Under the pieces are notes generated by a model. The model was not told the DNA's origin. It searched no databases and saw only the letters and a program-made list of their open reading frames with translations. From the IMG/VR virus record IMGVR_UViG_3300043173_000170, positions 1-41,069 of that record: a stretch of DNA of 41,069 nucleotides; one strand, given 5' to 3'. The DNA comes from a virus. Taxonomy: Duplodnaviria; Caudoviricetes. The position numbers and the translations under genes are program-made. Shown in pieces: positions 1 through 41,069 of the stretch. Within the stretch, counting starts at the first letter, position 1. Each line of letters starts with the position of its first letter.

Positions 1-127
1 CAGACTCAAAAGGCTATGTATTAAGCATTGAGGATGCTGAGGAATTATTAAAATTAGATGTTGATATAGATAAAGCGGAGATGACGCATGGTGAGTGCTG
101 CGTTAATGAGCAAGAATCAAATATGGT
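1..127. repeat. Terminal overlap, identical to 40943..41069 (circular assembly)
   Basis: CAGACTCAAAAGG...AATATGGT is repeated exactly at both ends, and an ORF reads through the junction. Confidence 0.97.
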
Positions 128-186
128 TCAAGCCACAAGAGAAATGGCAATGGATGCTCAAGACATGAGGTTAAAAGGACAATGGT

Positions 187-384
187 ATGAATGACATTAT
201 CAGAATGGTAGTTGCAAATGGTGGCGTAGCATTATTGCTTGTTGTTTTAGTTATATCTCCATTGATATATTATATTGATGGTGTGAATACGCTTAAAAAT
301 GTTTTTATTGCGCTAACAATTTTTGGAATAATGATTGCTATTGTTGGAGTGGTTGCCACAGGATTAATAGAACATTTTGCATAA
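187..384 (+). CDS. Small two-TM membrane protein, last gene of the plus-strand operon
   Basis: Two hydrophobic stretches; overlaps the upstream stop. Confidence 0.7.
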   Translation: MNDIIRMVVANGGVALLLVVLVISPLIYYIDGVNTLKNVFIALTIFGIMIAIVGVVATGLIEHFA

Positions 385-427
385 CATACACTGCATGGCA
401 ATCAGTCTTTCCTGCTAATGACATTGG

Positions 428-886
428 TTACTTTATCGAGTCAGTCTGTGTGCCTTTTGATTTGTCAAACGAACGCATTGTTCCAATGCCTAACATACCA
501 GTAATCATGGCGAATAACGCGCCTGTTTCCAATATTGGTGGTGGATCAATGCCATCAGGAACCTTACCCATTGCAGCAGCGATCATCCATATCCACATTA
601 ACATGGGATATATAACAAACTGCCAAGCTAAAGCAAATCCACCGACCCATCCAATGAACGGACGCCAACCGGCTACAAATATTGATTTATGTTGCGCCTC
701 GACTTTATTTACATCAAGCTGTGCAAGCATTAATTGAACGTGTGCGTTTAACTGTGCGACATCACCTTTCTGATGCAGCTCTTCCAACTTTCGCATTTCC
801 TCTGCTTGCCTAATCGGATCGGGCCAGATACGCTCGACAGCAGATTTACCTAGTTCAAATGCTGCTGATAATGGGTCAAAGCTCAT
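428..886 (-). CDS. Holin-like protein (3TM gene-transfer-agent holin type)
   Basis: VNKVEAQHKSIFVAGWRPFIGWV and GMLGIGTMRSFDK motifs; lysis-cassette context. Confidence 0.85.
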   Translation of the reverse strand: MSFDPLSAAFELGKSAVERIWPDPIRQAEEMRKLEELHQKGDVAQLNAHVQLMLAQLDVNKVEAQHKSIFVAGWRPFIGWVGGFALAWQFVIYPMLMWIWMIAAAMGKVPDGIDPPPILETGALFAMITGMLGIGTMRSFDKSKGTQTDSIK

Positions 887-1299
887 TTGAACTGCCCCAT
901 TAAGCCGAAATTAATCACTGTTTCATCCCCTGACAGACCTAATCCACCACGATACGACATATTCCCTTCTACATGCTCTAATACAATAGCAGTTCCACCA
1001 CTGTTATATCCTGAAAACCCTACCCCTATCCCAGTACAGGAAACCTTCAGGCACGATAAAGACGGTACGGACGATAAAGCATTGATGGCAGCTAAAGACT
1101 TTTCCAGGCTTTCAATGCGGTCGTAATCAATGACCTGAGTGTAGTTATTTACTTCAGTCACATGTGTAATGGATGAGTCACGGTACTCGTGGTGAGGGTC
1201 ATCAGCCCAAACGGTAGAGGCAAAAAGCATCAACATAACAAATGCTACTGCTATGATTAACGCTGTAAATGTACCAAATATTTTATCTGTGATATTCAT
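883..1299 (-). CDS. Exported protein with YadA-like trimeric autotransporter anchor
   Basis: N-terminal hydrophobic signal; LAAINALSSVP helix followed by Gly-rich amphipathic strands (GIGVGFSGY ... NFGLMGQF). Confidence 0.6.
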   Translation of the reverse strand: MNITDKIFGTFTALIIAVAFVMLMLFASTVWADDPHHEYRDSSITHVTEVNNYTQVIDYDRIESLEKSLAAINALSSVPSLSCLKVSCTGIGVGFSGYNSGGTAIVLEHVEGNMSYRGGLGLSGDETVINFGLMGQFK

Positions 1300-1321
1300 T
1301 TAAACACCTCTTTTAGTTTAT

Positions 1322-1582
1322 TCATGTCTTCCCCTTAAATAAAGCTATCATCTGGTTAGTAACCGTCGTCACAAGGACTGTATGTTGTTTATGACTTTCA
1401 CTTCTCAGTGCCTTTATTTCTGCCATCACTACAGAATGATTATTGTTGATTAATTTCCGAGTCTCGTTTCTGTCATACCACCACAGTTTGATAGAGGCAA
1501 CTAGCACTAGAAATGTACCGGTAATAAATGGCCATATCTGAGTTAAGTGTTCAGCTAAAGATTGCGTTTCTTTGTATGGCAT
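1322..1582 (-). CDS. Single-TM protein next to endolysin (holin/antiholin-like)
   Basis: One TM helix followed by a coiled-coil-like tail; directly downstream of the endolysin. Confidence 0.5.
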   Translation of the reverse strand: MPYKETQSLAEHLTQIWPFITGTFLVLVASIKLWWYDRNETRKLINNNHSVVMAEIKALRSESHKQHTVLVTTVTNQMIALFKGKT

Positions 1583-1588
1583 AATTTA

Positions 1589-2011
1589 TTACCAGTCTAA
1601 TTGGATATGACTCATGTCCCATCCGTAGTCTATATTATTAGTTAATTTAGGTTTTGACCGTTTCCAGGTTCCACCCCATTCAATCTTATGGTCAAGGATT
1701 GCCGCTGCCTGATAAAAAGCAATAGCTATCATTGCCATGTAATGCGGCTCCCAACTAGCTTTCCCATTGACATAAGCATAATAATCTAACGCTTTTCCAA
1801 GCTGATGCTTGCTTAACCTATCATAACCATCAACCATAGACTTTCCATCCTTAAATAGCTCATTCTGACGCTCTGCTGTGCGCTTACCAGCATCATTGCC
1901 ATGACCGTAATCCACAAGGCTCAATTGTATAGCAAGATCATCAATTTCAATCAGACGCTTATCAACGCCTTTACGATTATGCTTTGATCTTTTGCTGAGT
2001 TTATAGGTCAT
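1589..2011 (-). CDS. Endolysin, M15-family Zn peptidase (L-Ala-D-Glu type)
   Basis: YKLSKRS N-terminus, RTAERQNELF, SKHxxGxAxD, IEWGGTW, WDxxHxQL. Confidence 0.9.
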   Translation of the reverse strand: MTYKLSKRSKHNRKGVDKRLIEIDDLAIQLSLVDYGHGNDAGKRTAERQNELFKDGKSMVDGYDRLSKHQLGKALDYYAYVNGKASWEPHYMAMIAIAFYQAAAILDHKIEWGGTWKRSKPKLTNNIDYGWDMSHIQLDW

Positions 2012-2961
2012 TATGGATCTTCACAGTTAGTTATTAATTCTGAAAATGACTCTAACTTAACGCTGTCCGTATTCTTAATATCGCCAACAGCATCATCATA
2101 AATACGATGAACGGTATCGCCTTCTATTGGTGGGCCTGTCTCATACACGACACTATAGATAACGTCTGAGGCATCAGTTAATGTAATGGCTGTGACTTCT
2201 CCAATTTCAGCAGACTCCGTCTGATTCTTAACAAAGGACATTCCTACTTCAAATCCCAACACTGTTGATACTGTTTCACTAAAACTTATCGTGTGGTCTT
2301 TTGCAGCCAGCCCTTTAACAGCAAACTGAACACCTGTTCCGCCATCACTCAATGTAGAAGTAATTGTTGCTGTTCCTGTTGCTCCAGCTGAAGCCTGTTG
2401 TTTAGTTCCCCAAGAGCCGCTTATTGCGCTCACACCACCGGAAGTGTTTTCGGTTGTTTCTGACCAACCAGCACCAGCTACAGAGTAGACATCAGTGCCA
2501 CCTACCTCTATACCGAATAAGTAAAAAGCCAAGCAATCAGCAGCATCAGTAGTTACTCCAGTAATTTCATGTGATGTTCCTGCTGGCGATAATACAACAC
2601 TTCCAGTTTGATTAATTGGAGACGCTGTATTTACGCCTGAAACCCTTAGATACCAACCTACAGATTCAAAAGAGCCGCCACTCCATCCTACTGTTACCGT
2701 TGCTTCTTCTGTTCCGTCTGCTATACGATAATATATTACAAACTTGTCATCTGTATTTTGATCCCCGCCAGCTACTAATTTTGTCCAACTCGGCGTATCT
2801 GTTACGCCAGTAAAAGTCTCAGCGCCATTGTTATCACCAGTCCTGACAAATATCCATAACAACTCACCAATAGCAACATCGAAAGGTCTTGATAAATCAA
2901 TGCTAGCTGTTTTTACTGATGATTCATTTGTTTCCCATGTTTTAACTACTGGCACACTCAT
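2011..2961 (-). CDS. Putative virion/tail fibre-associated beta-rich protein
   Basis: S/T/G-rich, YYRIADGTE motif, position in the tail module. Confidence 0.6.
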   Translation of the reverse strand: MSVPVVKTWETNESSVKTASIDLSRPFDVAIGELLWIFVRTGDNNGAETFTGVTDTPSWTKLVAGGDQNTDDKFVIYYRIADGTEEATVTVGWSGGSFESVGWYLRVSGVNTASPINQTGSVVLSPAGTSHEITGVTTDAADCLAFYLFGIEVGGTDVYSVAGAGWSETTENTSGGVSAISGSWGTKQQASAGATGTATITSTLSDGGTGVQFAVKGLAAKDHTISFSETVSTVLGFEVGMSFVKNQTESAEIGEVTAITLTDASDVIYSVVYETGPPIEGDTVHRIYDDAVGDIKNTDSVKLESFSELITNCEDP

Positions 2962-5195
2962 TATGTAATCCTCAAATCGTTTATGGAAACTTTGAATAAG
3001 TCAAGTAGCCATTCAGTATCCTCTGCATAAGGCATATTGGCATACCCCATAATATAACCGCCACCCCAGCCATTGTAGCCAAGATCAATAGATTTTTGAC
3101 TTATTATTAGTTCAATATCGCCAGAATCATTTATTGTTGTATATTCAGATTCATTCTCCCATTTGCGATACCACGCAATCTTGCCATCTGTAGCACTATC
3201 GCCACTTGATGCTTTCAGATGATAGACAACGTGCATCCATCGCCCGGCATCGGCAGGCGTTATATAATCAGCATACGTTTCAGGAAGGGTGTAAGTTCTG
3301 TCTCCTGCATTATCATAAGCTAATCTCACATCTATATTTGTTGAGGGATTCCCAGGCCAATCCTGTGTTGTAAAATGCGATACATCAGGGTCGCTATATA
3401 CCTCACTATGTTTGCCCATATACATAACAAACCACTTATTATTAGTTGGTGAGCCAGTTAGTCCTCTTGAAAAGTTAAGTGGCACTTTTATCCAGTAAGA
3501 AACCCATATCTCAGGATAGCCTTTGCCCATATAAAAACGCTGTTCAGTCCAATTTACACCTGCTGCATACCTAAGTCGCAAACTGTTTTTACCTTCCTTA
3601 GCCGTCCAATCACGACCAGCAGGATCGTGAATATTGCAAATTGTATTAACGTTCCATATGGCTACATTATCACCAGGGTCTGCACAAACGGCATCCTTTG
3701 TTACAATACTGGTTCTATTTGGCGCCTCCCATGTAAACCCGTCTGCATTCGTTGCAGACAAATCGCCAGACTCAAAATTATCATTGAAGATAGTGCCAAG
3801 AGGTTCTGCTCCTGAAGCAACAACATATTTAATAATAGCAGGATCAGCGTCAGCAACCTGATAATCAGAGCCATTAGCCACACTTTCTAGCGCACCATCA
3901 GCATCTACATATTCAAGCGTAAGAGTATTGTTTGCTGTAAACAATTCATCAGAAGTAAAGATTAGCGTACTTGTTCCCTGCCCTGAAGCAATCGCTAGGT
4001 TTGGATTTGAAAGATTACGGGTGAGGGTAAATCCATCTGAATAAGTCCCCGCAGTAGTAACAGCTTCAGAAAAATTAACAACTAATAGATATGAGCTATC
4101 TAAAGCAGAAATACTTATAATCTGCGGACTAGGGAAGGCAGTTACGGTTAAATCAGAATTGCCTGAATTAGTTGTGCCTGTAGTATTAGTCGCTGAATAA
4201 GTTAAAGTAACCGCGCCAGCTATCACTTGACTGCCGTCGCACCCTAATATGCCAGCCGAAGACAGAGAAAGACCAGTAGCTAATGGGCCCCCTGTATTAA
4301 CTGAAATATCAGTTATCGCAGAACTGCCTTCATTAACATAATCATTCAGGTTGTATTTAACAGCATTAACTTCGTCATCTTCAAAGGTGAAATCAGGAAC
4401 AGTCCCCCATACAGGGGCTAATGCCCCGCAACTCACTGTTCCTGTCCATGCGCCTGTTACTGTTGGCGCTGTTGCTGAGTTATCAACCACTGACATATCA
4501 AAGGATTCAGTTAATGAAGTAAATCCAGCCCCATTAGTTACTTTAACAACAATGGTATCTTGTCCGTATTCCGCTAGTGTTTTTGCTGAACGAATGTATC
4601 TTTTACCAAACAACACAAATCCTGACGGTAGTGCAGCAGAACTTCCATCAATCGCCCATTCTAATGTCTGTATAGAAGCGGGGTCGCCATCATCATCAAT
4701 ATATTCATTTAAATCTATGACAAGAGAAGCACCAAGCTCAATAGCTAAAAAGTCTGGAATGGATAAAAGAGTTGGCGCTGTTATTTCAAGACCAACAAGA
4801 GCAATAGACAGGGTATCTAATGATGATTGATTTCCTAATGGGTTTGTTGCTTTAACTGTCAGGACATATTCCCCGCCTTGCAACTCAGATATAAGTCCGC
4901 TTATGATTCCGTTATTAAATTCTAAGTCTGCTGGCAAAACACCAGAAGTAATCTCGAAAGTATAATGGAGAATATCATTACCAGGGACTAAATGCTGACG
5001 AACATCATAATCAATCGTATCGCCTGTTGTCCATTCTATATCCCAACTCTCATTCTTCCATTCAGGCGCAGTTTGATCTACAGCCACCGACCTGCCACCA
5101 GAAGAGGACAAAGACGAATACCTTACATTAGTTAGCTTCGATCTTTTAACTGTAAGTTTTGTCCGTTTATTTGAAAGCGGGGTTCTCTTAGCCAT
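2961..5195 (-). CDS. Large adhesin-like virion protein: Ig/cadherin-like repeats, SwmB-like domain, C-terminal jelly-roll (lyase/lectin-like) domain
   Basis: Three repeats of type APxW...GxLPxGL...VxATN; VVNFSEAV...TLTLEY; IFNDNFESGD starting a W-rich domain. Confidence 0.65.
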   Translation of the reverse strand: MAKRTPLSNKRTKLTVKRSKLTNVRYSSLSSSGGRSVAVDQTAPEWKNESWDIEWTTGDTIDYDVRQHLVPGNDILHYTFEITSGVLPADLEFNNGIISGLISELQGGEYVLTVKATNPLGNQSSLDTLSIALVGLEITAPTLLSIPDFLAIELGASLVIDLNEYIDDDGDPASIQTLEWAIDGSSAALPSGFVLFGKRYIRSAKTLAEYGQDTIVVKVTNGAGFTSLTESFDMSVVDNSATAPTVTGAWTGTVSCGALAPVWGTVPDFTFEDDEVNAVKYNLNDYVNEGSSAITDISVNTGGPLATGLSLSSAGILGCDGSQVIAGAVTLTYSATNTTGTTNSGNSDLTVTAFPSPQIISISALDSSYLLVVNFSEAVTTAGTYSDGFTLTRNLSNPNLAIASGQGTSTLIFTSDELFTANNTLTLEYVDADGALESVANGSDYQVADADPAIIKYVVASGAEPLGTIFNDNFESGDLSATNADGFTWEAPNRTSIVTKDAVCADPGDNVAIWNVNTICNIHDPAGRDWTAKEGKNSLRLRYAAGVNWTEQRFYMGKGYPEIWVSYWIKVPLNFSRGLTGSPTNNKWFVMYMGKHSEVYSDPDVSHFTTQDWPGNPSTNIDVRLAYDNAGDRTYTLPETYADYITPADAGRWMHVVYHLKASSGDSATDGKIAWYRKWENESEYTTINDSGDIELIISQKSIDLGYNGWGGGYIMGYANMPYAEDTEWLLDLFKVSINDLRIT

Positions 5196-5204
5196 GATAG
5201 TTTC

Positions 5205-5636
5205 CTAAGCCTGTTTTCTCCAGAATACAACAACACTTCCAGAACTAGAGGCATCATCAATAAAAACACCGGTATTAAATTTAGCGCCTTTCAGATCAAA
5301 GAATGCACCAATGGCTGTTGAGGCTGGAATAGAAAGTACAACCGTTCCAGTATCATCTGTGCCATCTTCTATGTTGATTACTCCGCCAGCAGTCGCTACG
5401 GTGACTAATACACCGAATACCAATGCAGGGTCTGCTGATACCTGAACATCATTATCTGCCGTCGCCCATGCATGATATTCACACTCATCGACTCCAACAC
5501 CATATTGATTGAGAGTTCCAGCGTTTCGCTCATTAGCAAATGCTTCTGATATATAGACTAATTTGTACTTCTGACCCGTATCTGGATCAATATAATATTC
5601 TGGCATTATATTTGGTCTTTCTGGTGTGGCTGTCAT
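5205..5636 (-). CDS. Putative small virion structural protein
   Basis: Beta-rich sequence, GGAG RBS, tail context. Confidence 0.55.
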   Translation of the reverse strand: MTATPERPNIMPEYYIDPDTGQKYKLVYISEAFANERNAGTLNQYGVGVDECEYHAWATADNDVQVSADPALVFGVLVTVATAGGVINIEDGTDDTGTVVLSIPASTAIGAFFDLKGAKFNTGVFIDDASSSGSVVVFWRKQA

Positions 5637-5677
5637 GTTGTTCTCCTAAATCATTAATTATATTGAGTTTTAAGTCA

Positions 5678-7717
5678 TTATGCCGCTATGCTTGCCATCG
5701 CTTTAAATACAGCAGCCCCACCACTACCTGCTGTTGTACATACCCATCCAGGACTTGCGCCAGCAGTAGGCGTTTCTTTTCTAATTATATCGCCAACCGC
5801 CCACTCCCCGCCTGTTGGCAGACTATCACTCCATATTTCTCTCAAGCCATTTCTGTTTATACGTCCATCAAATGATCCAACATCTGACGATGGTACTACT
5901 GCACCTGTAATCCATAATGTATTCGCTAGTAAAGATTCTTTGTCAAAAAGAGTAACTGTTTCTGCTGTGACTGGAATATCAACGTATCGGTCATAAGTAT
6001 CAGTGCTAGTCCCTCTATATATTCTTAATGAAGTCCCTGGAACTGCATTACTAATTATCAATTTATGTGCTGTAGCGCCACCAGAGTGAACTATACTATC
6101 TTCTGCGCTTAAAGCTCCAAAAAGATACTCAGCATCAAAAGCCTTAATAAGATAATAATAGGTTGTAGTATCAACAAATCCTGATGTTGGAATATCTGCT
6201 TCTATTGCAATAGAATCTATAGAGGCTGTGTCAACTTTAGTTAATGGGACTGTTTTATCTGCGGTAGTTGCATTCCAGCCCAATGAACCATCATAAAAGA
6301 TTTTTAGTTGTTGAGAGAGTAAGCCTGAAACTGATTGTAACTTAGTGTTTAATGCCCCTACCGCTGAAGTGATAAAAATACCCAAGCAATTATAGTATTG
6401 CCAACCAGTAGGATCAGCAAAATCAGCAGGATCATTTAAAAAATCTCCACCTCTGTTATTTTCTAAATTTATAGTAGACCCTTGTTTAATCGAATTTATG
6501 CGTATATCTGCTGTTCGACTCACAGGCGTATTTGCAAAAGTAAAGAATTTATTTTCTTTAACTGTCAAGACAGTATCTCTTTCATCAACTAAATCATCAT
6601 TTATATATATTGGGAAATATGTATCATCAGTATTTAAAAAGTAATTTTCGCTAAAGGTTAGCCCTGAGTTTTTTATTTCAAATGAATGGGCGCCATCAGA
6701 AAATTCAAAATGCCCTCCGTTTATTTCTACATTGAGGCATCTATCTATAACATATCTTCCGCCATTGCATGAATTAAATATTGCGCCGTTACAGTTTTCC
6801 AAATTTATTATGTCAAGATTGGTAGTAAATATTTGCTCAGCATAAAATGAATCTCCTGCATGATCAGTTGAGTCGTATAACCGACCACCTGCCTTCCCAT
6901 TTACCCAATTTATCCATAGCATCCTGACTTGATCTGTATAATTTATACCTTTAGCGCCATATAAAATATTGGAAAATGAAAGATTCTCAAATGAAAAGCT
7001 ACACTCATTATGATATAAAAAAGATGCTGCCGTACTGCCACTCCCGTCAACGCTAAAGTTTTTAAATAACATTCGTGGATGACCCGGAAATGCTACAGCT
7101 TTAACGTCTACAGCACTTTCATTTAATCTGAAAGCATAATCACCAGAAGTCATACCACTTAACATTAATTTTGATGATGTTCCTGCGCCTTCAAGTATAT
7201 AGGTCAGTCGTGTGTTGGTACTGTCCAGAAATATATCTGATGTTATTTTTGGTGTCCCGTCAAAAATCACGTGCGTATTAGAATTAAATGCTAATTGAAA
7301 TGCAGCAGTATCATCATTAGAACCATCGCATTCGGCCCCGTATGCTTTAACATCAATAGCGCCAATATAATCTCTCAGCCATGCACTAGAGCCATCACCA
7401 CCACTAGGAATAAAGACTGTTCCGCAGAATGAGCCACCATCATCTGAATAAGTGCCAAGGGCTTCCCCTGATACGCCCCTCCAAATATTTCCACGACCAT
7501 CTGGACTCAGAATATATAAAGCACTTCCTGTAGTTGGTGTTAGTAGTACAGCGGTTGATTTATCATTAGTCACTGACGGTTCGCTGCTTGATGATGCTGC
7601 GGCTAACTGACTCGGATTAACGCTCTTAAGAACTGATCCTGTCTCGTCTATAAGAGGAACTAAAGCGGTGCTAGGCACAACATAGGAAGTATCTTTTTTT
7701 GATAGAATTGTACTCAT
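5678..7717 (-). CDS. Tailspike/depolymerase with right-handed beta-helix
   Basis: IDVKAYGAECDGSNDDTAAFQLA pectate-lyase-3-like start; N-rich parallel-beta repeats; C-terminal PTxGxWxxGD...GWVC module. Confidence 0.85.
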   Translation of the reverse strand: MSTILSKKDTSYVVPSTALVPLIDETGSVLKSVNPSQLAAASSSSEPSVTNDKSTAVLLTPTTGSALYILSPDGRGNIWRGVSGEALGTYSDDGGSFCGTVFIPSGGDGSSAWLRDYIGAIDVKAYGAECDGSNDDTAAFQLAFNSNTHVIFDGTPKITSDIFLDSTNTRLTYILEGAGTSSKLMLSGMTSGDYAFRLNESAVDVKAVAFPGHPRMLFKNFSVDGSGSTAASFLYHNECSFSFENLSFSNILYGAKGINYTDQVRMLWINWVNGKAGGRLYDSTDHAGDSFYAEQIFTTNLDIINLENCNGAIFNSCNGGRYVIDRCLNVEINGGHFEFSDGAHSFEIKNSGLTFSENYFLNTDDTYFPIYINDDLVDERDTVLTVKENKFFTFANTPVSRTADIRINSIKQGSTINLENNRGGDFLNDPADFADPTGWQYYNCLGIFITSAVGALNTKLQSVSGLLSQQLKIFYDGSLGWNATTADKTVPLTKVDTASIDSIAIEADIPTSGFVDTTTYYYLIKAFDAEYLFGALSAEDSIVHSGGATAHKLIISNAVPGTSLRIYRGTSTDTYDRYVDIPVTAETVTLFDKESLLANTLWITGAVVPSSDVGSFDGRINRNGLREIWSDSLPTGGEWAVGDIIRKETPTAGASPGWVCTTAGSGGAAVFKAMASIAA

Positions 7718-9582
7718 TGTTCGACCTGCTCCTGAAGCCCTAAGTTATTCTGTATCTTGATAATTTCAGCACTTAATTTAGTAGCTAATTGCTTTCCAAG
7801 TGTCGACTTATATTCTGTTTTCATTGATTTTGCCATAAGTGCTGTTATTTTTGGATTCGTCAGCGCATGAGCGACCACTCTTGGCGCAACCAGAATAACG
7901 CCTGCCTCAACTGGGTCTATTATCTTAAAGGCCATTCCTGCGCCAATCGTACCGGCCTGAACAAGGTTCATCACCATTCCAAGCCCTGCCTCTGGTCTTT
8001 TTTGTAACCTTTCGCCTATCATTGCAAATTCAATAATCCTGTTTCTCTGGTCTTTACTGAAAGCAGCATTTAAGGTTCTTCCCTTTTTTCTGTCTACAAA
8101 TGTTTTTAATAATCTATTGGCTGCTACAACGCCTTCAGCATCAGAAGTCTTTGTAAGCAATGACTGTAAATATCCTGCCTGCATACCATGCCATGCTGTA
8201 TCAAACTCTATCTCTTTACTGAGTTTAGCAGCAGAACGTAAAGCCTTTTTCGCTTTTATAATTTCAGTTACATTACCATCCCTGAATATTGTCTCGCCTA
8301 TTCTTTCAGGATTCTTTTTATTCGCATTAATCAAGTTAGCTATAAATTTATTATCAAATATCTCTTTTCCTTTTCTCCAGAATTTATTTGTTTTTAAGTA
8401 GGCGTCTGCAACATCTTTACCAGCATTTAATGCTGACTTTTCCATTGATCCATTAATGCTTGTAACTATATCACCAATTGTTCTATTGGCCCTTCCAGCA
8501 CCAACAACTCCTTCTAAGTCACGTTGCATTGCTAGTAAGCTAGATCGGAGAAAATGAGCATCTTTAAATGTTAAGTTATCAGGCAAATTAGTAACTTGTT
8601 TTAAAAGCTGCATATCAACTTCACCAGAACCTACATTAGCAACCCTCTTTAATTGCTCAAGAGTATCTCCTGCTATTTGCTTTAAGTAACTTGTACTTAT
8701 TGCAGCACCACCAGACGCATCTAATAAGTTATCAACATTCTCATACATAACACTAGCGGCTGAAGAATGTGCTGACCTACCACCCTTAATATTGTTTCTG
8801 AACAATTGGCCTAAAGCATCATCAGATAAATCTGTAGACGCTTTTTTTGCAATAGTTTTAATTAAATTCTTTTCCATTGACTTATAGGCTTCGACATTGG
8901 CAACATCAACACCTTTATATACACCAGAAGCCGTAATAGAGCCTTTTGTTAGAGCGTCCAATTGCTGTATCCACCATGAATCAGATAATTGTGCCGCTGT
9001 AAACTGACCGCCTTCACCTGTAAATTTCTTTGACAAGGCTCTGCTTAAATCAGTTACTTTTGGCTTTATTGCTTGACCTACATAACCAGCCGTCTTTAAA
9101 GCAAGTTGACCAATCCCTTCAAATACAGCTTGCTCTCCTCCAGCATAAGCTGCACGTTTTCCTGCTTCAGCAATAGTTTCAGGAGCTTCTTCCTCCCCCA
9201 TAATATATTCTTTTGCCATTTGACCTGCTTCGCCAATAGCTCCACCAATACCAGATGCGCCCACTTGAATTGCTCTTTGGGCAGCCTGTCCCATCTGCTG
9301 AACACCAGGAAGCCTTGATGCAATAAGAGGGGCAGCAATACCGCCGACAAGCGCAGGAACATCACGCTGGAATTCTTCCCATCCAGACCTGTCTAATTCG
9401 GCTGTTGGCTGAACAACCTCAAATCCTTCAGGCGCATAACTCGGCAGAGGTACATCAACAGGGCGCTGTCCAACATTCTGCAAATAATCCAATACCGCAG
9501 TCTGAATTCTGCTCTCATCCCAATTAGCAGGAAATTCAGCCACATTACCATCAGGCAACTCAACTTCGATTACATCATTCAT
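7714..9582 (-). CDS. DNA ejection protein (P22 gp16 position)
   Basis: VELPDGNVAEFP N-terminal motif, G/A-rich membrane-active segment, helical body, third gene of the ejection trio. Confidence 0.7.
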   Translation of the reverse strand: MNDVIEVELPDGNVAEFPANWDESRIQTAVLDYLQNVGQRPVDVPLPSYAPEGFEVVQPTAELDRSGWEEFQRDVPALVGGIAAPLIASRLPGVQQMGQAAQRAIQVGASGIGGAIGEAGQMAKEYIMGEEEAPETIAEAGKRAAYAGGEQAVFEGIGQLALKTAGYVGQAIKPKVTDLSRALSKKFTGEGGQFTAAQLSDSWWIQQLDALTKGSITASGVYKGVDVANVEAYKSMEKNLIKTIAKKASTDLSDDALGQLFRNNIKGGRSAHSSAASVMYENVDNLLDASGGAAISTSYLKQIAGDTLEQLKRVANVGSGEVDMQLLKQVTNLPDNLTFKDAHFLRSSLLAMQRDLEGVVGAGRANRTIGDIVTSINGSMEKSALNAGKDVADAYLKTNKFWRKGKEIFDNKFIANLINANKKNPERIGETIFRDGNVTEIIKAKKALRSAAKLSKEIEFDTAWHGMQAGYLQSLLTKTSDAEGVVAANRLLKTFVDRKKGRTLNAAFSKDQRNRIIEFAMIGERLQKRPEAGLGMVMNLVQAGTIGAGMAFKIIDPVEAGVILVAPRVVAHALTNPKITALMAKSMKTEYKSTLGKQLATKLSAEIIKIQNNLGLQEQVEQ

Positions 9583-10739
9583 TGTAGTTCGAGTTTTCCG
9601 GTTTGAGGATTTACTTTATATCGTTTGACTGCTTTCTTTTCTTTCTTTGTTACGTCCCTTAATGTCATTCCTGAACGACTCTGCCATGTCCCTACAACAT
9701 CGTCATCAAATCCGGCAGCAAGGGTTAATTTGTGCTTATCTACAACGCCCCTGAATCTCTGCAAAGCATCAAGCAGTTGTTCATCTGTCTTAATAAGCCC
9801 CTGACCAAATTCCTCTTTCAATCGTTTCATTTCATGTGGCGTAACAGCTGCTCCTGACCTGTCCTTTAGCGTCATATTGAATAATGTTGCAACTCGTTGT
9901 CTTAGCATTCTGCCTTCTTCTGAGATAGCGAAGTCAGGAAGTTTCGCTGTTACGCCGAATCCTGGAATGTCTGCATTTGGATCATCTTTCGTTATTTCAT
10001 TAAGCATTGTCTCAACATCAGTTATTGTACTTTCTATATCAACAATGCCTGATTTCTCAATTTCTTTAGAAAAGGATTCTACTTTTTTGTCAAACTTCTG
10101 CTGCGGCCTGTCTCCTTTGCGAATAATATCGGTTTCGCCAATAGACGGTTTTCCAAACTTCCGCTTGTCAACAATCATCACATCGCCCGATGTTGGGTCA
10201 ACTTCAGTTGTTAATGTGCCATAACCAATCCCTTGTGCGATTTGGGGGTCAATGCCTTGAGCAATAAGCTCATTCATCTTCTTCTGTGCTGCACTTGCTT
10301 TTTCAACATCAGCCTTTCTACCTAAAAACTTATCAATAATAGCTTGGCTATAATCACCTTCCTCAGTTACGCCAAACTTATCCATAGTCGTCTGATACGG
10401 TGCTACACCTTGCTCATCAAGGCTTCTTGCCATAGACGTAAATGTTTCGTAGCTGCTAACACGCTCTAATTGAGATTTAGCGTAGTTAGACTTGAGTTCA
10501 GCAACCTTTAATTCCCTTGTCTGCTCTTCCTGTGCCAAGCCACCAAAACCTGCTTGTTGTAAGGCATTGTACTTCTGGAAGCCTGTAAGCCCTTGTGCAG
10601 AGATATCAGACAGTATGTTGCGTCCTTGTATGCCTCGTACGCCTTCTCTTAATTTAAGGGCGTTCATAGCGACCTGCTGACCTGATTGGACAGCCTGTGC
10701 ATAGTTAAATGGGCGGAAGTCTGGCATTATTATCCCCAA
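9579..10739 (-). CDS. DNA ejection protein (P22 gp20 position)
   Basis: Q/A-rich helical N-terminus, RSGAAVT motif, synteny. Confidence 0.7.
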   Translation of the reverse strand: MGIIMPDFRPFNYAQAVQSGQQVAMNALKLREGVRGIQGRNILSDISAQGLTGFQKYNALQQAGFGGLAQEEQTRELKVAELKSNYAKSQLERVSSYETFTSMARSLDEQGVAPYQTTMDKFGVTEEGDYSQAIIDKFLGRKADVEKASAAQKKMNELIAQGIDPQIAQGIGYGTLTTEVDPTSGDVMIVDKRKFGKPSIGETDIIRKGDRPQQKFDKKVESFSKEIEKSGIVDIESTITDVETMLNEITKDDPNADIPGFGVTAKLPDFAISEEGRMLRQRVATLFNMTLKDRSGAAVTPHEMKRLKEEFGQGLIKTDEQLLDALQRFRGVVDKHKLTLAAGFDDDVVGTWQSRSGMTLRDVTKKEKKAVKRYKVNPQTGKLELQ

Positions 10740-11395
10740 ACGCTCGGATCAGAACTTTGCCAACCTGGGGCATATCCACCGCCCCTATTGCCAAGCATAT
10801 TCATAATGTCCCGATTCTGAGTATAAGATATATAATTCTGTAATCCGCCCTGAACAGCCTGATTATAGGCTGAATATGGTGTAGCCGTACCTTGAGCGGC
10901 TAGAGTCTGCGGGATAATGTTTTGTGGGGTTTGAGTAGCAGGTGGGCCAAATCCAGCTACTTGACCCTGACGACCAAAGATATTCTGAAACTCCTGTGAA
11001 GCAGCGCCTTGTTGGTAATCTGCCATAGCTCTTAATCCACTACCGCCTAGCCGTCTGTTTTGAGCAGAAAGCATGTTTTGTACGCCTTCTGTCCCTTGTT
11101 GTAATCGAAACTGGTATCCAGGATCAGCCCTCATCAGTTCTTCAGCAGGCATACCACCTTCGAGCATTCGCGTCATGCCACCTAAAGCGCTAGCCCCTGC
11201 TGTCCGATATGGCTCTTGTGCGCCCCATTGAAGGTCGAATTGTCGTCTACTCTCTGCTGTAGACTGTCTTAATGCTTCTGCTTCTCTATCAGCGGAGCTT
11301 TTTCCAAACATTCCAGATAAAAGTGAACCGCCTACTATTGCTGCTGGAGCTATCCAAGGGTTTGTTGCTGCTGCCGCTGCTACTGGAGCTACCAT
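10730..11395 (-). CDS. DNA ejection protein (P22 gp7-like)
   Basis: G/A-rich N-terminus, QEPYRTAG, DPGYQFRLQQG motifs. Confidence 0.8.
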   Translation of the reverse strand: MVAPVAAAAATNPWIAPAAIVGGSLLSGMFGKSSADREAEALRQSTAESRRQFDLQWGAQEPYRTAGASALGGMTRMLEGGMPAEELMRADPGYQFRLQQGTEGVQNMLSAQNRRLGGSGLRAMADYQQGAASQEFQNIFGRQGQVAGFGPPATQTPQNIIPQTLAAQGTATPYSAYNQAVQGGLQNYISYTQNRDIMNMLGNRGGGYAPGWQSSDPSVWG

Positions 11396-11399
11396 AATA

Positions 11400-11780
11400 T
11401 TAACCTCTAAAACTCAAATTCAATTCAACACCATTCGTATTCCCTACCGTCGAATCTACCGTTCCATCTGTATCAATTGTTACAACACCAATTGCACCTG
11501 TTAACTTTGTTACCACAAACCGTAATTTCTCTGTCGGTCTATATCCTTTTGGTAAAGTAAACGCCGTTGTTCCATTCGTTCCTGAATCAGCAGCCCCTTT
11601 AATATGAACACGCTTATAAGGGTCAATATAATACTGTACAGCTGCTTCACCTGATATATTACTCCAACTATTCTCAAATGTAACGTCTTGATAATTCTGT
11701 ATTTCTGCTACTGTTCCTACAAATCTCTGCAACCAATCAACTAAATTATCCGATTCTCTATAGGTCTGAATGAGCTTCAT
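11400..11780 (-). CDS. Short tail needle/knob-like protein (gp26 position)
   Basis: VHIKG...AFTLPKGYRP receptor-head motif; lies between the hub and gp7-like genes. Confidence 0.55.
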   Translation of the reverse strand: MKLIQTYRESDNLVDWLQRFVGTVAEIQNYQDVTFENSWSNISGEAAVQYYIDPYKRVHIKGAADSGTNGTTAFTLPKGYRPTEKLRFVVTKLTGAIGVVTIDTDGTVDSTVGNTNGVELNLSFRG

Positions 11781-13297
11781 CAGTAAGCCCCAAGTGAAAT
11801 ATCAGCATAACAGGTCAACCATGCGGTAAAATAAGAATCCGTTGTTCTGAACTCAAATATTCGCTCATAAGACTCACCTAGCTGATACCAGACAGCTTTA
11901 TATTTATAATTACCTATATTTCCTATTTGAGCGACTAATTCTGAACTCCACGTCTTTCCACCATCATCAGAATAACGCATCATAATCGCTGGATTATTAT
12001 CAACACTTCTTTCCTGTGTCTGCCATTCCATGTAGTCATCTAATGTCCACTCCATAACTTCATCTTCAGTCCATTCTACAAAGTCTGGTTCTGGATTTAA
12101 GTCCGAACCACCAACACCACCTTCTAAATCTAAAATCAATTCATGAAATGTCATTGGGCGATAATCTTTGTGAATAGGCGCGGTTATTCTTTTACATTCA
12201 AGCCAATCATCACCATCTGTATAGGTTTCTAAGTCTAGTGTATAGAACTGCCCACCTAATATATCACCAACATAATGCTTGTTATTAAAATAACCGTGTC
12301 CGTTAGGTCGCCACCTTCCTAAATCTTTTGTTCCTCGAGTAGCCCAAAGACCTGTTGTTATATCAAACGTAAACGTCTTTTTAGACTGAGGAAAAGTTAA
12401 TACATAAAAATGATGGCTTCTCTGCATGTAGCAGAAGCCAAAAGCATCAGAGGTTGTACCTAACTTATTGATTTCATCAGCAATTTCTGGCGTAGAGATA
12501 ACTTCAACCCTAGCCCCCATTGTTTTGCAAACTGCTATTCCGCCTTCTCTTATCTGCCCTAAGTAGAAAACAGCATTATCACCTTCTGCCAAACTCCATT
12601 CAGCATGAACCCCCCAACTAGAAACACCGCCTTGCGCTCTCCTGAAAGGGAATACGGGATCACCGGCGTTATAATGCGCCTCAGTCGAATACTCACCAAA
12701 TAGGTAGAGAAAGTCATCAGAAGCATGGATTGTTTTTAATAAGTCAGGACGGCCTTCCGCGTTCTCAAAGTCTAATCCTTCCCATGAAGTCGGGTCTTCA
12801 GCAGCAGAGACATAATAATCTCCTGTATCTTTAGCAACAACACAGAAAAATCCATCTTTATATGTTACATGATTGACTTCTAATGGTGGTGTTTGCTCTG
12901 CCGGGAAATCAACATCAGTTATCGCAGAAAGTGTCGTTCCATCATAGGCATATCCATTCTGCCCATCAACCAACATCAAATAAGTCTGTCCCTCAATAAT
13001 AGAAACACGACCACTGGTTGAATTTATTGTGCCAACCTCAGTAATGGCTTCATTTGAATCAATGGATTTTAATTTAGAGCCAACAACAAAGAATATCTTA
13101 CCGTCGAATAACGCTCCATTTGACCGTTGCAATCCACCCAAATCAACTGAGGTTTTAAGTCCTGGGCAACGATACAGAGGAACAGGAACTTTCCCATCCT
13201 TAGTGACTTCGGCATACAGGTTTAAAGTAATCTGGTTACTTTCTATTGTACTTCTTGCTATACCGTGATTTCCCGCTAACGGGATTGGAAGCCTCAC
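11780..13297 (-). CDS. Tail hub / packaged-DNA stabilization protein (P22 gp10-like)
   Basis: NLYAE...PGL start, AEGRPD, FYVLTFP, MRYSDDGGKTWS, VWYQLG motifs. Confidence 0.9.
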   Translation of the reverse strand: MRLPIPLAGNHGIARSTIESNQITLNLYAEVTKDGKVPVPLYRCPGLKTSVDLGGLQRSNGALFDGKIFFVVGSKLKSIDSNEAITEVGTINSTSGRVSIIEGQTYLMLVDGQNGYAYDGTTLSAITDVDFPAEQTPPLEVNHVTYKDGFFCVVAKDTGDYYVSAAEDPTSWEGLDFENAEGRPDLLKTIHASDDFLYLFGEYSTEAHYNAGDPVFPFRRAQGGVSSWGVHAEWSLAEGDNAVFYLGQIREGGIAVCKTMGARVEVISTPEIADEINKLGTTSDAFGFCYMQRSHHFYVLTFPQSKKTFTFDITTGLWATRGTKDLGRWRPNGHGYFNNKHYVGDILGGQFYTLDLETYTDGDDWLECKRITAPIHKDYRPMTFHELILDLEGGVGGSDLNPEPDFVEWTEDEVMEWTLDDYMEWQTQERSVDNNPAIMMRYSDDGGKTWSSELVAQIGNIGNYKYKAVWYQLGESYERIFEFRTTDSYFTAWLTCYADISLGAY

Positions 13298-14634
13298 GCT
13301 ATTGCTATATTTGCTGAGTCACTTTCAACAAGAAGGTCTCTCAACTTTCCGGCAGTCGTAACATCAATATGGTGCTGCACAGTGATTAGATCGCCAACAG
13401 CTACGGTTATATCAACTGTTCGAGCTGAATAGCCTGTAGCTGCTGTACTCCAGCTATCTTCTTCACTACCGTTTTTAAGGACACGAACATAAGAATCATG
13501 GTTTGTTTCCCCTGCTGCATGTTCAAGTGATACTTTAATTACACCAGCAACCAATACCGTACCAATAACAAAAGTAGTATTTGGAATGTAATGATATGTG
13601 TCAGCAGCATCATAACTTGTCTGTGTTGTTGTTGCTGGTGTTGTAGCACCTAAGCACCTTTTTATTACTGTAGAACCTGTTGCGGGAGCAACGTGCATGG
13701 CAGAGGTTACAGTATCAGATGAGATTGTTGTCGCATTACCTACAGAAGTAACATCACCAGTTAAATTAGCATTCGTAGTAACTGTAGCTGCGTTACCAGT
13801 AATATCCCCTGTTACATTACCAACAACATCACCAATAACATCAGATATTAACTTGCGATTAACTTTAATGTAATCAAAGTGAGTCGTCGTTCCAGCGGTT
13901 TTAGTTCCTGTAGCCTCTATTCCAGTAATAACAATCTTAGCTCTTACGGCTGTAGCGTCTATTGTTACTGCGCCGGACTTAGTGTCATAACTTGTAGGAT
14001 TCGATGATGCCTCTGTGTAAGCCTCTAACTGAGATACTAGACCATCATCCTTATCATAGGTATAAACGTGTACAAAAGTCTTTACAGTGGCACTAGAAGC
14101 CTTATAGGTGAATTCTACGGTAACGACTTCATCTTTGAGTACGTCGAATAGCTCTCCAGTAGCTAATCCACCACCATTACCCCCTGACAGAAACTTTAAT
14201 GAGTTCTTGCCATGTGCTGAATCGGTCGTATCTATAGCAATAGTCGCATCAGTTAATCGGGTTAAAGTCCAGCCATCAGGTGTACCGTCAGCGTTTGAAT
14301 CTACTTCAAAACTACCGTTTGGGGGAACGACACCCGTTTCCACAATATCTGATGCTGTTTCTGCATTCAAGTTATCAATCACTAAACCAATAGTTACACC
14401 AACACTATTAGTGACTTTGTATTTATATTCACCATCTAACCAAATAGGATTAGTAGGGCGACCATCAGCATCTAAAATAACAGGATTGGCTTGAGCCGTT
14501 CCTAGTGATTTTGATGTGTAAGTATCTTTTAAAGTGGTTGTTCCAGCTTCATAGAAATATAACTTGCCACCGGCTAATGAAACACCATCATCATCAGGCC
14601 ACTGTTGAACATCATTAAATAGTCTTATAGTCAT
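13294..14634 (-). CDS. Tail fibre with head-binding-like N-terminus and carbohydrate-binding-like domain
   Basis: LAGGKLYFYEAGTTT...NPVILDADGR; NGSFE...PDGW; GNVTGDITGNA repeats. Confidence 0.75.
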   Translation of the reverse strand: MTIRLFNDVQQWPDDDGVSLAGGKLYFYEAGTTTLKDTYTSKSLGTAQANPVILDADGRPTNPIWLDGEYKYKVTNSVGVTIGLVIDNLNAETASDIVETGVVPPNGSFEVDSNADGTPDGWTLTRLTDATIAIDTTDSAHGKNSLKFLSGGNGGGLATGELFDVLKDEVVTVEFTYKASSATVKTFVHVYTYDKDDGLVSQLEAYTEASSNPTSYDTKSGAVTIDATAVRAKIVITGIEATGTKTAGTTTHFDYIKVNRKLISDVIGDVVGNVTGDITGNAATVTTNANLTGDVTSVGNATTISSDTVTSAMHVAPATGSTVIKRCLGATTPATTTQTSYDAADTYHYIPNTTFVIGTVLVAGVIKVSLEHAAGETNHDSYVRVLKNGSEEDSWSTAATGYSARTVDITVAVGDLITVQHHIDVTTAGKLRDLLVESDSANIAIA

Positions 14635-15338
14635 TAGTTATATCCATTAAGAATGTTGCCTTTTCTGCCTTTTAGTAATCCTTGGTCTATCACAAGAGTA
14701 TCCTGGCGGTTAGCCTTGTTTAATCGCTTAACATTCGCTTTAGATTCAACAGCAGAAAGCGCCAGTGTCGGGGAAACGCTTTGACCATAGTCAGAAGCGG
14801 TTTCTACCGCTAGATTAGTCCGCAAAAAGCGGTCGTATTCAGCAGGAAGCTCAATTGTTGTATCTAAGTCAACAAGTGAAGTAATTTCCTTTAAAGACGT
14901 TAAATGCAGTGTTAAATCAGTTCTTGGCTGATAATCGAAATGAAGCGTACCTAAAGGATAAGTTGGCTCATAATATAAACGGTCAGGATAGGTTGATATA
15001 TCTTTATAGCGAATATCATTAAATTCCTGCAACGTCATAAAACGCAGAGGATAATCTGAACCACTTGTATCTCGATGAAATGCTGAAAATAACTGAATCG
15101 GCCTGATTGTATTTAGATCACCTCCTGAGCCGATTGTATATGAGGTTTTTGAGACTGAATAAGTAAGTTCTTCAGTTGTACGAAAAGGGATGATTAGTCC
15201 CTCTCCCTTCCACGAAGCTAAAAGACCATTTAATAGTTCAAGCCCATCAGCAGCCTGTTCAGCAGTCATTTCTCGACCACGACCAATCTTACCAATCGAA
15301 CGTAGACTACCTTTTATAATAGATCGAGCGTTGGACAT
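14634..15338 (-). CDS. Head-tail adaptor (P22 gp4-like)
   Basis: ARSIIKGSLRSIG...DGLELLNGLLASW, LPAEY...NLAVE motifs; synteny. Confidence 0.85.
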   Translation of the reverse strand: MSNARSIIKGSLRSIGKIGRGREMTAEQAADGLELLNGLLASWKGEGLIIPFRTTEELTYSVSKTSYTIGSGGDLNTIRPIQLFSAFHRDTSGSDYPLRFMTLQEFNDIRYKDISTYPDRLYYEPTYPLGTLHFDYQPRTDLTLHLTSLKEITSLVDLDTTIELPAEYDRFLRTNLAVETASDYGQSVSPTLALSAVESKANVKRLNKANRQDTLVIDQGLLKGRKGNILNGYN

Positions 15339-15499
15339 TACTCAGTCTCAAGGGGGGCTATTGTTTTCTTTTTAACTACTTTCTTTTTAGACATAGCTTT
15401 AGGTTTTGACTGTTCTGGTTCTTTATCAGTCCAACCAGCAGGGCATACATTTTCCTGAAATACCATCTTTTTGCCATCTTTATAACAAGTTATTGACAT
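15338..15499 (-). CDS. Small basic protein (53 aa), not in ORF track
   Basis: MSITCYKDGKK...PAGWTDKEP...APLETE*; AGGA RBS; TAATG overlap with the adaptor gene. Confidence 0.65.
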   Translation of the reverse strand: MSITCYKDGKKMVFQENVCPAGWTDKEPEQSKPKAMSKKKVVKKKTIAPLETE

Positions 15500-15526
15500 T
15501 ATCTTATTCCTAATAAATATTAATAA

Positions 15527-16132
15527 TTAACTATATAGCTTTCTACCTATATGTCCTGTTTTGGCATCCTTTAGGACTGATATATCAAATCCGCTTTCTA
15601 TTGCTCTACGGCAAAATGTTGTATCTTCACCCCAATACTTTCCGTCATAATTTAAAAAATCAAACAGACTAAAGGCGATCTCACCATTATCAGTTACATA
15701 TCTGGTATCTGGATTGTCTTGTTGCATCGTTTCTATTGCTTTCCTTGAAATCAACATACAACCTGCACCAACTGATACGGCTTGTAACCATCCTTCTTTC
15801 TCGTTTCCAGTTAAAGTCCCTGTATATTCAATTTTGTCGTTTTTCTTTCTGTAATTTAACGCACAAATATCATGCGTTGAATTTATTAATTTGAATACAT
15901 CAACAGCATTAAAGACAATATCGTTATCGAGAAATAATAACTTATCAAATCCGCTTGACATAAACTGCATTACAATTTCATTTCTTGCTTTTGGCAAGAT
16001 GCTGCATCCTGTGTGCATGTTGCACTCAACATCATAATCTGCAATGTGAAGCGCAAGCCTTAGTTTTATAAGGGAGCTGACAAATTCTGCATCAGCTCCC
16101 CCATAAAAAGGTACACCAATATAAAGTCTCAA
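15527..16132 (-). CDS. GT-A fold glycosyltransferase (GT2-like)
   Basis: IGVP, ARNEIV, LLFLDND (DxD), GAGCMLISR, GEDTTFC, GHIG. Confidence 0.88.
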   Translation of the reverse strand: MRLYIGVPFYGGADAEFVSSLIKLRLALHIADYDVECNMHTGCSILPKARNEIVMQFMSSGFDKLLFLDNDIVFNAVDVFKLINSTHDICALNYRKKNDKIEYTGTLTGNEKEGWLQAVSVGAGCMLISRKAIETMQQDNPDTRYVTDNGEIAFSLFDFLNYDGKYWGEDTTFCRRAIESGFDISVLKDAKTGHIGRKLYS

Positions 16133-16332
16133 GAAGCGATAAGTCCAAGAGCAACTAATTGCACCCTAAGATCAGCTAACTCAAGAATTATAGTAGCGGT
16201 ATCTGTTCCAACCGTCACGACAGGTGCAGGTTGTACAACAGGAGTCGTACCATAAAAGCCAACTTTTTCAGTAGCTGATTTAGTGAGACATGTGCCGTTT
16301 GTATTACCATTTCCTAGATATTCAATACCCAT
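16129..16332 (-). CDS. Small head fibre/decoration protein
   Basis: KVGFYGTTPVVQP and C-terminal LxxLGLI helix; follows the coat gene. Confidence 0.65.
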   Translation of the reverse strand: MGIEYLGNGNTNGTCLTKSATEKVGFYGTTPVVQPAPVVTVGTDTATIILELADLRVQLVALGLIAS

Positions 16333-16361
16333 AATGTTTCTCCAAATAAATTAAAATTGCT

Positions 16362-16676
16362 TTATGGTTCAACTGAATTCCGTGAGGAATCGGGTCTAAA
16401 CCAAAGTAATGTATAAGTTTCTGATGTGGGATTTACACCACCTCCTGTAGGATTAACCCATGTAACAGATAGCGTATTTGCTGCTGTTACACGTGCGTCT
16501 GTAAGGCCAACACCATCAGTATGTGTGGGTTTATTCACGATTACAAAGTCTCCCACCCTCAAGCCACTAACTATTACGGTATCTTCATCCGTATCAACAG
16601 TAGCCTGATTGGCAGGATCGTATGTAAAAGTAACGATACCCATCTCGGCAATATTGCCTGTAAGTATATTACTCAT
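16362..16676 (-). CDS. Capsid decoration protein
   Basis: VSGLRVGDFV...ARVTAANTLSV...NPT; immediately after the coat gene. Confidence 0.65.
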   Translation of the reverse strand: MSNILTGNIAEMGIVTFTYDPANQATVDTDEDTVIVSGLRVGDFVIVNKPTHTDGVGLTDARVTAANTLSVTWVNPTGGGVNPTSETYTLLWFRPDSSRNSVEP

Positions 16677-16679
16677 GAT

Positions 16680-17879
16680 TTAACCCCAAACTCGGCAAGC
16701 AAGTTCGCCGTATAGAGTTTTCCAACCGTACAATACGTCGATTCGACAAGGCATTGCATCGTTGTTGATGTCGTAATCACGAACAATACGCATACTGATT
16801 CCTTCATGCACCTGACGAGAAGCAAAGTCCACACCATTAGGCATAATCAGATCAGCAGTACCGAGGGTGAAAGCATCACGATGATAAGCCAAGTTCTGCG
16901 GATAGGCTGTAGAGGCTGTACCAACTTCAGTAATAACAGCGTTATCAAGAGCCAAAGCATCAACTGTCTGGAATGCACCGCTTGCACGAATTGCAGGAGA
17001 TACCGCTATTTCAGTAGTGTTTGTATAGCTCACAACAGTGAACTGCTGCAACTTACCAGTAGACTGACGATTCTGAGGATTAACTGAGTTCACAGCAGCA
17101 ATAGTAAGTACATCACCTACTGCATAAGTACCACTACCTGTTTTAAGGGTAAGCGTAGTGCTAGTTGCTGTATCACCAGAAGCAGCATGATCGCCATCAA
17201 TGACATGCGCGCCATCATAAGAGCCAGTAGTATGGACGTTGACATTCTGATCCATATAGATTTCCTTATAACCCAAAGTATCCATGCCCATCATACCTTT
17301 GCGATATTGAGCATCTAACTTACCGCTAGACTGAAACAGTCCTTTAAGACCATCAACCATTGCTGAGTTAGCCGCTGGATTTAAAGCAATACAACGCTCT
17401 CCGTCTCTAGGAGTGGCCTGATCGTCCATATATTCATTAGCATCCAGAAGAACAGCAGCAGTTGCTGGAGTTGTGCCAGGTGTGCCAACTGAACTAAACA
17501 CATCTTTGTATAAAGCAAGGCCATCAAGGTCAATCTTATTGGCAATCGTTGCCATTGCTGGTTTTAGAATACGACTTGAGAAATCGTCAATATCCATTGT
17601 CAGCTCTTTAGAGGTGAAGTTAACATCAACACCAATCTGATTATCCAAAGCCAAATCAACTTTAGTTTCAGTGTGATCCTGAACATCAAGAGTAGCGCCG
17701 GTACGAATAATGTAACGCGCTGGTTTGCGAATACGAAGGGTATCACCAATCTTTGCGCCATCATTAGCGAAAGAGGCATCATATTCTTTATTGGTATTTC
17801 GGGCAAAGCCGAGGTTGTTGACCAAAATACGCAAACCTTCTCGCGTAATCTGGTCAATGGTTAAGTTTGTGTTACTCAT
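16680..17879 (-). CDS. Major capsid protein (P22 coat family)
   Basis: MSNTNLTIDQITREGLRIL, KIGDTLRIRKP, NLAYHRDAF, CRIDVLYG. Confidence 0.95.
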   Translation of the reverse strand: MSNTNLTIDQITREGLRILVNNLGFARNTNKEYDASFANDGAKIGDTLRIRKPARYIIRTGATLDVQDHTETKVDLALDNQIGVDVNFTSKELTMDIDDFSSRILKPAMATIANKIDLDGLALYKDVFSSVGTPGTTPATAAVLLDANEYMDDQATPRDGERCIALNPAANSAMVDGLKGLFQSSGKLDAQYRKGMMGMDTLGYKEIYMDQNVNVHTTGSYDGAHVIDGDHAASGDTATSTTLTLKTGSGTYAVGDVLTIAAVNSVNPQNRQSTGKLQQFTVVSYTNTTEIAVSPAIRASGAFQTVDALALDNAVITEVGTASTAYPQNLAYHRDAFTLGTADLIMPNGVDFASRQVHEGISMRIVRDYDINNDAMPCRIDVLYGWKTLYGELACRVWG

Positions 17880-17900
17880 AATAGTTCCTTCATCGGGAAA

Positions 17901-17923
17901 GGCTTTGTCATCACGACAATGCC
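17901..17923 (-). promoter_or_regulatory. Small hairpin in the scaffold-coat intergenic leader
   Basis: GGCATTGTC-GTGAT-GACAAAGCC stem-loop shortly upstream of the coat RBS. Confidence 0.4.
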
Positions 17924-17934
17924 ATTAAATTACC

Positions 17935-18660
17935 TTATCCGTATTGCTGTTTGTTCCGATAAGCTGCATATTCAGACATTGACATTTTATCAATATCAGT
18001 GGTTGCTGTGCTTGTCGTCTCAACCGGCTTAACGGGTTCAGGTGCTTTTGTTGTTCGAGGCTTAGGCATATTTACCTTAGCATCTATTTTTGCAAACTCT
18101 CTCGCCATACCAACATTGGACATTTGTTGTATGCGCTGTGCGTCTTGCGGGTTTTGTCCTAAGTAGTAAGCAATATCCGCAGCATTTTCAAATTCTTCCA
18201 GTACAGGCAACATTTCTGCTGAAGCCCACGCTTTCTGCTCAAAATCATCATACTTCGCACTTCCGGTTGCCGTTAAGTCATTGGCATAATCGTCATGCGG
18301 ATTATATGTTTCCTTTGGTTGCCCCTGACTGATTCCATGATCTACAGCCGCTTTAATATAGTCGTCGTAGTTATCATAGTTATCAGCAACAGGTGCTTTA
18401 GTTTCCGCTGCTTTGGTTTTGAGTTCCGCTAATTCAGCTTTTAACTGACGGTTCTCTTTCGATTGCTTACTCTGTTTTCGCCAGAGAGCATGTTGCTGGT
18501 TTTTCTGCTTTTCAGCTTCAATATCAGCCTCATCTTTTTCGACCTTGGTGGTCGCCTCTGTTTCTTGTGATTCAGTCGAGGTAACTGCTTCCGATGGAGG
18601 TGCGTTTTCAGTCGCCACTGTTTTAGTAGTTTCTATCTCTTCAGATACTTCGTCAACCAT
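17935..18660 (-). CDS. Scaffolding protein
   Basis: Acidic coiled coil, IAYYLGQNP, TKAPEPVKPV, MSMSEYAAYR C-terminus; directly upstream of coat. Confidence 0.88.
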   Translation of the reverse strand: MVDEVSEEIETTKTVATENAPPSEAVTSTESQETEATTKVEKDEADIEAEKQKNQQHALWRKQSKQSKENRQLKAELAELKTKAAETKAPVADNYDNYDDYIKAAVDHGISQGQPKETYNPHDDYANDLTATGSAKYDDFEQKAWASAEMLPVLEEFENAADIAYYLGQNPQDAQRIQQMSNVGMAREFAKIDAKVNMPKPRTTKAPEPVKPVETTSTATTDIDKMSMSEYAAYRNKQQYG

Positions 18661-18712
18661 TTGGTTCTCCGAGTAAGTTAATGATATTCCTATATTTAAT
18701 TATTTGCAAGTT

Positions 18713-18952
18713 TTACAATAATCCTTTCGTTAGTATGATATTCAAAAATTGAATAATATCAACATCTTCTGCTAATATTCTGTCTTTATGCAATTCAGCT
18801 ACAATTCCTTCCTTGTCTCTGACTAAATCCGCATAACTCTTATATTTATATTCATCACTACCACCACCTGTCCATGCACACCCATTATAACCATCAAACG
18901 TCCAACAGGTTTGGTCAAATGTTATCTGTGTTGAGTCCCATGTCCAACTCAT
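18713..18952 (-). CDS. Small putative virion protein with T(W/F)D repeats
   Basis: TWDSTQI-TFDQTCW-TFDG at the N-terminus. Confidence 0.55.
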   Translation of the reverse strand: MSWTWDSTQITFDQTCWTFDGYNGCAWTGGGSDEYKYKSYADLVRDKEGIVAELHKDRILAEDVDIIQFLNIILTKGLL

Positions 18953-19464
18953 TTAACCGTCCAGTATTTGATATAGAGTTTCGCCATCCCCCTGTCACCA
19001 CAACGTTCAGACTCATGTTCGGCTAGATTTGCTTTCATCCAGTTTCTTACACGTCTTTCAGATTTATCATCTGCCCAAAACTCAACAGCAATCCTTCCTT
19101 TTTTTACGAGTCTTGTTTTAGCTATTTCCAGTATAGCAATAGTGTTGTCAGCAGATGCTTCATCACCATACAGGGTGTCAATATAAATAAAACTGTACTT
19201 TCTGCTTCCGGGTTGTGTAATAAAGTTCTGCTCTAGTATTTTATGTCTAGTATCCAGCGCCTTCTGTGCTTTGTAATGAGCAACTGCTATTGGATTGATC
19301 TCGAAGGAGTCTACTGCTTTACACTTTGCATTGGATAATATACTGTTTGCTGCATGACCTTCACCTAATCCAACCTCAGCAACAGTCCCTTCAACCGCCG
19401 AACATCGCCCAACATGCTTATAGAAAGGCTTCATATCAATTATGTGGTCTGGCGTGTTACTCAT
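18949..19464 (-). CDS. Class I SAM-dependent methyltransferase
   Basis: VAEVGLGEG motif I, FEIN acidic end of strand 2, YSFIYID motif. Confidence 0.8.
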   Translation of the reverse strand: MSNTPDHIIDMKPFYKHVGRCSAVEGTVAEVGLGEGHAANSILSNAKCKAVDSFEINPIAVAHYKAQKALDTRHKILEQNFITQPGSRKYSFIYIDTLYGDEASADNTIAILEIAKTRLVKKGRIAVEFWADDKSERRVRNWMKANLAEHESERCGDRGMAKLYIKYWTVK

Positions 19465-20417
19465 GTTGTACTGTCCGTAATCAAGCCAAGTGCAGCTAAT
19501 TTAGTTAATAAATCCGCTAATGCGGCATTACCTCCTCTTGAACCCTGAATATCTGGAACACTAACGGGAGTAAATGTAGCAGCACTTACATCACCGGCAA
19601 ATATTCCGTCTTTCCATTTATTAGCAGAAGCCCCTAAATCAATAGCATTATTATTATCTATTGAATCTGAATCTGATATTGTATTTGATTTAATTGGAAC
19701 AATAGCGGCAACATTTAATCCGCCTAATCCAATCTCATTTGTGTCCGATGATAATTTTGATGTGCCAGAACTTGCTGTAATGCAAAATCGTGATGGCTTA
19801 ACAGTATCGTAGTACATATATACATATCTTTGTGTTCCACGACCATGTATTGCAAATCCTCCCCCACCATCTGCTTCAGATGAATTGTATTCCCCAACCT
19901 TTGCAGCGCTTGTTAAGAAATTCGGCGCAATTAATGAATATCCTATCGACCCATCGCCAGCAAAATAATTAATATCAATTAATGGATAAGTAGAATCCCC
20001 TTGATATAAATTGGTATAGTCAGCTGTATTTGTTAATGAAGATGAATCCACTGCTATCGTTCTTTGCGAATAAAACCCTTGGAATACATTGTCTAAACCC
20101 CAAAAAACATCAGAATTAGAGCCATAAGCGCGATTTCCTGTATACCCATTTCTTGCTGTAATACTAGCGCCTGAATAAACATCATATTGGGTATAGTTCA
20201 GAGCATGAGTTGCATCACCGATATGGTATGTTGCATCTGTAACAGGAAGAAGATTCTGGATACTCTGAGTTCCAGTAAAATCTATACTGCCATCGGCATT
20301 TATTTTTCCATTATATAACTCAGTGAAGTTATCATTTATAATATCGCCACCCGATCTGCCATGAGTTCCCGTTCCATCATCAGCAGCAGTTCCTAAATTA
20401 AGTATCTGTTTCGCCAT
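19461..20417 (-). CDS. Trimeric fibre-like virion protein with T4 gp9/gp10-like N-terminal motif
   Basis: MAKQILNLGTAADDGTG...INDNFTELY; IDLGASANKWKD; GSRGGNAALADLLTKLAALGLITDSTT. Confidence 0.7.
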   Translation of the reverse strand: MAKQILNLGTAADDGTGTHGRSGGDIINDNFTELYNGKINADGSIDFTGTQSIQNLLPVTDATYHIGDATHALNYTQYDVYSGASITARNGYTGNRAYGSNSDVFWGLDNVFQGFYSQRTIAVDSSSLTNTADYTNLYQGDSTYPLIDINYFAGDGSIGYSLIAPNFLTSAAKVGEYNSSEADGGGGFAIHGRGTQRYVYMYYDTVKPSRFCITASSGTSKLSSDTNEIGLGGLNVAAIVPIKSNTISDSDSIDNNNAIDLGASANKWKDGIFAGDVSAATFTPVSVPDIQGSRGGNAALADLLTKLAALGLITDSTT

Positions 20418-20895
20418 GCGCCTTTATTCCCGTTATATACCCTTCTTTATCACGAATGAACTTAAAATCCCAATCTGTTATCTTCTTATCTGATTCAATG
20501 CTTATATTTGAAATCTGAAAGGCTAAATCATCCAGAATGTCTTTCAGACTGTTTGTGTTTAATTCAACATCAGGTAATTTAATCTCAGGAATCTTTATGA
20601 TTGATATTTTACTTCCTAATCCTTCGATAACCTTTTTTATATCTAATGTATTCTTATTGACTGAATTAGCTAGAAACTTTAATCCATTATCTTGACTTAT
20701 ATCATGTAAATACTGTTTCTTCGCATCCCTTTGTTGTTTATCGGTTAATCCTTTGTATTCTTCGCTATTAACAACTTCAGACCATGATTTAATGATAATT
20801 CCTGGATACTGTAACTTTGCAGCACGCTTTTCATCTGCATTAAGACTTTTATAAGCCTTTGATTTAGTTACATCTAGCCATGATCTTAGTTCCAT
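20398..20895 (-). CDS. Hypothetical protein with tandem N-terminal repeat
   Basis: Two copies of SWxxVxxSxxYKxLxxxxxRxAKxQY; C-terminal WDFKFIRDKEGYI hairpin. Confidence 0.7.
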   Translation of the reverse strand: MELRSWLDVTKSKAYKSLNADEKRAAKLQYPGIIIKSWSEVVNSEEYKGLTDKQQRDAKKQYLHDISQDNGLKFLANSVNKNTLDIKKVIEGLGSKISIIKIPEIKLPDVELNTNSLKDILDDLAFQISNISIESDKKITDWDFKFIRDKEGYITGIKAHGETDT

Positions 20896-22733
20896 AACTT
20901 GCTGTGATCCTTATCGTTCTCCATACCGATAGATGCAAATTTATATTTAGCCTCTGCTTCAGTTGCAGCAGCTTTAGCAATAGTAGCTTCGGCCGTCTTA
21001 ATAGTAGCCTCTGACTTGATCTTATCCGCTTCTAATTCAGCCATCTGAACCTGTTGTTCAGCATTAGGTGGTGGTGGATTGTTTTGATCAGGAGGCGTAA
21101 GTCGTTTTGCAATCTCATCTGATGAATCAAAGTCAAAAGACTCAATAACCTTATCCATTGCCATTGAACGTAATTCAGGACTGACCTGTACAAGCTGCAT
21201 TAGTACATCTCTTTCTTCAATACGTCTTGTAGCATAAGAAGCCCCTGTAGTAACCTGAACAGAATATTTACCCAAAGTAAGATCGTTTAATATTGCAGGC
21301 TGCCCTTGCCCATCAGTAATGGCTTGATTGACGTTCATATCGACTTCACCATCTGGAGTCTGAAGTCTTAAAACACGCTCTCCATCATAAATTTCAGGAA
21401 TCATCGAAACAAGCACTCTACCAACTTGCTCAATAGAGATTGCCAAATTATCGTGATAGGCGAATGTTGCATTATCGCCCTGAGACTGTCTAGCTAAGAT
21501 GGCTTTACCGCTTGTCTCATTGCCCATAGCCCCTAATGAAGCATCAAAGATACCTGTAGTACCCTTTAAATCGTCAAGCGCCATAGCAGCTTCATTAACT
21601 GCTCCCATAGGAATACCAGCGGGGGATTGACGCATTGGTGGCGGCTGGCCAGGCTTATGATTGTAAATTAAAGCCGAGAAGTTCTTGGTATTGGCATTTC
21701 GCCACATGTCTTCATGACCTTCAACCTGTTCTGCTGTGGCAAGCCACGGTGATTTGGGCGCAACACCAACCGATTCGGCAGAAGCATTACGGTGGAAGTT
21801 ATAAGCGACTTGAGCATCTTTTGAATGACGGATAACGCCACGATAGTGAGTTTTTCCTTCTTCGTGAAGCTCTTTGCCGGCAACAAAAATTAGCGGTATG
21901 TATTTTCCAGCAAACCTTTTTGGTTCTTCTAAATAATCACTTCCTGAGATAAGTGAACGATAAATCTCATGTGAAATATCTTCTCTTTGATTAATTACGG
22001 TTAATTCACCGATATTTTTAATATCTTCAACAATGGAGTTATCACTGAGCAGATAAATGGTTGTTTTTACTTCCCTTTGTTCAAAATACTCTGCAATTCT
22101 TATTTTATCTCCAAACCAGTTCTCAAATGCCTCCCCTTTGGCTTCATTCAGAGGGACGACAGAAGCATTAGGGTATTTTTTCTTGAACTCATCTTTTTCA
22201 ATGTAAGAGGCGACAAAACACCACTTCATGTCGGATTTTGTCTGTTCTTTTGCATCAGGATCAGGATAAACAGAGAATTGATTGGTAATTCTCATTATTT
22301 TACAGTCTTGGTCAAAACTTCCTTCTAAATACTCTGTTCCGACACGTATCCAGCCCCAACCGCTACCTGCGGAATGATCTAAGGCAGTTTGGTATGCAAT
22401 GGTTGCTTTAGATTCTCTTTCAATTTTATCAATGAGCTTTTCGTACAAAGGCGCATACGGAGAATCATCAACGGCAGTAACTTTAATATCTATCTTATTT
22501 TGTCGTGCATCACCCGTAACCTGATCTATAAAGCCTTCACAGCGATTAAAAGTAAGGCATGGACGACTATCTTCATCTCTTTCTTTTTTAGCTTTCTCGT
22601 TCCATTGGTCGCCATTGCGAAAACGTATATCTTCCAATGACTTAGAACGATTTTCGTCCTCATCATTTAACGCCCTAGCGAACCTTTTACGAAAAGTAAG
22701 GAATTCTTCTGCTTGTTTGACAGATTTAGCCAT
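20886..22733 (-). CDS. Portal protein (P22-like)
   Basis: DIRFRNGDQW, RPCLTFN, KDAQVAYN, NETSGKAILARQ, IPEIYD, GKYSVQVTTG. Confidence 0.95.
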   Translation of the reverse strand: MAKSVKQAEEFLTFRKRFARALNDEDENRSKSLEDIRFRNGDQWNEKAKKERDEDSRPCLTFNRCEGFIDQVTGDARQNKIDIKVTAVDDSPYAPLYEKLIDKIERESKATIAYQTALDHSAGSGWGWIRVGTEYLEGSFDQDCKIMRITNQFSVYPDPDAKEQTKSDMKWCFVASYIEKDEFKKKYPNASVVPLNEAKGEAFENWFGDKIRIAEYFEQREVKTTIYLLSDNSIVEDIKNIGELTVINQREDISHEIYRSLISGSDYLEEPKRFAGKYIPLIFVAGKELHEEGKTHYRGVIRHSKDAQVAYNFHRNASAESVGVAPKSPWLATAEQVEGHEDMWRNANTKNFSALIYNHKPGQPPPMRQSPAGIPMGAVNEAAMALDDLKGTTGIFDASLGAMGNETSGKAILARQSQGDNATFAYHDNLAISIEQVGRVLVSMIPEIYDGERVLRLQTPDGEVDMNVNQAITDGQGQPAILNDLTLGKYSVQVTTGASYATRRIEERDVLMQLVQVSPELRSMAMDKVIESFDFDSSDEIAKRLTPPDQNNPPPPNAEQQVQMAELEADKIKSEATIKTAEATIAKAAATEAEAKYKFASIGMENDKDHSKLWN

Positions 22734-22735
22734 GT

Positions 22736-23230
22736 CTAACTCTTATTGTGGATTTTTCTTAGGTTGTATTCAAGAATCTTAAATGTGTCTCTTGCAACTT
22801 CTTCAGGCGTTAAAATTATGTTTGAGTGCCTATGGATGCCTATTGGGAATTTAGGATGCTCATATCCAGAAGGATACTGCTGCAATATTAAATCAGAATA
22901 ACTTACATTATTCTTTGATAACAATAAGTCTAATTTATTAACTAAATAATATTCAAGTCCATCTCTTTTCTTTTTATTTGTATATTCACCATCAAAAAAG
23001 TATTCATTAACCATGAACATCTCAAGATCAGTTCTTGCATCAACTTGCATAAAATATGCATCCCTACCTATATCATAATCAACTATCGTTCTTATATATT
23101 CAGAATCTAATGAATTTTTGCTTTCCTTAACTATAACTTTATCTGAAGTCTTTGTTTTTCCAATAGAAGTTCCTGTTATAGATATAGCCGAAGCACCGAG
23201 CAAGCCTTGTAAAAATAATCGTCTTTTCAT
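22736..23230 (-). CDS. Hypothetical protein with twin-arginine-like N-terminus and coat-N-arm-like C-terminus
   Basis: MKRRLFLQGLLG; SNIILTPEEVARDTFKILEYNL; ATGA overlap with terL. Confidence 0.75.
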   Translation of the reverse strand: MKRRLFLQGLLGASAISITGTSIGKTKTSDKVIVKESKNSLDSEYIRTIVDYDIGRDAYFMQVDARTDLEMFMVNEYFFDGEYTNKKKRDGLEYYLVNKLDLLLSKNNVSYSDLILQQYPSGYEHPKFPIGIHRHSNIILTPEEVARDTFKILEYNLRKIHNKS

Positions 23231-24762
23231 GATAACCAGTTACCTGTAGGATTCATGTTGATTTTCTTATGCTTTTTAATCAAAGTTACTGCATGACGTA
23301 TAGATTGAACGCCCTGTCTTGAGGCTGACATAGTATCATCATCTATATCTATAATCTTTCCATCTTTCATATGATATTGCCTGTATTCTTCCCAAAAATC
23401 ACCAACCGAATCCATTACATAAAATCTTCCGTCGCTCATTCTTGTAGACATTTCAGTAATCCCTGGCATTATCTGAATACCGCCTGTTCCCTCTAATTTA
23501 TCCTCACTTGGCGGATTTGTAAAATGACTTTTATCAGGATTATCAGCATTATAGAACATATTTACACCTGCTTTCAAATACTGGTCTTTTGTTGACTCGC
23601 CCTGTCCTGTGATTTTATTACCATCGTGAGGCCATATAACAGGAATAACATCTGAATTAGGCTTCATAATGATGTATGAGGCTATCTCTGGAATCTCCTT
23701 ACCAATTAAACGAAAACCATCATAAATATATATAATATCCATTTGCGGATCATAAGCAAGCCTTACAAATGCTGTTGGATGCGCTGTAGAGCTTAATCCA
23801 CCAAAGTCGATAGCATCAATGTATTTGAAGTATTCAGGAAATTCTTTTGATTCACACTTAAAGGATTCTTCTGCATAGGCAAAAACAAGTCCGCTACCAA
23901 GGACAGGAATACCCCTCATACGCATTTTCATCTGATAGGGAAGAATGTTTTTCTGTGCAGACAGAACCTTCTCTTTCGTTAAATGCCCTTTTCTTCCCTT
24001 TAGTGTATGAACAGTTTTAAACTCGAATTTCTCGCCTTCAACTTCTATCTCGAAGTCTTCACCAGCAACATCTTTCCACTCTGCTGTGTGCATACTCCAT
24101 TTATCCTGAACCATCTTAACGACCTTCGTCATGCCGTTTTCAGGCGTCCATGTAATCCTTATTCGTCCACCTGTTGCAATAGATGAACGCGAAGCCTGCT
24201 CTAAAATATCTTCAGGCGGTTCTTCATCTAAGTGAGTGACATCGGCTTTATGCCCCATCCATGTTGCTTTCCCCATTTCGTATGCAAGAAAGACGACTTT
24301 TGACCAGCCATCAAACTTACCATTGGTATGGTGTTTGATTCTGACGTTATAGAAGGCATCAGGAACGCCTCTTTTCTTCTGTATCTTGCCGATACATCTT
24401 TTAGGTATCCAACCAGTACCTAATTCAGCCTCCCACTCAATAGGATCACCAAATAGTTCCTTTTGAAGCAAGTCGCGTGTTTTGTCATTGTTAATACAGC
24501 CAGCAACTAAAACAATCGGATGATTGAACCTATGACCTTTGTAATTATCTGGATATTCCCCAGTTAAATCCATTGCATCATTAGCGCAACCAACATATGT
24601 TTTCCCTTGCTGATTTCCGCAGCGTAATCCTTTACTTTTTGATTTATCATCAATAAAATCCTGTTGCCATTGATATAAGTCAAGACTCCTTAGACGTTCA
24701 ACTTTAAGAAGATCACTCTTCTTCGATAAGTTCTTAAAAAGTTGTTCTCTGGCTGTACTCAT
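23227..24762 (-). CDS. terL: Terminase large subunit
   Basis: Walker A GNQQGKT, Walker B HLDEEPP, TWTP motif, nuclease AIDFG, WPHDG and DDTMSA. Confidence 0.95.
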   Translation of the reverse strand: MSTAREQLFKNLSKKSDLLKVERLRSLDLYQWQQDFIDDKSKSKGLRCGNQQGKTYVGCANDAMDLTGEYPDNYKGHRFNHPIVLVAGCINNDKTRDLLQKELFGDPIEWEAELGTGWIPKRCIGKIQKKRGVPDAFYNVRIKHHTNGKFDGWSKVVFLAYEMGKATWMGHKADVTHLDEEPPEDILEQASRSSIATGGRIRITWTPENGMTKVVKMVQDKWSMHTAEWKDVAGEDFEIEVEGEKFEFKTVHTLKGRKGHLTKEKVLSAQKNILPYQMKMRMRGIPVLGSGLVFAYAEESFKCESKEFPEYFKYIDAIDFGGLSSTAHPTAFVRLAYDPQMDIIYIYDGFRLIGKEIPEIASYIIMKPNSDVIPVIWPHDGNKITGQGESTKDQYLKAGVNMFYNADNPDKSHFTNPPSEDKLEGTGGIQIMPGITEMSTRMSDGRFYVMDSVGDFWEEYRQYHMKDGKIIDIDDDTMSASRQGVQSIRHAVTLIKKHKKINMNPTGNWLS

Positions 24763-24766
24763 TTGC

Positions 24767-25201
24767 TCATGCTTCTACATAATATCCGGCAATGGTGACG
24801 TTCACATCTGTGTCCGTTGCACTCGCCACTAATGAATTAGATGTATTAGTAATTAAAAAGAGTCCTGTTGGAGTTGCACGGTCGTTTTTAAACATATCAA
24901 GATTAACAATAGTATTTTTGTTTGTTGATAAGTCTGATGGATGCGCTTCGTATATAGTTAATGTTTCCCCAGTTGTCGCTGATCCAAATGTTTTTGATGA
25001 CGCAAGAAGAAGTCCAGTTATTACAAACATCATTCCAGATATAGCTGGTACAACCTCAAATGGCGTATCTGCCGTATCAACAAGAATGTAATAAGGCTTT
25101 GAATACTTTAGTGGTCTAACAAGTAATTCGCCATTCTTTGACACGATAGCTTTAAAGCCATCTGTATCTGCCCCCTCTATTTTAACTGCAAGCTCACCCA
25201 T
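24767..25201 (-). CDS. Putative virion beta-sandwich protein
   Basis: Beta-rich; ends VTIAGYYV; N-terminus resembles that of its neighbour. Confidence 0.5.
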   Translation of the reverse strand: MGELAVKIEGADTDGFKAIVSKNGELLVRPLKYSKPYYILVDTADTPFEVVPAISGMMFVITGLLLASSKTFGSATTGETLTIYEAHPSDLSTNKNTIVNLDMFKNDRATPTGLFLITNTSNSLVASATDTDVNVTIAGYYVEA

Positions 25202-25779
25202 TAATCTACGTGTTCAACTTCAACCAATGACCACGTAATTTTTACGCCATTAGTTGCATTTGCAGTTATTAATTTAACCGCCAAAGCTCCCCCAGGGGGA
25301 ACAATAATATTGGAAGTGGTTGATAAATGACTTGACTGATTATCAAGACTGCCAGCATGAAACATATTCCCCACTTTAGTTAGCCCTGTAAGACCTGTTG
25401 CTGATGCTGTATGATCCATACTGCCCAAAGGAACAGAAGATACTCCTATATTGCGAGAAGCCACAGCAGCAGGTAAAAAGGCTGTCTCATTTCCGATTGT
25501 TCCTACTGTTACCTCGTCAATATCTAAAATAGATGCAGCATCTAAACAATGCGACCTCATATCTGTCATGTGATAAAAGACCTGGCTTGTGTTTTGAAAC
25601 CATGCGATATAAACGCCTGCATTAGCAGTAACGCCATCTAAATCAATAGACCACACTTTGCCTGAGTTAGCATTAATGTGCCTATCTTCCTGCTCTGTCG
25701 ATGCCGAGACAATAGCCCTTCCTTGAAAGTCAACCTTCATACCATAGTCATTTACTCCTGCACTTTTAATGATTGTCAT
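25201..25779 (-). CDS. Putative virion beta-sandwich protein
   Basis: MKVDFQGRAIV, IIVPPGGALAV. Confidence 0.5.
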   Translation of the reverse strand: MTIIKSAGVNDYGMKVDFQGRAIVSASTEQEDRHINANSGKVWSIDLDGVTANAGVYIAWFQNTSQVFYHMTDMRSHCLDAASILDIDEVTVGTIGNETAFLPAAVASRNIGVSSVPLGSMDHTASATGLTGLTKVGNMFHAGSLDNQSSHLSTTSNIIVPPGGALAVKLITANATNGVKITWSLVEVEHVD

Positions 25780-26089
25780 CTTTTATTTCCTCATGTGTAA
25801 TTTCTTCGCCATGCCATTTGGACATGTATTTATTTAAAATCTTTAATTGCATATTAATTTCAATAAGCTCATCTTTTATTCTAAAATTTGATATTAATTG
25901 ATTATCTAATAAAGATTCAGCAAAAGATACAGGAAAAGGGTTGTCATCACTAATCTGTGACCCTCCCGTTTCAATTGACGCTGCTACTGTTACATCATCA
26001 ACCGATGAATTCTCGGCAGTCCCTTTAATGCGGAATACATCATAGATTCTTTGGGATATGTAATCACTAAGCGCCATAGAACCGTCCAT
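25766..26089 (-). CDS. Hypothetical protein (ISxxNPFPV motif plus coiled coil)
   Basis: Coupled to neighbours; C-terminal heptads. Confidence 0.55.
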   Translation of the reverse strand: MDGSMALSDYISQRIYDVFRIKGTAENSSVDDVTVAASIETGGSQISDDNPFPVSFAESLLDNQLISNFRIKDELIEINMQLKILNKYMSKWHGEEITHEEIKDDNH

Positions 26090-26363
26090 CCTTAGCCTGG
26101 ATTACTTCTTTTAATTCGACTTTGGTCTTATGTTTATTGAATTTATCAGTTAGATCAATGACTTGAGGCTCACCAAACCTTTTAATGGCTTCTTCTCTGC
26201 CTATTCTAACCCTGTCTCCCTTTGGATGATTAGTGAATCCACCGTTATCATTAGGGAGAGTCACGGTTTTTAATGCAGTCGCGTAGAAAGTATCTTCATC
26301 ATCAAGAACTGTGCCTGTTTCAAGGCGTTCAAGTTCTATTCTGTCGTTAATATCGGTATTCAT
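26067..26363 (-). CDS. Hypothetical protein
   Basis: Overlapping start/stop chain. Confidence 0.65.
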   Translation of the reverse strand: MNTDINDRIELERLETGTVLDDEDTFYATALKTVTLPNDNGGFTNHPKGDRVRIGREEAIKRFGEPQVIDLTDKFNKHKTKVELKEVIQAKDGRFYGA

Positions 26364-26548
26364 ACTTCAGCGCCTACTTTATTGCCAAGTTTGCGTTTAG
26401 CATCTTTAATCATCTCTGAAACAAGATATTCTAAATCAGATAAATCTTTATGTGTAAACCTTATGGATTCATTATTAACTGATATTTCACACCAACAAGG
26501 GTATTGATCTGACACTTCTCCACTTAGCTCTCCAACAACTTTATTCAT
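26360..26548 (-). CDS. Hypothetical protein
   Basis: AAGGA RBS; coupled to neighbours. Confidence 0.6.
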   Translation of the reverse strand: MNKVVGELSGEVSDQYPCWCEISVNNESIRFTHKDLSDLEYLVSEMIKDAKRKLGNKVGAEV

Positions 26549-26675
26549 TCAAAGATTCCTTAATAACCTCTAACATAGGTAATAATAAACCAAAATCACC
26601 AACATTATCAAGTATATGCTGTTCATGGTTTAATATGAACTCTGCAATCTGCTTGGCTATTTCGTCCTCAGTCAT
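26541..26675 (-). CDS. Small hypothetical protein (44 aa), not in ORF track
   Basis: MTEDEIAKQIAEF...ESLNE*; fills a gap in the operon. Confidence 0.5.
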   Translation of the reverse strand: MTEDEIAKQIAEFILNHEQHILDNVGDFGLLLPMLEVIKESLNE

Positions 26676-26845
26676 GATTTTCTTCAAGACGCTTTAGTAC
26701 TAATTTAGCCTGTGTCATCTTTTCATCATCTTCTATAGGAACGCCTCTTGCCTCATCACACCAATCATTGGCTTCCTGAATTAAATATTTTAATGCTTTT
26801 ATGATCTCTTCTCTTTCTACCTTTATTTTCTTTCCCCTAATAAGA

Positions 26846-26899
26846 TCACCACCGGCCAGGTAAGAGGGATAAGAGGGAGGGAACTCTGACCAGTGGTGA
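26846..26899 (-). ncRNA. Candidate hairpin RNA with CU-rich anti-Shine-Dalgarno loop
   Basis: 14-bp stem with two G-U pairs (minus strand only) and a 26-nt loop containing CCCUCUUA twice. Confidence 0.5.
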
Positions 26900-26909
26900 A
26901 TAACCTAGT

Positions 26910-27335
26910 TTAACTTATTTTTACCTTAAATACTCTTACGCGACCACCTGTACAAGTGTCGCGTTTTTTAGCCATTCTAACAGCTTCAGCTGCAGTACAC
27001 CCTAAATCCATTGCTGTTAAAGCATGGTCGCAACCTGATCCAATAGAACAAATCATATTAGTAATATCAATCTTCCATATTTTATGTTCGCTCGAAGTGC
27101 CGCTTCTATAAATTCTTTTATTATCAACTAGAATAACATTTACGTCAGCATCGCTATCAGACTCATCAAAATATGCCTTTATAAATCTATCATAATCACT
27201 TGCGCAACCTGTAAAGAAAAATCTTACTTCATTTACTATTCGGCATTTATTATAATTATTGTCAACGATTGTTATATCACTTGTTAATCTTGAATCATAA
27301 GCAACAATTCCGTCTCGATAAGCAATAGTGGTCAT
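26910..27335 (-). CDS. HslV/proteasome-beta-like Ntn protease
   Basis: Likely start MTTIAYRDG..AYDSR (Thr nucleophile), SIGSG, AMDLG..A.EAV..A..RD..TGG; GGAG RBS at this start. Confidence 0.8.
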   Translation of the reverse strand: MTTIAYRDGIVAYDSRLTSDITIVDNNYNKCRIVNEVRFFFTGCASDYDRFIKAYFDESDSDADVNVILVDNKRIYRSGTSSEHKIWKIDITNMICSIGSGCDHALTAMDLGCTAAEAVRMAKKRDTCTGGRVRVFKVKIS

Positions 27336-27637
27336 TAAATTAACTCCAATTTGGTTAAAATATCCCGTATCCACTGAGGATCAATCCCAATAATAACAGC
27401 ATGGGGCATATCCGTTCTTAAATAAGCTAATCCAGTCTTTCTCTTGGTTTCATTTGGATCATAGAACCTCCCTGCTTTCTTGTTAAATCGCCTCTCCACA
27501 GGCAAAAAGGCATCAGATATAGCCTTATTAACAACAGCAAACATTAATCTCTCTTCTGCTGAATCCCCTACCTGTGGCAGGATCTTCTTAATCGCCAGTT
27601 TCTTTCTTTCCAGTAAATTCAGTTCTGATGTGTTCAT
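27335..27637 (-). CDS. Hypothetical helical protein
   Basis: EERLMFAVVNKAISDA...GIDPQWIR pattern recalled from phage proteins. Confidence 0.65.
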   Translation of the reverse strand: MNTSELNLLERKKLAIKKILPQVGDSAEERLMFAVVNKAISDAFLPVERRFNKKAGRFYDPNETKRKTGLAYLRTDMPHAVIIGIDPQWIRDILTKLELI

Positions 27638-27819
27638 ATCATCACTCTCTCCGGCAGGGTTTTCGTTGCCTTCTCATACTTCGGGCAAAGGCAAAGAGGA
27701 TTGTCATCACGTTCAACAGGCCGCTGCCCATAATCCTCATCAATATATACAGTAATATCTCCATACTCTTCCTTAGCCTCTTCAAGCATCTGTATAACTT
27801 CTGTAATCAACATATCCAC
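27634..27819 (-). CDS. Hypothetical protein
   Basis: GGAGG RBS; EVIQMLEEAKEEYGD. Confidence 0.65.
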   Translation of the reverse strand: MDMLITEVIQMLEEAKEEYGDITVYIDEDYGQRPVERDDNPLCLCPKYEKATKTLPERVMI

Positions 27820-27885
27820 CCTCCCCTTAAAACACTATCCTCCCATAAACAAGAACAATGATAAATACCCAATAAGAGATAGAAA

Positions 27886-28062
27886 TTAGCCGCTATATTT
27901 AAATTTGAATCTTTTATTGTTTCTTCGATAGTTATTTTTGTTATTGGCGTCTTTCCTTTCAAATTCAGGGTGATCGAATAACCATGATACAACCCCATTC
28001 TTTTTACCAACTCGGCTTCTTTGGCGATTAACGTACAATCTTTCTTCTTTTGAGCCTTTCAT
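27886..28062 (-). CDS. Small basic protein (58 aa), not in ORF track
   Basis: GGAGAGG RBS then MKGSKEERLYVNRQRSR...FKYSG*. Confidence 0.5.
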   Translation of the reverse strand: MKGSKEERLYVNRQRSRVGKKNGVVSWLFDHPEFERKDANNKNNYRRNNKRFKFKYSG

Positions 28063-28470
28063 TTAATACCTCTCCATAACCAATGGCTATGACAAACCAA
28101 TTACCCATAAATAAATATCATAACCCAATGGTTACAAACTAACCGATATTAAGAGAAAAGTATGATAGGCTAAACGTTATGCCGGCTAAACAGATACAAC
28201 CACTGTTTCTGATCTTAGCTCCGCAGGATAATCTCTTTATCTTGTCTCTATATTAACCTTTGCTACTGAACTGAATATCTCCAAAATAATAGGCAATGGA
28301 TATCTATATATCATCAGCCCAACAGTCTATTCATGGGGGCGTCCTTATTACAGGGTTAGGATTTGATTATGTTACCCGGGTTAGATTGGTTACCAGGCAA
28401 GGGATGGATATAACTTAAGATGTGATGGTGTGTGTGAGTGGATAGGATAACTATTTGTGGTTATTTAAGA
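28063..28470. other. Largest non-coding region; candidate packaging-initiation region
   Basis: No long ORF; TAACC and GGTTA motifs in opposite orientation around a GGGGG tract; downstream of terS. Confidence 0.35.
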
Positions 28471-28617
28471 TCTATTTGATCCATAGATAGTTATTGTTTA
28501 GTCCTTTCCATGTATCTGATTGCCACTTAATACTTACAGTCATTAGCCTATGCTTACGGCAATACAAGTGATTATAGTAAACGACGCTACTTAGTGTTTT
28601 CATTAGTAATACCTTCA

Positions 28618-29109
28618 TCAATGTTGTGTAGTTGTTTGAGGGTTTTCAAGTTCTGTTATCACCTGGGATATGGTCTTACCCTCATCATTAGCTATTTGTT
28701 TGATTAGTTTGTAGTTAGCTGTGTCCAGGTCATTAATGCTCTCTTCACGCTTCAAGGTTAATACATCTCCAGGTTTATGCCCAGAATAGTCCAGGCCCTT
28801 AGCTATTGCACTGAGCATGTTATTTACGCCTATCTCTTGTAAGTCTGAGCCTAATATTCCTTTTAGCTGATCATAGGCCATTGCATCCAGGTCACTGATA
28901 TTCTCTGTTATTGCTTGCCTGATCTTGTCCCTTACCCTTTTATGTATTCTATAAGCCTCTTGCGCTGCATACTCTCCGATATAACCAGCTTTTAGTAGTG
29001 CTACCTTCTTACCGTCCTTTGGATTCTGGATATAATGCCTAACATAATCATCATCATAGTAATGGTCAGGTACTTGCTGGCTTTGTTGGTCTTTATTGCT
29101 TACTGTCAT
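28618..29109 (-). CDS. terS: Terminase small subunit (probable)
   Basis: ALLKAGY...AAQEAYRI HTH and AIAKGLDYSGHKP oligomerisation-type motif; first gene of the late module. Confidence 0.65.
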   Translation of the reverse strand: MTVSNKDQQSQQVPDHYYDDDYVRHYIQNPKDGKKVALLKAGYIGEYAAQEAYRIHKRVRDKIRQAITENISDLDAMAYDQLKGILGSDLQEIGVNNMLSAIAKGLDYSGHKPGDVLTLKREESINDLDTANYKLIKQIANDEGKTISQVITELENPQTTTQH

Positions 29110-29186
29110 AATATCTACTAATAGAATGATTAATTAGTGATTTATTTTATCATTTCCTGCATTAAATAACATTTATTTGTTAAAAA

Positions 29187-29237
29187 TTGACTTATATCAA
29201 GTTATTCACTTGCATACTCTGTATGTATGGTTATACT
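29187..29237 (+). promoter_or_regulatory. Sigma70 promoter with upstream FNR/ANR-like box and spacer palindrome
   Basis: TTGAC-TTAT-ATCAA 29187..29200; TTGCAT 29210, 16-bp spacer, TATACT 29232; CATAC-N3-GTATG 29213..29225. Confidence 0.6.
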
Positions 29238-29271
29238 GTGTATGTGAGTTAAATTAATGAGGGTTATAGAA

Positions 29272-29580
29272 ATGAAAATACTTAAATGTCATAAAAAGGC
29301 TTTTATAGCCAAAAACAAACAGATGTTAGTGGCTTTCGATAAGGCTGTCGATGGTAACCGTTACGCCATGCATCCATCTAATGATAACTTGATAAATGCA
29401 CATGAGAAAATAACTCAACTAACAAAAAACAATATTGTAATAAAAGAATACTATTCTGCACACCATGCAGAAAGAGAGACTGGCATTATAAGACAAAGCA
29501 TTGCCAAATGCTGCAAGGGCAAAATTATTACAGCAGGCGGCTTTAAATGGGAATACACAACACAACAATCAAGAGGGTAA
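29272..29580 (+). CDS. NUMOD1-domain DNA-binding protein
   Basis: ITQLTKNNIVIKEYYSAHHAERETGI..SIAKCCKGK..TAGGFKWEY; GAGG RBS before 29272. Confidence 0.8.
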   Translation: MKILKCHKKAFIAKNKQMLVAFDKAVDGNRYAMHPSNDNLINAHEKITQLTKNNIVIKEYYSAHHAERETGIIRQSIAKCCKGKIITAGGFKWEYTTQQSRG

Positions 29581-29582
29581 CC

Positions 29583-29708
29583 ATGACCATTGAAGAGATA
29601 AATAAAAAGCTATCGCACCTTAATCCCTACTTTGAAAAGGAAGAGATTAAAGAGCTATTGGTAGCCAGGCGTAAGTTAATCAAACAGCAGGATAAGGAGG
29701 CTAAATGA
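29583..29708 (+). CDS. Small hypothetical protein (41 aa)
   Basis: AAGAGGG RBS; ATGA overlap downstream. Confidence 0.6.
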   Translation: MTIEEINKKLSHLNPYFEKEEIKELLVARRKLIKQQDKEAK

Positions 29709-29908
29709 AGCACAGCAACCAATACAAACTTAAAATGGCTATGCTACAGCACAACCTATCAGTCGAAAAGGTCGCTGAGGATACAGAGGTTAAGATTCAG
29801 ACTGTTAGAACCTGGTTATATGCTGTAAACAAAGTCGGTTATCGTGCAATGCCTGATATGGCTATTAAATTGCTTGAATTACAGATTAAACAACAAAAGA
29901 GGGTGTAG
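29705..29908 (+). CDS. HTH DNA-binding protein
   Basis: LSVEKVAEDTEVKIQTVRTWL...RAMP; AAGGAGG RBS. Confidence 0.8.
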   Translation: MKHSNQYKLKMAMLQHNLSVEKVAEDTEVKIQTVRTWLYAVNKVGYRAMPDMAIKLLELQIKQQKRV

Positions 29909-29910
29909 AA

Positions 29911-30180
29911 ATGTCAAAGATAGAATGCAAAACAAAAGGATTAACCAACAATGGGGCAATGTGTCCTTTTATACTTGTAGGCGGTAAATTTTGCGCAGTC
30001 TCCATCGGGAAATGTCCGAATCAGGAAAAAGTAAACGCAGAGTCATACTATTATGATGGGAATAATCGTGGGAGCTATGACGTACTTAAAAAAGATGAAG
30101 GAGGAAACATTCGATTTGTTGCTGAAGTCATGAATATTGATGATACAGAAAAAATAGTATTCATGTTTAATGGCGAGTAA
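29911..30180 (+). CDS. Cys-rich hypothetical protein
   Basis: AAGAGGG RBS; four Cys in the N-terminal half. Confidence 0.65.
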   Translation: MSKIECKTKGLTNNGAMCPFILVGGKFCAVSIGKCPNQEKVNAESYYYDGNNRGSYDVLKKDEGGNIRFVAEVMNIDDTEKIVFMFNGE

Positions 30181-30281
30181 TGGGTGCTTTAATAATAATT
30201 ACAGCTATTATCGCGGGTTTAATCATTAATCCAGTAGTTACGTTGTTAGTTCTTATACTGTTAGCATTAATATCCGATTAG
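30180..30281 (+). CDS. 33-aa hydrophobic membrane peptide
   Basis: MGALIIITAIIAGLIINPVVTLLVLILLALISD*; TAATG overlap. Confidence 0.55.
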   Translation: MGALIIITAIIAGLIINPVVTLLVLILLALISD

Positions 30282-30391
30282 AATCCACTTTAAGCCACAT
30301 AACAGCCTGTTACAGCGATTATCTCTTTATATTGGTACATTGTTACCTATTGAGTGTGTAATGTCTGTAATGGGTGTTTTTACGGGTGTTT

Positions 30392-30676
30392 TTACGCTAT
30401 CACAAGCAATCCTTTATCTATTAATATCTTTCGCGTTCGCATTGCGCCTTCATGATGATATAACATGACAAACGATCTTAGCATTCCGCTGGCTACACGA
30501 AAATCAACAATATCATGGCAGGCGGAGCAACCATACGCTGCCTCTGTATCTGGCTGCTTCATTCCACCACCACCATTGATGTGACATAATACCGTTGTTG
30601 ATGCGTCATGGTTGCAATGCCCTGGTATTCTTATCTGACATTCCTCACCGCGCGCAGATTTAGTTATTTTTGACAT
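30392..30676 (-). CDS. DUF1364/YbcO-like putative nuclease
   Basis: SARGEECQIRIPGHC...TVLCH...AYGCSACHD; GAGG RBS at 30676. Confidence 0.85.
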   Translation of the reverse strand: MSKITKSARGEECQIRIPGHCNHDASTTVLCHINGGGGMKQPDTEAAYGCSACHDIVDFRVASGMLRSFVMLYHHEGAMRTRKILIDKGLLVIA

Positions 30677-30963
30677 ATACCAACCTCTGCAATTATCTGA
30701 TCTAGTGTAGTAACTATCGAATAATGACCACTCCAATTAGCCATCAATAAATGTTGTGATGGTTTGATTGCCGACTTAAATACTTCTCCTTTCCTGTTAG
30801 CGCATTCTGGCGACTTTATCTCGAACCAGTACGTTTGCTTACGGTAACCAACTAAAATGTCATCAACACCCGTCTGGACGCTTACATGAGGTATCTGGCG
30901 TAATGCTTTGACTATTTCTAGCTGATTGCTGTCAATTTTTGCTGCTCTGCGGTATTTGCTCAT
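30664..30963 (-). CDS. PD-(D/E)XK (VRR-NUC-like) nuclease / resolvase
   Basis: RRAAKIDSNQxEIVxALR, DILVGY, FEIK. Confidence 0.8.
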   Translation of the reverse strand: MSKYRRAAKIDSNQLEIVKALRQIPHVSVQTGVDDILVGYRKQTYWFEIKSPECANRKGEVFKSAIKPSQHLLMANWSGHYSIVTTLDQIIAEVGICQK

Positions 30964-31227
30964 TTAAAATCCTAAACCCAAACCTAGCCCATAACTATCA
31001 GTCACCCGACCTTGATAAACGTTATAAGCATTGCGGTGATGTTGCAGTGAGTTGTAATCATCCATTCTCTGCGATTCTGCTCTATTGTGAAAATATGACC
31101 GCTTATCATTCTTCACTTTTATCTTGGCCGCCAACTTAACCGCAGCTTTATCAAATAATTGATGATTCTCTAACAGCCTACATATCTGATTTTCATTTAA
31201 AGTTAGTACATTTGTTAAATCTATCAT
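30964..31227 (-). CDS. Hypothetical protein
   Basis: GAGG RBS; operon position. Confidence 0.6.
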   Translation of the reverse strand: MIDLTNVLTLNENQICRLLENHQLFDKAAVKLAAKIKVKNDKRSYFHNRAESQRMDDYNSLQHHRNAYNVYQGRVTDSYGLGLGLGF

Positions 31228-31239
31228 TTCATTTCCTCA

Positions 31240-31572
31240 TTATGGCCTGCTGAACCTATGCTGACTTTCGTTATACAAGCTGTCTTGTGATGGCCAGTCC
31301 ACCGAAATTCCATATCTTTCCGCCAATAATCTATTCATATTCTCGTAAATATCTCCTACCTGCTTAGTATCTAAGTCTGTAGTGCTTTTTATATCAGGGT
31401 AAAGAGCTATCATAATAACCTTGAACATTCCAGATTTTATATTCTCTTGACTTAGATCAATTGGCGCGGTGAATACTGTTTGAACACTCTCACCAGCATC
31501 ATTCATAGCCTTTGCTACATTCCGGCAATAGACTTCGATTGATTTACGCTGCTGGTCGGTTCTTTGAGTCAC
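31240..31572 (-). CDS. NinB-like recombination protein
   Basis: RTxxQ N-terminus and STTDL...WPS C-terminus. Confidence 0.6.
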   Translation of the reverse strand: MTQRTDQQRKSIEVYCRNVAKAMNDAGESVQTVFTAPIDLSQENIKSGMFKVIMIALYPDIKSTTDLDTKQVGDIYENMNRLLAERYGISVDWPSQDSLYNESQHRFSRP

Positions 31573-31736
31573 GACGCGCTAGTTCCATTGCTTAAAGTTG
31601 CCCTTAATCTAATCATTGAGTAACCAAACCAACTAGCACATAGTCTACATAACGGGAGATTAAGCACTTCAAATACTTCAGTCGTTGGGTTCCCGCACTT
31701 GGCGCATATTGTAACTTGCTTCTCTTTATCATCCAT
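31569..31736 (-). CDS. Small zinc-finger protein (55 aa)
   Basis: CAKC...LCRLC; overlaps both neighbours. Confidence 0.6.
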   Translation of the reverse strand: MDDKEKQVTICAKCGNPTTEVFEVLNLPLCRLCASWFGYSMIRLRATLSNGTSAS

Positions 31737-32005
31737 TATTTAAGCCTCTCAATTACACAAATTGCATCTTCTATTGCGTTATATCTATCAGCTGTCTCAA
31801 AGCTTACATCTGCGTTAATGGCTTTTATAGCTTCATCAAGCACTATTGATCTGATTTCACCGTACACAGCAATCATTAGTTTCCCATTTGGCGAGTCTGG
31901 ATCAAATTCTTTTGTGTCACCCCTTGTTTTATATCCAAATTTAGGCGCCAGGCGTTCATAAATGTCATGCCCTTGTCGCGCTATTAATTCTCTTAAATCC
32001 CCCAT
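31736..32005 (-). CDS. Hypothetical protein
   Basis: HDIYERLAPKFGYKTR motif; AGGAG RBS. Confidence 0.7.
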   Translation of the reverse strand: MGDLRELIARQGHDIYERLAPKFGYKTRGDTKEFDPDSPNGKLMIAVYGEIRSIVLDEAIKAINADVSFETADRYNAIEDAICVIERLK

Positions 32006-32253
32006 TATTTAATCTCCTGAATTGCTTTTATTATTTCCGCTCTATATCTAAAGATGTCTTTTTGCTTCTTGTTTTTCGCCATCTGAATATGGGTACACAC
32101 ATCTGACAAGGCCTCAATACACTTCTCCTTAACCTCATCAACCAGTCCTTTAGGGTATTTATCCACCAGTAAAGGCTTTCTGTTTTCATATTCATCTAGC
32201 CTTTGCTGTAGAGATTCTAGCTGTCTGCGTATTTCTGATATTTCACAAGTCAT
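32005..32253 (-). CDS. Hypothetical protein
   Basis: Coupled ORF. Confidence 0.6.
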   Translation of the reverse strand: MTCEISEIRRQLESLQQRLDEYENRKPLLVDKYPKGLVDEVKEKCIEALSDVCTHIQMAKNKKQKDIFRYRAEIIKAIQEIK

Positions 32254-32378
32254 TTCATTTTATCCAGATATTTTTTTATCTCTTTCCAGTTATCAGGGTT
32301 AACCCACACCTGCTTCAAGACATAGCCTTCTTTGCGCTTCCTTGCGCGTTGGGTTCTTTTAGCTTCTGCGTAGTTCAC
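32250..32378 (-). CDS. Small basic putative DNA-binding protein (42 aa), not in ORF track
   Basis: MNYAEAKRTQRARKRKEGYVLKQVWVNPDNW...; GTGA and ATGA overlaps; resembles RxRxxGxxxxQxWVP RHH/MazE-like small proteins. Confidence 0.6.
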   Translation of the reverse strand: MNYAEAKRTQRARKRKEGYVLKQVWVNPDNWKEIKKYLDKMK

Positions 32379-32563
32379 CGCTGACACTGGCTGCACTCAC
32401 ATTTATACGAATCCTTAACGGCTTGATTAGCTTCTTTTACTGTATCGAATCCTTTTACTCCATCATGGTTTTTGTATTCAAAAGACCAGCCATAATGCAG
32501 CGTAACTATTATTCCATTATCAGATGATCTTTCATCATCCCAAAATTCAATTCTCTTATTCAT
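32375..32563 (-). CDS. Hypothetical protein, first gene of internal cassette
   Basis: GAGG RBS downstream of a promoter; C-terminal CxCxxC. Confidence 0.7.
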   Translation of the reverse strand: MNKRIEFWDDERSSDNGIIVTLHYGWSFEYKNHDGVKGFDTVKEANQAVKDSYKCECSQCQR

Positions 32564-32594
32564 GCCTTTGCCTCTTTCTTTAACTTACATAACC

Positions 32595-32637
32595 ATTATA
32601 GCATAAAGACATGTCTATTACCTTGACCTATGTCAAG
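32595..32637 (-). promoter_or_regulatory. Class II-type promoter with FNR/ANR-like box
   Basis: CTTGAC-N4-GTCAAG 32622..32637; extended -10 TGcTATAAT (hexamer 32600..32595); no recognisable -35; AGACATGTCT palindrome 32607..32616. Confidence 0.7.
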
Positions 32638-32781
32638 TTTTAGTTGATTACTTTGTTTTATTCCAGGTCTTGCCCTTCACCCTCACCATTATCACTTTGC
32701 ACATATACCGTTCTACTTCACGAATGAGACTTAAATGGTCTGGTGGCAATAGGCTGATGATTTCTTTCTTTGATACATTCA

Positions 32782-33525
32782 TTAATATTCCTGTTCTGCC
32801 AGTTCACAAAATATCCCGCATTGAATGTCAATAGTATCGTCCATCGGCTTAAAGTAGTCAGGTATTTCTGTTAGCTTGCATCGGTAATCAATCTTACCCT
32901 TTGTGTACTTTATTAGTCGAACATTAAAACGAGATTCAATTTCCGCCATTCGCTCAAATCTTTCAGGAAAATCTTGTTTTATCTTTAAAAAATAAGCAGG
33001 ACTCTGAGCTTTTACACACGGCAAACAATTATTATTTTTATAGCCGAGTTTATAAACCGCAGGTAGCTCAATCCCAGCATCTTGTATCATTGCCAGGCAA
33101 TCAGATTTAGTCAGCCCTGAGTCTATTAATGGCGTGATAATATTTACTTCATTGTTAGCATCTATAAATAGATCTACCCTGCTCTGTTCCTCACACGTAT
33201 AGCCAAAAACCTGTATATCATCTGGTAGCTGCGACTCTATCCGCATTTTCTTTTTAAGCTCTAGCGTACAGGGCGCACCACCTATACCGGATAAATACCT
33301 TCTTTTCTCAAATACCTTATAAATTGATCTGTCAAATTTATCATTTCCGATTATTTCTATTTCCTGATTAAACCATTTTTCACAATCACGCAAGAATCGA
33401 ATATTATCCTCATGCTCTTCTCTAACTTGGCAATATTTAATAACAACATCGTTATCAATCAATGCTAATTTTGTAGCAACGGCACTTGCCGCTCCACAAC
33501 TAAACCATGAAACCATTCTACTCAT
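32782..33525 (-). CDS. PAPS-reductase-like (PP-loop/adenine nucleotide alpha-hydrolase) protein
   Basis: SWFSCGAASAVA PP-loop variant, CTLELKK, YKLGYKNNNCLPCVK, CGIFCE. Confidence 0.8.
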   Translation of the reverse strand: MSRMVSWFSCGAASAVATKLALIDNDVVIKYCQVREEHEDNIRFLRDCEKWFNQEIEIIGNDKFDRSIYKVFEKRRYLSGIGGAPCTLELKKKMRIESQLPDDIQVFGYTCEEQSRVDLFIDANNEVNIITPLIDSGLTKSDCLAMIQDAGIELPAVYKLGYKNNNCLPCVKAQSPAYFLKIKQDFPERFERMAEIESRFNVRLIKYTKGKIDYRCKLTEIPDYFKPMDDTIDIQCGIFCELAEQEY

Positions 33526-33561
33526 TTCATTACCCTCTTGTTAATATTCTGCTTAGTGATT

Positions 33562-33993
33562 CTATTCTGACATTTGCGTACGACACATTGACCGCATAAC
33601 ACGCATTAAACCTACCTTATCAATCGCCATATCATTTGTTATCTTCTCGCGGATTTTCATAAATTTGATTGAATCACCGCGCCACATAACCCCTTTGTCA
33701 AACAAAGATAAAATATAACTCTGATCTGAATGGCTAAATTTATAATATTCAACCAAGCAATCAACTAACCTTTCTTGATATGGGTCAATGTTATTATCCA
33801 CTTTCTCATGCTGGAATCGCTGCTCAAGTAACTTTATCCACCATTTTGCAGCATCTTGCTGACTTTCTGGCATACCGCATGGATTACTGATTTTGTTATC
33901 TCGGCGATTGTTAATAATATCCATTAATCTTTGAACATTGGTCAATAAAACTTTTTCTTCAACAACCTTCGTTGTGCCGTTAAATTTTCCCAT
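33562..33993 (-). CDS. Hypothetical protein downstream of initiator (helicase-loader position)
   Basis: Overlaps the initiator stop; function inferred from position only. Confidence 0.55.
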   Translation of the reverse strand: MGKFNGTTKVVEEKVLLTNVQRLMDIINNRRDNKISNPCGMPESQQDAAKWWIKLLEQRFQHEKVDNNIDPYQERLVDCLVEYYKFSHSDQSYILSLFDKGVMWRGDSIKFMKIREKITNDMAIDKVGLMRVMRSMCRTQMSE

Positions 33994-34663
33994 GATAATT
34001 TTTCTCGCATATTTTTATAAAGTTACTTTCTTTTGTTATCCATTCAAGATTTGCTGTAAAAACCCTGTGACCGTTTACAGGTGTTGAGCCGCCCATTAGG
34101 AATTTTGATTGGCTCACATAGTCAAAGAAGTTTTCCCAATTATTCAGATCAGGTAAATCATCTTGTAACCACCGCTGCCTTATCTGGCTTTTTCTGGTTG
34201 CTGTTAGTTTTTCAACTCTTGGGAGAGTAGGTAGTTTTTCGTGGTATAAATCAACAATCTTCTGATAAGGAACGCCACTCACCGCTTTAGGTGATGGCTT
34301 GTTTATTATTTCATTTACATTATCAGTATCAGTAGCATTAACAGTTACAGTATCAGTAACAAGGTTATTTGGGTTAGTTTGGGTTTTCTTGGAAAGGCTT
34401 GGGTTATTTGGGTTTCTTGGTCTTCCACCTTTAGCGCCATTAACCCGTTGTTTTTCAACAAAAACATCATATTTATCCATGTCTCTGCTAAGTTGGTTCT
34501 TGATGGGGATAAATGCAAACGTAAGATGTCTTGTAAGATTTACAGGATTCCCGTCTACATGATTTATAATTGATTTTAATATTTGACCAGCTTCTTCATC
34601 GGTCATTAAGTCTACCGAAGTGAGCAGGTCACGCATTAGTAGAAAGGATTTTTTTGCTTGCAT
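33980..34663 (-). CDS. Replication initiator (DUF6291-like N-terminus)
   Basis: KKSFLL...LMTDEEAGQILK, NGAKGGRP, repeat linker, C-terminal YHEKLP...ANLEWI...F.KI.E.NY; GGGAGG RBS at 34663. Confidence 0.8.
   Translation of the reverse strand: MQAKKSFLLMRDLLTSVDLMTDEEAGQILKSIINHVDGNPVNLTRHLTFAFIPIKNQLSRDMDKYDVFVEKQRVNGAKGGRPRNPNNPSLSKKTQTNPNNLVTDTVTVNATDTDNVNEIINKPSPKAVSGVPYQKIVDLYHEKLPTLPRVEKLTATRKSQIRQRWLQDDLPDLNNWENFFDYVSQSKFLMGGSTPVNGHRVFTANLEWITKESNFIKICEKNYHGKI
34321..34421. repeat. Iterons/origin inside the initiator gene
   Basis: TTGGGTT at 34369, 34379, 34399, 34408 next to TATCAG/TAACAG/TTACAG hexamer repeats; lambda-O-like layout. Confidence 0.7.
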
Positions 34664-34701
34664 TGTTTTCCCCTCCCTACTGTTGTTGTTATTGAAAAAG
34701 A

Positions 34702-34765
34702 TGCTGGCTCGCCGAGACGTAGGGGAAATGGCTAACATCGGGGATCAATCCAATGTGAGCCAGCA
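34702..34765 (-). ncRNA. Three-way-junction leader RNA upstream of initiator
   Basis: 9-bp closing stem TGCTGGCTC/GAGCCAGCA, inner stem ACATTGG/CCGATGT, loop TTTCCCCTAC. Confidence 0.55.
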
Positions 34766-34800
34766 ATTGTTATTATACACTATTGTTTATTATTGCTGTA

Positions 34801-35209
34801 CTCATATCTTATCTCTCTTGTTTATTATATTTATCAAGTATTGATTTGATTTTTCTTATATCGTCAATAGATATTTTAATATGACATCTACCAGAGCTAA
34901 AATGAGAATGTATTTGCGTGCTTATTACACTTATTTCGCGCTTATCGTTCCATTCTTTTTCAGTTTCATATAATACTGAAGACGCTGAATAGTCTGTTTT
35001 TTCTTTCCATGTATCAATGTAATATTGGATCGCTAAATGTTCGTAATGCTCCTTACCTATAGGAGACACCGTAAAATATTTTCTACCGACTTTTACAACA
35101 ATAACCGGCGTTAATTCCTGCTTAGTACGTCTAGCCGCATTACCAATATTTAAGCTAAATAACTTATCCCCTACTTTTGGCTTTCTCATATCTTATCTCT
35201 CTTGTTTAT
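34801..35209. repeat. 25-bp direct repeats (34801..34825, 35185..35209) flanking one gene
   Basis: CTCATATCTTATCTCTCTTGTTTAT occurs exactly twice. Confidence 0.9.
34809..35189 (-). CDS. Hypothetical beta-barrel-like protein
   Basis: PKVGDKLF...VVKVGRKYFTV motif. Confidence 0.75.
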   Translation of the reverse strand: MRKPKVGDKLFSLNIGNAARRTKQELTPVIVVKVGRKYFTVSPIGKEHYEHLAIQYYIDTWKEKTDYSASSVLYETEKEWNDKREISVISTQIHSHFSSGRCHIKISIDDIRKIKSILDKYNKQER

Positions 35210-35534
35210 CATTTTGTGCAAGTGGTTGTTTGCACTCACTTTCAATTAATACTTTTTGATCACACAAGGTATCAATCACCCACGGCACATACTCGTATTT
35301 AAATAATATAAATAATGCAACTCCGACGATTAATGCTATTGCTCTTTGCTTGCTATCCATCGTTTATTTTCCTCTTTGCCCATGCATAATATTGTGGATA
35401 GTAGTATGCGTATATTCTTCCTGAGTCATCAATATGATGGTATGGAGGCAGCTTTCCACTTGCCAATGAATATTTTACTTTTCCATCTTCATTACATGCC
35501 TTAAATTCAACTTTGTATTTCATCGTTTACTCCG

Positions 35535-35891
35535 CTATTTAGAGCGCATTAAATCAACGCGATTTGCTATCCATTGTGATATAGTCATACCCCTAGATTT
35601 AAGGTGCGCCATTAGCTTTTTGTATTGCGTGTCTGTTAGCTTAGCGTGTACTACCCTATTCTTATGTGTTAGCGGCTTTCTATTCTCTACAGTAATCAAC
35701 TGTAAAGCAGGCCCTCTCAATATATTGCAACTTTGGCAAGTTGGTTCGACCTTTAGCGGGTCATTGTAATCTCTGTGATCGTAATGTTTTGCTTGCTTCC
35801 CACAGTCAACACATTTCTGTGTCGATATATGGGGCAACTCGCCTCTTCTAACTGCTGTGCGAACAGCGCACATTGCTTTACTGTTTGCCAT
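35535..35891 (-). CDS. HNH-like zinc-binding domain fused to RHH-like C-terminus
   Basis: CVDCG...DHRDYNDPLKVEPTCQSCN; VHAKLTDTQYKKL...GMTISQWI. Confidence 0.7.
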   Translation of the reverse strand: MANSKAMCAVRTAVRRGELPHISTQKCVDCGKQAKHYDHRDYNDPLKVEPTCQSCNILRGPALQLITVENRKPLTHKNRVVHAKLTDTQYKKLMAHLKSRGMTISQWIANRVDLMRSK

Positions 35892-36015
35892 TAAGAAACT
35901 CCTTTATTATCTGAATGATTTGCTTATTCATTGAGCGGCCCTCTTCTGCTGACCTCTTTTTAATAGCTTTAAACAGGTCTGGTGTTACTCTTAGTCTTAT
36001 TTCTTTTATTTCCAC
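35878..36015 (-). CDS. Arc-like ribbon-helix-helix repressor (45 aa), not in ORF track
   Basis: MEIKEIRLRVTPDLFKAIKKRSAEEGRSMNKQIIQIIKEFL; AGGTGA RBS; LR.P..L...A...GRS.N..I Arc signature. Confidence 0.85.
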   Translation of the reverse strand: MEIKEIRLRVTPDLFKAIKKRSAEEGRSMNKQIIQIIKEFLNGKQ

Positions 36016-36034
36016 TTTAATTCACCTTTATGGG

Positions 36035-36077
36035 TTGACAGTGGGTATATTGTATGCCAATATACACCTAACGTCAA
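36035..36077. promoter_or_regulatory. Overlapping divergent promoters with 21-bp operator
   Basis: Plus: TTGACA-17-CAATAT with TG extension; minus: TTGACG-17-TACAAT; GTATATTG-N5-CAATATAC at 36045..36065. Confidence 0.8.
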
Positions 36078-36106
36078 GTTTAATTAACACAAGAGAGGGT
36101 TTAGAG

Positions 36107-36202
36107 ATGAAGTATTTATTACCAATTGCAGTAAGCGCAGTAGTTCTATTTTGGAGTACAGTTATTTATGTTATCTGCCATTTCGTTTTCAAGTTTTGGT
36201 GA
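36107..36202 (+). CDS. 31-aa membrane peptide, first early gene
   Basis: AGAGGG RBS; MKYLLPIAVSAVVLFW... Confidence 0.6.
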   Translation: MKYLLPIAVSAVVLFWSTVIYVICHFVFKFW

Positions 36203-36207
36203 GCGAA

Positions 36208-36474
36208 ATGAACGATAACATAAATCATGAGCGTGAAATAGAACGTGACCGCGAAGGTGACTCTGAGGGATGGGAGTCTTTCCATGACCAACGTATTAAG
36301 GAGCTGCTCAATGACATAACAGAACTCAGTGATTTTGACTATAAAGATATTGGTGAAATAGTTGTTGATCAATGGATGGTAAAAGGGAATTATATTGATG
36401 TTGTTAGCCCGCTAAAGGAATACTTTGAAGAATTAGCAGAAAAACAGGTTTTAAAAGAGTGGAGTGAGAAATGA
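36208..36474 (+). CDS. Acidic hypothetical protein
   Basis: Likely start MNDNINHERE. Confidence 0.6.
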   Translation: MNDNINHEREIERDREGDSEGWESFHDQRIKELLNDITELSDFDYKDIGEIVVDQWMVKGNYIDVVSPLKEYFEELAEKQVLKEWSEK

Positions 36475-36770
36475 ATAAAGAAACAGCTAAGTTATACCTA
36501 CCGATGGTAAAGGCTTTTTCAGAAGGTGAGATTATACAGCGTCTTAATAACGACGAATGGCTTGATGTTTTAACCCCAACTTTTAATTCTTTGGACGTTG
36601 AAAACTATCGTATAAAGCCTAAACAAATGGAATTCTACGCTATAGCCAATGATGATAAGACGGAGATGTTGTCTGGTGTTTATAAGACAGAAAAAGAAGC
36701 CAATGATTATATAAATGATAATGGTTTTAAGAGCTACAAAAATATAGTTCACTTGCGAGAAATAGAGTGA
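36471..36770 (+). CDS. Hypothetical protein
   Basis: AFSEG..IQ...W...P.F....YRIKP motif recalled from phage early proteins. Confidence 0.75.
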   Translation: MNKETAKLYLPMVKAFSEGEIIQRLNNDEWLDVLTPTFNSLDVENYRIKPKQMEFYAIANDDKTEMLSGVYKTEKEANDYINDNGFKSYKNIVHLREIE

Positions 36771-37330
36771 ACATTGTATCAATCAATCTGCACCTATCCA
36801 CCAGTGCTGACAGGCTACGTGATGAAATACATTCACTCATGGTGGCTCGTAAGTCGCCGATCATAACTGTTGAGGATAAAAATAACATGGATGCTGTAAT
36901 AGATATTCTCGATGATTTACTTGAGAAGTGTATTAGCGCAGAAAGCAGGAGGGGGGAAACAATGAATGAACTAGAATTACAAGACTACCGTCTTAGAATG
37001 GAAAAATGCGCTGAGATGCTTGTTGAGTCGGGATATGCAGTTAACACTAAATTTGTTCCTATTGAGAAATCACCGGATAAAATAGCAAGATGGGTGCTAA
37101 TAACAAAAACCGGAATACATCGTGTTGAACTGTTTTTAGACACGCTCGAAGGCAGGCGACAAGCTGATGCTATTGAGAATTGGCTAGTTAAGTTAAACAA
37201 AGAAGAAACTAACTGGAATGGACTAACTTTATGGGGAGCTTCAAGAGTAAAAACAAATAATAGACCACTAAAGATGCACCAATGGCGTTTAGACAGAATC
37301 AAATGGTGTGTTCAGGAGCTAATTAAATGA
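36767..37330 (+). CDS. Hypothetical protein (possible internal start at 36962)
   Basis: Strong GGAGG before the in-frame ATG at 36962. Confidence 0.6.
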   Translation: MNIVSINLHLSTSADRLRDEIHSLMVARKSPIITVEDKNNMDAVIDILDDLLEKCISAESRRGETMNELELQDYRLRMEKCAEMLVESGYAVNTKFVPIEKSPDKIARWVLITKTGIHRVELFLDTLEGRRQADAIENWLVKLNKEETNWNGLTLWGASRVKTNNRPLKMHQWRLDRIKWCVQELIK

Positions 37331-37619
37331 ATAATCTTTACATTGTATTGCTGTGCTGGCTATCAGCGATTGTAGGCTTTATAAGCGGAGCCGCTTGGTG
37401 CGGGCTGTTTAGAAAAGACGAATCAGTATTAACATCGGAAAGGCTAGAAGAGGATGAATGGCAATGAATAAATTACGGTTTAAATTAGTATGGAAAATAC
37501 TAGCGCTTATGTTTGCATTTACAAGTGGTTATTACATCATATTTGATGATGATTTCATAAAGGCAACTTACTTTCTTGGTATTGTTATATTGCTGTCTTT
37601 AGCGGGGGATAAGAAATGA
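37327..37619 (+). CDS. Two coupled small membrane proteins (about 46 and 51 aa)
   Basis: MNNLYIVLLCWLSAIVGF... and MNKLRFKLVWKILALMF...; ATGA overlaps. Confidence 0.5.
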
Positions 37620-37831
37620 TTAACGAAATTAAGACACAAAGCATATTCGATTCCCACTGGAAACGATCAAACCGCAAGGATATAAAATACAGCCAGGAGG
37701 TTCAGGATAAGTTTAATAAAGAAATGATTAAGGCTCAGATTAAGTCGATCAATTTCTATTATGACGGAATGAATGCTGTTGTTAAGAAAAGAGCAGATAA
37801 ATATTTGGCTATTTTGGAGGAAAGATTATGA
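37616..37831 (+). CDS. Hypothetical protein
   Basis: Coupled ORF with RBS. Confidence 0.6.
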   Translation: MINEIKTQSIFDSHWKRSNRKDIKYSQEVQDKFNKEMIKAQIKSINFYYDGMNAVVKKRADKYLAILEERL

Positions 37832-38097
37832 AGATGATTGACGCGATGAAGATCATAGATGGTGAGCCTACAGGTTTTATGGTTTCTTTTGAACGCAGGA
37901 TAGGCAATCTGCTATGTGGAGATCATTTTCCAGACCTTCGCGGAGGCGAAGCATTGATTAAAACAGAAAATGAGGCATGGGAGCTTGCTTCTAAGTTTGC
38001 AAAGAAGACTATTGGTAGTGTCGTTAATTTGTATGTAATTAAAAGTGATTTCACGGCAGTTGAAGGATACAGAGATAAATATATTAAGAATCGGTAG
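37828..38097 (+). CDS. Hypothetical protein
   Basis: GGAGG RBS. Confidence 0.7.
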   Translation: MKMIDAMKIIDGEPTGFMVSFERRIGNLLCGDHFPDLRGGEALIKTENEAWELASKFAKKTIGSVVNLYVIKSDFTAVEGYRDKYIKNR

Positions 38098-38116
38098 CAA
38101 TAATGAGGCTTAAACG

Positions 38117-38518
38117 ATGATATATACATGCGCTAAATGTGGGGGGGTAGCTGATGATGATATTGACGTTGGTACAGAAACTCCTGAAGGCTTCATTTGT
38201 GAGGGCTGTGCAGCAGAGGCTGAAGAAATGAAAGATAAATTCAATAAATATTGCGCTGATGTTATGGGCTTGGAAGTCAGGCATACTGATGAAGATGGTG
38301 AGTTATGGGTATGGTTTGATGGGCAGCAGACATTTAGCCATGCCTACAACCCATACGATGATCTTAATAAGATGGCCGAGGTTGTAGAGAAGTTAGCGGG
38401 TGACGGAAATATAGGGCACGCATTTATTGATATGCTATTTAATGACAAATATGAAATAAATAATATCAAACAAGCCTTTCGTGATTTTATTTTATCAACT
38501 ATGGAGGAAGAGAAATGA
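38117..38518 (+). CDS. Hypothetical protein, N-terminal CxxC pair, NinX/ABA-sandwich-like C-terminal part
   Basis: CAKC/CEGC; CADVMG...YNPYDD pattern. Confidence 0.55.
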   Translation: MIYTCAKCGGVADDDIDVGTETPEGFICEGCAAEAEEMKDKFNKYCADVMGLEVRHTDEDGELWVWFDGQQTFSHAYNPYDDLNKMAEVVEKLAGDGNIGHAFIDMLFNDKYEINNIKQAFRDFILSTMEEEK

Positions 38519-38811
38519 AAGATATTAACGAATTTTATGCTGAGAAGTGCCGTGTAGAACTATGGACTAACCTATATGGATTTAGTGGTTATAACCATGA
38601 TGGGGGAAATAAAGGACACCCGTGGGCAATCCAAGACCCTCGATGCCGCGAAATCATTAGAGAGAAGTTTAATGTCCAGACTCAGTTATTGTCTGGTGAA
38701 TGGTGTGGGGTAGCTGCCGGACTTCCTACAATAATTGAATTTGGAAAAACTATAGCCGAGGCTGAAATAGTATGTCTCGAAGCAATTTATAAAGCAGAGG
38801 TAGAGGAATGA
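38515..38811 (+). CDS. NinX/ABA-sandwich-like hypothetical protein
   Basis: IIREKFNV...GKTIAEAEIVCLEA pattern. Confidence 0.55.
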   Translation: MKDINEFYAEKCRVELWTNLYGFSGYNHDGGNKGHPWAIQDPRCREIIREKFNVQTQLLSGEWCGVAAGLPTIIEFGKTIAEAEIVCLEAIYKAEVEE

Positions 38812-38926
38812 TTCAAGCAATTAAATGCTTTTTCAATCTTCATAAATTTACTTGTTGGAGACACTACATACAAACACAAAGCATCTATTACAGAAAATGT
38901 AAGTATTGTAATCATACAGAATATAA

Positions 38927-39124
38927 ATGGATGAGTATGGAGGAAAGAAAGTGAGCAGAATACAAAATTACTTGTTAGAACAGCAAGAAGCAGGAAAAGA
39001 GCCTCTAACAGAAGCACAGGAAGCCCGGGACGTAGTTAAGGATATGCCGGACGAAGAGAAGATGCAGAAAGAAGACCCAGGATACATAGAGTTTCTTAAA
39101 GACTTGAACTCTTGTCCTTATTGA
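38927..39124 (+). CDS. Acidic hypothetical protein (likely GTG start at 38951)
   Basis: GGAGG RBS before GTG 38951. Confidence 0.55.
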   Translation: MDEYGGKKVSRIQNYLLEQQEAGKEPLTEAQEARDVVKDMPDEEKMQKEDPGYIEFLKDLNSCPY

Positions 39125-39180
39125 ATAGGCAACGAGATAGCCTTAATATCTCATAAATAAACGAAACATAGGTAAACGAA

Positions 39181-39783
39181 ATGTCAATTATTGCAAAAAA
39201 CAAAGGCGGCGACTTCAAACAACTCCCGCCTGCAACTTACTCAGCAAGATGTTATCAGATTGTTGATTTAGGCCATCAAAAAAACGAACACGAAGGAAAA
39301 ATAACCGTTAAACATCAGGTTTTGGTTTCATGGGAAATTCCTACAGAACTACTAGATGATGGGGAGCCAATGTCTATTGGTAAGTTCTATACTCTTTCTC
39401 TTCACCCTAAGTCAAATCTGGGGCAGGACTTAGTGTCATGGCGTGGCAAAGCCTTCACGACTGAAGAAGAAGCTGGCTTTGATGTATCAAATCTAGCAGG
39501 CGTACCATGTATGCTATCAGTTATAGATAAGAATGGTAAAAGTCGCGTCAGCAGCGTCTCAGGGCTTCCTAAAGGCATGACTGTGCCAGATCAGATAAAT
39601 GATTCACTTGTATTCTCAATGGAAGATTATTCTAAAGGTGATACGTCTATTTTTGACAAACTATCAGAAGGAATCCAAGCTATTGTTTTGAAGTCTGAAG
39701 ACCTAAAGAAACAGGAACAGCCGGTGCAATCGGAAAATCCAGCAGAAGGACTTGATGGCTTAGACCCGGATATTCCCTTTTAA
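39181..39783 (+). CDS. Phage single-stranded DNA-binding-like protein
   Basis: PPATYSARCYQIVDLG, YTLSLHPKSNL..L.SWRG, acidic tail ending DIPF. Confidence 0.75.
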   Translation: MSIIAKNKGGDFKQLPPATYSARCYQIVDLGHQKNEHEGKITVKHQVLVSWEIPTELLDDGEPMSIGKFYTLSLHPKSNLGQDLVSWRGKAFTTEEEAGFDVSNLAGVPCMLSVIDKNGKSRVSSVSGLPKGMTVPDQINDSLVFSMEDYSKGDTSIFDKLSEGIQAIVLKSEDLKKQEQPVQSENPAEGLDGLDPDIPF

Positions 39784-40088
39784 TGGCTATTGTTGCAACA
39801 AGTAAAAATACGCATGAGAAGGAACTCGTGCTACTTAACCAACGTCTTAGGCACACTCAGAGGCTTTGTAAGGCTATATATCTCTACAGCGACTACATGT
39901 CAGAGATTAAGCAGTTTATCGCCGATGAGGACTTACAGAGCGCGTCAGGGTATTGGAATGACTTAGATTATGATATTCAGAAGCTATTAATCACTGCACC
40001 TCTATATGGCGGGATATTTACCACAAAAGAACGTGCAATTGTTAAAAGTCTTTGGAAAATTAGTGTTTCCGATATAGAAGATGGCTAA
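39783..40088 (+). CDS. Hypothetical protein
   Basis: AP..GGIFTTKER motif; TAATG overlap. Confidence 0.65.
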   Translation: MAIVATSKNTHEKELVLLNQRLRHTQRLCKAIYLYSDYMSEIKQFIADEDLQSASGYWNDLDYDIQKLLITAPLYGGIFTTKERAIVKSLWKISVSDIEDG

Positions 40089-40089
40089 A

Positions 40090-40128
40090 TGATATAATCG
40101 GGTTACAGGGTACTTGAATACCCTGCCC
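40090..40128 (+). promoter_or_regulatory. Extended -10 promoter plus leader hairpin before HNH gene
   Basis: TGaTATAAT 40090..40098; CAGGGTA-CTTGAA-TACCCTG 40106..40125. Confidence 0.5.
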
Positions 40129-40155
40129 CTATCGTCAACTTACTGGAATAAGCTA

Positions 40156-40593
40156 ATGACTTCAAAACATTGTATCAAATGTGAATTAGAAAAGCCCTTT
40201 TATTGTTTTAATAAAAACAAATCAAAAAAAACTGGCTATCAAGATTGGTGCAGGGTCTGTACGAAAGCATATCACCAAACGCAACATTCAAAAGATGTAA
40301 GAAAATCTTATACTGATAATTATCAATCAGGTACCAAATGGAAAAATAGCAAGAAAAAGGCTAGTGCAAAATGGGATTTTTTAAATAGAGAAAAGAAATA
40401 CGCCCACGGAAGAATAAGTAGTGGATTAAGAAACAAATCAATTAAAAAGCCTATTATATGCGAAGGGTGTAAAGAAAATCACAAACTAAACGGTCACCAC
40501 GAAGATTATTCAAAGCCATTAGATGTTGTTTGGCTGTGTGATGATTGCCATCGGTTTATACATGTACTGATAAATATAGAGGAAAACAAATGA
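40156..40593 (+). CDS. HNH-type endonuclease
   Basis: CIKC..EKP...F......G....CRVC zinc finger; CEGC...HHEDYSKPLDVVWLCDDCH. Confidence 0.85.
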   Translation: MTSKHCIKCELEKPFYCFNKNKSKKTGYQDWCRVCTKAYHQTQHSKDVRKSYTDNYQSGTKWKNSKKKASAKWDFLNREKKYAHGRISSGLRNKSIKKPIICEGCKENHKLNGHHEDYSKPLDVVWLCDDCHRFIHVLINIEENK

Positions 40594-40782
40594 AATACGA
40601 CATGCTAGGCGAGAGGGCGGTAAGTAGAGAAAATCCAAAAGATGCTATTGATCTACCGGCCTCAGAGAGGGTATCAACTAAGAACGGGACATCAAATTGG
40701 TCTACATTAACCCAAGCAGATAAAGCTCAATTAGACCGTATCGAGGCTAAACTAGATAAGCTAATAGAGGAAAACAAATGAA
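40576..40782. repeat. 19-bp direct repeats (40576..40594, 40764..40782) flanking one gene
   Basis: ATAGAGGAAAACAAATGAA occurs exactly twice. Confidence 0.9.
40590..40781 (+). CDS. Hypothetical protein (63 aa)
   Basis: GAGG RBS; C-terminal QLDRIEAKLDKL heptad. Confidence 0.7.
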   Translation: MKYDMLGERAVSRENPKDAIDLPASERVSTKNGTSNWSTLTQADKAQLDRIEAKLDKLIEENK

Positions 40783-40897
40783 GCTACTATTGTTCATTAT
40801 TTTTATGCTGTTATCTTATCAGGCTGTCGAGGTATTAGCTTGTGAGATTGTCCAGGAGCCTGTTGATGAATTACCGATTATTAGAGGTGTGAAATGA
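40778..40897 (+). CDS. 39-aa peptide with signal-like N-terminus
   Basis: MKLLLFIIFMLLSYQAVEVLAC...; GAGG RBS; ATGA overlaps. Confidence 0.55.
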   Translation: MKLLLFIIFMLLSYQAVEVLACEIVQEPVDELPIIRGVK

Positions 40898-41069
40898 GTG
40901 AAGGAATAACATGTTACAGATGTGGATACTGTGGAAACATAACAGACTCAAAAGGCTATGTATTAAGCATTGAGGATGCTGAGGAATTATTAAAATTAGA
41001 TGTTGATATAGATAAAGCGGAGATGACGCATGGTGAGTGCTGCGTTAATGAGCAAGAATCAAATATGGT
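40894..41069 (+). CDS. Hypothetical protein spanning the circular junction (stop at 192..194), CxxCxxC near N-terminus
   Basis: Hand translation MSEGITCYRCGYCGNITDSKGY...KGQWYE*; GAGG RBS; ATGA overlap with the upstream ORF. Confidence 0.8.
   Translation, partial: MSEGITCYRCGYCGNITDSKGYVLSIEDAEELLKLDVDIDKAEMTHGECCVNEQESNM
40943..41069. repeat. Terminal overlap, second copy
   Basis: Exact 127-bp match to 1..127. Confidence 0.97.

Follow-up and report, generated by a model that had tools for sequence, protein, structure and literature searches.

The 164-aa protein studied here is encoded between the large terminase (terL) and portal genes of a tailed virus. By motif and profile matches, this intact and optional gene belongs to a large phage family that joins an RRxFL leader to a copy of a coat N-terminal arm (N-arm) in one short open reading frame (ORF). 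Profile comparisons indicate that residues 136–157 are homologous to the N-arm helix of P22-type coats. The protein probably has a permuted two-piece layout, with a copy of the coat C-terminal hairpin first and the N-arm last. As judged from the loci compared, the arm is not the sole cargo of this type of leader, behind which pieces from at least four capsid families occur. Tentatively, and with more doubt than confidence, we favor the reading that the product is a capsid-shaped bait for host proteins recognizing P22-type coats, drawn to the twin-arginine translocation (Tat) machinery.

The gene, its neighbors and its leader

The window, i.e., the whole stretch of DNA analyzed, is a complete virus record of 41,069 bases with direct terminal repeats. 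The late genes are located on the minus strand in the order terL, leader-plus-coat-piece gene, portal, scaffold and coat (Table 1). Four additional ORFs (18713–20895, minus strand) separate portal from scaffold and encode an AT-rich 165-aa protein, a protein with a T4 gp9/10-like N-terminus, a methyltransferase-like protein and a 79-aa protein. Three ORFs without family assignment (24767–26089, minus strand) are found immediately upstream of terL; no small terminase subunit was identified in the window. Other minus-strand genes encode an HslV-family peptidase (26910–27374), a PAPS-reductase-like protein (32782–33525) and a glycosyltransferase-like protein (15527–16132). The structure model of the coat (pLDDT 83) contains an N-arm helix (residues 8–22), a spine helix (97–126) and C-terminal strands (361–367 and 378–388), and the top Foldseek matches of this model are the coats of Sf6, P22 and CUS-3 (TM ~0.7).

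Table 1. Positions of the leader-plus-coat-piece gene, its parts and the neighboring late genes in the window.
Feature	Position	Strand	Remarks
Leader-plus-coat-piece gene, 164 aa	22736..23230	-	Start overlaps terL stop (ATGA); stop 2 nt before portal start
Twin-arginine-type leader, residues 1–25	23156..23230	-	Residues 1–15 identical to L034 protein; c-region without the proline of the family
Probable copy of coat C-terminal beta-hairpin, residues 45–64 (coat 362–381)	23039..23098	-	Score 42; weaker than arm
Middle part, residues 67–135	22826..23032	-	No relative found
Diverged copy of P22-type coat N-arm helix, residues 136–157	22760..22825	-	Pairwise alignment, family and coat profiles
Terminase large subunit (terL)	23227..24762	-	Upstream neighbor; Pfam Terminase_6N, PHROGs
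P22-like portal	20886..22733	-	Downstream neighbor; PF16510, E 2.7e-162
Head scaffolding protein	17935..18660	-	phrog_8865, E 6.6e-21
P22-type coat	16680..17879	-	PF11651

A preliminary description of this DNA had reported the 164-aa ORF between terL and portal and had called it AT-richer than its neighbors, and we found both to be the case. The GC content is 30.3%, compared to 38.7% for terL, 40.7% for portal and 39.0% for the window; that of ORF 20398–20895 is almost equally low (31.5%). A chance origin of the ORF is ruled out, as none of 20,000 base shuffles remained open. An assembly chimera of the terL end, the gene and the portal start is likewise ruled out by a single contig (depth ~103) that covers 22413–24300 without differences and stems from the single run found to contain the stretch, a marine sediment metagenome that is possibly the window's own source and hence not independent; no RNA dataset containing it was listed. 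The protein has no match in Pfam, PHROGs or NCBIfam, and a direct homologue search with the whole protein returned the protein itself alone, with tblastn matches at chance level. Its Atlas matches all score below 0.9 and serve as leads only (the Atlas model has a pLDDT of 0.37). The full HK97/P22 coat fold of about 400 residues is absent from the protein, in which two short windows alone match coat profiles.

The sole 11/12 match to a sigma-70-like site in the window lies inside terL, 318 bases ahead of the gene (23548–23577, minus strand). It was discarded as promoter evidence, since such a site arises in 181 of 3,000 terL recodings and is missing from L011 and L034. Translation would be coupled to that of terL via the ATGA overlap, so that the product would be made at the start of late-gene expression, before the coat. 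Scans of 42 and then 24 further ORFs of the window, with one ORF omitted, revealed neither an integrase nor a repressor, so that expression during lytic growth is the simplest reading.

The N-terminus (M-K-R-R-L-F-L-Q) had been put forward as a twin-arginine signal. KRRLFLQ does fit R-R-x-F-L, and the n-region motif, given as R-R-x-hydrophobic-hydrophobic in PMC10924467, is present. However, the protein passes neither of the curated Tat models, TIGR01409 and PF10518 (TAT_signal). When 29 proteins of this kind were compared with TIGR01409, 12 matched at E<1 and three scored above the cut-off; P0008 passes PF10518. Like Tat signal peptides, the leader has the motif near its start. The stretch that follows may pass for a weakly hydrophobic h-region (mean hydropathy of residues 6–19 of 1.44, against a family mean of 1.90), and the majority of the family has a basic c-region and a V-x-A-like site, which might serve as a signal peptidase site. 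In this copy the c-region lacks the proline and retains lysine 25. Unlike in Tat signal peptides, conservation of the family leader extends past the predicted cut (S-L-M), and no compact fold is predicted for the passenger: the structure model of one family member consists of separate helices (pTM 0.35). The leaders of the 164-aa gene and of L034 are identical over the first 23 bases, and their later differences are synonymous.

Coat pieces in the protein

According to the preliminary description, residues 136–157 align without gaps to coat residues 2–23 with nine of 22 identical residues and six conservative pairs. The ungapped alignment and its identities were recovered, whereas the conservative pairs number five (BLOSUM62-positive). 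BLASTP does not report this pair of segments. Against coat residues 1–30, a range chosen post hoc, the arm score is reached by 15 of 20,000 shuffles. Against the whole coat, the top alignment is another segment (residues 45–64 with coat 362–381), whose score 211 of 5,000 shuffles reach, and when the protein is compared with every gene on the same strand of the window, significance is lost (p 0.46). The arm is the best non-coat match among 610 stop-to-stop frames of the window. Significance against shuffled sequence is thus weak for the pairwise alignment and becomes clear with profiles. A profile of 62 coat arms is matched at the arm score by three of 5,000 shuffles, and a profile of 104 family members, from which the 164-aa protein was excluded, by none of 10,000; with the latter profile, the coat alone outscores the 164-aa protein over 803 window frames. 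The arm-like segment is also conserved in homologues (L034 and the family members described below). A search for short relatives of coat residues 1–42 returned one truncated coat.

The arm had been considered a mimic of the phage's own coat, and this part of the earlier account is not supported. The own coat scores 34, compared to a median of 37 and a maximum of 52 for 62 P22-type arms, among which it ranks 39th. Over 21 residues, the arm scores 46 with P0003, 52 with P0005 and 46 with P0006, all of them sister proteins, and 36 with the own coat. Because the sister proteins beat the own coat, we conclude that the gene descends from an old mini-protein lineage and not from a fresh copy of this coat. 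In other loci with both genes, the rank of the own coat for the cargo is 1/72 (L050, a long cargo), 34/72 (L102), 6/62 (L203) and 19/89 (L225). The arm core carries three substitutions (E to D, A to T and L to F) at positions conserved in 94, 89 and 86% of the family, values inflated by the selection of the sequences with the family profile, and the copy ends at coat position 23, short of the later arm residues of the family. By these substitutions, this copy is a drifted member, among the more diverged of the family, and may be decaying. A complex prediction of coat residues 27–399 with residues 128–164 of the protein gave no answer (score 0.01, mark 0.32) and is evidence neither way.

A better match to foreign coats than to the own one would suit a dominant-negative poison, in which the pieces bind the coat or scaffold of rival P22-type phages and are drawn by the leader to the membrane or out of the cell interior. 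The P22 N-arm is described as a scaffold docking site (PMC9965877), interference genes such as those of the Tai systems are reported upstream of packaging modules (PMC11364771), and the capsid homologue Ccm is described as blocking helper phages (PMC5052747). We nonetheless consider a poison improbable. The gene directly adjoins its neighbors inside the late operon, the ORFs scanned include no integrase, and the single good upstream match to a sigma-70-like site does not exceed chance expectation. As the own coat scores near the median, self-poisoning would be expected, and the L050 cargo matches its own coat best of all. Expression during the phage's own lytic growth suits self-protection better than a poison.

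The segment that tops the whole-coat comparison probably represents a piece of the coat C-terminal hairpin. Its score against a hairpin profile is reached by 20 of 5,000 shuffles (p ~0.004), the hairpin and arm scores jointly by seven of 3,000, and the scores of short sliding profiles at this segment by 32–37 of 1,000. The reading is plausible because family members carry coat pieces ahead of the arm. Seven of the best 150 family matches have a D-[VMT]-L-Y-G piece of the hairpin strand in this place, P0154, P0176 and the sister protein P0006 have a spine-helix piece there, and L211 carries the hairpin alone behind its leader. A third piece (spine helix) at residues 96–102 was suggested by BLAST and rejected, as it has no profile support.

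The C-terminal segment thus corresponds to the helix of the P22-type coat N-arm (PF11651; P22 gp5 residues 2–30; Sf6 5L35, P22 8I1V). Unlike that arm, it is a free-standing diverged copy at the C-terminal end of a protein without coat fold, located behind an export-type leader and after, not before, the probable C-terminal hairpin piece.

A family with varied cargo and position

Scanning with the whole protein led to a single further virus record, L034, in which an ORF of 88 aa immediately precedes a terL closely related to the one here. The L034 protein has residues 1–15 in common with the 164-aa protein, an unrelated middle and a clearer arm (31 bits, E 7.6e-8); the record ends just after the portal, so that the lack of a P22-type coat in it carries no weight. 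The terL of L034 (10310–12676) contains a long insertion in its N-terminal part with an HNH-like ORF on the opposite strand, which by eye looks like an intein or mobile insertion.

A profile of the L034 protein and coat arms gave 262 matches among 382 short candidates. Among the 120 matches listed, RRxF precedes an ITREAL-type arm in 26, whereas most others are coat fragments cut at contig ends. From 1.84 billion sequences, a 29-row family profile retrieved 3,393 representatives at E≤0.001, of which 429 reached E≤1e-10, counts that may include coats and ordinary Tat proteins. A cluster look-up of ten members returned no names. The best 150 of these matches, all between 70 and 164 aa, were examined. 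RRxF is present in 144 of the 150, with a P..[VIA][RK][AVS] c-region in 105 of these 144, and the arm core T, I, T, E, A, L is kept at 82–94%, again in sequences selected by the profile itself. A DNA pattern scan gave 72 loci with family members in just five (L034, L132, L135, L168 and L193); most of the remaining loci represent one unrelated family, which we take to be a T4-type clamp-loader subunit. A scan of GTDB with a narrow pattern gave 30 loci; the 22 in-frame translations listed are cellular Tat-type proteins or short chance frames without arm. When P0028 and P0135 were compared by tblastn with 50,697 phage records, none of the matches extended over 80% of the query, and the family was not found in the collection of cultured phages. 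Cultured phages with the coat family of this virus include Thalassomonas phage BA3 and Shewanella phage X14. The literature searched, with most subscription papers outside its scope, contained no paper describing an export-type leader fused to capsid pieces. The design as a family without described function is therefore apparently new, as far as this literature goes.

Searching with the leader only, we found 60 virus loci, four of which have the arm. Other loci carry different parts of P22-type coats, specifically the spine helix (L218), the hairpin (L211) and a piece of the I-domain (L225). Six of 53 leader proteins match major-head PHROGs of five families (283, 212, 1357, 9953 and 3231), four of them at E≤0.003. 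When compared with the genes of their own locus, 13 of 58 leader proteins give a match at p<0.05 where about three are expected (60 shuffles each), and the partners in L204, L233 and L239 were confirmed as capsids. The N-arm is the commonest identified cargo. For 47 of the 53 no major-head match was found and for 45 of the 58 no own-locus match, the 164-aa protein being among the latter. Since arm, spine helix, C-terminal strand and I-domain all occur as cargo, the target is not one assembly interface.

Leaders of the MKRRLFLQ type also precede arm-less tails in P0010–P0012 and P0014, and likewise in L116 (912–1157). The tails of P0010–P0012 may resemble another capsid N-arm and the L130 cargo HK97-type capsid motifs, but neither likeness found support in the searches made. 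The P0014 tail matches window ORF 20398–20895 at E 3.3 only. Leader genes are also present in records of 226 kb (L220) and 322 kb (L221/L228), in L220 next to a nuclear shell protein gene (phrog_4795), and L223 has two leader genes in tandem.

The arm-less tails, together with the many cargos for which no origin was identified, speak for the leader as the working part, which would occupy or block TatBC or a signal-peptide chaperone while the coat pieces are passengers acquired from nearby genes and, in this copy, are decaying. The leader is the best-kept part of the protein (15 of 15 residues shared with L034), and consensus residues have been lost from this arm. We regard this as unlikely, as P0003, P0005 and P0006 differ in their linkers but have all retained the arm, its core persists across hundreds of clusters below 50% identity, and enrichment in capsid pieces is seen even at replication-gene loci (L202, L211 and L245).

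The position of the gene is equally varied. It lies between terL and portal here, in L050 and in L102. In five close relatives that show this junction (L002, L003, L005, L006 and L011), terL abuts portal with no gene between. A leader-arm gene directly precedes portal in two of 46 other distinct loci with portal and coat, which were partly picked by the motif, and in none of 33 loci found by the coat alone, many of which are short. Among 44 leader loci whose long neighbors were scanned (75 of 79 ORFs), 21 are beside terL, portal or capsid genes, 15 are in replication or DNA-metabolism regions, three are beside other genes and five gave no match. Leader genes with capsid pieces are found among the replication genes in the same three loci, L202, L211 and L245.

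An optional gene with relatives in replication regions argues against a virion-building role. The preliminary description had proposed that the arm loads cargo into procapsids or tethers assembly at the membrane; both fit poorly with a gene that is optional, with its varied cargo and with the 15 of 44 loci among replication genes. More broadly, we judge it distinctly unlikely that the protein modulates the phage's own head assembly, with the arm titrating scaffold or tethering it at the membrane, or loading the 164-aa protein into procapsids. Such a role would agree with the terL–portal position, with the N-arm as commonest identified cargo and with the acidic arm position kept in 94% of the best 150 matches (selected by the profile), as P22 scaffold is described as binding acidic N-arm residues (PMC9965877). 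It is at odds with the closest relatives, which lack the gene, with an arm that is not tuned to the own coat, with the replication-region loci, and with the other cargos, which are not scaffold sites.

A possible bait and its relation to known systems

The preliminary description had listed a decoy for a capsid-sensing defense and a poison for competing phages among its options, and the decoy is the one that we favor. In the comparison with L034, both ends of the protein are conserved and the middle is not. The leader, by virtue of its RR motif, would engage TatBC. The coat pieces would bind a capsid-sensing defense protein or another coat-recognizing host factor, and the bound host protein would then be retained at the membrane or leave the cell by hitchhiker export. 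The drifted arm of this copy may have been retuned to another target or may be losing its function. Several defenses are described as sensing major capsid proteins (PMC11364771), and export by Tat of untagged partners as hitchhikers is reported (PMC10924467). Bait of this kind fits the varied cargo, the copies in replication regions, the lack of tuning to the own coat, the lack of a lysogeny sign among the ORFs scanned and the lack of a supported separate promoter. Against it, capsid triggers in one screen are reported to share an oligomerization requirement (PMC13728456), which short pieces may fail to meet, or the pieces may trigger the sensor instead of blocking it. No sensor binding a coat N-arm was identified. 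In addition, most cargos of the leader-only scan have no identified origin, and the arm and c-region of this copy are altered.

More generally, the family might be modular in the sense that a single export tag is combined with interchangeable pieces of capsids and other virion proteins and the Tat machinery of the host removes their recognizers, i.e., a decoy-and-export counter-defense. This gene would then be a two-piece version with hairpin and N-arm permuted, and the cargos would map the epitopes read by bacterial immune sensors. We hold this wider scheme to be rather unlikely.

The combination of a constant leader with variable cargo in an accessory position could also point to a sensor with integrated bait, in which the coat piece senses the structural protein of an invader and, by clustering the leader, creates an effector that damages the membrane or jams Tat, so that the infection is aborted. 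This is very unlikely in our view, as coupling to the late operon would expose the product to the phage's own coat and there is no sign of a lysogenic state among the ORFs scanned.

Among known systems, T7 Ocr is closest in its way of working to the proposed bait, being described as a mimic that absorbs a defense protein, but it mimics DNA (PMC12409349). Ccm of the SaPIs is likewise an accessory capsid-derived protein, but is described as redirecting assembly to small capsids for a satellite (PMC5052747), whereas this gene combines short coat pieces with a leader and belongs to a phage that itself encodes terminase, portal, scaffold and coat. The Tai and anti-Tai genes of prophages and satellites are also small accessory genes by the packaging module aimed at virion parts. 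Tai, however, blocks tail formation, and the description given in PMC11364771, on which this comparison is based, mentions no capsid copy or Tat leader. A decoy made of capsid pieces with a membrane-targeting leader was not found in the literature searched. If the pieces are bait, they would list capsid surfaces recognized by hosts or rival phages and could be used as probes to fish for new sensors; if they are poisons, they would be natural peptide inhibitors of capsid assembly. Either way, they would represent a phage use of the Tat pathway not found described in the literature searched, and this copy would add the permuted two-piece layout to the family.

Some coat genes in these searches have unusual structures of their own. 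P0027, P0032, P0037, P0056, P0082 and P0087 have coat N-termini behind a hydrophobic, membrane-helix-like leader without RR; P0082 resembles a genuine coat truncated by the end of its contig, and a membrane leader may therefore be present in some coats. In many coat ORFs, the sequence ends or changes abruptly behind N-R-Q, near residue 32 (P0023, P0034, P0040, P0046, P0063, P0064, P0080, P0088, P0094, P0095 and others). Several of these ORFs are on long contigs, and the pattern suggests that their coat genes share a site of insertion, such as that of an intron or similar element. Finally, L014 encodes a 233-aa protein between its terminase genes (1093–1794) with a DUF2158 (YodC-like) head followed by a shortened coat, which scores 48 bits with the coat profile and in which the arm, the spine helix and the C-terminal strands are preserved; it thus represents a mini-coat with a different head.
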